A stretch of DNA of 64,000 nt from contig MU058059.1 in assembly GCA_013265495.1 (NCBI GenBank), forward strand, positions 1,426,001-1,490,000, given 5' to 3'. The translations under genes and the position numbers were made by a program. A model generated the notes under the pieces. It searched no databases, was not told the origin of the DNA, and saw only the letters and a list, made by a program, of their open reading frames with translations. This stretch comes from Vicugna vicugna. Taxonomy: Eukaryota. This document shows positions 1 to 64,000 of this stretch, in pieces (the stretch's first letter is position 1; each line of letters starts with the position of its first letter).

Positions 1-609
1 CTGGGTTTCTGGAAGGAGGAGCTTAAGCCACGTGAAGGGAGCAGTCCCCAAAAAGCAACGACGCTTCGTGCGGCTGGCCGTCTTGGACACTGAAGCTACA
101 TTTACTTTGAGAGAATGAGGTTATTATCACTAGGAAATCACTAGCAACCATCACTGTTCGGAAGTCCAATCGCTCATTATCCATTACGTACCCAACACCC
201 CCGCAGCCCCGCTGTCTGCCGTGTGCCATTAGCCTAATGGCCTCATAATGGCTCTGCTCTGCTGACAGCTATCGCTGCCGTGAATCACTGTGTCAATATT
301 CCTGGGAAAACGCGTCGTATACAATGAAATAACGCATGATTTCAGTTACTCAAACGTTCTATCATTCTCAGCCATGTTACAGCTGCCACATTGCCTATTA
401 AAAGTGTATTAGTAGTAAAAGAAGCTTCGATTAAAATCCAATGTTCCATGTGGTATTATAAATACTCTTTTATGGGGAATTATGGAGAGGACATTGAGTT
501 AATGCCAAGAGGTAATGCACATTCGTTTCGATAAGGAATAAGTAATTCTTAATAACAGTAATTTACTGCCAGTAAACAACCTATCGGTGCATTTTTACTT
601 ACAACCTTC

Positions 610-800
610 ACGCATTCATTTATTCATCCATTCATTCAGCAAGTGTTTATCTAGCCACCAGGAAGTGTCAAGGACCATTCCACAGGCATAGGGACACGGA
701 GAGGACTTGGGTGATCAAGAGAGAAAAGTGCCTTCTCCGTGAGTTTACATTCCAGTCACAAAACAGATGATAAAGAAAAACACAGGGCTGTGTAATCTAA
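610..800 (-). mobile_element. LINE-2 3' end remnant
   Basis: (cattcatt)n tail followed by cagcaagtgtttat...ccaggaagtgtcaagg, the typical L2 3' terminus read in reverse; boundaries approximate. Confidence 0.6.
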
Positions 801-3534
801 GGTCAGGGACCTGTAAATCCTATGGTGAAAACTAAGTTCGTGTAAGGGAGGAATGAGCGCTTCAAAGGAGCAGGGTGCTCCCCCCAGCACAGCAGGCAGA
901 AACTCTGCACATGTTCAGACACGGACGGGAGGCAGATGGGCCGTGGGGCTGGGCATCCCACTCTGTATCTTTCTGCCCTCCCCGTGAGTGAGAGGCACGG
1001 ACAGCCCTGGGAGGAGGAGGGTGTGGGCAGATGGGACAGGGAAAGAGCCTCGCTGGGGGACAGGAATGGGACCTGATGGGGAACTGGAGGATGGAGCAGA
1101 GTCACCAGAACAGGCTCAGGGTCCCGTGGAGACAGATTCAGTCAGACCCCTCGGAGGGGCTCTCTGTCCTCTCCAGCCACAGGCTTCAACCTGCCCTTAC
1201 TAAGAAGTTTGTAAACAGGAGACTGTTAGAGAATGGGGAACAAGCCCCCTTCCCGGGGCAGTGGGCCACAACAGAGGGCCACTCAGAGAAGGAGAAGAGG
1301 AAGCAAGTGCCAGCCTCGCAGCACTGGTGCCAGACACGCCAGCAACATCTGCTTGCCTGGAGGTTCTTGATGCGGAACTTTGGCACGTTCACATAGAACT
1401 GAGCGAAATTCACGTATTAGAAAAAGCGTGTCTACTGCCTTCACAAAGCAAATCTTTGCTGAAAACAACAGGGAAATGGAATTCCTCAATTTCCCTGGTT
1501 CTGTCGTGCCCACCCCTCACCCCACCCTGTACACAGTTCAACAATTATAAAATCCAGATGCTTCCATCCATGTGGAAGAACTCTGCCAAGAGCTGGTGGT
1601 TGAAGCCATCGCTCGATAGTTGTCACTGCCCACGCAGGTTCTGAGTACTGTCAGGTCCCCAAGAAAGAAACGAACGTGTGCTCTCAGAGGCCTGAGAGAG
1701 GCCAGCGAGGCCCACTCATGTCAGATAAAGGGCTCAACACTGCTTTCACCTGGACGAGAATTGTTAAAACTAAGCCCAAAGTCACTAGCCAAATCGCGGT
1801 GTTTTCCTAAAGTTTACAGCTCTCTCTAAGGTGAGAAAGGGTGGAAGAAGACAGGCCGGGGTGGGGGGGTCAGTCGAGGGCAGATATGCAGGACCTAGCT
1901 GGCCATTAATGTTGATTCCCTTTTACCTAAATGCTTGTGTTCTGGCCCACATTTCAGGCTCACTCCAGCACCTCTGCACAGCGTGGACTGGCAGGGTCCC
2001 AGCGGGGAGCAGAGAGCCCAGCTGGAAGGGAACTGTTGTGGTCCATGTGAGCGGTGATGTCAGCTTTCCTTAGGGAGGCTGTCATGGAGATGAAGAGAGG
2101 TAAAGAGACCAGGGACAGAGTGCCGGGAGTGAGCATCCACAGAGCATGGTGGCTGACTGCACGTGGCTGTTCTGAGACGGGCCGACATTAGGAATGACTC
2201 CCAGGGGTCTGGATTGAGCACCTGGTGGGTAAGCTGCCTTTATGAAGTTGCAGATGCCTAGGGACCAAACAGGTTTTGGTCTTGTGTATTGAGAAGTTCA
2301 GTCCGGGACACATTAACGTTGACACATAAAAACACGACCAAGTTACAGTTAAATATCCGGAGCTCTGCGGAGCAGGCTTCTGTCAAAATGCAGGTTCTGA
2401 GCCAGTGGGTCTGCGGAGGGGCCTGAGCCGCCATTCCTAACGTGCTCCCAGGTGACGGTGACCCTGCAATCTGCAGCTGCAGAGAACCCTCCCCCGTACC
2501 AGACCCTGGGAAATGCCATGGCCAGTTCTGCCCTGGCACCAGGAGACTGGCCACTTTCAGCTGTGCTGTTCCCAGTGTGTGTGGCCTGCATCCCAGACCA
2601 CTGCCCTGCTCACGGGGGCTGTCGCCCTGCCCAGACCACACCTCTGGACCCCACTTCGGTCAAGGATCCTGAAACACGAATCTATCCTCCGAGTTTACAG
2701 GATCTACACCTGTTCTTTCTCTGTCAAAGGCCCCCTCGGGGTTAGGGGAAGACGGTCCCCCTGAAGGCAGCCTGGCCCCGCTGTCCCCATGGCCCCAGGC
2801 TGGTTCTGCCAAGGAAGCAAGGACACATACACCCCAGAGGGAGGCCCAGGATAGGAGGTAGAGGGAATAAGCCTCTACAAAGCAGACAGAGAAAAAGAAC
2901 AGCCGTCCCAACTGCTTGAGCTGCAGACCCCTGACCCCCGTTACCGCTGCCGAGCCCCGGAGCTGGTGCGGACGTGCCACTCTCCACGACGCCTTGGCTC
3001 CCAGGGCCAAACACAGACCTCGTCTGGCCAGCCCGCCCGAGTGGCTTTCAATTAAAATACATACATATGCGTGTGTGCAAATACATACCTACACACATGC
3101 ACACACGCACACAACCGAAGATAAATTAAACCTGAAGACTCCTTTGTCTCTACCTGATAGTAAATAAAGGCATTTGGTGTTTGGAAATGCAAATAAAACA
3201 AGGCATGTCATATACTTTCTCTAAGAAAAGGAAAACTGTTCTTCTGGAGAAGCCATCTGCCCGCAGCATCTCTGCTCTTGATGCTCGCTGCATCTGCAAT
3301 GTGCTTTCACAGCACTTGACGGATCGTGCCACGTACCCTATACTGAACTGTGATTTAACTTATCTCCCAACTAGGTTGTGAGGGCAGGTTCCAAGTCTGA
3401 ACCTCATCCCAGGGACCCCAGCTCCCAGAGTGGTCTCTTCTACCTTGGGGTGCTCAGTCAATAAAAGCTGTTGACTGCACGGTGGGCCTCACCTCTCCTG
3501 TTTTTAACACGTATCTAACTTCACCAAATACCAC

Positions 3535-3977
3535 TGCGGTAGGGAGGGTAATAGTTCTCAACAATGTCCACATCTTAACCCCTAAAACCCGGGAAAATGC
3601 TACCTTACATGGCAAGAGGGACTTGGCAGGTGTAACATAAGGAATTTGAGATGGCAGGGACTACCCCAGGTCGCCCTGCGGGCCCAGGGTAACCACAATG
3701 GTCCCTATTCGTGGGAGGCAGACCTGTCAGACAGAGGCTGGAAGAGGCTACACTCTGACCTTAAATATGGAGAAAAGGACCACGAGCAAGGAGTGGAAGC
3801 AGCTCCGGAAACTGGACAAGGCCAGGAAGAGGGTTCCCCCCCGGAGCTTCCCGGAGGAAGACGGCCTTGCTGAAACCTTGGTTCCAGCCTGTGACGCGGA
3901 GAAGTGCACCGTGATACATCTGTGTTATTTTAAAGTGTGGCGTCACGTGTTACAGTAGGCGATGGGACACTCACACA
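3535..3977 (+). mobile_element. MaLR solo LTR (MLT1C/D-like)
   Basis: TG start, atgtccacatcttaacccct...taccttacatggcaagagggacttggcaggtg...ttgagatgg, ending tgttacagtag...acactcacaCA. Confidence 0.8.
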
Positions 3978-5230
3978 ACTCCTTTCCAGAAGTGTGTGAA
4001 CCTGCGTCAGAGTCTACCCCCCCCCACAGAAGAGACTCCTTTCCCCGAGTCGGTGGCCCTTTCCTGTATCACGAGAAATGACACATTTTGCAACACGGGG
4101 GAAAATGTATTCACCGTCTTGCCTAATCAGTTTATTCTGGGGTGTTTGCGCCCACTTATTTATTTTTAATAGATATTCTTCCGGTGGTAAAAATAGAGTG
4201 CCCGCAGAGCAGGCTGTGAGAAACAGAGACGCTGCTCGGCATAATGAGCTCAGCAGTGCGGCTGGTAAGGGCGCTGGGGACATCCAGATCGCAGCTGGCC
4301 GGGGGCGGGGGGCGGCACTCCTGCTCCAGAGAAGGGCGCAGAACAGGAGCATCTCGTCTGAAGCTCAGACGGGCCCCTATGCTCTCCCGTTTGCTGCGAA
4401 GGCAGGTGAAGTGACAGGCCGTGCAGAACAGAAGGCCTTTTCCTAACTTGGTCAAAGGTGCATTAACCCCTGAAACACAAACATCACCCTGGATTTCTGC
4501 ACACAGGTCTGTGCACAGGGCAGGCTGAGCGCTCCTCAGACACTCGAAGAACCACATGAGCCTAAAACAAGGGTTCAGACAACTGATGCTATGACGCCGT
4601 CCTCACTTACTTACGAGTTTCCACACAGTGTTCTGCATGGGAACTGAGGAGTGTTCTATTTCCAGTCCGCTGAGCTCATGACTAAGCCGATGCCTCTGGC
4701 GCAAGAATCCCACAGCAGGATCTCACTAGATCTCCGGGGGGGGGCTGCTGAGACGGGCTGGGGAGGTGGCCCAGCGGTCCCGGAAACCCCGCAGGCCTCC
4801 ACGCAGTGCTGTGGGGCCAGTTTCTGTCCTGGATACACCAACTTTCATAAAGGTGTTCAAGCTAACACTCGACTCACAGTTCCTGGAGAACACAACTCCA
4901 GTGACGGAGAGGCCGCTCCGTGAAGGAACACATCTGAAAATCAGACTGGACGGACGGACGGTTCCCAGAGCCCACTGACACCGGGATGTGCCCTCCTCTC
5001 AGGCCTAGAAGCTGCTGATTCCGTGCAAGGTCTCATCTCTTCTATCTACTGCACTTTACTGAGCATCTAAAGCACACCTAAAACTAGATTCAAAATCAAA
5101 CACAGATCCTAGTTTGGTTCAAAAATCAAATATCTGAAAAAATAAGACAGAGACAGAAAACTGCTGATACTGAAGGGAACAACTTCATCAGTCCACTCGT
5201 AGTCTCTTCAGTGCCGTGTATCTGTTCAGA

Positions 5231-5545
5231 CAGGAGTCAGCAAATCATAGCCCAGGGGCCAAACAGGGCCCTACCACCCGCTTTTGTGCATACCAGTAGC
5301 TAAAATGGTTTCTACATTTTTAAATGGCTGAAAAAAGTCGAAAGAAGAGCATTTCAAGACATATGAAATTACCTGGAATTCAAACTGCAGTGTCCACAAA
5401 TAAAGCTGACAGGGACCCGCCACTCACCCACTTACACACAGTTTAAGGCCGCGTATGTGCTAAGCCACAGAGCCAGCGGGGTGCCAGAGACACGGCCCCC
5501 AAAGGCTGCGTCAGTCTCTTGCCTCTTACGGAGAAAGATGCTGCC
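5231..5545. mobile_element. hAT-Charlie MITE (MER58B-like)
   Basis: caggagtcagcaaatcatagcccaggggccaaa...aatggtttctacatttttaaatggctgaaaaaa...tcaaactgcagtgtccacaaataaag matches the recalled MER58 pattern. Confidence 0.7.
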
Positions 5546-7289
5546 CTGAAGGTTAAGAGCTCGGGTTGTCGACCCGGGCCACCTGGTCCCCACCGGCTCT
5601 CCCTCCTCGGAGCCGCAGAACCTGGGGCGAGCAGCTGAAGGCGTCTGTCTGCGCGGCTGCTGTGTGGACTGGGAGAGGAAGAAAACGCAAGTCAGCAAAC
5701 AACCGCGTGGCCCCGCCCCGCGCCAGCCATCAGGGACGTTACTACTGCTGTTTGCTGTGACCTGATCGCACTGACGCACTTTTCCCAGGTGGAGCCTCCT
5801 ACCGGCCTCACCTTTCCTGGAAATCATGGTGGACAGTAATTTATAGTTTCACCTACTCTGAAAATTATCTTTTCATTAATTGGTCATAATATTTTTGAAA
5901 ACTGCCCCAGTCTCCTTCCCAAATGAAGACAGTCACCAATCACTGTGGCACCGTAATGGCCATTAATTAGAAGCTTAGTTCAAAGGACAGTCATTTTTAA
6001 TGTCAGTATCTTGTTCTAACCTCATACTTCAAAACCATTTTCAAAAATGCATCCGGGCTGGAGACCCTGGCAAGTGAGATGACGTATGCCAGAGTCTGTT
6101 CCCTCTTTGACAGATAATTAAACCAAGACACACAGGGGTCAAGCAACTTTCTCAAAGCGCTCACGACCCTTAATTAAAGTGAACGCTCACCGACTTGGAT
6201 TTGGGTTTTTGCTTTGCATGAACCCACCTGCAGTTTTCCTCTTCTTCCAAACAAAAGCTTTGAACTTAGTGATCTGACCTAAAATTCAAAATAAGTCCCA
6301 CACACAGACAACTTACCATGCCCATTTCTCTTGTCATGGTGCTCTTATTTCATTTAGAAATGCCACAAATGCATCCAGTTAATGCATTAAATATGAAAAG
6401 ACTTGCTGAAGAGACTCAATTTATTAATGATTCAGTAGAACTTTCTAAGGCATCTATTTGGAGTTCATTTATAATTCATTTCACAGCTTAGCTGTGGTTC
6501 CCACAGGGCAAATATTTATCAGATATTACTCTAAGTCCTCCCTTTACATTTATTTGTGGAAGAAAACTTTTTTTTCCCAAATAAGGGCTAAACTTCCTAA
6601 AAACATCCATCAGTCTATTGTAATTTAATGTGCAATTCCTGACAAGGTGACAGTAATGGCTTTCAGATATAACAGAGGACGCTGCACAGCCAGACAAAAG
6701 AATAATTATTAAACATAATAGCTGGCTATAAATTGAACAAGATACACACTGAGTACATCATAAATATTTATTAGAGAGTAACCATGGTAATTAATAAACA
6801 CGGTCTTCAACACAAGGGGGAAACAGCATCTTAAAACCTTGCCACTGGAAGAAAAACTTCACAACGCACCCACCAATGGACCACGCACAACCAGATGAGT
6901 ATTTCCAGTATGAGAATGAGAACATCTCGCTGACTAGCACCAGCGAGGAGAATACCGTGAATCAGGCCGCTGCCTCACTCCCCGACCCTGGCAACTGAGA
7001 GGCTCTGGTTCCAACGGCTTAATCCCAGCTACAGGGTAAGCGTTCAGATGAGAGCGCGCTGGTCTGGAGTTAGAAATATCTCAGCGTGAACCCTGCTCTT
7101 GCACAACTAGTGGCAAAGCCTTGGTCAAATTAAGTTCTCCACGTCAACCGTAAAGAAGAAACAACACCCACCTAGAAGAGCTGTTGTAAAACCAGACTGA
7201 CTGGTGACGCTTCCACGATGCACACAACACCCAGCCACACTGCACACCTGAGACTGATACAGTGCTGTGTGTCCACTATGTCTCAATAC

Positions 7290-7505
7290 AAAGTCATGCT
7301 GTAGAGCACAGGGAGCTACGTTCAATTCCTTGTGGTAACTTATGAAAAAGAATACGAAAATGGCTGTATGTGTGTCATGTATGACTGAAGCACTATGCTG
7401 CACACCAGAAACTGATGTTACAACAGCGTTGTAAACTGACTGTACTTCAATAAAAACAGATACATACAAAAATAATGAATATCAAAAAATAAAAATTAAA
7501 AAGAA
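7290..7505 (+). mobile_element. Young 5'-truncated L1 3' end (artiodactyl/camelid-like) with A-rich tail
   Basis: gctgtagagcacagggagctacgttcaat...atgactgaagcactatgctgcacaccagaaactga...ttgtaaactgactgtacttcAATAAA followed by an A-rich tail. Confidence 0.8.
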
Positions 7506-7767
7506 ATCAAAGAGACGTTGTGAAGATAAAGACGCAGTAAGAGCATACTAACTGGCTGGCTGGAACAGCGCGCACGCTCAGTGCCGGGCCTTCTTACTCT
7601 GCCCGCGCTGCGGCCGCCTTCTGAGGCTGCCACCGCCCCACCCACTGCTGTTACTGCTGTGACCACAGCCACCACTCAGCCACCATCACCGCATCCCACT
7701 CCTCCTGGCCAACACATCGTGAGCGGTCACGTGTAAGAATTCAGACTTTCAGACCTAAACACATAAG

Positions 7768-8450
7768 CCCACCAGAATGGCTAGAAGTTTAAAAATAGAT
7801 AAAATAGACGATAGTGAATGTTAGTGAGGATTTGGAGAAACTGGAACCTTTGCACACTGAATGTAAACTGGTGCAGCCACTTTGGAGAACAATGTTAAAC
7901 ATCAAATTACCACGTGACCCAGCAACTCCACTCCCAGATATAGACCTAAGAGAAATGAAAACACATGTCCACTCAAAAACACACCCAAATGTTCACAGCA
8001 GCATTATTTAAAACATCCAAAAAGCAGAAGCAACTCGAAAGTCTATCAGTGATGGACAAATAAAACATGATACATTCATATGATGGAAAGAAAAAAAAAA
8101 AAGAAAGAGGAAAGAAAAAGAAATAAAGTACTGACACATGCTACAACATGAGTGAAACCTTCAAAACACGATGGTAAGCGAAAGAAGCCAGACACGACAG
8201 TCACGTGCTGTCATTCCATGTATACGAAATGTTCAGAACAGGCAAATCCATGGACACAGAAGGCGGATTTCTGGCTAAGTGGAGGTGCAACATGAACAGT
8301 GATTCTTAATGTACATGAGCTTTCCTCCTGCGGGATGAAAATGTTATAAATGCAGGTGGTGATGAAGGTCGCACAATCCTGGGAACATATGCAAAACCAG
8401 TACATTTTATGGTGCGTGAATTATAGCTCAAAAAAGCTGTTTGTTTATAA
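7768..8450 (+). mobile_element. Old L1 (L1MB/MC-like) ORF2 end and 3' UTR
   Basis: gaggatttggagaaactggaacc...gtaaactggtgcagccactttggag...tgacccagcaactccactccc...gctacaacatgagtgaaacctt...gaaagaagccagacac. Confidence 0.85.
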
Positions 8451-8729
8451 AAATAGTCAAGACCACAAGGGCAACTACGGATTTCGGGGAGAGGCAGGAA
8501 GGAAGACAGTCAGTCTTTGCTGGTCCCGTGGTGCCCTGCCCGGGAACGCCAGGACCCCGCACACCTCCAGGCAGGACACGCAGTGTGGGCTCAGCGCAGA
8601 AGGCTAAAGGAGCCTGGGGGTACTGTGCGCTGGGCTCCTCACCCTGGACATCTGCTCCCCTCCATGAAGTGCAGTGTTCATGACAAAAAGTAGAACATGA
8701 GAGCAGAAGTAGGAAGACTTCAAGCTGCA

Positions 8730-8950
8730 GAGTTGGAAACCTCTGACTGCAAGCCAGGGCTTAAAACCTGGCTCTCCCATGTACTGACTTGTTACCTTGG
8801 AACAACTGCTTAACCTCTCTGGGCTTCGGGCCCCTCACCTGTAATGTGGCTGTAACAGCACCTTCTGTCACGCAGCTGCTGTGAGGATGCACTAATGCGT
8901 GTAAAGCCCTGCGAAGAGTGTCAGACAGAAGCTGAGTGCTGTCCTCACCG
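8730..8950 (+). mobile_element. MIR SINE
   Basis: MIR core ccttggaacaactgcttaacctctctgggcttc...cacctgtaatgtgg...tgtgaggatgcactaatgcgtgtaaagccct. Confidence 0.75.
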
Positions 8951-10707
8951 TTAACCACCACCAGGAAGATGGTTCTCCATGTCCGGCAGGCAAACCCAGG
9001 CGAGCCGCACAGAGCAGGTGCGCCCGTGGGCATCCCCGGGGTCCCCTCAGGCTCCCTGCTCAGTTCCTCACAGAGCAGCCCTGGGCTGCTTCCGCCCCTC
9101 TCCTGGGGACAGCCACTTGCCCGAGGCCCCTGCACAGGCACAGAACACCAAGGCCCCGGGAGGGCAGCGCAGGCTTCTGCACGAATGCCACGACCGTGGG
9201 AGCCCGGGAAAGAGTCGGAGAGCAACTAGGAGAGGAGCTGAGGTCGAGGGGAGGGTGCTGTTTGAGCGACGTAACCATCTCACACATTCAAACAGGACGA
9301 TGCAGAGCACACGCGATGCCACTCACCCCTTCATTCGTTCACACACGTACGAAGCATCTATTACATGCCAGTGATAAAGATCTTCTGTGAAGGACAATGA
9401 CTTCAAAAGAGAAAACTACAGAAGAGTATGATCAACACACCGAGAAAGGACAGCGGACTGCACTGGGCAAAGGTCGGTGAGTTCAACTCGATGCTCCTGT
9501 TATGTGTCTCACAAACCACAGGAAAATCATCTGACGATTGTAATTCTAAACAACGCTGGCTGCACTATTAAGACTGAGTCTTTCCTACAAACGCAGTCAT
9601 TTCATAATGGAAGTCAAACAAGAATTCGAGGAAACCTGATGCTCATTTTCAATACTGAAATATCACTGAATTTGTAAAGTAATTACGATACCCAAAAGTC
9701 ATTCCCACAGAAAGTGCCATTAGAGTTAAACAGTGAAAAGCCACAAATAAGAACTCAGGCAATATGCTCAAAATTGAATTTAAAATAAACCATTAACAGC
9801 AATATATGTGGGATAAAATACCGACACCATACTATTTCAGGACAGTGTTTAGCACAGCTGCTGTTTTCGTTTGTCAGGAGAAGGGCGTTGCCAACACTGG
9901 GTCTTGATAACTTACCGCCAAGCAAAACACTCACCTCTACGTTTACCGCAATATACGCACTGATTATTCCCTATCAGATCAATCAGAAGTTGTTTTCAAG
10001 TGAGGCAAAGAGCAAATAAGATTTCTTTTAAATTATATGAAATTGTATATCAAACTTAAATACATCTTTCCTAATAATGCCTATAAATATCCCTTGACTT
10101 CAATCGTTTCATTAAGTTGAAAATAAACTCTGCCTGGGTAGAAAATGATTCCTGAACTGCCATATACTGTGGAAGATTTACTGGATTCCACAGATACTTC
10201 CAGCTCTCTGTATAAAAAACTGAAAAGCTTTCATTTACGGATAATTTAATTTCAAAGATGTGTATATTTAAAAAAAAACAGATGTCACAAGGATAGTACA
10301 CAAATTGTGCATCAAATTTTCACTGCAGAATCTAACCTTTTGTTTGAATAGTAGAGAATAAGGACTTAATTGCTCTAGCTAAGGTGTTTAATGACAACTG
10401 TTTCAAGAAAAATCTGACAATACCAACAAAAAGAAGCTTAAAAAAAAAGAACCAAAATTTATAAAGTGTAAGCAGCAAATCTGAACAGGGATGCATTAGA
10501 AGCCCTCTGAAAATCAGGTGTGCCTGCAGACTCCCCTTCCACACACACGCCAGCTGGACGGCTCTCTACTGGAGACCCGCAACTGGAAGTGAGGTCTGTC
10601 CAAGTCTGACTCTCCTACTGAGACAAGAAACCAGAGCCTCTGAAGTCAGCCTCACAGCAAACGCAGCGAAAATGCCAAGATGATACCGTGCTAATCAGAA
10701 CGTGTAC

Positions 10708-10818
10708 CTTTATTCTTTGGTCATCGACATCCACAATCGTAGCAACACGGATTAACCTGGGGTTTCGTTTATCCACAACTTCAAGTTTCATATTCGGGAG
10801 AAAACCACGGGGCAACCG
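10708..10818 (-). CDS. L3MBTL4: L3MBTL4 coding exon 10: RLPRGFLPNMKLEVVDKRNPRLIRVATIVDVDDQRIK (MBT3 core); gene continues beyond the left edge
   Basis: 111 nt; ttacAG acceptor, GTACAC donor; visible in ORF 10615..10854; I did not find the next expected exon (VHFDGWD...) in 1-10707. Confidence 0.96.
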
Positions 10819-12831
10819 CTGTAACGTCACGAGAGCAGCCAAGTCAAGAGACATCCAACAATTCAGACGAGCGACTAAAGTTTTCTGAAATGTTACTGTT
10901 CCAATTTTACACCATATCTTTAATACAACTAGAATTTAGTTTTCAGAACACACAGAGCTTCATGCATATTATTTTATCCAGTTTCATAAAAACCTGTAAG
11001 AAGAATATTACAGTAATTTTCAAGACAGCTAAAAGATAAAGACAGATTAAATCATAAATTCATTAATGATCACAAGGTTCAAAAAAGGATCTCAGTCTAG
11101 TTTGCCTATTGGTTTAGTTGTTTTTATTTTTTTCTTAATAAACTAAGAAATTATTGACTATTATCACTGCCCCGCTTTGAAGCGCATGACCGAGGAGGCA
11201 AAATTAACAAATAATTACAAAGGATAAACATGATCCTTTGTGTATAAATTTCAAAACACATAAAAGCTGTCATAATTATAATAGATACGCTGTTTTAAAA
11301 TCATAGCACAATGTAATTTAAAGCCATGACCTGTGTTTTTGTTGCTCCATCTATAACATAAGCATGCTAAACTGTATTGATTTAAGGTTTCTTCCAAGTT
11401 TTAAAATGCTGGGAACCAGAAGTCTGGTAAGACGGACGCTCAGGAAACATTTAGGAAGATGCAGTGGGGGGAAGAGGGACTGGGATTTACCCAATCATTG
11501 AAACTAAGGAAACTTATCAAATATCAATCAAAAGACAACTATGACAGTGTTTAAGGGGAGGCGAAAAGTCTCACTCTGAGAGCTACTACACACCCAAGTG
11601 TTCAGTTGACTTTCTTGAAAATGAAAGTGTACTGACTTTCTCAAGTCTAGAAATGGCAGAAGGAAAATAAAACGTTTGATAGCACATGACTTATAAAACA
11701 ATCACACCTTTCTCCAGTCCTGGGTCTGTTTCTCTCGGGGTTTTGTGGAAGCATAATTTCTTTCTAAAATTCACTATTATGTCTACTAAATGGGAGGATA
11801 CTGATCATAATTAGGTCTCTGCTCCTTGAAAATGTTTCTCTTCCCCCCACGGCCACTGTGCTAACAAAAGTTAACTATATCACATTGCAGATGCCAAAGA
11901 CAGCTTGAGAGGAACTCATAATAACCCTGCGACAGAGCCTGGTGGCGAGGTGCCTTTTAAACTATATCTTTTCACAATTTTATTTTCCTGTAGAATTTTC
12001 TTGACATAAAGTAAGAAAGTAAATGAAACCACAAGCAGCCGGCATTTTTGCTCATGGAATGTCCACAATTCTTAAAATTCTCTATAGCACCCTGCAACTT
12101 CTAACCCCTCTTCATTTGATGATGCCTAGCCCTCTAAATCCAACCTATTATAACCAACTGTCTTAAAGAATGAAATAGCACTCGTTTTGAACTCCTTCTG
12201 ATCTTCAGAAAACTTTCAGTAAATGAAGTCACGCTGTAAGTTCTGACGGAAGGTGAGTCAGGGAGCCCGGAGGACACAGAGCTGAAAGGGAACCGAGCCT
12301 GCAAACCCCTGGTGCAGAACTTAAGTGTCTCCAGCTCTGCTACCAGCCACCTTCTTTTACAAAATAATTTACACTTGGTTTAATCCTGGAATAAATTCGT
12401 AAGTGTAAATCTGAACTTTATAAATCGGTGTTCTAACAAACCGCCCACTCAAAATGGGTGAAACGGTAACACACGGGCGCTGCATACAAACCGCCCGTTT
12501 TATGATGCCATCACGGGCAGTCTAACGGGCCCGGAGACCCGGAGCTCAGCGCTCCCACTCAGTGGACCAAGAGACCCGGAAACCCAGGGCTCAGTCTTCA
12601 GAGGCTGATGGGGTTTCGACAGTACCCCAAGGAGGAAAATCGTCGTCCACATTTGTGTGTAGGAACAGCAGTGAGTCCCCTCCTTTGCGTTTTTAACTAA
12701 AAGCAATGAAAATAACTCCTGAATTTAAAAGGAAAAAAAACTAAAATAACTTTGAATTGCCAAAGGAAGGCACAATTCCACACAAACGGGCACTGTTTAA
12801 AAGTTGGGAGTGTCTACAGATACAAACTTAC

Positions 12832-12917
12832 CATTTTAAAAACTCGGGCAGGAACTGCATAAGTTTGAGTAGCTTCCAGATATTCTGTCCAGGAAAATTT
12901 TTCTGGATCAGGATAAC
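12832..12917 (-). CDS. L3MBTL4: L3MBTL4 coding exon 9: (G)YPDPEKFSWTEYLEATQTYAVPARVFKM (MBT3 arm)
   Basis: 86 nt; tttttcAG acceptor, GTAAG donor; phase 1->0; FSWxEYL motif. Confidence 0.97.
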
Positions 12918-13399
12918 CTGAAAAACAACATAAATATCAAAAGATTACTCACTGCTATCTTGATTCCCATACACTAGAAGACATCTGATGATAAAAACCC
13001 CCGCTATTAACTGAACGCTCACTGTTTAACAGCCCTTTTAAGAACTTCACACACACTCCCTGACGTAGGTCTACGACAGCCTGAGGGCGGTTTGCCCCGC
13101 TAAGACGCGGGCACACTCTCACTGGTTCGTGCACTCCCTCCACAAGGTAAAGCAGGCCGACCAAGGTCGCACGGTGGTGTGAGTGCATGGCAGAGCCAGG
13201 TCAAGCCCAGAAGGGCTCGCTGGATGTTTGAAAAAACTCATAATCACTGTCTCACCTCAAATCATGAACTGACAGTCTTTGCAATGACTCTGCATCTATT
13301 AGGGTTTTATTCTCATAATCACGTTTGTAGTTACAGTTTCCAAGTCTGCTATTCATCACTGCAATTTAAAAATATGCATTGGTATAACGTGGTATAAAG

Positions 13400-14740
13400 T
13401 ACTCTCTATGTTTACAAAATTTCTGTCTAATTGGGTTTCTTGTTTCTCTTTATGCTTGTGTTATTTTATTCCTCATTACATTTGCCAGAGGTGGGCTGTC
13501 TATATTGTGTTGTTCTCATTTTCCTTTCAAGAAATGAGTACTCAGATTTATCCATTAGATCTACTGTTTTCTTTTGTCTTTTCTAATTATTTTGTTTGCT
13601 GCTTTTATTCTTATCACTTCTTTCCCCATGCTCCCTTAGGTTTGTTTTATACTTGCAAACTGAATTGTAAACATACTTAATTTATTTTCACTTAAAAAAT
13701 CATATAAGCATTTAAGACTATGAACTTCCCATTGCTGCCCCTGAATACTGCTTTAGCTATTTGGGCAAACTTTTAGGAAATATTTATCTTTCTTATTTTT
13801 ACCTTCTAAAAGACAATTATAATCTTTCAGTCACCTTGATTAAATCATTGGCCAAATATTTAAGAGATACCCTAAGTGGTTAATTTTTGAAGCTGTTTAA
13901 AACATTAATAACAATAGCTAGTTTACTACATGATCATCTCAGAATGTCACATGGTCTGTACAATTCCTGCTTGGGAAACTTTAACTATGATTTCTTTTTG
14001 GTGCAACATAGGATGTGTTTAAAAAATTTTTAACTATGTACATACACACAGAGATGTATTTTAAGATCTCACTATGCATTTATTGAATCTAAATAGCTAT
14101 ATTATTCAAAAACCTGTTTATTTTTTATTTAAGCAAAAAGCCTGAAGCAATATGCTAAAATCTCTAAAATAACTTTTTCTGTACAGTTTTTCTCATAATC
14201 TTTTCTTCACATTTAAATGTTTTGCCAAAATAAAATGCATTAAAGAAAGATATACAAATCAAGTGGACAGACTGAAAAATTTACCTACACTTTTCCACAT
14301 AACCAGGAGGCAGGACACCCCATCCCCAGCCTGCCCCCTTCTGGTCACTGCCACTCTCCTCAAAGGGAGCTGCCTGTCCTGGCTTCTGCAGAGACCAGCT
14401 CTTCTCCTTCTGGTCTCTCTCTCTATAAATGGAATCATACAGCACTGGCTCATCTGCGGTCCTCGGCTTCTGCTCAGCATTCTAGCTGTGAGGTTCTTGC
14501 AGACCTCTGCGTGTGGACCTTTCATTTTCAGTGCTGCATAGTATTCCGTGAGGGGAGGATGCCACAATCTACCCATTCTACTGGTGATGGTCATTTGAGT
14601 AGCTCTGATTTGGGGACTGGTACAGACAGTGTTGTTATGTACATTCTAGCACAGTTTTTGCAGAGACCAGAAGTACACATTTCTGTTGGAATGCATCCAG
14701 GAGTAAAACTGCTGGATCTTGAGGTATTTTGTGTCACATG
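13400..14740 (-). mobile_element. Ancient L1 (L1M/L1ME) fragments
   Basis: T-rich decayed ORF2-like sequence, plus ataaatggaatcatacagca...ggcttctgctcagcattc...ccattctactggtgatggtcatttgagtag (reverse L1 3' region); boundaries approximate. Confidence 0.6.
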
Positions 14741-15477
14741 CTGATGTTACAACATTTAGCATATGAAAGCATATGTGACATTCACTATTAATTGCACTTC
14801 TTACTTAATATAGAAAAAATTTACCTTTGGGACACATTGATAGCCTCCTGCCTCAAATTCTTCTTTTTACTAAAAGTTAAATGGTATGCCATTCTGCTAT
14901 TTTCTGTTTATTTATGTTTGTCTGATACAGTTTTACCCAGCTTTTGTACTCCTCTCGGCCTGGCCCTGAGCCCTGTCAGGCTCGGGGCAGAAGCAGAGTA
15001 ACAGGGGAAGGGACAGGGACAGACCCCCTCACACAGTGGTGGGCCAACACAGCGACAGAAGCTTCCCACAGGTTTAAATTCCTACCTGAAACTACTAATG
15101 AGCTTTAACTGCCATCCCCCAGTTTTTAGTCACAGTTTCTTTGCGTATGTTTTCATTGCACTCTGCTCTCTTGTTGGTACCGTGACGAAATGGCTGCCCA
15201 CTTGAATTCCCACTTTATATATCATTAAATCAAGTGGGCCGCTTCTAGGGTTCACTGAAGGCCACCACGCAGGGTCAGCCCCCTGCAACACCGTAAGAGG
15301 AGACCCTTTGTGACTCTGTTGAGTCCCCCCTAAAGACAAGTAATCATACTACGGATGAACATTTTAAATAACTGAACTTCTTGACTTAATTGTTCATCCT
15401 ACTTTCCCTTAGTACTCTTGAGCAGCCTTAGGTACTCAAACAGAAATAAAAACATTTAAAAAGAGTGGTTGAGTTTA

Positions 15478-17770
15478 ACGAAAAGACAGAAAATTCCTCA
15501 ACAAAATACTAGCAAACCAAGTGCAGCAACATGTGAGAAAAAAATATATTTGTACACACACACATACACAGAATTGTGAGATTAACCCCAGGAAGACAAG
15601 ACTGGTTCGGCATATGGAAAGCAATATACAATATAATAAAACCATATTAACAGAATAAGGGACCACCCTTTCATGATAAAGCAAACTAGGAATAGAAGAG
15701 AACTTTCTCAATCTGATAAAAGGCCCCCACAAAAATCCCACAGTAAACGTCATGTCTAATGTGGAAAGACTGAGCATTCCCTAAGGTCAGGAACAAGAAA
15801 AGGATGTTCAGTCCTGTTCTGTCCCACAATGCACGCGAAGCGCTATCCAGAGGACTTCGGGGAGAAAGAAAAGATGCGCAGCCTGAAGAGAAGAAGTAGA
15901 AGTATCTCTACTTAGAGATGACAGAATCTTGCACATAGAAAACCCTAAGGAACACACTCGTTAGAGCTAATAAATGCATTCAGAACATAAGATCATTGTA
16001 CAAAAATCAACTGTATTCCTACATAACAGCAGTGAATAACCCGAAGATGAAAGTAAGAAAACAGTTCCATTTACAGCACAAAAAAGAACAGACCAGACAA
16101 AGACATGATGAGAAAACTACAGACCAATTTCCCTTACGAATACAGATACAAAACCCCACAATGCAACAGTAGCAAACCGAACTCAACAGCTCACTGAGTG
16201 AAACAAAGGGAAAAATACTCCCAGATGATCTTCTCAATAGATTGAGAAAAAGCACTGGACAAAGTCCAACACTCTTTCACAATAAGAACATTCAGAAAAC
16301 TAGGAGTAAAGGGGAGCTTTCTCAACATGATACAGGGAACTTATGAAAACCATACAGCTAACATCATACTCAATAATGGGAGACTGAAACCTTTCCACCA
16401 TAATATTAGGAAAACGACAAGAATGCCCACTTTTACCACTACATTCAACATAGTACTGGAAATCCTAGCCAGAACAAGAGGCAAGAAACAAGGTTAAAGG
16501 CTTGGTATCTATTAGCTAATGTAACGTGACAAGAAAAGGAAATAAAAGGTATACTGACTGGGAAGAAAAGAAAGAAAACTTTGATAAATAACTTGTGGTA
16601 TATCCATACAACGGGATAGTATTCAGTCATAAAAAGGAATGAACTATGTATACCTGCTACAGCTTGGGTGAACCTCTAAAACATAACAGTAAGTGAAAGA
16701 AGCCAGGCACAAAAGATCACATATTGCATGATTCTTTTAACATAATATATCCAGAACAGGCAAATCTCCAGCATAGGCAAATCCATGGAAAGCAGATTAG
16801 AGGTTACCAGGGATTGGTGTCAGGGAGTGGGTGGTGGGTATACTTAATAAGTGTAGGATGTTTTCATGGAGTGACAAGAAAGTTTTGAAATTAAAGAGAA
16901 CTGGTGGCTGCAGAACATGAACACACTACCATTGAACTGTCACTTTAAAATGGTTCATTGTATGTTATATGAATTGCAATTCAATTAAAAAAAGACTAGA
17001 ATACTTAGGAACAAATTTAATAATGAGTAAGACTTGCAGACTGAAAACCATAAGATATTTAAAAATTAAAGAAGACCTAAATAAATGGAAGGATGTCCTG
17101 TGTTCTCGGGCTAGAAAACTTAGTATTTTTAAGATGGCAACACTCCCAAGGTTGAGCTACAGATCAATCCCTATCAAAGTCCGAGCTGGCTTTTTTAGAG
17201 GAAGGGCAGAAATTGTCAAGCTAACTCTAAAATTCATAGGGAAACGCAAGTGCCTTAGAGCAGCCAAAGCAATCTTGAAAAGAACAGATTGCAGAGTGAG
17301 AGGCTCATAACTTATATTTTCAAAATTTACTCCAGAGTTACAGTAATCAACGTAGTGGCATTAGATTCTGGCATTAGGGCAGACGTACAGACCTATCGGA
17401 TAGAACTGTCAGTCCAGAAATAAATTCATACACCTGCAGACAACTTATTTTCGACGGATCTGCCAAGACCAATCAATGGGTAAAAAGCAGTCTTCTGTGA
17501 CAGGTCTCTGTGACCTTAGATGAAGGAACACTTCCTTAGATACCAAAAGCACAACAGAAAACAGATAAACTGGACATCACCAAAATTAAAACCTTCTGTG
17601 CTTTAAAAGAAACAATCAAGAAAGTGGAAAAAACAACAGGATTTCACATCTGACAAAGAACCCTTATCACACAATTAATAAAAAAGACAATTTTTAAAAG
17701 GGCAAAGAATTTGAAACAGCTATTTCTTGAAAGATACACAAAAGGCCAATAACCACATGAAAAAAAATTT
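15478..17770 (+). mobile_element. Decayed L1 ORF2 interrupted by a second nested L1 (~16090-16993)
   Basis: ORF2 landmarks ctcaacaaaatactagcaaacc, aaactaggaatagaag, KIKEDLNKWKDVLCS (ORF 16969..17310), ccagaaataaattcatac, aaaagggcaaagaatttgaa; many stops and frameshifts. Confidence 0.88.
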
Positions 17771-18328
17771 TAAAACAGTAAAATTCCAGAATTATTCCAA
17801 TTAAAAGGTTAAACACCTGCTCCATGCCAGAATGGCATATTCCTTAGTCTACATTTCTTCCTGTGCACTAAGCTGGCTCGGTGAAGGGGCCTGGCAATCT
17901 GGCCTCTCCCTATGAAATTCTCACTTCTTAGGTCTCCACGTTTCTTACATTTAACTCCAAAGTTAAGTGAATTTAATAATCTCATGGCCAATTACTGAAT
18001 TAACTATAAGTTACAAGGTAAGTTACATGGGTGGAAATGGCTGGATTTACAGGTCAGTTCACAGTGACTGCACTCATTTCACCAGATAAAAGAAAAATAA
18101 GCAATTTTTTAAAGTGGGTGCCTAATGTCTTTAAAAACACAGTCCATTTTCATTATGGGGAAGGATGTGCAGATTTCAGACATCTGGGTCACCCAGTGGT
18201 CAACAGAATCTTGCACAATATCTTGATCAGATACTTTGTACTGCAACGTGGTTTGCACCAACAAGAGTAAGATCAGGCATCGCCAATCCCAGAGACAGCT
18301 TCAAAGAAGACCCAGCCAGGCCACTCAC

Positions 18329-18405
18329 CTTGAGGGGCTACCAGAGTTCTCCCATTCTCCTGACACCAACCAACTGGCTGGATGTAAGGACTATTTACAT
18401 CACAC
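18329..18405 (-). CDS. L3MBTL4: L3MBTL4 coding exon 8: (W)CDVNSPYIQPVGWCQENGRTLVAPQ+G
   Basis: 77 nt; ttttgcAG acceptor, GTGAG donor; phase 2->1; visible in ORF 18273..18461. Confidence 0.97.
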
Positions 18406-19407
18406 CTGCAAAAACAGGATTCTCTTTTAGATCCCAAATTAACTCCAGAGAAAGAATCCAACAGTAATGATCATTCTGGATATTAAAAGATGCCATGGAA
18501 AAATATTACTTTGGAGCTAAAATATTTTATAGCTCGAGAGAATGAGAAGTAATTTTAGTACTTTATTTTGTAAGCTGAGGGGCCAAACTTCTCTTTTACG
18601 TAAGCTTCATGAAATTTAAAAGGAATTTTATACAAAGTGTTTGACTAGGGCCTGAACTGCCAGCGGTCTCCCCAAAGAGTGCACATTTTAATGAGCCCCG
18701 TCTATCACTTCTTGCCGGCGGCAAGGGAAAATATTAACAGGCCAGTCCAGATTTTAACAGGACAGACCAGATTCCATCTGCCGACAGTTTCCTCCCTCTC
18801 CTTTTCCAGGACCCCAGACGATTCTCCCGAAGACACGTACAGCACTTCATCGACACCCTGCTTCTTGGTTCAGAGAAGAAAACAGCCCCCGCCTCGCACG
18901 GGAAGACCCACAGCCCTGGCCGGACCTGCCCATTATTCAGGACCTGCTCTCCAGAAATGCCACAAAAATTACTTTCGCCACGCCCTCATCTGTATTTCAG
19001 GTTTTTCACCCAGAAAGCCCTTTAAAAGCATGCAATGTTAGCTCAATGGCATTATAAGCACACATTTTCTCTGCTCTCCACAAGTTTTCGAACAATTCAC
19101 TCCATTCTCCCTGAATCTTCCTTTCTTAAAAATATGCCAGTCTGAGTTTCACATTTTTCAGGGAAAAAAAAATACTGCAAGTTGTTAACTTCCTCCTCCT
19201 TACAAACCACCCACAGCAGAGTGAAGGGCCCAGGGCGGGACACACTGTCTCGGATGAGGCCTTGTTAGGTGACCTCGCAGAGAGCGGCTCCCGAGGGAGT
19301 GCGGCCGGGCAGGTCAGCCGCCGGAGTCCTGCCGGTCGTTCCTAGGAGGACCGCGGCTCCTAACACCAAACACGCGCGCGGAAGGAAGGCGCACAGGGCC
19401 GTCTCAC

Positions 19408-19562
19408 CAGTAACTGTGACTGTCATCCCAGCTGTCAAAATGCACCAGCAAGCGGTCTTCAGCAACATCTGCGATGGTCGCCACGCACACCAAGGAGGGG
19501 TTCCTCCTGTCTACGGCCTCCAGCTTCATCCCAACCTCAAGGTCTTTAGGCGCCGGACCGCT
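19408..19562 (-). CDS. L3MBTL4: L3MBTL4 coding exon 7: SGPAPKDLEVGMKLEAVDRRNPSLVCVATIADVAEDRLLVHFDSWDDSHSY(W) (MBT2 core)
   Basis: 155 nt; tgttAG acceptor, GTGAG donor; phase 0->2; GMKLEAVD..NP..CVAT..HFD.W motif. Confidence 0.97.
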
Positions 19563-20975
19563 CTAACACAGCACCGGGGGGAGGCACCAAGAGAACCAGG
19601 GCTGAGCCACGGGCACAACGTCTGTGACGTTCATTCAGCATCAGGAAGGTCTGCAGGGGAGCAACACTCACCCCGCAGAACAAAGCCGGCCGGGAAAATA
19701 CTCCAACAGACCGGCACCAAGTGTACGTTCATTCAACAAAAAAGAAAAACACTTTGTGCTTTTTCTCTTTTGTCCTGCAGGCAGGTTTCATTTTCCTTAT
19801 CACTGTCATTTTTCCCTCTTCATGTCTTAAGAGTATTAAGAGTCATTTGTATGAGTTTTAAAATACTGCGCTGACTGAATACAGTGGTAGCAGATCACTT
19901 TCTCTGCTCCCTGCAGGCTTTTGATATGTGGTATATTTTCAAATACCACTATTTGGAAAACTAGCAAAGACATGCTCTTCAGCACTAAAATTATCATTTA
20001 CTTTGACCAGAGCTGAAATTAGCGGCTTTCTAAATATTTCTGAAAAACACATGCACTAATCCATGAATAAATCATAGTCAAAAAAAACCAAATGGTTGTT
20101 TTAGTGCCCACACGTTGTTTTTAGTATTTAAGAATGCCAAGGACTATGATTTACAGTTACATTAAAGTGATAAAACCCTAAGCCTCGTACAGCTGTAATT
20201 AGCCAGTCCTGGACTTAGAAAGCACACGTGCAGTATCTGGGGGCTGGAAGGGGGCCATCCTACTTCTTTACTGTCTCTGCTGACCCTGACTTTTGTGTTC
20301 CTTTAGCACATTACATTTTTAAAAGCATTTTCACATTTCCATAACTCTCTTTCCTTAATATAATTCTATGAAACCCGTTGAACAGTTTGTGTAACATTGA
20401 TTTCAAGAGCAGGACACTGAAGCCTGGAGAAGTGGGGGACTGTCCTAAACACGGACACAGCCAGCAGGCGGCAAAGCCCCCACCCTGGTGCGTGGCCCCA
20501 CGGGGCCCAGAGAGGCCGGGCTGCGACCTCCTCTCTTCTCTCCTGTTAGATGCTGAGACACGGATCCTCATACACCCCTGAATCTGTCGGAAAGGTCACC
20601 CTCATGTTCATCATACACAAATACCACTGGACCAGGTACATTCAAAGTTTACCTGGGGTGTCAACTGGTCTCAAAACACCAAAACTCAGCTTAAACAACT
20701 AACTCACTAGCTGCAAAAAGAAAACATTCTAAAAGGCATTTTAAATTATAGCAGGCTTTAAATGTAAAGTTTTTTCCTCCCTCCATCTCATTAAAGTACT
20801 TAATTGTATGTTTAAAGGGGGAAAAAAGTTCATAGGAAACTGACAAATTCAGTGAGAAAAGTCACAGGAAGCTAAGGATTCTTAAAAGATTAAAATACAA
20901 GAGAATATACAGGGAATTATTTAAAATTTAAGCTGAAGTAAACATCTGACTAATACCAAGGAAGAAAATACTTAC

Positions 20976-21067
20976 AGAACTTCTGTTTCTGAATAATCTC
21001 TTGGGAGCATTTTGCAATTTGCAGGCCTTCAAGTAATCCACCCAACCGAATTTATCTTTTCTATAAC
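20976..21067 (-). CDS. L3MBTL4: L3MBTL4 coding exon 6: (G)YRKDKFGWVDYLKACKLQNAPKRLFRNRSS (MBT2 arm)
   Basis: 92 nt; tttttttAG acceptor, GTAAG donor; phase 1->0; FxWxDYL...AP motif. Confidence 0.97.
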
Positions 21068-22700
21068 CTAAAAAAAATACTGATTACTCAAAATACCCCC
21101 AAGATGTAACCACATGAATAATAAACATATTATTCTTATTCGATCTTCTGCCATAAATTCGATGTCCTTTAGCAGACACAAAAGACTCAAATTAAAATCT
21201 CTAAACTGTTTCAATGTTTTGAATGTATGGAATTGAAACCACTGAGAGTAATTTCCCGCCGGGCATGTCATTCCCGACAAATGTTAAAAGCCATTCAAAT
21301 GCAGCACCAGTGCCCAGGTAGCCTGAGGGGATCCTTGCCTCCTGTTAAGGCTTTGGACAGAGGGAAGGGACAACAGTCCCTACGGCCCTCATTCCCCTCA
21401 AAGAAGCTGTGTCACTGAGACCAGCGTGGGCCCTGGTGGTGACCAGGGAGCCAGACACTGGGGACAGAACGAGCCATGGGCCATGTGGCAACTCCAGCTC
21501 CGTGTCCTGCCAGGCTCCGCAGGACAGAACGCCTCACCCTCCCACCCACGTGCCCACGGCTCGGATGGGGCTGGCCCACATCAACGGGCTCGAGAAACAT
21601 TCCCGATGGAGTGTCCCACTCAGAACACCGCCTTCAAGGCCACAGTGGCACCTCTAACTTCCCCTCCTAACTGCCCGCCCTGGCCTCTGCTCCGCCACCC
21701 TCAACTCCCTGTGGTCCGCCCAGCACCCGTCAGATGTCCTGTCTCAGGCCTCTTTCAGCGCCCTTCCTGCTGGTGCAGCCCTGGGACCCCGCTCAGTCCT
21801 CCAGCCCTATCGCTGTAGACGCTGGCAGCTCTGTGTCTCCTCCCCGTCTCTGCAACAGATGCTCCATGAGGACAGATTCGGTTTACTGAATGCACAGCTC
21901 TACCCACAGTGCCTGCACACGGTTAGGACTCCCTACTGAGTGATCCAGCCCGTGGCCTCTCACCAGCCTCCGTGAAACCCAGTGATCTCAGGGGATCTCA
22001 AAGGACCCCCCACTCCCCGACCTAGTTACTAAGAATAAAATGACTATATACTGACTCCAGAAGCTGCCACGGTCACCCGGGAGCCTGATATCCAAGCAGG
22101 AGACCTTATACAAAGGTTTGCTGGACAAGGAAACCGGCCCACTGGCCTCAGTATGCCGCCAACCATCCCTGCGACCAGCACACAGCAAGTAAGAAGGGAC
22201 TCAATCCCATCTGCCAGACCCCGGTTCCTCTTGTGCAAAATAAAAGACAAAGATGAGATTTTAATTCCCATCAAAAGAAAATGGCGACATTTTCTCTTCG
22301 ATAGCTCCCTGTTCTCCATGATTCCTCTTCAAAAAAATTGTACATGTGAACCAAGCTTCCTCACTGTACAGCATTACTGATTCAGTGAAAAACATTATTT
22401 CAACTGTAATTTAAACATTAGTTTCTTCATTCCTTATAAAGTTTAATAAACTTTATATGTAAAATAAAATCTCTCATAAGATTTTAATTTTTCTCTATGT
22501 AACCTGAGAATATTTGACCTCAACAGTCATCGATGCTTTTCTTTTAAAGATATTTATTCATTTCTAAAAATGGAATCCTTGCAGTCTTAATGCTTTTTGT
22601 GGATCACACTTTCATCTTGAAAATCAATTCACACCAGGCTCTCGTGTCAGTATCTTATAAAACATTGTTCAGATGAAACTGTCTTCCCATCCCGGCTCAC

Positions 22701-22836
22701 CCTTAGGGATGTGTAATTCGTGCTTGGTCTTTTCACACCAGCCTACTGGATGGATGTCAGGGGAACCAGCGTTGATCCAAAAATCATAGCAGCTTAAATA
22801 ACCATCAAAATGAAGCCTTAGACGGTAACCACATAC
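22701..22836 (-). CDS. L3MBTL4: L3MBTL4 coding exon 5: VCGYRLRLHFDGYLSCYDFWINAGSPDIHPVGWCEKTKHELHIPK+G (MBT1)
   Basis: 136 nt; ttttgcAG acceptor, GTGAG donor; HFDG..YDFW..SPDIHPVGWC MBT motif. Confidence 0.97.
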
Positions 22837-23880
22837 CTGCAAAATGGTATGTATGCATTTGTTCAGTAAGAGTCATGCATTTGAAGTATACACAAAGTCA
22901 ACAAAACATTCATTTATTCTGTCAACACCATCAATGTAGATGAGCCAATCCCTCCATCCAAATGTGCTTGTATTAGAGAACAAATTTATAGATGATCTGG
23001 ATAACACAAAATGTTGACAAAATAGACACTATCTTTCAAGAAGCGAGAATTTTTCTGCAGAAAAATTATTCGTTTTCTCAGCCTAGGCATCTGAGGACAA
23101 TTAACATATCCATTCACCAACAAGTTTATTTACTCGTTCAATACCTATCAAACATTTCTTTCAGAAACGCCATCTCCTGCTGTCTGGCTTAGACTCATGT
23201 CCCAAGGCCATGGAAGCTAAAGTACAGAGCAAAACCAAAATGGGCATGGCTTTATTTCAAAAACATGAATCCAGTATACGCAGTAAAGAAAATAATAAAG
23301 CAGTCTGAGAAACGTATCTCCTACACATGCTATACACGTTTAATAGCTACGATCAGTGAATTAAGTGAACAGATTTTCTATGTTTGATGGTATTAAAATA
23401 TAGAGGGATTTTACCAACTTAATATAAAATGTTTGGTAAATATTACATTTTATAAGCCATTTACTTCCATCAATGGCTCTTCATGCTATATAATTTTCAT
23501 AAAATTCATGTATTTCTATAAATACGTAACTCCTACGCATAGATATTTTTCATATACATTCCCATTAGCTTAAACTTGAATAATTATGTCTCCTTTAACA
23601 GACAAAAGCAACATTGTGGGATTCCCGGGTTTTTATCAATCTCAGGTGAAAACTATTTACCAATTAAATCAAGAATAACTGCTTGTGATGAGGGACTTAG
23701 AAAATTAATCTTCAGAGAAGGAAAAAAATCATTAAAGAACATATTTCACCCATCACTGAATAAAATAAATCCATAATGTAATGGAACTTGTTTACAACAC
23801 AAAGCACTCAAATTCATCATTCTCTGGAAAATTCTCTTCTGTCACTGTGCAGTTAGCCCAACAATTACACCATGTCTTAC

Positions 23881-23985
23881 CTCAGCTACAGAAAGCACAC
23901 AAAACACAGATGGATGTCGGGGGTCAACACCTTCTAATCTCATTCCAACCTGAAAGCCATTTTCATGCTCCGGGAAGGACTGGTC
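23881..23985 (-). CDS. L3MBTL4: L3MBTL4 coding exon 4: DQSFPEHENGFQVGMRLEGVDPRHPSVFCVLSVAE (MBT1)
   Basis: 105 nt; cacAG acceptor, GTAAG donor; GFxxGMxLExxD MBT core motif. Confidence 0.97.
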
Positions 23986-24019
23986 CTGTGAAATTCCACG
24001 ATACAGTATGAGTCACTAA

Positions 24020-26760
24020 AACACCTTCACAATTTGATATTAAAACACTTGGTGCGGCCGTGCACAAAATCATACTAGCCTGGAAGCCCAGTAATCCAGC
24101 TAAAGACAGAAGGCTGCTCTTACATATCTGGCCCTCTAAGACGGCTTGGTCAGTTGTATGCGCTTTGAAATAGTTCACCTGCCAAACTCTGCATATGTGA
24201 ACTCCCCGTTTATTCCTCTTGCCCATTTTTCCTTAATGATCTGAAGCTCCTCCTGCACTCTGGGAACAATCCTGTGTTGACTTGAATGATTACTTGGCTC
24301 TTCACTTTGTTTATGATGACTTCCTTGTGGAGAATTTTATTTTAATGTAACAAAATACATCAATTATTTCCTCTACAGGCTGCACGTCTAGCCTATGAAA
24401 TCCCTTGCAGCCCTGAAGTTACATGGATAGTCTCCCTAGGGTTATTTTAAAGATTTTCTTCTTCATATTTAAACCTACTATACAACTGGAATTGATTTTT
24501 TTTTTATGGTGTGAGGTAGGGCTCTATTTTTTCACATGGAAAACAAATCGTTCAACAAAACTTTTTTGAATAGTCTGTACTTTCACTGACCTGCAGAGTG
24601 TCCTCTGTTACAGCATGTTTCTACTGTCTGTGGGTCTATTTGTGGCCTTTTTTATTCTATTTATTGGCATATTTTCCCGTATCACATTGTGTTAGCTGCT
24701 GATAACGAGTCTATCTGGAGAGCAATCTATATCATACTGAGATTTTAAATTCTGGAACTTGTTCTCTCTGAATTTACTCTAATCGTTTGGTCTGGTTTTT
24801 TTTAATTTTCATGTAGACGTCGTAACATTTATTTCTGTGTACTTTGTATGTTTATTGCTATTATAAATGGAATCTACTTAACAGACTTCCTCTTTTACTC
24901 CCATTATTATTTTCTTTAATATTGGTCTTGTTTCCCATAGGCTTGCTGTATTATTACTAATTTTGAGATGATTCAGCATTACCAGTCAATTTATTTTTAA
25001 CTGAGAATAAATTTCTAAGTATACTAATGGAGAATGGGAAGATCTAGTACAGTTAGATCTAGAGCTGCTCTTTAATCACTAGTTGTATTAATATTTATGA
25101 CTGCTTATCATACGGATGCCTATTTTTAGGGTAAAATTTATTCTTTTGGAAAAAATCTCTATCTGGAAACATCAAACTCAGAGAAAAGCTGCAAGAACAA
25201 AACAGTACAGACTACACATACAGCCTTTGCCCAGATTTATTTCCCGTTAACACTCCACCCCATTTGCTTTATCATTTCTGTTGGCCCTCAGGTGTCTCCG
25301 TGTGTACAGGTACGGATGTACAGACATACACATATATGTACAGGGGATGTTTTTATCCTTTGAGGGCTCTTTACCCCTAAATACTAGTTTTTTCTCTAAG
25401 AGTAGTTTATTTTCCCCAAGAATAAGAATGTTCTCTTAGCAACAGCTCAGTTATCAACTTCTCTAAATTTAACACTTATACAGTATTTTTAATTCATCTT
25501 CCATTCATATTCCAATTTTTCCAACAATGCACTTTATAACACATTCCCCCTCCAGAGCAGGATTCAGTTTAAGGTCAGATATTCAATGTAATAGGCCTGT
25601 CTCTTTAGTCTCCCTTAATCTGGAACATCTTCCATTGCATTTCTTTATCTTTTATAACACTGACGTTTTCAAAGAACACACTCTTTTCCCTCTTCTATTT
25701 TTCAAAATAGAAAGTTCCTCATTTTGGATTTGCCTGATGTTTCCCCGTGATCAGATTCAGGACATGCATTTTTGGCCAGCACGCTACATGGGTGATGACG
25801 GGTCCTTCTCAGGACAGCACATCTGCAACCACAGATGGCAGCGTGTCCACTGGTGATGTTCATTTCAATCACAAATTAGTGTTCTCCAATTCCTTCACTA
25901 CAGTTACATACAAAACACACACAAACACTTATATATATGTACATATGTGCACATATATCCATAAATAAGTCCAAACAGATACATCTAACTCCAGTCCATC
26001 CCCAAAGGGCTTGCTCTTTTTCACTCTGTATTGGTCCTTGTCCTGTAACAAGCTTGGCACCCTTACTCATTCATATCCTAAATCCTGTGGCACATCTACT
26101 GCACGTTCAGACCTCTTTTACCTGTGCTGTAAGAAACAAGCCCACAAAAAGAGCTCAGGATTTGTCTGCAATTTTCTCTCCCTGCTCTGCCATCCAAGAA
26201 TGGGGTCCTCAGTTAAAAACTCTGCTCATAATCAACGTGGATCCATTCTTTTTTTTCTCTTCAGAGTAGCCTTAGTAGTCACTTGAGATACGACTCAGTT
26301 CATTTGTTCCTATTTTCTTTCAGTTCTTAATAATTTATTGTGATTTTTAATATGCAGACTATGAACCTGCTTTCAAAAGTCAAAGCTACATGCAAAGGTA
26401 CTCAAGGAAGGATCTCGCCCTCCATACCTTACCCGCCCCATTCGACCTCTGACAGGTAACCAACCTTGCTCTTTTCTGGTTTATCCTATCCGGCTTTCTT
26501 CTTGAAAAAATTAGCAATTATGCTAATGCTTTTTCTCACCTTTCCTTCCTTTTTACACTACAGACTGCGTTGCACTTGGCTTTTTTCACTTCCTAGTGTC
26601 TCCTGGAAACCAGTCAAAGTCAGGTCACAGTCAGGTCACAGCGACCGTCCACACCCTCCTTACAGCCGCCCTGCCCTCCACTGTGTGTAGGAACATAGTT
26701 CATTCAACCTTCTTCCAGACTTGGGTGCCTGCCTTTTTTTAGAAGAACATAAATTGTTTT
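24020..26760 (-). mobile_element. Mosaic of ancient L1 (L1ME/L1MC-like) fragments
   Basis: ctggaattgattttttttatggtgtgaggtagggctcta; aaactcagagaaaagctgcaagaa; tctttagtctcccttaatctggaaca; tcaaaagtcaaagctaca; boundaries approximate. Confidence 0.6.
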
Positions 26761-29700
26761 CACATCTTTATGAATTGGCTTGTAAAATATCGTTAAAAAC
26801 TTTCTTTCACAGATCATTTCAGATGCTTCCAAGAAAAAACTTAGAAGATGACAAAAACCAAAAAAACTGAAATGGCAAGAATAAATGATTTCTCGGGAAT
26901 ATTTTATTTCTACAAAAATAAATGTCATGTGTGTATTTAACTCTCCCAGCCTTCTTCTCACTTCTGCTCTGTTTCCCAGCAGATTGTATTTAACAAGTTT
27001 TCTATGACTACCTCCTGCTTGCTGCTCTGAAATTCCTCAGTTAACTTCAAAAGCATCACACTCATACACACATATCCAGACGCACACACACAACACGGAA
27101 AAGAAAAGGCAAAGGGGAAGAGACCGGGAGACTGGGGAGAAGATGTTAATGATGCTGAAAGGAAATTAAGAAGCTACAGTAAATTAAAGAACATTTTTCA
27201 TGTTTTAACAAAACTGAAAGATGTAAAACTGGGGATGGGGAGGAACCAGTGTTATACTGAGCAGTATTGTATCCACTTACACACATGAATGGTAAATTCA
27301 AGACCCTGGTAATGCATCACAGTCGACAGCTAGGATACAACATCGTTCTTGCCAGCATTTCACATGGTTTCTCAACCGAACATTTGGGAGCTTTATGTAA
27401 CACTGCGAGGAATACTATAGGACTAAAGCAGCCACAGCATCCTTGGGAGAGTTTCAAGTAAAACCCAAAAAAACAGCCATGTTAGCAATCGGAAAGGCAG
27501 CATCTAGCGAGAACTATCACTGCCTTTCATCAACCTCTTTTCTGTGTAATGGTTTAATCATAGCAGATAAAGATTCTTTCCCTTTCTAAAAAATCTTACA
27601 TTTTATGAACATGAATGTTGATAGTTCTCCTTATAAAATCATATTTTAGGATGAAAAAAGGGACCTGGAATCACACACTTTAAGGCAAACAATAGCCCAT
27701 TAAATTCAGTCATAGAAAGTCATAGGGGTTGTGGACCTGAAACACACTTTTACAGATAAACTCAAGCCCAGAGAGGTTCAGAGACGTTCAAGGTCACACC
27801 AGTTTAGTGGCAGAGCACAGCCAAGACTTGGGGCTCCCGAAAGCCTGCCAACCGTCTCTCCCACGAAGGGGACGGAAGCAGCAACGATATGGGAAACCGC
27901 ACAGGGCTCGAGGCCGAGAGGCCTCAAGGACACTTCCACGGAAGTGCCTGCGCCACACGCTCTTGGGTACAGAAGTTCAGTTGTTTTGTTTTCTCACAAC
28001 AGTTGCGAAATAACGGTTTCTAGGACGAAAGTGATGAATGTGCCACAGTGATGGAGAAGAAGGATTATCCAAAGTTGCAGACCTCATGTCAAGAGCAGGT
28101 ACAGATGACATACGAGTCTTTAAAAATAAAATGAGTCAGAGCATTAGGAAAAAAACAAAAAAAAATGAAACATCGTGTCTAGAGTAAAGAAGACAGGCCA
28201 GTGACAAAACTCCTTTAAGAAATGTAATGCATCCGGGCACTCGTTTTGACAGGTGTGTGCCAGCAGGTTTTTGCTCCTTCGGGTGACAAAGTCACAAGTG
28301 TGCAGCAGGAACAACCCTCAGGGAGCTGGTAGACACATGTGAGAAAATCCGGGCTAAATTTTACTGTTTATCGCTGAGAACCCCATTCAAGAGCAGAGAG
28401 ATTATCTTGTACTGATGGCTCTGAGCTGCTACGCAGACTGCAAAAGGGCAGCGGCCACCACACCAGCAGAGCATTAACGAAACCGTGTGCGCAGAAGAGC
28501 GCCCACACGCCAAGGCTCCCCCCTACTTTACTCGGGGCCAGAGCTGGCAGCCAACCACACTTCCCTGATCTTAATTCATTAGTTAAAAGAAGTGGGGGAA
28601 ACCGGGTAGGCAATGGAATCACAGCCACTGAGGCCAGGGCCACAGGCTTATGGTTTCCCCATCTTCACATGAAGGCAGTCAAAGGGAGAGGTTCCCGGGA
28701 ATTTTATATGCAGATGATAAAAACAAAATTTCTTATAACTCCAAAGATCACTGCCATGAGCTCAGCATCCTTCTTAAATGGTTTATCTCAGCAACATCTT
28801 CAAAATCTCAAATCATCTCACTATGTATCTCCAGGGCTGAAATGTTACAATTTTCAATGAAAGAGGGGAGCGATCAGGAAATCTTATGCAGGCAAACTGT
28901 AATATAAACAGCGTGACTGCAGAGAATTTAACTTTTTCTCTACGCTTGATGATTTTCTTTAGTCAATGGGGAAAAAAATCAGTTGTGTTATTGGTAGTGC
29001 AAAAAGATAATTCAAATACTACAGAAGGAAACGTGGAAAAAAAATTTTTTTCCTGAGATGAGTACAATCAAAGAGAAAGTTACAAAGGCATTTGCAGCTC
29101 TCTCTGAAGTAGAGAGACCCGGCCTGCCAGGGTTTCCGTATAATGTGTCAACACAGCATTTGATAAAACACAATGAGTCTGGGTTTGTGTTTGATCTGAA
29201 CACCCAAGACAGTCCACGTCTACCTGAAGAACCACCAAACACATGCTCTCACAGTCAACAGCCTATGACAGCTAGATACAACTTGCTCACTAAACAAAAA
29301 TGAAGACAAGAGTGAGGGAGCGGTACGGAGCATGAGCCACCCTTTACCAGCCGTATACGGCTGCCCCTGATGCGACAAGCCCTTCTGTAGCACATGACTC
29401 TGGGCCATGTCCTGTTCAAATACCATCCCCTTTACACATACCAATTCATTAAAGCCTCAAAAAACCCTATGAAACAAGTGTGGTTATATACATTTTACAG
29501 ACGAAACTGGGGCCCAAGAGATTATGTATGTGCCTGAGACCACAGTGTGTGTCTGGATTTGAAGGACAGTTAATCGCTGTGATAGGTCATTCTGAAAGGT
29601 CACGGGCAACTCTAAAGACTTCATAATTTTTCAACTTTTAGCTTTATAATTAAAACTTAGGATGAGTTTTTTAGATATGAAAAATTGGAGGTCCGAGTAT

Positions 29701-31266
29701 ATGCTATATGACCAATAAATGAGCCTCCAGTACCAAACATCTGAAAACAGCGCCACGGAGAATGTGGGGCTTTACTATGGAATAAATCAGGAGAGCAAGG
29801 ATACATGGCATCGGGACCCCGACTATGCATTTGGGGAGGAAAACAATCATATTTCTACCACAACAGCACATATAAAAATAACTTTGGATGGAGAGAAAAC
29901 AGACACAGTATAACAGAATACAACGCAGCTATTACAACAGCAAACCGCGGACCTGGTCTGCTGTGGTGTACCACAGCCGTGAGGCGCTGATGGATACAGA
30001 GCAAGCGCCAGGAGAGGAAAACAGGGCCGTGTAAACTTGCAGGACGCATCTCTACAGATCTGGAAGCACACACATCAAATTACTCTGAGTGGTTCACCTG
30101 GAGTGGGGAGCCTGCAGGGAGAAAGCCATTTATCTTTATACTCCTCTGTCTTGTTACAATTTTTAAATGGCATTCTAATCTTTTTTAAAAAGATCCACAC
30201 ACACACACACACAGTCAAGTGATGAAGAAACCAGACAAGGAGGCAGGACCCCGTCACGGGAAGTCTTATATGTCCTGGTAAGGACCTTTCAGTTTATTCT
30301 TAGTCAACGAAGCACTAGCAAACGTTTTTAGGCACTAGGGAGGAAAAAAAAAACATTGTTGCATTTTATTAAGATATTGTTAGTGGTGATGTGGAAAATG
30401 ATTAGAAAAGTAGCGAGATGAGAAAAAGGAAAAACAGTAAAGGAGGCTTTTAATGTCTACTAGTAACTGAGAATTTGCCGTGGACCCTGCACAGCCTCCA
30501 ATTCAGCTCATGTAAGCCACAGTGGCTGTTGCCCTGTTTCGGAACTGGCACAAGTCCCACCTCACATATGAGCAAACAGGCTCAGAGAAGTTCAGGGACT
30601 GCTCCGTTTCCACAGCTAGTCAGTGAAAACTTGGAATCCGAATTCAAACCTTGGCCTGTGCCCTCACCTGCAAACTTACAGTGTGTTCTGGGATGCTGCA
30701 ACAGCCTGGACACATGATAACAAAGACCTCAGCCAACGCGAGCAAGAGCTGGGAGTCGGGGGCAGGGCAGGCTCAGTACCTGCTCAGGAGGCAAAATGCG
30801 CCTGAGCGGCTGGAGACAGAGGAGGAGGAAGGTTGGGAATTAAGACGGACCACTCAGCTTTCAGACTTGAAAGAAATTTCCAGATTTTCATTGACTTCTG
30901 TAACATTATTATCATCTACTGATACCTCCAAGGACTTGATGAACAGCCATGAAAACTATTATTTCTGTACCAATTCCAACTTTCTGGTGCGCCGCTGTAG
31001 CTTCAGTGCCCTCCCCAGGTCCCCTGCAACGAAGCTTCATCGTCAAAGTCTATTCACCGAGAGACGCCGGCACACGAGAGGCCAGGAAACACCTTCCTCG
31101 CTTTTCCCTCAAGAAAAGATGATTTCTGCCTGAGCTGAGAGTGGAAATTATCAAGAACATTAGAACTACTTTACTTTTTTAATCACAGAGAAAATGGAGA
31201 ACTTGAAACACACACAGTACACACAGCACACATGCACACACATTTATTTCTTGGTACTCTTATTTA

Positions 31267-31457
31267 TTTAATACGGCTGTTCTAACAGTGGAGGAGGGGT
31301 GGGCCCATGATGACTTCAAGGATTCCAGAAACCTAAATTTTATATAAAATTTAGTCTGCAAGTGAATATAAGCACTTCTTTAAGGAGAATATCAATAGTT
31401 CACATTAAATGTTCAAAGTGCGTCTAAGACTTAAAAAAAAAAAAACAGTAAGAACCG
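31267..31457. mobile_element. Possible hAT-Charlie MITE (MER103C-like)
   Basis: ttctttaaggagaatatcaatagttcacattaaatgttcaaagtgcgtctaagact...aaaaacagtaagaacc resembles the recalled MER103C end. Confidence 0.4.
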
Positions 31458-33079
31458 CATGGCTGTCCTTTACAGGAATCGACCACTGACCAACCCAGTG
31501 ACTAAGTGACCTCTTTCTTTATGAGACTTCGATAAGCACAACACAGCAGTTCACCGCAGTGGCTCATCATGAAGACCCAGCCGGGCGGCGAAGCGGGCTT
31601 CAGACTCTGCCTCTTCACAGTGGTGCCTATTTTTGCCACCTATTTGTTAGACTGATGGAGAAAAATCATCACCTACATAATTAAACACAGCCCGCTGCAA
31701 CGCTTCAGTGATGGCGGTGAAGGATGGCTGCTTGTGTACTTTTAAACTGTCATTTTAGAGACCACTTCCTTGTTATTTTGCACATTTTCCATAGATTAAT
31801 TCTGAATCCCAAACTGCCGTCAAGATTAGACCGAGAGGCATTCTACAGAGAACACAGAATCCACAGCACAACAGAAGTGCTCTTCCATGAGTTAGTAAAC
31901 GTAATTTCTACTGTGCTCTCGTGAATCTACTGTAATCTCGGGGCAAGAATTCCCAGTCCCCTGGAGCCGACTGACGACGAGCAGTTTGGCGCATGTGTGT
32001 GCACATCTGTGTGCACGTCTGTACAGACGCTGTATCTCCAGTGGCCCTAACCTAACCACTGACTGAACTACAGTCTCAGAAACAGAGAGCAAGCACAGAC
32101 CAGAGTGGGTGAAGCACTGCTGAGTTCAGGCAGTGTTAGACTAACAAAGATCCTTATGAACAAAGGAAAAGAACCCACACGGTATAAAACAAAGAGCTGC
32201 GCAGAGAGAACTTTTAAAAATAACTCCTAAACTTGTCTGATAACTCACTGGCCATCACTGAGCGGATCCTACAAATCCTCTGAATCTAGTGTCTAAAACA
32301 ATGAACCCATATATTTTTTCCTGAATAACTAAACTCTCCTGGGGAAAGGGGACGAGGATACGTGTAACATCAATGTGCTTTAACTGCGGGAGAAGAGCCG
32401 GGGACGGTCCACCCTTGACTCCAAATGCCACTACTTTCTTCCTTTAATTTCCCTTCCTCTGAACATGACGTTCCGCCTCCAGCTGGGGCTGCAGATAAGC
32501 TGTGTGCCAGGGCTTCAGGCTCCCCCGCCCCGAGAAGAAGAAAGCACCCTGATCCGTCTGCTGGCTCCACTGCTTCAGACCCGCCGGACTGCCTCACAGC
32601 CGCAGAGCTCTGAGTCCCACAGCTCAGAGGGGCAGGTTCTCAGAGGGGGAGAGGGCTCTGAGCCACAGATCAGGGCGCATCTTCAGTTCTGCCCCAGATC
32701 CAGGGCTTGGAGAACAGGAGAAATGGACATGAACGGGCGTTCGCTCTTCTCTCCAGAGTCCCAGCCATCAACCAGCCTAAAGGACTGCATGTCCTGGTTC
32801 TAAGCACACTTTTCCCCTGCCCTCGAATGTCTTGTGTTTGAAATTCCCATCAAACATCTGAATATAATTTTTCTCAAGACATGCAGGAGAGCACTTTGGC
32901 TACAGCCAGAGGGAACCGATGCCTTGAGCGACCAAGGACGATGTTACACTCTTTTGTTTCACCACAGATGAGGGCAGCAGAGGTCCTGGGAGAATAACGG
33001 GAGGGAGCTGACCCACAAGATGTTGCTCAGGCTGGGGGTGGGGATGGACCAGCAGCAGCCATGGGGAAGAGGTGGCACC

Positions 33080-33432
33080 TGAGGCCGGCAGAACAGGGGC
33101 CCCCAAAGGCGTGCACATCCTACCCCGAACATGTGACTCTGGTATCTTACATGGCCAAAGAGACCTCGTGGGCGTGATTACGTTGAGAATCTGGAGATGC
33201 AGGGACGTCCTGGAATGTCCAGGTGGCCTAGTGCCATCATAAGCGTCCTTAGAAGCAGGAGGCAGAAGGACCAGGGCAGGAGACGTGAGGATAGAAACAG
33301 AGAGTGGAGTGATGTGGGCCCACATCCCAAGGAAGGCAGGTGGCCCCCAGAAGCTAGAAAGGATGAGGAAATAGAACCTCCCCATAGCCAGCAGGAGGAA
33401 TTCAGAGGACAGAGATATTTTGAAAGCCAGCC
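33080..33432 (+). mobile_element. MaLR LTR, 3'-truncated (MLT1C/D-like)
   Basis: ggcagaacaggggcccccaaaggcgtgcacatcct...tcttacatggccaaagagac...gtgattacgttgagaatctggagatg...ccagaagctagaaagg. Confidence 0.8.
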
Positions 33433-35029
33433 TCAAAGCAAAAGAAAACAACATTTTAAAGTTTAAATCAAATCAAGATAGGCACATTTCACCAGTAATG
33501 AAGAGAAAAATGTTTTTAAATTTTCTATGTCAACAGAAGATGTTTATATCCTTGTAGGTTCATTACTCCAGATGGTAAAATAAATTATAAAAAATAATTG
33601 TACAAAAAGAAACTTAAAATAGACCTTCAACATGCAAAAACCATGCCTGCAAATAAAACAAGTGTACTCTTCTTTAAAAACGTCCACGTTTTCTTGGTAG
33701 AATCCGTTTCTGATCTGCATGACAATTAACACGGCGTGTGTGTGTCACTGGCATATCTTCTAAAAGCTGAGTATCAGGATGGAAACTACACACTAAAAGT
33801 AAAACAATACTCACTGTCTTTCGAGTAGCTTTCCATTCAGGATATGCACACTATTTCAAGTTTTACCTTCAACATTCTCAGTGTTAAAAGCTGAAGAGTT
33901 CCATCTCAGCTGGCTGACCTGAACACTTACCATAATATTACTGTTATAATAATGGAGATGAACATTCACTGTCAAGGGCACAATATCAACACAAAACTGA
34001 GTCCAGTCTGATCTTACTTCTTGGGAGGCTGGCATCAAGCACCTGCCTTTTTTAGTCTACCGAAACCAATTTCCAATTATGAATCATGCTGACTTCATCT
34101 TGGCATATAAATGTAACATATATCGCCTATATGTAGTGTATGTATGCATATACGTGTGTATTAGAATGTGCAGTCAGGGAAGCACTGTATGTCCCACCCT
34201 CACGACAAATCGGACATCATCACGGGCACGCAGAGCAGGACAAGGAACATTACACAGACAACTGACAACTCTTCCTCAAAGCATTATCCGTTATCTCATT
34301 TTCTGTGCATATCTCACACCCCAATGAGACGGCAAGACTTTTCGAGAAACCACGTTGTAAGCACATTAGTGGTTCAGCCCAGTCTCACGTGGCACTCTGT
34401 GCACAGAGCCCAGAAGCAGGACCGGCCTACTCGTGAAATCACGAGCGAAGACGAAGGCGGCCACCACATCGGGCGTGTCTACTTCCCCGTGTGCTCATGC
34501 TTCACTGGCACCTTCCCAGCAGACAGAGACCAGAGTTCAGGAGTTCTAAGTCCTGTCTTTAGCCAAAGAACCACGTGGCCTGCATGCCCAGCCCGCTCAC
34601 GTCCACGCCACCCGCACCCTCCATGGGGACCCGCTACCTTAACGTGCCCTCAGCGCCCAGGGCTGTGTCACACCTCACAACGTCAAGGTGCAAGTCACAC
34701 GTCCCACAGCCGGTCACAACACAGGTCACTACACTCCATCGGATTTATCTCAGGACAGAAATCCCACTCTTGCCCTCTGGAGTTGGGTACCTTGGGTAGA
34801 GATGGTCCCTAAAGCTGCAAGCCCCTGGGGCCAGTCATCACTGGGTCCAGCAAGTCCACTGAGGCTGCTCTGGGCACCCTTACAGTCAGGGAGGCTCTGA
34901 TTTAGGGGTTCGCTGTCTCCCTAACCAGCTGCCTGACCCACACCTCTAGGCAACACATCAAAACATATGCCTCACACCAGGCCCTTGGGCGGACGTGTGC
35001 AAGTGAGATCAGCTAAGCAGAAGAAAGGC

Positions 35030-35240
35030 TCCCACTTGGTGTTTATCACGTGCCTGTTACACCCTGTGTCCTTCTCACATACAGCAACCCAGGAAGGCAG
35101 GTACAGCCATCCCCCTACGTTACAAATGAGGACACGAGGCACAGAGAGACTGAAGGGCTTGCCCAAGGTCACAGAGCTGGTAGGTAGCGGCACGGGGCTT
35201 CCACACAGGTGGGCCAGCCCCAGAGCACACACGGAGTCAT
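35030..35240 (-). mobile_element. MIR SINE
   Basis: ttacaaatgaggacacgaggcacagagagactgaagggcttgcccaaggtcacagagctggtaggt is the reverse MIR core. Confidence 0.8.
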
Positions 35241-35386
35241 CGAGGCTGTGATTAGCTTTGTCATGTCATTTTCCAGCAAAGCCTACTGATCAGATAAGCT
35301 GGGGTTCCATCTAGACAGACGATTTCATCTTCAGGAATTCTCATACGTGTTGATTCTGCGAGAACCTATGAGCTCGAGCGGCTCAC

Positions 35387-35478
35387 CTTGGAAAACAGCT
35401 CCACGGGCGCGGCCACCGCCTCCTGCTCCTGCAGGTACTGCTCCCAGGACCAGGCTTCCCGCGCGGCTGCCGTGGGGG
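35387..35478 (-). CDS. L3MBTL4: L3MBTL4 coding exon 3: (A)PTAAAREAWSWEQYLQEQEAVAAPVELFSK, start of MBT1
   Basis: 92 nt; ttgcAG acceptor, GTGAG donor; phase 1->0; WSWxxYL MBT arm motif; visible inside ORF 35366..35596. Confidence 0.96.
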
Positions 35479-35829
35479 CTGCAAGGGAAACACAGCGGCT
35501 CTTCTTGAGACAATTAGTGACAGAGTAACAATGCAACTGACGGTAAATCCAAGAAGCAGGCTCAGTACTTAAACTGATCATCAGAAGACCCTGCAACTAA
35601 CAGGAAGAGCCTGATCGCCCACCTTCTGCGAGTGTTTAGTAAAATCGGGTGACCACTGCACTCAGCGCTTCCTGTGCCAGAACAACGTGGGGTACAGCGA
35701 ATGCATCCCACTCAGGACCCTGCTGAGGAGCACTCGGACAGGCACCCCTCGTGCCTCCCAAGACGAGGGAACAGGCACAGGCTTTCTTGAAGATGATCTG
35801 GGTAATTTTAGGGCAAAAGACTTGAATAC

Positions 35830-36940
35830 TTTTTTTGTTATACCCTCAGTTTCATACTTCTTGGTGTGAATGTCACTTGGTACAACCTGGTGAAAGGCAC
35901 TGTGGAAACGTATGTCAAAAGCCTTAAAAATTATTTAGATACTTTGAACCAGCAATTCTCCTTTTAGGAATCTCTTAATGCAGTTACAGAACTCTTCATC
36001 ACAGTGAAACAGCAGAAACAAACTGAAGGTCCACCAGGGGAGGGCTAATTAAATGCACTTAACAGATGTGTCATTTTAATAGAAGGCCATAAAACTACAC
36101 TGCAGCAGACTGTCTAATGGTAGAGAAAGGCTACGTCAATGATAAACTACTAAATGAAAAAGAAAGCAGTTTTAGGAAACACAATGATCCTTCTTGATAA
36201 AATACATAATGGAAATAAAAAAGACTAAAATTATATAAATCAAAATCTTAAATGAAGTCACCTTTAGGTGTCAGGATTACAAATAATTTCTTCCCAGTTT
36301 TCTTTGTACTTTAATTTTCTGCTTTCCAAATTTTCTAAATGAACAGTAATTCAGTAAAAATATCATTTTTAATTAATAAAAATCTGGCCAAAAGGATTAG
36401 TAACTTTTTAAGTTTATATTCTATGGTCCAGTTATTCCTCCTCTACAATTAATATGCTAAGGAAGTAGTCATGATTAAAGTTGATGGTAAAATGTACATC
36501 ACAACATCGTTACAGCAAAAATGTGAAGTAATATTAATATGGGAGAAAGTTAAATAAATGATATTTAAATATACATATAACCATATACACACATATGCAT
36601 ATATGATTACAAAGATGTCAAAAAGTACACTTTTTAAATAATAAAATATCTTGAGTATTTTCTGGGGTTTATTTATTTATTTATTACTTTACTACCCTAA
36701 ATTTTAAAATACAAATTATTACACATATTAAACTATTCATGTTTTCAACATACTCATAAAGCCCCTTCCTCGGGCAAGACACAACGCATATACATGTATC
36801 CATACATACAAACATACGTGTAGAAAAGAAATTGGAAAGAAACGGCAAAATATTAGTGGTGGTTACACATGGGTGGTAGGATTAATGTAAATATTCTTTT
36901 CTTACTTGTTACTCTCTGCAGTTTTAAAATCCTCACAAGC
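35830..36940 (+). mobile_element. Ancient L1ME-like 3' fragments
   Basis: actttgaaccagcaattctccttttaggaatct; aaaatattagtggtggttacacatgggtggtaggatt; boundaries approximate. Confidence 0.55.
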
Positions 36941-37917
36941 ATTATTTAACCACACACACACTTGCACTAACACACACACTCACATACACACATCCTTGGA
37001 GGAGACTGGTAAGAAGTGGTCTGTGAGTGTTAATTCTCACATTCATCTTGCTGCAGAATGTGCCTGAAGAAGGCAGACAGTGAAAGGTCAGAGCTGCCAG
37101 AGCCCTGGTGGTGACAGGTGGTCAGACCACCTCTAAGACCAATATTTGAAACCTCTCAGGACACCAGAGCCACCTGACGGAATAGCAAACATAAAAATCC
37201 ATCAAGTTGTGCACAAAGATTTCACGCAGACTTTTCAACAGTCAAAAACATATTTTCTGAGCTCCTCTTAATGCAGCAAGAAGCATACTGTCCACTGGAA
37301 TAAAACTAGAACCCAGTCCCTGGTTTAGTCAGTGAAAGATAAATGAATACTATATACTGTTTTTCCCTTTGACAGTAGTATACACAATTGACAAAAAAGA
37401 GTAATTTAAGCTCAGACTGTAAGGAAAAAATCATTAACTTTTAGTTTAAATTATACATACAGAGCTCGTCCATTAATATTTACTACTGATCAATCAGAAC
37501 ACACTGATGTGCTCTCGCTAAGAAATACACTTACTAAGGGATAAGAATTTCAGAAAGCACCTCAGACATCAAACAAGGCTGAGAGAGCTGTCCTCGGCGG
37601 GGTCCCTGCTCTGTCTGGGAACAGTGAGACTCTGTATGATCACACCCAGGAGCGCAGGCTGCCACCCGTCAAGCCATGAGAGACGCTGCCACGCCTACCC
37701 CACCATGTGACACGTCTCATGCTGCTAAACAGACAAAGCAGTTTGACAAACCCCAAAGAATCTCTGGTAAGATTATTCAACAGCCCTATTTTCATATAAG
37801 CAATTCACAACAATTATAAGCTCAGCAAGAAAACATTACAGCAGCGTTGGCTCTAAAGCAAATGTAAAAATCTCACTTTCTACAACAGCTGTGTTCCTTA
37901 AAAACTTGTATGTGAGC

Positions 37918-40211
37918 AGTGATGTCACCAAGACGGTGACCTAGGTCCTTGCTGACTCTGCTCCCCTCACAAGTACTAATGATCATTCAAGACCAGGACC
38001 CCCTGAGAGAACCCTCCCCGGGGTGAGGCTGAAGCCCCCTGCACCTCAGACAGACCAAGACAGACACAGGAGAAGGGAGAAGAGGCTGCACCTGACTGTG
38101 GACCACACCCTACCCTGGGCTCCCGGAGCCCCAGGCTCCTCCAGAGGGGAAAGAGGATGCCAGGGCCCCGTCAGCCCCCATCCCCAGCATCGTGGGTCAC
38201 TTTGCGGGAGCCCCTATTCTGACCTTGCCCCACAAGGGCTGCAGGGGCACCTGCGGGGCTCACCGCTGGGGACTGGCTGGTGGAGGCGGGGTGGGGCCTG
38301 CAACGCTGGCACAGGGGCCCCACAGACTGAGTCCACACCTGTATCACCCAAGGAAGTGGTGATCCAGCCAGTGGTTCTGAGCAGCTGCAGACCAAGGTGG
38401 GGTACACTCTGGCCCAGACACTGATGGGGTGCAGGTCTGCCTGAATCAGATCCTGAGATGAGGCAGCTACTGGCCCTCGAGCCTTGGGTGCTGAGTCACA
38501 GCCCAGTCGCTGGGGTCACATGCCTTCCAGACCTACCTGACCAGAAGGGCTGGTGACGTCTCCTGGGAGAAATGGGGCCCAGTGGCTCTGCTCGTCCAGG
38601 GAACTCGGGTCCCGGTCAGCTCGAGGTAAGACAACAAAGAGCTTTACTGGCTTTAGACTGCTGCCCCCACTGCCCCTGGGCAGGGCATCTAACTCACGGT
38701 GCCCCCACCCCATCACTGAACACAGCCTGCCCACCAGGGACCCGCCAGAGCACATAGGGAGCAGGAAGCCCACTCAACAGCCCCGTGTCCATCGGTGCCT
38801 GAACAGACAGCACAGCGTGGAGCTGCCTGTCTGCAGAGGAAAACCAGGGCCCCACCTGCGCACACTCAGGCCTGATGTGGGTCCCTAGACAGGGAGCTGC
38901 ACAGGCCCTGGGTCCCAGGCTACCCTCCTCCAGGGAGGGCACTAACTCACAGCCCATCCACGACGGAATGCACACCCCATCCCCACCATCTACCAGGCCT
39001 GACCAGAGGCCGGGCAACCGTGGAGCCCATCCTCCAGCCTCCCCTGGGCAGGAACCAAGCCAACCGTCCTGTCCAATTGTTCCTGGCCACTGGCCCAGCC
39101 CCCACCCCCATCCTCATCCTCAGAGCTTGAACAGGTGCCTCACCTCAAAATAAACTCTAATAATAGGCCCCACTGCCCAAGGACTTTACTGGCAGACACA
39201 CCGGAAACTCAAGCAGAGCTGACTGGTAAGGAACTTCCTCTGACAAAACAAAGCTGCACAGTCTGAAAGAGGAGCCCCATTACTCAGATGCACATACACC
39301 AACATAAGGAATCCAGGATCATGAAAAACCAGGTAACTGTGACACCCGCAAAGGAAACTGACAAAGCTCCAATGACTGACCCTAAACCAGCAGTGAATTA
39401 TGAACTGTCAGACAAAGAGTTCAGAATAATCCTCTTAAGGAAGTTTAATTAACCACAAGAAAACACAGACAACTAAACGAAATTAGGAAAGCAATGCATG
39501 AACAAAACGAGTTAATCAGGAAACAGCAACCAGCAAAACAACAAAGGCCCTATGGTTCAAAAATACAACAGCTGAACTGAAAAATTTAACATAGAGAGTT
39601 TCAAAAGTAGATTCAACCGTGCAGAGGAAAGAATCAGCAACCTGGAGGACAGGACATGGGAAATCACCCAGTCAGAGGAGCAACACGAGAAAAAAAGGAA
39701 AACAAGAGAAAAAAGCCTACGGGAATTATGGGACACAACGAAAAGAAACAATATTCACATTATGGAAATTCCAGAAAGAGAAGAGAAAGAGGAAGGAACA
39801 GAAAGTATATTTAAAGCAGTAACAGCTGAAAACTTCCCAAATGTGGGGAGAAAAATGGACATTTCAGATCCATGAGGCCCCAAGGATCCCAAATAGGTTG
39901 AACCCAGGCAGGACTACACTGAGACACACCGTAATTAAACTGTCAAAATTCAAAGACAAAGAAAGAATTTTAAGAGCAGCAAGAGAAAGAAGTTACGAAC
40001 AAGGGAACCTTCATAAAACTATCAGTGAATTTCTCAACAGAAACCTTTCAGGCCTGGAGAGAATGGGATGGTTTGTTCAAAATATCACAAGAAAATAACT
40101 GTCGACCAAGAACTCTATACCTGGGAACCTGTCCTTCAGAAACGCAAGAGGGATAAAGACCTTCCCAAACAAGCAAAAGCTGAGGGAGTTCACGACCACC
40201 GGACCCGCCTT
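37918..40211 (+). mobile_element. L1 5' UTR plus decayed ORF1 (antisense to L3MBTL4)
   Basis: Starts gtgatgtcaccaagacggtgac (L1 5'-end-like); GC-rich UTR; ORF1 landmarks gaactgtcagacaaagagttcagaata, gcagaggaaagaatcagcaacctggaggacagg, IHEAPRIPNRLNPGRTTLRHTVIKLSKFKDKERILRAARE. Confidence 0.88.
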
Positions 40212-40325
40212 CAGGCTGTTCTGACCTTCTCTCCAGACCACCCAAACTTTCTCCCTATCAGCAAGAAGGCTGCTCCACTTTCCTACCATTTGTGTTCACT
40301 GGAGTAGCCCTGAATTTGCTTCTAG
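40212..40325 (-). mobile_element. Short inverted Tigger1 internal fragment
   Basis: Reverse complement (gctactccagtgaacacaaatggtaggaaag...cttgctgatagggagaaagtttgggtggtctggagagaag) aligns to 41063-41166 of this window. Confidence 0.8.
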
Positions 40326-40489
40326 AAATGAGATCTCAGCTCATACCTGCTGAATGGCCACCATCTAAAAGACGAGATGAGTGCTAGTGAGGGTGTAGAG
40401 GAAGGGAGCCCTTGTGCACAGCCGGTGAGGCTGTAAACTGATGCAGCCACTATGGGAAACAGTACGGAGGATTCTCGAAAAATTAAAAA
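40326..40489 (+). mobile_element. L1 ORF2 C-terminal fragment
   Basis: aatgagatctcagctcatacctg...gagggtgtagaggaagggagccc...gtaaactgatgcagccactatgggaaacagtacggagg...aaaaattaaaaa. Confidence 0.85.
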
Positions 40490-42578
40490 CAGGCGTATCC
40501 GGTTGTCTTCACTTTGCTTTATTGTGCTTTTTTTTTTTCAAACAAATTGAAGGTTTGTGGCAACCCTGAGTGGAGCAAGTCTATTGGTGCCATTTTTCCA
40601 ACAGCATTTGCTCATTTCATGTCTCCGTGTTTTCGTAATTCTCACAATATTTCAAACTTCTCCATTACTATTATATTTGTTATGACAATCTGTGATCAGC
40701 AATCTTTGATATTATTATTGTAATGGTTCTGGGAAGCCGTGAACCACACCCGTATGCGGTACCACACTTCACCGACAAATTCTGTGTTCCGACGGCTCCA
40801 CCGACTGGTCCTTCCCCATCTCTCTCCCTCTCCGAGGGCCTCCCTATTCTCTGAGATACAATACTGAAATTAGGCCTGTTAATAACCCTACAATGGCCTC
40901 TAAGTGTTCAAGTGAAAGGAAGAGTCGCACATCTTTTGCTTTAAATCAAAAGCTAGAGCTGATTAAGCTTAGTGAGGCAGTCACATGGAAAGCCAAGACA
41001 GGCTGAAAGCTAGGCCTCTTCTACCAAAAGGTTAACTAAGTTGTGAACGCACAGGAAAAGGTCTTGAAGGAAGTTAAAGGTGCGGCTCCAGTGAACACAC
41101 GAATTATAAGCAGGCAAAACCGCTTTATTGCTGATACGGAGAAAGTCCTGGTGGTCGGGACAGAAGCCAAAGCCTAAGCCAGAGCAAGGCCGTAACTCTC
41201 TCCAGTTCTGTGAGGGCAGAGAGAGGTGAGGAAGCTGCAGAAGGGAAGTCTGAAGCTAGACGCTGGCTCCCCAGGTTTAAGGAAAGAAGCGCCCCCGTAA
41301 CGCGCCGGCGCCGGTGAGGCAGCAAGGGCTGAGGCAGGAGCAGCGGCGGGGCACCCAGAAGCTCCAGCTCAGACGGCTCCTGAGGGAGGCCACCCCAGAC
41401 AACGGGGCTCAGTGCGGACGAAGAGCCTCCACTGGGAGAAGACGCCGTCTGGGACTTCCACAGCCAGAGAGGAGAAGTCAGCGCCAGGCCTCAGAGCTCC
41501 CAAGGACAGGCTGACTCTCGTCAGGGGCTAAAGCAGCTGGTGTCTTTAAGCTGAAGCCAGTGCCCACTTTCCATTCAAAAACCCTAGGGCCCTTTAGCAT
41601 TTTGCTGAATCTATTCTTCCTTTGCCCTGAAAATGGAACAACAATGCCTAGATGACAGCATATCTGTTTCCAACATCATCTACTGAATATTTGAAGCCCA
41701 CTGTTGAGAACTACTGTTCCTTTTAAAACATCACTGCTCACTGCTTGATGCACCTTGTCACCCACGAGTCCTGAGGGAGAGGCACTGTGAGATTCATGCT
41801 GCTTTCAGACCTGCAAACACAGCATCCACTCTGCAGCCCATGGATCAAGGAGTCATTCCAACTTTCAAGTCTTACTGTTAAAGAAACACATTTCATAAGA
41901 CTATCGCTCCAATAGAAGCTGATTCCTCTGAGGCATCTGGGCAAAGTCAAATGAAAACCTTCTGGAGTGGGTCTCGGATTACAGATGCCTTTAAGAACAT
42001 TCATGATTCATGGGAAGAGGTCAAAATATCAGTGTTACCAGGAGTTTGTAAGAAGTTGATTCCACCCCTCCTGGATGACTTTGAGGGGTTCAAGACATCA
42101 GCGGAGGAAGTCACTGCCGATGTGGTAGGAACAGCAAGAGAACCTGCATTAGAAGAGAAGCACGAGGTGTGACTGAATGGCTGCAACCTCACAATAAAAC
42201 TGAGGGATGGGGAGTTGCTCCTTACACATAAGCAGAGAAAGTGGTTTCTCGATATGGCATCTACTCCTGGTGAAGATGCTGTGAAGACTGCTGAGATGAC
42301 AACAAAGGATTCAGAACACAACCTCAGTTGACAAAGCAGAGGCAGGGTTAGAGAGAACTGACTCCCATTCTGAAAGAAGTTCTACTGTGGGTAAAGTGTT
42401 ATCAAACAGCATCGCATGCTACAGAAAAACTGTTGGTGAAAGAGTCATTCGATGCAGTGAACTTCACTGCTGTCTTATTTTAAGAAATCGCCACAGCCAC
42501 TCCCATCATCAGCAACCACCACCCTGATCAGCCAGTAACCGTCAACACCAAGGCAGGACCCTCCACCAGCAGAAAGGT
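40490..42578 (+). mobile_element. Tigger1 (TcMar/pogo) DNA transposon; decayed transposase; 3' end missing
   Basis: Left end caggcgtatcc; acaaattgaaggtttgtggcaaccctg; transposase start ATGGCCTCTAAGTGTTCAAGTGAAAGGAAGAG at 40893 (MASKCSSERKS); ctgcagcccatggatcaaggagtcat (LQPMDQGVI); KTFWSG..ITDAFKNIHDSWEEVKIS; frameshifted; right terminal repeat not seen. Confidence 0.93.
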
Positions 42579-43777
42579 CCGCACGTCGCATACGATATAC
42601 CCCAGACCAGGCCCCCTCAACCCGAGGGACTTTTCAGACTCTGTGAACCACACTGTGCCCTGCTTTATCATTTCAGACCTGAAGTTCTGAACAGTTGAGT
42701 TTACTTTAATTTTTTTAAGAACCCTTTACTCCGAGAATTTATATGAATGGTCTTCCATATGTGTGTGCTAGTATATTTTTATTCTCAACTCTTCTGGTAA
42801 AAATCCATCACAAGAAAGCAGATCAGGCTATTTAAATATGGAAAGAAGCCCTGGTTTCATCTAGCTAGGTGACTTCTTCAGACCTTAAATTTCTCTCTAG
42901 CATGGCCCCATTTTTACCTACAAAAATGTCTTTTTCAGAGCCCCAGGACTAGAAGCCCCCAGGGACGCTGCTGCGCCTGGCCCCGCCCTGTGCACTTGTC
43001 CCCACGCAGAGCCCAGGCTGAGAACCCGCCGACAGGGGGAGCCCTCGCTTGGCAGTAAGAATGTCTAGTTTAGGAAGCTGCACAATAGTTATGAGTGATT
43101 TTCTGAACTAAAATTACAAATGTCAGGGGGTGAAGAATGAATAAACTGTCATTCTTAAGGAGAGAACTGCGTCAGTCAGTCCTGTGACTCGGGCCGCAGA
43201 GCAACACCTTTCCAATCCCATCAACCACGAACACAGCCCTTTACACTCGTATTCCGACTGCATTTCAAAAGTCACGCTGCACACGGCTCCGTTGGGCAGC
43301 TATCTTAGAATACATGAGAAAAACCAATGTCAGTAGCAACCAGCCCATTTTATTACACACAGATATAAATAACGCCTTTCTTTGCGGCACCAACTGGAGA
43401 TGATAAAACTTTCTTACCGTTAAGACTTATCACCACGAGGTAATAACCCGAAACAGGAGCTCCATGAATGTAACTGCAGCTCCAGACTGACATTCCACCT
43501 GCCACATCACTGCAGCAAGGCCGGAAACACTTCATTTGCACATTTAGGCTGTGTCTCATTTCAGGACAAGTGAATTTGAAAATCAGTTATCGCTCCCTCC
43601 CCGGCGCAGAGCAGGTGTAGAGACATCGCACAGGAAACTCTCCTCTTGTCCTCACGTGCCAAGAGTGGGGGAGACACGTGCAGACAGACAGACATTACTC
43701 CAATCTGACATCTGGAGGGACTCAGTGTTTTGGGGAATACATAGGCACCGGTTAAGAAACCCAAACCATATGTCTGG

Positions 43778-43962
43778 GAACAAAGTGTGGTACCCAGACC
43801 TGCAGCATCAGTATCACCTGGGATATCATTAGAAATACAAATTTGGGGCAGCAATTAAAATTTGGGGGTATCTACTGAATCAGGAACTCTGGGGGTAGGG
43901 CCCAACAAGCTGTCATCACAGGCCCTTCAGGTGACTCTGACACAGCTACTGTTTGAGACCTC
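43778..43962. mobile_element. MER5A-like hAT MITE
   Basis: caaagtgtggtacccagacctgcagcatcagtatcacctggga...ctactgaatcaggaactctgggggtagggccca...caggtgactctga...gtttgagacc. Confidence 0.8.
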
Positions 43963-44139
43963 CTGCCCCAGAGTGAGGACCAGACTCCGGCCACAGATGG
44001 CCCTAAAGACAGGGCAGGATGACAATGTTCTGACCACAGCCTTCCAAGCGTCTCCATCCTCCCCTGACGTGAATTTTACAGGACAGCCCATTACCCGAGG
44101 AAGCCCTGAGTGATCTCTCTTTCTCACAAAACAAGTATC

Positions 44140-45900
44140 TAATTAGAACACCACGGGAAGAATTCTAGTCTTGTCTACAGACGTGCTGTGAAACCAGTGG
44201 AAGTTTTTCAGTAAAGAAATGCCATGGGAAGTTTTAGACTTGTTTCTTCTCTGCCCTGCCCGTTGCTGGTTTTGCGGCAGCTGAGATTTCTTTTTTAAAG
44301 ACACCGTGGGCTGCAGTTTTAGAGACGATGGAACAGAACAAGGAGGGAGATAACAGAGCAGAAAGGAGGCTGTTGCAACAAGCAGGCAGGAGACGGTGAA
44401 GTCTGGATCTGAGACAGCTGCCGCGAGGACTGAGGGGAGCAGAAGGACCTGGGGAGGCGTCTGAGTGGGGCTGGACACACTGGACGTCGGTGGGAAGGGA
44501 GAGAGGACCTGGATGTGGACGTTTCCAGCTCGGGAGGCTGAGCTTATGACTATGCCAGCACAGGCTTAGTATGTGCAGGATGAACACATTCACAGAGAGG
44601 CTAAATCTCCGAAATGCAAAGGACTCTAAAGGATATGCAGGATGATCTAGGAGGCATTAAAAACAGATTTTTCAGGAGAAAGATCCGGACTGGGAACTTG
44701 GATTTGGTGGCCATTAGCATTCAGGGGGGCTGAGAACCTCAGGGAGGGCATGCAGAGCACAGAGCAGGCAGGGCCAAGAACGGAATTCTAGGGAACACAG
44801 TATTTCAGACGTGGACGGAAGGAAGCCAAGCAGTGAAGGACAGTGAGAAGGGGCAACCAGAGAACAGGACAGAGGAGGGAGGGCATTCTTTCAAGGAGAG
44901 AGGAGGAGTCCCTACCAAACTTGACCAAAACGTAAAACAACATGAGGACTCAACAAAGCCGCTAATTACAGTAACTGGAGAGACGCTGGACACAGAGGTT
45001 GACTAAGATATAGGAGAAGGCAGGGACCTGAAGCTGGAGGAAGAGATGCAACCAAAGCCAGGTGGTGGGATAAGTCTCAGGGTGGTTTCTGTAAGGAAAC
45101 AAGGAGAGGGTGTGGTCCGAGGACGCCTGGAGGTGCACAGGGAGCGGCTGGAGGCAGAGCCTGTGGTCTGCATATGGAAACGTGTACAGCAAACAGTAAC
45201 CTGCAGAGTGACCAGCTCAATGAGCTGTGAGATTACGGTGACTAAACAGAGGAAACCAACGCGAACATGGTCAATAACAGTGTCACCACTTTGTACCTGG
45301 ACAGGTACTGGATTTACTGTGGTGATCATTTCACAAGGTACACGAACGTCAAACCGCTACGCAGTTCACCTGAAATGAGCGTAATACTGTACTTCTACTG
45401 TATTTCAGTAAAACAAAACAAACAAACAAAACAATGCAAGCCAGGTGTGCCCACTGATTCAACAAACAGGGTCTTCTGTGGCACAGACTCTGTGTTAGGT
45501 GCTCATGAGTCAAAGCTGAGTAAGATACAGTTGGGTTTTTTTCCCTTCAGGAGCTTACAGCTTAGTGGGGAACCAGGTAACCATCACACAAGGAAAATCT
45601 AACTGCAGAGACAGGCGCTAAGAGCCATGAGAACACAGCAGACAGAACAGTCAATACTGTCTTCAGCGCATTAATCATTGTTTTCATTTTTCATTCAACA
45701 AGTATTAACCAAATGCTTACGATATGCTAGAAGCTTATAATACAGTACAAAACAAATCCCTACCTTTACCCACCATGAATGCTAGCACGTGACGACAGAG
45801 ATAAATAAGTAGAGTACGTAGCATGTCAGATGGCAATAAGCTTTACAGAGAAAGTAAAGCAGAAATGGGGGCTAGGCAACACGAGCAGGAGGGGCTCTGA
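44140..45900 (-). mobile_element. LINE-2 fragments (interrupted by the L1 end at 45245-45435)
   Basis: ccagtggaagtttttcagta...gccatgggaagttttagacttg; gggactgggaacttggatttgg-like segments; ttcattcaacaagtattaaccaaatgcttac. Confidence 0.55.
45245..45435 (+). mobile_element. Short L1 3' end (L1MA-like) with decayed (caaa)n tail
   Basis: ttactgtggtgatcatttcacaaggtacacgaacgtcaaaccgctacgcagttcacctgaaatgagcgtaatactgt...aaaacaaaacaaacaaacaaaac. Confidence 0.75.
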
Positions 45901-47786
45901 GACTGTAAGACAAGCTGACGTCTCACCAGGAAGAAGACAATGGAGTGGCGTCTTCAATGCAATGAAAGCCATGAAACTGTCAGGGAAGAATTAAACATCC
46001 AACGAACACATCCTCCAAAAGGAGTGAAATTATGAAATTTTTTAATACATTAAAACTGAGTTTGATGTGTCCAACTTTCTCTTGTAAAATACAGTTCATA
46101 TTCTTGACTGAGTCCTTCCTCACTCCTAAAGAATTCATTTTGTCTCCTAGAGATAAATTTTTTTTAAAAGCCTTTATCAGAGTCAGTCTTCAATCTATTA
46201 GGAGTTAATTTTCAAACGAAGAGACGGTCAGCTTGGCAAGCATAACCTATCATATAATCTAAGCTTTATCCCCCTAAACTGACTTACCATCTGTACCGTG
46301 TGCATCAGCCTGTGTGTAACAGATCACATTCTCACATCTCTTTCTGGTTTCTCTCTTCTGTTCCACAGTTCTTAGTCTAGACCACCAGAATGTCTGGGAT
46401 TTCAGTATGAACTAACTGTATCCAATTTAAACTTTAAAAGTGCAAAATGAGAATCACAGCTGAGACACAGAGGAATCTCAACCTTCCCAGTGGAACGTAG
46501 ACAGGAAGACACTGAGAAACTCCAGGACAGACTGACGCATCAGGACACAAGGGAAGAGCAAGAGGAGGGGAGGAGAGAAAGAGTCAACACCTCAATCCAA
46601 GAGACGGAATCCGATGGGAGACCAGGAACACAGGGACAGGGACAAGAAGAAATCAAACCGATGAAGGGGCACTTGCCCCAGGGCTGGAACGTGGATCAGG
46701 GTTCCTGAGTGAGCGCAGTTCCGTCACTGGAGGAGAAAAAAGAACTAAGAAACCCCGAAGTTCTTAACGGGAAGTCTCAGGTGATGGTGAAGCAAGGAGC
46801 ACATTTACAGGAGGGGACATTCGTGTGCAGATCTCCCCGTGTTAATTGATTTCCCCCTTGACATGAGGCAGATGTGGGCAGGCAGGTCTACAACGGTAAC
46901 TTTCATCACCCAGACTCCTTAAAGAAGACCCGCATAATTACGGGTTGATGTTAAAATACTCCCTTCGGAATACCACGCTGTAAGTCATCAAATTAACGTC
47001 CGTCTATGTTAGACGGCAGTATCCTCCTCATAAAGTGATTAACTACATGTTTCCCTTGACCTGTTCTCCCTGTATCCTAGAGACATCTAACGGAGTCCGC
47101 TGAACACAACAGAGCTGCAGTTGTTAACACTTCTTTCATTAATTTAACTCTGTCAATCAGAATTTAGACTTTCTTCTATTCAAGATACCCCCTGCTGGGC
47201 TTCAATTAATGGACATTCTTAGAATATTATTCAAGACTGTTTTTTTCTCTCGACACTGAAAGTCTCTAAAATGAATTATTTCCCAAATCATATCTTAACT
47301 TCACAGCTTGCCAGCCTTTCAAAACACTAATCATCGTCAGTGAATGTAAGTTGAAAACCCATGAAGGAACACTGGATTTCAGTTCTCCTAGCAGGCCATT
47401 TGGGCCAAAAGACAGAACTTTTATTAGTTGAAAGACAAACTAGCACTGTTTAAAGGAAAGGTTTTAATGTAAAAACATCTAGAACAGCTTCAGGAATTAA
47501 ATTCCTGAAAAGCACATTCATTCAAAGCAGCAGCGAAGATCTCATTCGCTGCCACCAGCCTCTTCTCCTCTGGGCTCTTCAGGACTGTTTGGGGATGACA
47601 GCCCTTGGTCTGGACCTGAATTATGTTGTGTAAAAATGCAACAAGAAAGTGCCAGAACTGTAGACCTCATGACTAAAAGTCCCTAAACTGAAGGCACTCA
47701 ATAAAGGCACTGTTCCCTTAGAAACAGGCACAAAATAATTTCCATTTCCTGCAAGGAAGCCCAGAGTGACTCTGCAACTGAGAACT

Positions 47787-48248
47787 TGTGGAGGCAGAGC
47801 AGCAGCCCCCTAAAGACGTCCACACCCTAATCCCCAGAAACTGCACGCCACGTTCCACGGAAGAAGTGCTTCTGCTGACGTGATTAAGTTAAGGTTCTTG
47901 AGATGGGGAGATTATCTTGGACCATCCACGTGGGTCCAGTATAATCACAGGGGTCCCTAAAAGTGGAGAATCTTTCCCAGCTGTGGTCAGAGGAAGATGT
48001 GACTATGACAGAAAAGTCAGAGAGACGCTCCCTTTCTGGTTTGAAGACAGAGGACAGGGCCATGAGCCAAGCAGTGCAGGTGCCCCTAGAAACTGGAAAA
48101 GGCACAGAAGCAGAGCCTCCCCAAGAGCCTTGGGAAGGAACGAAGGGCCACAGCTTCGCCCACTGCCTTTAGACTCCTAACCTGAAGAACCAAACGAACA
48201 ATCTTCTGCTGCTGGAGCTGCTAAGTCACGGTTATGGGAAGAGATACC
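47787..48248 (+). mobile_element. MaLR solo LTR (MLT1C/D-like)
   Basis: tgtggaggcagag...ccccctaaagacgtccacaccctaatccccagaaac...gtgattaagttaaggttcttgagatggggagattatcttgga...ctagaaactggaaaaggca. Confidence 0.85.
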
Positions 48249-50532
48249 GAGCTGGGCGGTGGGAGTAGTAAGTACTGTGTAATAACAAGTACAGTAAACG
48301 GCTCAGACGCACCACCAAAAAGTCTCTAAATGCTCAACAACTGTGAAAATGGATCAAATAATCATACTTAATTAAATACACAAAAAATAAGGAATTCACA
48401 AGTAATAAATGAGATTAGGACCACGAGTATCACATGGTAGGTATTGTATTCTCTGATTTGAACAAAGGTTCACTGCATAAAATACAGACATTATAAAAAA
48501 AAACTTTGAAAATGCATCTAGAGTTAATGTTTCCTCTCTCTTTAGGCTTATGTTCAGGGATCTGATTTGTATTAGCACGTGCTGTCTAGAAAAACATTTC
48601 ACCATCCTAGCATTTTTGTGCAGAAAGTTTATAATGCTAACTTTCCAAAATAATTTTAAATATAGTCATAAAGTGTCAGAGCTGGGACGTATCCAATAAA
48701 TCAGCTAATCATTTTAAATATGAAAGAAGTGATTTCCCTAAAGAAGGTTTAGTTTTGGCATAAATGTCTTACTTTGTGGAGCCATCACGTTGATAAGCCA
48801 TAAATGTGCACTAATTTAAATAACTGGTTCTAATTCCCAAGCATCCCTTCCACGCTTTAAAAATCATCAATAAAATATAGCTTCCTTGTCAAATTAAATC
48901 CTGAATTATTGAATTCAGATTTGCCATCCATAAAAAATTAATTATGCTAACAACGATCAGAGAAAAAGAATTCCTCCCAAGGTCCTGAGTGCTGTGACGA
49001 CAACTACAGATAATTAAAAGCACAAAGAAAACAGCAAACCACAGGCTTATCTTGGGAGAATACCATCCAACACTCAAGAAAATCAAAATAGTAGTGTCAT
49101 AAACATCTAAAACCTGGCTTTATACAGCTTTATGGTTAATTGGAAAAAAAGGTTTCTACTCTAGAATCTCCATCACAGAGGCAGATCCCTTGCAGGCAGA
49201 ACGGACGGGTACAGAGTGCTGGGGGGCCCCAGGGGACACAAAGAGAACCATCTTAGGCCTGTCCCTGGAGCCCACCGGCCTGCGCTCCCTCCAGGTCCTG
49301 GGGCTCCATCTTCGTCCCGCACAGGACTCTCCTCTCTGCACCAGGCGGGGCGGGGGTCTGTCTCCTCAGCCTTCTGCTCAATCTGCTCCCCCAGAGAGGT
49401 CTCCCTGGGTCACAGGCTCACCTACTGCCTACACACCTGATGCCCCCTCCCACCCCTCCCACCAGCTTCCTACCCAGACCCTTTGAATGCTCCACAGACC
49501 CTCAGTCTTCAGACAAAGACCCAGCACTGCCCCTCCAGTGCAGTCCCACATTCCCGAGGCCAGTGACTGGCACCCACACTAGACCCAGTGACACCTGCTC
49601 CAGCCCCTGAAGTTGGCCCTTCACCAGACCCGGGGGCCCCTCCCTCCTAGCATGTGCAGAACCTGGAACAGTCAAGCAGCCGTCTCCTCGGCCCTCCGCC
49701 ATCCCCTGCCCTCCCCACCCTGCTCCAGGGGTAGCCCAGAGTCCTCTCCCCACAGGAGAGGCCACCACCGTCCTGCCCAAAGCCTCAAAGTCTATTAACT
49801 TTGCTTCGATGTCCAGGCAGCTCAGCACAGCAGACACGGCCCCACCAGCCTGCAGCCTCACCAGCCACCTTCTCTAATCATCTCTGCAGTCAACACGCGC
49901 AGGGGACCCACTCTGGGCTGGGCCCCATGGCCACAGCAGCAGACAGAAGCAGGCATGAGGCCTCACTCGCAGACTGCCAAGTCTAGTGGGGAAGAATCAA
50001 ATAATCCAAAATATACTTATAGACTACACTCTGCTTTCATAGAATTTAGGGCCTCATTTAGGGCCTTGAGAGTGCAGAGCAGACAGCCCAGCCTCGTCTG
50101 GGACATCAGAGAAAGGATTCCTAACAGGGGCTCCAGGGTCAGTGGGTCTGAGCAGCACACACACAACCGAGTCAGACACACAGGAGGCAGACAGAGCAGG
50201 TGCGGGGACCCGGGGCGGCACCTGAAACAGGGCCAGCCCGTCAGAGCACGAGGGCTGAGCTGGCGCAGGGAGGGATGAGGCGGAGGGGAAGGAAGGGCAA
50301 GCCCTTCAGTGAGATGAAAGTTTAGTACGATGTCTGCTTTCATGGACTATTAAAGCATTCATGGAATTAAAGAATTTTTTTCAGTACATAAAACTGGCAA
50401 AGTTTATTACCAAGAAACTAACAGATTTCTGAAAAATGGTTTTGGTTTTGTAAGACTGAAAGATGGGAATCCATGACAGGAGGTGTAACACAAGGATAAT
50501 TAAGATATTAAATACCAACTGAATTAAAAGAC

Positions 50533-51193
50533 CACACACAAAAATAAACTCAGAATGGTTTAAAGACTAAATATAAGACATGACACCACAAAACTCCTAG
50601 AAGAGAACAAAGCAAAACATTCTCAGACATAAATCTTCATACTATTTTCTTAGATCAGTCCCAAGGCAATCTCCTCCCAAGGCAGAAGAAAAAAGCAACA
50701 ATAAACAAGTGGGACCTAATCAAACTTAAAAGCTCTTACACAGCAAAGGGAACTATAAATTAAATGAAAAGACAACTTATGGAATGGGAGAAAAGTATCT
50801 GCAAACAGTGCAGCTGACGAGGGGTTAATATCCAAAATATATACACAGCCCGTACAATTCAATACCAAAGAAACAAACAATCCAATCAAAAAATAGACAG
50901 AAGAGCTAAATAGACATTTCTCCAAAGAAGACACACAGATGGCCAACAGGCACATGAAACGATGCTCAACTTCACTAATTATCAGAGAAACGCAAATCGA
51001 AAGCACAATGAGGGATCAGCTCACAGCGGTCAGAACGGCCATCATCAAAAAGTCGACAAATGACAAATGCTGGAGAGGCTGTGGAGAAAAGGGGACGTCC
51101 TACACTGCTGGTGGGAATGTAAACTGGTGCAGCCACTATGGAAAGCAGGATAGAGGTTCCTTAAAAAACTAAAAATGGAGCTACCAAATGATA
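50533..51193 (+). mobile_element. Relatively young L1 ORF2 C-terminal fragment
   Basis: ORF 50939..51172 [68 protein letters not shown] is the L1 ORF2 Cys-rich region. Confidence 0.93.
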
Positions 51194-53279
51194 AAGTAGA
51201 AAGGCCACAGCTGAAGTGGAAAGCACCACGGCTTCAGAGCTCCCAACTGCGGCTTCAGTCCCCGCAGCCACCGCTCCCTAGTCGGGCTGACCCCGAGGAA
51301 GCTGGACAAAGCTCCCTCACTTGTTACGCAGGGGCCAGTGTCAGCGGCACAGACTGGGCATCCAGTAAATTGTTTTGTAGTGATTTTCAAAGAAATATCT
51401 TGCTTGTTGTAAAATCACTACTAAAAATTAAGCGTTTATTTTTCAATACAAGTTTCTGTTCACATATAAATATGCATGAGTCCATAGTTTTTGTTTTTCT
51501 TTTGTTATTATTTTAAAGACATAAGGTAAGTGGCTAAATCTCATTTTGCAAGCAGCCTACAGAAAAAAATTAATCTATTTCCAAGAACTACAGGAGGAAG
51601 ATCCCCATTGTACTACTAAAACAATAGGCAATTTAGGGAATGGTTTCCTTTATCCCATTCAAAGTGGTAAAAATATAAATCACCTCAAAAGCCCCTCAAA
51701 CAATTCAGTCTGCATTCAACGAGCGGTTTGTAGCATCTGTATACACAAAGCAACCCTCATCCTTCTTCTAAACATCTGGCTGCGCGCCACAGCCAGAGAA
51801 AACAGCTACAACACCGGCACCAGGCCTGGAGAAGAGTCAGCTGGAGAAGGGCCCTTTGGGGAAGGGACAACTGACTATTGAATGGGGCTGAACAACAGCA
51901 AAAAGTTGCTTTCTAGTAAAACAGGAAAATGATTCGAGACAAACATATAATTGGCTACGATGAAAACTATAAATACTAAATCATTAAAAAAAAAAAACCT
52001 TAGGTTGAGGGACTGAACATTTGTAATTTGTTGACCTAAGTCTGCTTTTCTTTTTCTAGAATAAACGCTTCAACCATGAAATAAAAGAATCTAAAACAAT
52101 TTACATTAGTGTGAAAATACAGCCGTAGGGGAGAAACAACACCACCATAAATCACAACCTCTCTGAGGGAAAAATCTTTAGGAAAAAACCCTGCTGTTAG
52201 GGCAGGTACAGCCCACATTTATTTCCCGATTCCAGTGTTGCATAACGGGAGTGCATTTCAATGAAGCTGAACACCAAGTTACATAATTGTCAGATTACTG
52301 TATTCTATTTTGCTTTTTCAGCAAAGAACATGGTGGGACTTGGGGTAACAGCAAAAAAAGGAAAGAAATTTAAAGCAGTATATTTTGCCTCTAATCAAAA
52401 GCTTTCATTTCAAAAATCATTTAGGTAGAAGATCACAAATTTTCAATATTCTGTCCTAAGACTAAGCATTATAAAATGGTCTTTAAAAGCCTCAATACTT
52501 GTTATCATCCTTTTAAGGCTTTTCAGTTGTTTCCATTATTAGAGGGGAAAAAGCTTGCTCAACACATACTTATGGGACTTTATAAGGTCATTAGGGGAGA
52601 ATTATCAAATTTACATGCTTCCTTCCCATCGAGAACAGCACAAATGTTGTTGGATATTCAACTATGTTTTACAGAAAATTTAATAGCAGCTCTCTGTTTG
52701 TGCAGCATTAATCACAATGTGTGTGGAACAGATATTCCAGGGAAGTGGCATCTGTGTTGATTTAAATTTAAAGCATCAGAGAATTAGTTGAATATTAAAA
52801 AGCTGTTATGTAAAACCTATTGATATATTAATACCCCTAATTAGGGATATTTGTCTTGGAGCAAATGTACAATCTCTTCTGAAGCACAACTTCCACAGAA
52901 GAGTACGAATGCGATCATTAGAAGATTAAACCAATCTGGGAAAAGCTCAAGCAAAGCATTATAAATAAACTAAGTAGCATCACTTATTTTCTCGTTCACA
53001 GGCACAAGTTCACAAATCAGAAGCTGTTTTACTCAAAGCTTTTTTAAAAGGCAAAAAAATGAGATAAGGGCTTCAGACTTTTTCTTGAGACATACATACA
53101 TTTGAAAATCTTAGATGACACTGATAGTCTCAGAATTCTGAGTATGTGAAACACTGTCAATAAATGGTACTATTATCACAGATTTACATTAATAAATCTA
53201 AACCAACTACAGCTACCTAATAAAAATGCCATCTAAAAGTCATTCATTATAAATGAAACTAAAGAGTGGTGACTATTAC

Positions 53280-53334
53280 CGTGACTCAAGGGGGTCCCAC
53301 CATCCCTGGGCTTCTTCTCTTCTCCAGCTTGCTC
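53280..53334 (-). CDS. L3MBTL4: L3MBTL4 coding exon 2: EQAGEEKKPRDGGTPLSH+G
   Basis: 55 nt; acceptor ctAG (53336-53335), donor GTAAT (from 53279); phase 0->1; matches recalled human EQAEEEKKPKDSTTPLSH; too short for the ORF track. Confidence 0.93.
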
Positions 53335-53635
53335 CTAGAACACAGAAAATGTGGTTGAGACCCTCTTTCTGGATATTTGTGTGGAACACTGAAAACTAAC
53401 TTTCCTGTCTGCAGGAAGCCAGGAAATGTAAATATGCAATACTTCTGATTAGTTTCCAAGAAAAGCTGACTGTCATCAAAGAAGATGAAAACTCAGCAAG
53501 TGAATTACACAGAACCTTTGCCTCACTGATGGATGTTGGTGACAAAGGACTACCAGGACTTAGTACGTCTGGCCAACAGCTGTCCCTTCAGCTCCCTCCT
53601 GCATAACTCTGGGGCACATCTCTTTAAGCCAGGAT

Positions 53636-53746
53636 GAGGGTGACTGGCTGTCCCAGGTTGCCTGGGACTGGCCCGGTCACAGCACTGAAGTCACACAGTG
53701 GGGCAGCCCTTCGGTCCAAGGCAGACCAGGAGGGCTGGTCACCTTA
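53636..53746. mobile_element. hAT-Blackjack MITE (MER81-like), ~110 bp
   Basis: Terminal inverted repeats gAGGGTGAC...GTCACCTTa; internal gtcccaggttgcctgggac and agcactgaagtc. Confidence 0.7.
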
Positions 53747-54219
53747 ATGCCAACAACCATAAAAACCCAGCCCAAAAAGGAAACTTCAGATGACAGTAAC
53801 ACAAAGTTTTGAATCAAGGTTTCAAAAAAGAATCATGCATATTAATAGTTTAATGAGTGCAAACTAGTATTTAACTGTTTAATTAGAATTTATTTTGTGA
53901 TTAAGTACACTATTAAATTTCATTTTTATATTGTACTTGCTTGCTTCTTAGTCTGGCTTTAAGGTACAAAATACAATTTGTGCAGTCGTATATCATATAA
54001 ATGTTCAATAATCCACATATATCTAGTATGTGATTATAGTTTCTTTACTGATGAGGTGAGCAAACCAAACCGACAAGACTGAAGATGATTGCATCAGACT
54101 GCCGTTTGCTTCTATAGTCAATAGAATTGATTGTGATAGATTCCTTGAGATGCCTTAGCTTAAAGTTCATATGGTTCAAGGTTCATATGAAAACTTACTT
54201 ATCTGTCTGTCCTCCCCCA

Positions 54220-55420
54220 TCCCGTCAACTCAAGATACCTCTACCCAGTAATCATCATTACTAGATTTGGAAATAGCCTTGCAAAGTTTTCTTTATAAAC
54301 ATGCAAAAAAGAAAAAGATACATTCTTTTTCTTTCCGCTCTTGTGCACAAGAGACAGTGCATCATAATACTGTTTTCTATCTTTCTTTTCACTTAAAATG
54401 GCCTGGAGATCGCCATCAGGTGGTGGGAGCATGCTCCTTCTTTAGGTGGTTGCACAGTATCACATTGAATGGATATTTCATGTCTAGATTGTCACCCAGT
54501 CTTTTTTCCAATCATATAATGCTGCAGTGAAAAACCAGCACATGCAGCATTTTGCACACGTGCCGGGATGTGTACAGAATCTTCTCAGAAGCAGATGTGC
54601 CGGGTCAGATGTCCTGCCAGTCCGGCCCCACATGAGCCCCACAAGCCCCAGATCAGGTCTGTTTTCCCAGAGCCTCGCCAACAGGGCATGTTACCAAATT
54701 TCTGGATTTTCTTCCAAGATGAAGAGAAAAGTAGTATCTCACTACAGTTTTATTAGCATTTGTTTCATTATGAAGAAGTTGAAGATCCCTTTGTATATTT
54801 TAAAGCCGCTGGTATTTCCTCTTCCGTGAAGTACCTCTTCACAGCCTTGGCCCATTTTTCTGTTGGAATGATGACTCATCTTTCGGTCTTGATAAATTAG
54901 GAAGACTAGCCTTCTGTCTACAATATGAGAGGCATTATTTATTTTTTTTCCCAGTTAGTCATTTCTCTTTTTCACTTTTCTTACAGGATTTTTAATATGC
55001 AGGGATTTTTGTTGTTTGTTATTTTGAGAAATGAAATTATCAGACTTTCCTTCCGTGGCTTCTAGAGGTGAGTGATAGTGAGACCCTTCTCCACTCCCAC
55101 ATAAAAACCTTCTTCTCTGTTTGTGTCTGTTACACTTACAGTTTACTTCTTACACTTAAATCTTTGACAAATCTGAATTTGTGCCGGGACATGGTGTGAA
55201 GTTAAGACACGCTATTTTTGCCCAGATGGCTACTCACCTGTCCCAAGACCACTTAAGGGACAGCCCCCGCCCTCATCAGTCTAAGATAAGGGTTCTGCAC
55301 ATTAAATCCCCGGGGGCACTGGCTCCTGCCTGCGGCTTGTCTCCTCTGTTTCTGTCACTGACCCATCGATCCAAGTACCGGAGCCGCGATGCTGTACTTA
55401 ACTACAGCCTGATTTAAATA
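54220..55420 (-). mobile_element. Ancient L1ME-like fragment
   Basis: tagtatctcactacagttttattagcatttgtttcattatgaagaagttgaaga...gtatttcctcttccgtgaagtacctcttcacagccttggcccatttttctgttgg. Confidence 0.7.
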
Positions 55421-55477
55421 TGCTTCCTTGGCTGCTGGGTGTTTCACACACAGTAAGAGGGTTCTGTTCTGTTCAAG

Positions 55478-55685
55478 TTTTGGAGTCAGCTGAGAGTTCA
55501 CACTCCTGCTCCTCCCCTCACCAGCTGTGTGACCCTGGGCAAGCGATCTAACTTCTCTGAGTTTCGGTTTCCTAATTTGTGACTTGGAGATAATAACTTC
55601 TTTACTGAGATGTAAGGATTAGAGATACACAGGTAAAGCCTTAGTAAGCACGTGCCTCATGGCAGACAATTAATGGCAGCTATCA
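55478..55685 (+). mobile_element. MIR SINE
   Basis: ctcaccagctgtgtgaccctgggcaagcgatctaacttctctgagtttcggtttcctaatttgtga...ggagataata. Confidence 0.8.
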
Positions 55686-55699
55686 CAGGTATTTTGCCA

Positions 55700-56153
55700 G
55701 ATTTCAAATTGCCAAGAACATGGCAAAGGTGACGGGACATCACCCCTCAATGCATTAAGATGTATGTCTCCACCTCAGCTGACTGGAGGAGCGTCTCCTG
55801 CTGGCCTGTAACAGTGGGTGCCACATAGTGAGAGGGCCATGCAGCAAGGACCTGCAGGCTTCCTGGAGCTGAGACCAGCCCCTGCTGGACAGCCAGCAGG
55901 AAAGCAGGAACCTCAGTCCTACAACCACAAGGAACTGAATTTTGCAGACCACCACATGAGCTCGGAAGAGGCCACTGAGCTCCTAAAGGAACTTGGCCAG
56001 GCCAACCATTTGATTTTACCCTTTGAGACTCTGAGCAGACACTCTATGTAAGCCATGCCTGGACATCTGATCTACAGACAGAATGACGGAACCATAAATG
56101 GTTGGAAGCCACTAAGTTTGTGGTGATCTGTTATCATCAGTAGAAAGTAGTAT
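55700..56153 (+). mobile_element. MaLR LTR (MLT1E/F-like)
   Basis: acagccagcaggaaagcaggaacctcagtcctacaaccacaaggaactgaattttgc...aagccactaagtttgtggtgatctgttatcatcagtagaaa. Confidence 0.8.
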
Positions 56154-56507
56154 GTGCTTATTTCTCCTTTATGAGTTAGCTCAAAAAGCTGTCTTTGATT
56201 CTACTTCCTCCTCCCTGCTCCACACATGCTAAGCTGGATAACTCCTGAAGCCTGGAAATATCCTATACAAATGTCTAACACTGGGTCCCATCTGCTTTGT
56301 TGAGTTTACTGAAGGCAGACAGTGTCTTAACCATCTTTCCTCTCCAAAACATAGCTTGGCTAGCTTAACAGATATCTGCTGACTGAACGCATGAGTGCAA
56401 GGTTCAAGATTAGTACCTTTGTATCTGGCAGATTTCACATCCAAAGTTATCATGAATACCTTTGTGCAATTAATAAAAGTTGCATCCTTACAAAACATAC
56501 TGTAACC

Positions 56508-56660
56508 CAGCGCTTCTCAAACTTCAACGTGCACATAAATCATGTGAGAATCTTGCTGAAAGGCAAATCTGGATTCAGCAGGTCGGGGGAGGGCCTAAGA
56601 GTATGAGTTTCCAACAAGCCCCTAGTCAAGGCCGCTGCTGAAGGTCTGGACCACACAAGG
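56508..56660. mobile_element. MER5-like hAT MITE
   Basis: cagcgcttctcaaacttcaacgtgcacataaatca...gattcagcaggtcgggggagggcctaagagtatgagtttccaacaagc. Confidence 0.7.
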
Positions 56661-58397
56661 TGCCACGCTCACCAGGCAGCAGTGGGTGTGGCAGGCAGCA
56701 ATCTAAGCCCTTCTACCTCTGTTCCACTGCACGTGAAATCATGAACTGAATGGGGTCTGATTTTCTATGGTAGCTCTTCACCCCAAATTCACCTCTCCTG
56801 ACTCACTCAATGCACAGGAAATTTACATAACTCAGAACAACATAAGTCTCTTTCCATAAAGGTTCTACTGCAAAACTGGGACAGTAACAAGAAACCGTAT
56901 TCAAGGGTTGATTATGTGAACAGAACAGCTACCAAAGCATTTTTATAATCATCGTATCATTCAAATATAAAAAGAAATTTATAATATGCTGTCTGTCACT
57001 CACTCGGTGGATTAGGATGTTTGGTTCACACTTCATTTGCTATTGAAATTCTGCCTAGTTAGAAGCAGCATACTCCACACAAAAATAACATTACCTTTAG
57101 CTTCAAAGTTAAGTTACCCAAGCTCCTTATGTCCACATGTTTTTCAAATGGAACAAAGGTACAGAAATGTAGAGATACACATAAAAGTCCATGACTTTGT
57201 ACTGCAGAATAAATCTACATTTCTTTTACTGACCTCATTTTTAGAACAATTTTTTTTTATAAATAAAAAAGTGATTTAATATCAAATGATACTACAAGAA
57301 TGGTGAATTTGGGGTCAGGTAACCTAAGGCCAAATCCTAACCCCACCCACAAAGAGCCCGGTCGGTACCTGTGAACAGATGACTTGTGTTCTCTAGACCT
57401 GATTTCTTTTGTCTGCAAAATAAAGGGGCCGGACTAAATGTTCTCCAGAGCTCCTGCGAGCTGTAACAGTCTCTGCTTTTGTCCGGGCTAATTAATTATT
57501 TTGTAAAAATAATAAATCCACACTGCTATTACTGAATAGAGAGTTCATTTTTTTTAAGGGAAAAAATGAGCACTTTCCCTTATCCTCCCAACCAGAACAC
57601 TACAGGAAATCAGTATGAACTGAGAAAAATAAAACCATTACTGCGACTTCTCAGGCTTCGAAGTTTAGCTCTGAAAATTGAAAATAGAGCTTTTAGAATA
57701 AAGAACATTGCTCAGAAAGGGGGGGAGATAACAGTGTAAGGAACATAAAATAAGTCTTTGCCAAGGTACGTTTCCATCAGCCAACTTAAAATCCACCGAT
57801 TCGGAAGAGAGGATTATGAGGCCGGAAAATAACGAAAAAGGCTTGACACCGAGCCCCTCCCGATGGCCCCAGACGCTCCATGTGCCTTTACGATACGTTT
57901 CAGTGATGTCTTCTAATTAATCAGCGCCCGCAGTTCCCTGTCTGAGAATTCCAATCCAGGAAGCAAGACAGAAGGAGTTTCGCCCACTAATTTGTGTTTG
58001 GCAATTTCTGGCCGTCACCTTGGCTCCGTCAGATAAAGCCCCTCCTGTCTCTCCCTGTCTGACAGGTCCCTCGGACACACAGGGACTTTCCAACACCCGG
58101 CTATTCCTCTTATGCACGAATGGAGGGTGACGCCCTCTGGTTTAACAAACGACAGAAAACACTGAAATCCCACTTAATGACCCAGTAATAAACTACTATT
58201 AGAATTTCACCTCCTGTCTCAAGTTCACTTTTTATATTCTCTTTTGCTTTGATCCCATGTGGTTTACAACGTGAAGATAAATGAAATTAACCTTTCAGAT
58301 AAAAATACAGGGCAGGGTGGGTTCCTATTTCTCTACACACAGAAGCAAAGGCCAACGTTTTGTTCAAATACTCTAAATGAAATCTCTCCACCGTATT

Positions 58398-58908
58398 TAT
58401 TAATCATGATTTTTATTTTCTGTATTTTGTGACGGACATTTGGGGACCCTGTGGACAGGGGAGATCCAGCTCCTGGAGACAGTAGACAACGTGCCTGGGA
58501 CCACGCCTTCGACGTGCAAACCCACCAATGCTGAGTCCACCGCCCTGTCCCCACTCCTTGTCAGCCCCTGCAGTCTGGGACACTGTCCCCTTGCCCTAAA
58601 CCACGCCACGGTCAGGTACTGGACAATCAGCGACAGCCCCAGTAGCCAGAGACCAGAGAAATTACTCAAAGCTGCTTCGCCTGCTCCCCTGCCTCACCCG
58701 CTCACTTCCGAGAAAAGTGCAGTAGAGGCTTCTGTCCACGCTCCTCCCTCTCCCTGCCGCCTCCTTCCCCGCAGGCCCTGCCTGGTGCGACGCGCCCCTC
58801 CTCTTGGGAACGTGAATCACAAACTATCCTTTCAACGGCAGCCATCTCTCAATCTGTTCACCTCGCTATACCTGAACCAAAACAAAATCCCAGCTATACT
58901 TCAAAACA
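58398..58908 (+). mobile_element. ERVL solo LTR (MER74/MER73/MER54 group) with 5-bp target-site duplication GTATT
   Basis: gcaaacccaccaat, caggtactggacaatcagcgacagcccc, cccctcctcttgggaacgtga..aaactatcctttcaacggcag; ends aaaaCA; GTATT at 58393-58397 and 58909-58913. Confidence 0.8.
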
Positions 58909-60599
58909 GTATTTGCTAAGACGTATAACTAAAAAGGGGGGAAAAATCTAAAATACCTTTATGAACATCTCCTTTTGATGGTTTATGTACAAATGTATTC
59001 TACTGGCTGATGCAAATTGATCCCAGCCATGTGTGGGAAAAACAAAATGCTCAAAAAATTAGATACCACTGAAAAATAAGAAACTAAAGCAATCCTACCC
59101 TAAACACTTTTTCAGTATCTATTTGAGGATATTACAACAAAGATTTCATTACACGACACCCAAGCCGAAGCCAACCACGGCCCCCACCTGTGGGTCCGTC
59201 CAGTCCGGGGGCCACGGTACCAAGCACAACGCCCTCTGCTCTTCCATCAAGACCCCCTGAGCTTGGCCACCCAGACGCACTCCACTCATCTCACCATTTC
59301 ATTATGTGCCCAAAGTTAGACGTGTTGAAATAAAGCATCTCTTCTGTGAAAGAAACCCAGCCCTAGGCTGGTAAAGGACTTGCTTGTCCTTGGTCACACA
59401 GCAAATCATCACCCAGATATCCTGACCCCCCCAGCCCAACACTCATTCTGCAAAACGGCCAACAGCAACACCTGCTTCATCAGACAAGTCACAACAGCCA
59501 TTCTAAACCCACCGTCGGTCACACGTGTCACAGCTGCTTCCAGCCCCACACTCAGCCTCGCGCTGCCTCCCTGGCCAGACGCCCCTGCTCTGACCCTTCT
59601 CCTCTCTTCTCTCTCAAGGTTTGCCGCCTACAGAACACCGACATTTTAAGCAAATAATTTGCATTCCCTTATTTTGCATTTTACCAGGTTGGATTTTAAA
59701 AGACATTTGTTACAACAGCATTAAATATGCATTAGATATTTTTATTTTTTAAATAAGTGAAATCAAGCATTAAATATGGACATCTTAGATACCCTTCATC
59801 CTTCAAGGTCAGACTCCAGCCCCACCATGATCTCCCCTACCCCTGAAGCTCAGTCTTAGAGCTTAGTCTACATGGTGCATAAGCTAGTTCTCTTTTATTC
59901 TGCAATACTCTAAGATGCTTAAGAATAAATGTTTCTATTTCTCAACGTTCATAACTCACTAACTAGATGCGGACTGGTAGATTTTTAGGTGCTGCAGAGG
60001 GAAAGAATGAGAACTAACATTTATTCAGCATCAGATATTTTATATACACAACTAGACAACACATCTTTCATTCCTGTCTAGTCAAATAAAATTTCCCTTT
60101 TTTATTTGAGAAACTTGCATTTTTATGAAGGAAATTTGAAATTTTATAGCCTACATATGGCTTGGGGTTTTATGCCCAGAACACCCACATACACACCAAA
60201 CATCTATGAAATCACCTTGAAAAAAATGCTTAGTTTCCCCAGTTGTCTTGTGGCAACACTTTGCCAGTCAATCCTAAGGGTGGTGGGTGGAAAAGGCTAC
60301 CAAAGGCACCTGCGATGACACTTGCCTTTGTGCCGGATGTTGTGAAAAGCATACGTGAGAAGGAGTCTGACGGGGCGGGGAAACCCCTCGTCAAGTCTGC
60401 AGCGGCACCAGGAGACCAGCACAGCAACGAGTCATCCACACGGCAGGGTTTAGTGACACGGCTCTCAAGGATGGTGTCACAGAGAGGACCACCCGGGGCG
60501 ACCTCTTTGGAGGATGATATGAAAGGTTCATCAAAATTGTATAAGCACAAACTCTTTAGTACAAGGATTCTACTGGTAAGATTTTATCTGTGAATCAAA

Positions 60600-61100
60600 C
60601 ATAAAAGTACAAGAAATATGAATGAGAACACTGGCTGTAACTTTCTGTGTGATGACGAAGAATGAAAACCACCTAAATGTCTACAGGAGGGCACTGTTTA
60701 AATAACTTAGGGGACATCCACAGGGTGGAATATTACGCAGCACTGAAAGAATGAGAAGATGTGCATCTCCAAAATACACCTGCTGAACTGCAAAACTGCA
60801 AAGCAGAGAGCAAGCGCCATAGCGTGAGCCCATCTGGGGCAGTGAGTGTGTGCACTGTGTCCACATGCATAAAGGGTTTGGAATTTTTAGCTTTCTTTTT
60901 GTTTTTTTGGTTTTCTTTTGCTTGTTTGTTGATTCCTGTATAGATACACAAGAAACTATAAACAGTGGTCACACTTTTACAAAAAGACTGGGGATTTAGC
61001 ACGTGTGTGCGGGTGAGTACAGTACAGAATTTACTTATTATTTTAATACCTGTCTGTACTATTTGATTTTTTTTTACCAGGTGCCTGTATACTGAAAAGT
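60600..61100 (+). mobile_element. Ancient L1ME-like 3' fragment
   Basis: aaaaccacctaaatgtctacaggagggcactgttaaataacttaggggacatccacagggtggaatattacgcagcactgaaagaatgag. Confidence 0.7.
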
Positions 61101-62149
61101 ACAAATGAATATTTTTTAAATCTGCAAGGAAATACATAGAAAATATTAGTCTAGAAAGACATTCATTGACAGATATTAATACCAGCACCAAAAAAGTATT
61201 ACATATTCAAGATATGAAATTATTGTCTCAAAAGCAGATGTTTAGAAAGCACCCAACTGTTCATTAGTTTGATGTTTTATGTGCTTAACCTGCTGGTGCT
61301 ACTTGGCTTGCGTGGCTGGAAACGTCACTTTAAAATTAGAAGAACAACATAGAAAGTAAAGGCTATTATTGATATTTCAAGCAAAATTCAAACATGATTT
61401 TAGTGACTGAACCCCTTTCTCTCCACGGTGAATGCGGCCACAGATGTGAACCTGCTTAGTGCATTAAACTATTGAACTTAACTAATGAAAATGGACACTG
61501 TAACTGGCAATGAGCCCCAAACTGACCGTTCAGTGTGGAATTCATCCTAAATGCACATCTTCCCAATTATCTTCCATGAATATCCTTTAAAATAATTAGA
61601 TGTTCCCAACACTTCATATGAGTAATATGGCCCTTTAAATAGCATTTTCTTACTGCTGATCAGAGAAGTCCATTTGCATGGAGATGCCATTAAGCACCAG
61701 GAACATCATTTTCCAGATATTTTCGGGAATCCAGCCGTGCAAGGTGCCAAGCTGAAACAGCACCTGCGTGGTGAGCCCTGAGCACCCCCAGGGCCCACGA
61801 AAGTGGAGACCCCAGTGTGGGACACAGATAATGGTAAAAGCACCAGCATGAAGTCAGAAATGGAGAGAAAGAAAGGCGAAAACTGGTACTTGGGCCAACC
61901 CAGAAGAGACAGAAGGTTCAGTATTCATGTTGGAGAGCAAGGTAACCAGAGTACCAAGCAGGGGCAGTGACCACTTGAGCAACTTAAAGGGAAATGACAC
62001 TGAGAAAAGGTAGGACATTTAACTGACAGGAGAGGTGGTCTCAAATTATACACTAAAAATATATTTTAAACATGCAGCAGACAATATTAATTACAGCACT
62101 CTTAGTAGGTGAGACGTGTCGAGCTTTTTTCCCTGGGACAGGGGAAAAC

Positions 62150-62312
62150 ATGCAGGCGTATCCGAATCACCTGGAGAGCTACAGATGTCTGAGCCTTGCC
62201 CCCAGGGTACCTGGCTCAGTAGGTCTGGAGTGGGGCCAAGGAATCTGCATTTCTAACAAACCCCCAGGTGATGCTGACGCTACTGGTCCAGACCCCCAGC
62301 AGAAGAACCGCT
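62150..62312. mobile_element. MER5A-like hAT MITE
   Basis: gaatcacctggagagct...ctcagtaggtctggagtggggccaaggaatctgcatttctaacaaacccccaggtgatgctgacgctactggtcca. Confidence 0.85.
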
Positions 62313-62984
62313 GTCCAAGTGTAACTCTGAATATCCAGTACCCTGTCTCCTCAGAGGACGTGACACAGCAAACCCAGACTGCTGAGAGGAGCAGCAGCCT
62401 CACAGGCCTCAGACGGGACAGGCCTCCCAAAGCTGGTCCAGGCAACCCCCCAGACAGCAAGCTCCCCAAGATACACTCAGAGCCCTCCCTGCTCATGGAA
62501 ATGGTCTATGAGATGAAACCAACTTAGACCTCCAGGGATGGGGCCTCAGCCCCACATGAACCACCCACTTTCAGCGGGGCTGATGCGGCGGAAACAGCGC
62601 TAAACACTTGACACAGGCCTGTATTTAACACCTTGAAACTAGCCTCAGGCCAGATCATCGCTTCCAGTCCCACGTGGTGCCCGGGGGCATCAAAAACACA
62701 GCTCATTTGGCATCAAAGCAAAGGCTGTGTGACACTGAGTCACTTCACTGACTGCATGACGTGTAAATGCATAACCACAACCCACATGGAGACCCCAAAA
62801 CCCACATGCAAGGAAATGATGAGCACACGCTAACGGCCTACCATCCCCAGAACAGTCACCACGAAGGTCTCCCGGTCACGTCCACCCACCCTGCCACTTG
62901 TAGGAAGGGATACAAGCAGCTGTCATAAGGAAACAGCACAGGGAACTGGAGGTGTGATGCAATTTACACCTTCTGGCCGCCAAG

Positions 62985-63290
62985 ACGTTATGATGAGGGA
63001 TTTCCTAGGTGTGATTAACATTCAGAGAGTAGACTCTGAGAAAAGCAGGTTACACACCACAGTGAGGTGGGCCTTGTCCAGTCAGCTGAAGGCCTTGTAA
63101 GAAAAAAGATTCACCTACCCCAAGAGGACAGAATCTGCTTCCAAACGGCCTCGGGACTCAAGACTGCACCATCAACTCTCTTCTGGGTCCCCAGCCTGCC
63201 AACCTGCCCTGGAGACTTCAGACTTGCCAGTCCCCATGACTGCAGCACTCAATTCCTTAAAATATGTCTATCTCTAGATTAATACATATA
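62985..63290 (+). mobile_element. ERVL LTR fragment (MLT2-like)
   Basis: gattaacattcagagagtagactctgagaaaagcagg...gggccttgtccagtcagctgaaggcct...tctgggtccccagcctgccaacctgccctggagacttcagacttgccagtcccca...caattccttaaaata. Confidence 0.85.
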
Positions 63291-63681
63291 TATACATATA
63301 ATTCATCACCATCAAGTAGGGACAGAGATTGTGAACAGAGACTATGACAAGGCTGTCAAGTACTCCGACTGGTTCTGATCCTGGCAGATACAACCCTCTA
63401 CAGTTCACAATCTGTTCCTTGCCTGATAAGGATCAATTACCTCCATCTTTCTGAAAGAAAAGGCCCCCTTTCACCTTTAAAATGAAGATAACCTTTTAAA
63501 ATGTACCAGACTTAACAGTACATATATTCTATCCTACTATACATACAACCCACCCGGAAGCAACCCGTTTCGAGTGATTGAAAAAAAACGTCTACTGTGT
63601 TTGTACAAGGTACACAACTGCCCTGTGAACTCCCACTGTGAGCACAGACCAGGAGCAAGGGTCCAGGAGCTCACACCTTAC

Positions 63682-63753
63682 CAAACATCCATCCAGGTCC
63701 AAACGCTCTCTGGAATCCGTATTAAGCTTCCTCTTCCTGCTGGGCTGTTTCAT
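63682..63753 (-). CDS. L3MBTL4: L3MBTL4 first coding exon (CDS part): MKQPSRKRKLNTDSRERLDLDGCL
   Basis: ATG at 63753-63751 in gccATG context; 72 nt, phase 0; donor GTAAG at 63681-63677; closely matches the recalled human L3MBTL4 N-terminus MKQPNRKRKLNMDSKERLDQDGRL. Confidence 0.95.
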
Positions 63754-63784
63754 GGCCATGTGAGCACTCCTTAGCAGTGTTTTT
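63754..63784 (-). other. L3MBTL4: 5' UTR part of the first coding exon (31 nt)
   Basis: Acceptor ttttgcAG with AG at 63786-63785, implying further upstream non-coding exon(s) outside the window. Confidence 0.7.
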
Positions 63785-64000
63785 CTGCAAAATAGTGCCA
63801 CACTGAAGTTGATGGGTCTCTTCCCCTTTAGAATTATGAAAACAAACAAAAACCCCACACTTTCAATTATACTTTTTAATTGGTTGCCATAAATACACTG
63901 ATGAATAAACTGACATAAAAATTCCACTGTTGATTTTATAGCCCCTAGTATAATAATAAAATAATGGGGGGAAAAGATGCGTTTTCTACCTCTTCTAAAA

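Follow-up and report, generated by a model that had tools for sequence, protein, structure and literature searches.

A histidine shared by camelids in the second MBT cage of L3MBTL4, a pocket that appears to have been eroded repeatedly in mammals

The locus analyzed here raises the question of whether a histidine found in the vicuña, where the second MBT repeat (MBT2) of L3MBTL4 should carry the tyrosine of its methyl-lysine aromatic cage, is a real and old substitution, how it came to be fixed, and what it would mean for the pocket. A first-pass annotation of the window (the whole 64,000-nucleotide stretch of Vicugna vicugna contig MU058059.1 that was analyzed) had proposed that the cage Tyr and the conserved Asp following it are both replaced, and that the reader pocket may be weakened or altered in this lineage while the reading frame and all splice sites remain intact. 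Our data indicate that the camelid cage change is real, old and common to camelids, and comparison with orthologous proteins shows that it is not unique in kind.

On the minus strand of the window, L3MBTL4 runs from its ATG at 63753 to 10708 in ten coding exons, which give 327 stop-free codons when joined with the alpaca protein as a guide. These are exon 1 (63682..63753), exon 2 (53280..53334), exon 3 with the MBT1 arm (35387..35478; GC3 0.90), exons 4 and 5 with the MBT1 core (23881..23985, bearing the cage Asp94 and an open-type Cys102 gate, and 22701..22836, in which F118/Y121/Y125 are intact), exon 6 with the MBT2 arm (20976..21067), exon 7 with the MBT2 beta core, residues 185-236 (19408..19562), exon 8 with the end of the MBT2 core (18329..18405), exon 9 with the MBT3 arm (12832..12917) and exon 10 with the first half of the MBT3 core (10708..10818). 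The donors are GT in 10/10 cases and the acceptors AG in 9/9, and across the ten exons in the window we found none of the marks of a pseudogene, be it a stop, a frameshift or a disrupted splice site. The earlier statement that frame and splice sites are intact holds for residues 1-327, the 5' part of the gene that the window covers; exons after coding exon 10 were not found within it. An in-frame ATG at 63757-63759, two codons upstream, is used by the alpaca annotations, in which the numbering is higher by two (His235), and a second AG lies two bases downstream of the exon-7 acceptor (window 19560-19566), use of which would shift the frame. Of 24 sequencing runs listed, 14 share at least half of the words of 18200-21200 and three RNA-recorded runs share part of them, an overlap that we do not use to support the codons or to argue for expression.

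The peptide of exon 7 (19562-19408, minus strand) reads ...EAVD...HFDSWDDSHSYW and forms an MBT core with D202/F226/W229/H233/S234. It matches the Pfam MBT family (E 2.9e-17) and is closest to repeat 2 of L3MBTL1 (i-E 8.8e-19, compared to 2.7e-7 for repeat 1 and 2.5e-11 for repeat 3). The residue numbers first proposed, counted from the ATG at 63753, were reproduced in the joined 327-codon frame, and the minus strand carries the codons described, with CAC for His233 at the cage-Tyr position (19416..19418) and AGT for Ser234 in place of Asp (19413..19415). The human L3MBTL4 motif given in the first-pass annotation is the one present in the human sequence, from which the vicuña departs by His for the cage Tyr and Ser for the following Asp; an Asp occupies the position equivalent to 234 in 1097 of the 1113 repeat matches among the fetched proteins. 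Both D355 of L3MBTL1, seen in PMC3229088 and in the fold-search output, and the remaining cage residues of its MBT2, given in the first-pass annotation as F379/W382/Y386 (numbers not found in the searched literature), had served as the reference for the vicuña cage. In the window, the methylammonium-binding acid Asp202 (19509..19511, minus strand), 24 residues before the cage Phe, the cage floor Phe226 (19437..19439, minus strand) and the cage wall Trp229 (19428..19430, minus strand) are intact, and the +24/+3/+4 spacing agrees with the published residues of the binding repeats in L3MBTL2 (D546/F570/W573/Y577), MBTD1 (D502/F526/W529/Y533; PMC2747274) and dSfmbt (D917/F941/W944/Y948; PMC2693881). 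The rim residues N205/L208/C210 are also intact and provide a small Cys gate and a Leu wall, with no blocking Arg or bulky residue, which is the arrangement prescribed by the gate rule in the accessible text of two reports (PMC2693881; PMC2747274). It is the third aromatic wall that differs, as known binders have Tyr or Phe at this position and the window has His233.

The window protein is an L3MBTL4 orthologue, its best match being annotated as L3MBTL4 and the camelids grouping with whales (support 98). Alpaca L3MBTL4 consists of three MBT repeats, a C2HC finger and a SAM domain (Pfam), of which the window spans residues 1-327. The exon-7 peptide is 100% identical to that of alpaca (XP_031546086.1 / XP_072805323.1), and a His-bearing L3MBTL4 sequence is thus already in public annotation (alpaca RefSeq). 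Over 327 residues, the window shows 2 and 3 differences to the two alpaca annotations and 12 and 13 to those of dromedary, both of which read HFDSWDDSHDYW and contain His233. The vicuña codons are those of the assembly, in which an assembly or consensus error could have produced the His and Ser; however, the identical peptide in two alpaca annotations and the His in two dromedary annotations make an error very unlikely, and the two other residues at which the window differs from alpaca show that it is not a copy of those records. We regard the chance of such an error as negligible. Further variation includes residue 251, which is Gln in the window (the general mammalian state) and Arg in alpaca and dromedary (exon 8), residue 294, which is Arg in the window and His in alpaca (exon 10), Cys263 in one alpaca annotation, and V100G, G332S and H335Q in the dromedary annotations, with R314H in one of them.

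Orca, minke and sperm whale (3/3) keep Tyr-Asp at 233-234, and of the 51 species compared below only alpaca shares Ser234 with the window. Together with the dromedary His, this pattern would place Tyr233His, a T-to-C change, on the camelid stem, fixed before the split of South American camelids and Old World camels, and Asp234Ser, which requires two base changes, afterwards on the South American side, as far as these few species indicate. The literature searched, without most subscription papers, contained nothing about how the L3MBTL4 cage has evolved, about L3MBTL4 in camelids or about a cage mutant with His for Tyr.

Whether other mammals have altered the same cage was assessed with one protein each for 51 mammals, drawn from 301 fetched proteins and excluding isoforms, fragments, most models labelled LOW QUALITY (manatee, Hipposideros), marmoset, Mastomys, Phodopus and others, with the dromedary kept. 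The MBT2 cage is canonical in 39/51 and altered in 12/51, comprising two camelids and 10 of the 12 rodents, and the cage residues of MBT1 and MBT3 are unchanged in 51/51. With the cage columns left out of tree building, the minimum number of changes mapped among 49 placentals was 0 in the cage of repeat 1, 9 in that of repeat 2 and 0 in that of repeat 3, compared to 39, 85 and 98, respectively, at non-cage sites (Fisher p 2.4e-4). The assumption that the site is conserved among orthologues is borne out in the 37 non-rodent placentals, where the camelid His is the sole cage change and Tyr is present in 35, but fails in rodents. Mouse has W to L and rat F to S, so that neither laboratory rodent is canonical (residues 225-236); kangaroo rat and gopher have W to R, jerboa Y to C, and hamster and deer mouse Y to L. 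Beyond the set of 51, the MBT2 cage shows W to S in golden hamster, W to C in Mastomys, W to G in Neotoma, F to L in California mouse and Y to F in one marmoset annotation, and the manatee and dugong models, both LOW QUALITY, are without the cage Tyr and have a one-residue gap, possibly a shared break. Exceptions in repeat 1 were also seen beyond this set, with His in the cage of Phodopus and Asn for Asp in dugong and a goat fragment, sequences which look like those of decaying genes. The Phodopus protein has degenerate repeats 1 and 3 and no match to the MBT2 motif, possibly through gene decay.

The recurrence pattern rests on the rodents, and outside them the chosen set contains the camelid change only. 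The residues that have come in (H, C, L, R, S, G) are of unrelated chemistry, which fits decay; rodent Y-to-F changes are not losses, since Tyr-to-Phe leaves dSfmbt binding unchanged in the part of the study available (PMC2693881). Taken together, the shared camelid change and the wear in many rodents look more like the decay of a dispensable pocket than like a camelid innovation. The proposal of a weakened pocket is plausible; the suggestion that it is special to this lineage is not supported, as His also occurs in dromedary and the same cage has been eroded repeatedly in rodents.

Camelid L3MBTL4 has evolved fast, at 0.094 vs 0.041 substitutions per site since the camelid-whale split in the MBT region, and over residues 25-596 at 0.116 on the camelid stem vs 0.039, whales being a slow comparison. 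With lynx as outgroup, the unique changes of alpaca and minke stand at 10:2 in exon 7 (p 0.039), 22:10 in all MBT repeats (p 0.05) and 23:6 in the C-terminal part (p 0.002); the dromedary relative rate for exon 7 is 8:2, which is not significant (p 0.11). The 43 camelid-shared differences, scored against the majority state in 24 slow-evolving mammals, comprise 28 AT-to-GC, 6 GC-to-AT and 9 neutral, ambiguous or multi-step changes, compared to an AT-to-GC:GC-to-AT ratio of 220:193 in 19 other groups pooled (p 0.001), which share history and are not independent. A similar skew is found in whales (13:4), cricetids (17:5) and the gerbil Psammomys (31:10). Exon 7 holds 7 of the 15 camelid-shared MBT changes (p 0.007 by length, 0.06 vs other lineages); these mostly AT-to-GC neighbors of the His codon had been overlooked in the first-pass annotation. 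In a comparison of window exons with each other, GC3 is 33/49 in exon 7 vs 68/194 in the other MBT exons (p 7e-5), and GC at fourfold sites is 14/22 vs 27/82 (p 0.013). A GC/CpG-rich intron patch lies directly downstream of exon 7 (19108..19407; GC 0.57, 19 CpG per 300 bases vs a window mean of 6). Exon 3 (35387-35478) and its flanks form a second GC/CpG-rich patch, with 11 CpG per 300 bases on each side. A non-synonymous AT-to-GC excess is thus found together with high silent-site GC, the combination expected of GC-biased gene conversion, a process that can fix amino-acid changes and mimic selection according to the sections accessible of PMC6636035, and the exon-7 cluster would most simply be ascribed to it.

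The explanation that we favor as probable is relaxed constraint on the L3MBTL4 MBT2 pocket combined with GC-biased fixation, leaving weakened binding. His233 would then have been fixed because selection on this pocket is weak in mammals, as one of a local AT-to-GC cluster, and the 3xMBT fold would persist with an MBT2 pocket down one of its three electron-rich walls. Adaptive retuning, through altered specificity or lowered L3MBTL4 activity in, for example, vascular or blood-pressure control, could also account for the replacement of two neighboring residues, of which the second took two base changes, and over-expression of L3MBTL4 raises rat blood pressure in the available portion of one study (PMC4969609). 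However, skew and clustering are an outcome of gene conversion that is known to mimic selection (PMC6636035, as far as accessible), rodents show parallel unrelated losses, a phenotype link is absent, and the first change in the Asp codon would be at a CpG. We therefore consider positive selection highly improbable. We also weighed a connection with camel salt tolerance but set it aside for want of evidence.

In alpaca L3MBTL4, AlphaFold models most of the repeats with confidence (blocks 84-96, one linker 58), and a fold search with this model matched structures of L3MBTL3 and L3MBTL1 (E 2.6e-48, TM 0.86), which points to an intact fold and is silent on affinity. Histidine is smaller and less electron-rich than tyrosine and can be protonated, and from this chemistry we infer that the His233 pocket probably binds mono- and dimethyl-lysine more weakly. 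Counter-points are that His is itself aromatic and that D202, F226, W229 and the rim are intact. Indeed, His233 might be tolerated as a near-neutral change, with the pocket reading Kme1/2 with little loss. The remaining cage and rim residues would allow this, the predicted model has the same confidence near the site (85) as in the same loop of MBT1, and Phe is accepted at the Tyr wall, dSfmbt binding being unchanged by it in the text available (PMC2693881; also PMC3229088). African killifish l3mbtl1b has His at the MBT2 wall in 6/6 Nothobranchius records printed and in Iconisemion, an independent Tyr-to-His change at the same wall, and its retention across these species fits tolerance. On the other hand, the Tyr is kept in 35/37 non-rodent placentals and the MBT2 cage is canonical in 39/39 L3MBTL1-type proteins (sequences, not species), the neighboring conserved Asp was lost afterwards, and the same wall is His in repeat 1 of these proteins (38/39), a non-binder in L3MBTL1, although there a bulky gate residue blocks entry too (PMC2693881, in the part available). 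Tolerance with little loss of binding is unlikely in our view. Human L3MBTL4 is implied to bind methyl-lysine by its use in an AlphaScreen panel (PMC3229088, accessible text), and its repeat 3 carries a blocking Arg by the rule given in the available part of PMC2747274. The searched literature did not identify the repeat of human L3MBTL4 that binds methyl-lysine and held no binding measurement for a His-bearing L3MBTL4 pocket.

Decay could extend from the pocket to the gene, in which case the whole of L3MBTL4 would be turning into a pseudogene in camelids and His would be an early neutral hit. Both dromedary models, like those of manatee and dugong, bear the LOW QUALITY label, which marks a corrected model, and these labels suggest that L3MBTL4 is dispensable in some mammals; the dromedary models contain no X, and the site of the correction behind the label was not located. 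Moreover, no other Camelus species is present among 10/10 cluster members, the acceleration reaches the C-terminal part, and a decayed goat fragment exists, a 114-aa piece of L3MBTL4 MBT1 that may be what remains of a gene lost in ruminants or may be a processed copy. Apart from this fragment, L3MBTL4 of ruminants, pig or horse was not named among the best 120 matches per protein search or the 15 of 177 members listed for the main cluster. Against this, the alpaca models are full length and free of the LOW QUALITY label, the window preserves 327 codons and 19 splice sites without a break, alpaca differs at 12/238 conserved MBT columns (median of 51 species 5), and at 0 of the 63 conserved MBT1 columns of which 14 are changed in the goat fragment. 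Camelid L3MBTL4 is not visibly dying in this lineage, and we judge the pseudogene explanation improbable, leaving relaxed constraint on the MBT2 pocket as the preferred reading.

A further, rather doubtful possibility is that the working reader pocket of mammalian L3MBTL4 is repeat 1 and not the textbook repeat 2. The repeat-1 cage D94/F118/Y121/Y125, with its open Cys gate, is unchanged in 51/51 mammals, and a complete pocket was predicted in L3MBTL4 repeat 1 in 2009 (PMC2673432, in which the Supplementary Figure 2 alignment bears on this claim; seen in part), whereas losses of the repeat-2 cage are numerous (camelids, mouse, rat, gophers, jerboa, sirenians). Arguing against a swap, the cage residues of the non-binding L3MBTL1 repeats are conserved too, and L3MBTL4 repeat 1 bears Tyr instead of Trp and His instead of Asn. 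If such a swap were true, the camelid His233 would be one of a natural series marking it within the L3MBTL family. For camelid biology alone the change has little import unless a phenotype is found, and the repeat-specific recurrent erosion, mouse and rat included, outweighs the His itself in interest. L3MBTL4 is linked to hypertension and breast cancer, and as mouse and rat are without a canonical MBT2 cage, rodent studies may be uninformative on how the human protein reads methyl-lysine. With the natural series His, Cys, Leu, Arg, Ser and Gly, a test of which pocket L3MBTL4 needs, if it needs one, is ready to hand.

The pattern in camelids resembles that of changes fixed by gene conversion (PMC6636035, available sections), which likewise show clustered AT-to-GC replacements, high GC3 and a GC-rich flank, a likeness drawn from protein differences and window DNA. 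Compared to the 3xMBT readers L3MBTL1 and L3MBTL3 (PDB 2PQW, 2RHI, 3UT1, 4FL6), with 62% identity over the three repeats, camelid L3MBTL4 keeps the repeat-2 Asp, Phe, Trp and open Cys gate, but replaces the cage Tyr by His and the adjacent Asp by Ser; the repeat-2 cage, invariant in L3MBTL1 (39/39), is the variable one in L3MBTL4. Non-binding repeats (L3MBTL1 1 and 3, dSfmbt 1-3, SFMBT1/2) likewise combine an incomplete cage with an intact fold, and L3MBTL1 repeat 1 has His at the same wall as His233. Elsewhere, however, the degenerate repeats are ancient secondary ones beside a working repeat, whereas in camelid L3MBTL4 it is the repeat expected to work, with its gate open, that carries the altered cage.
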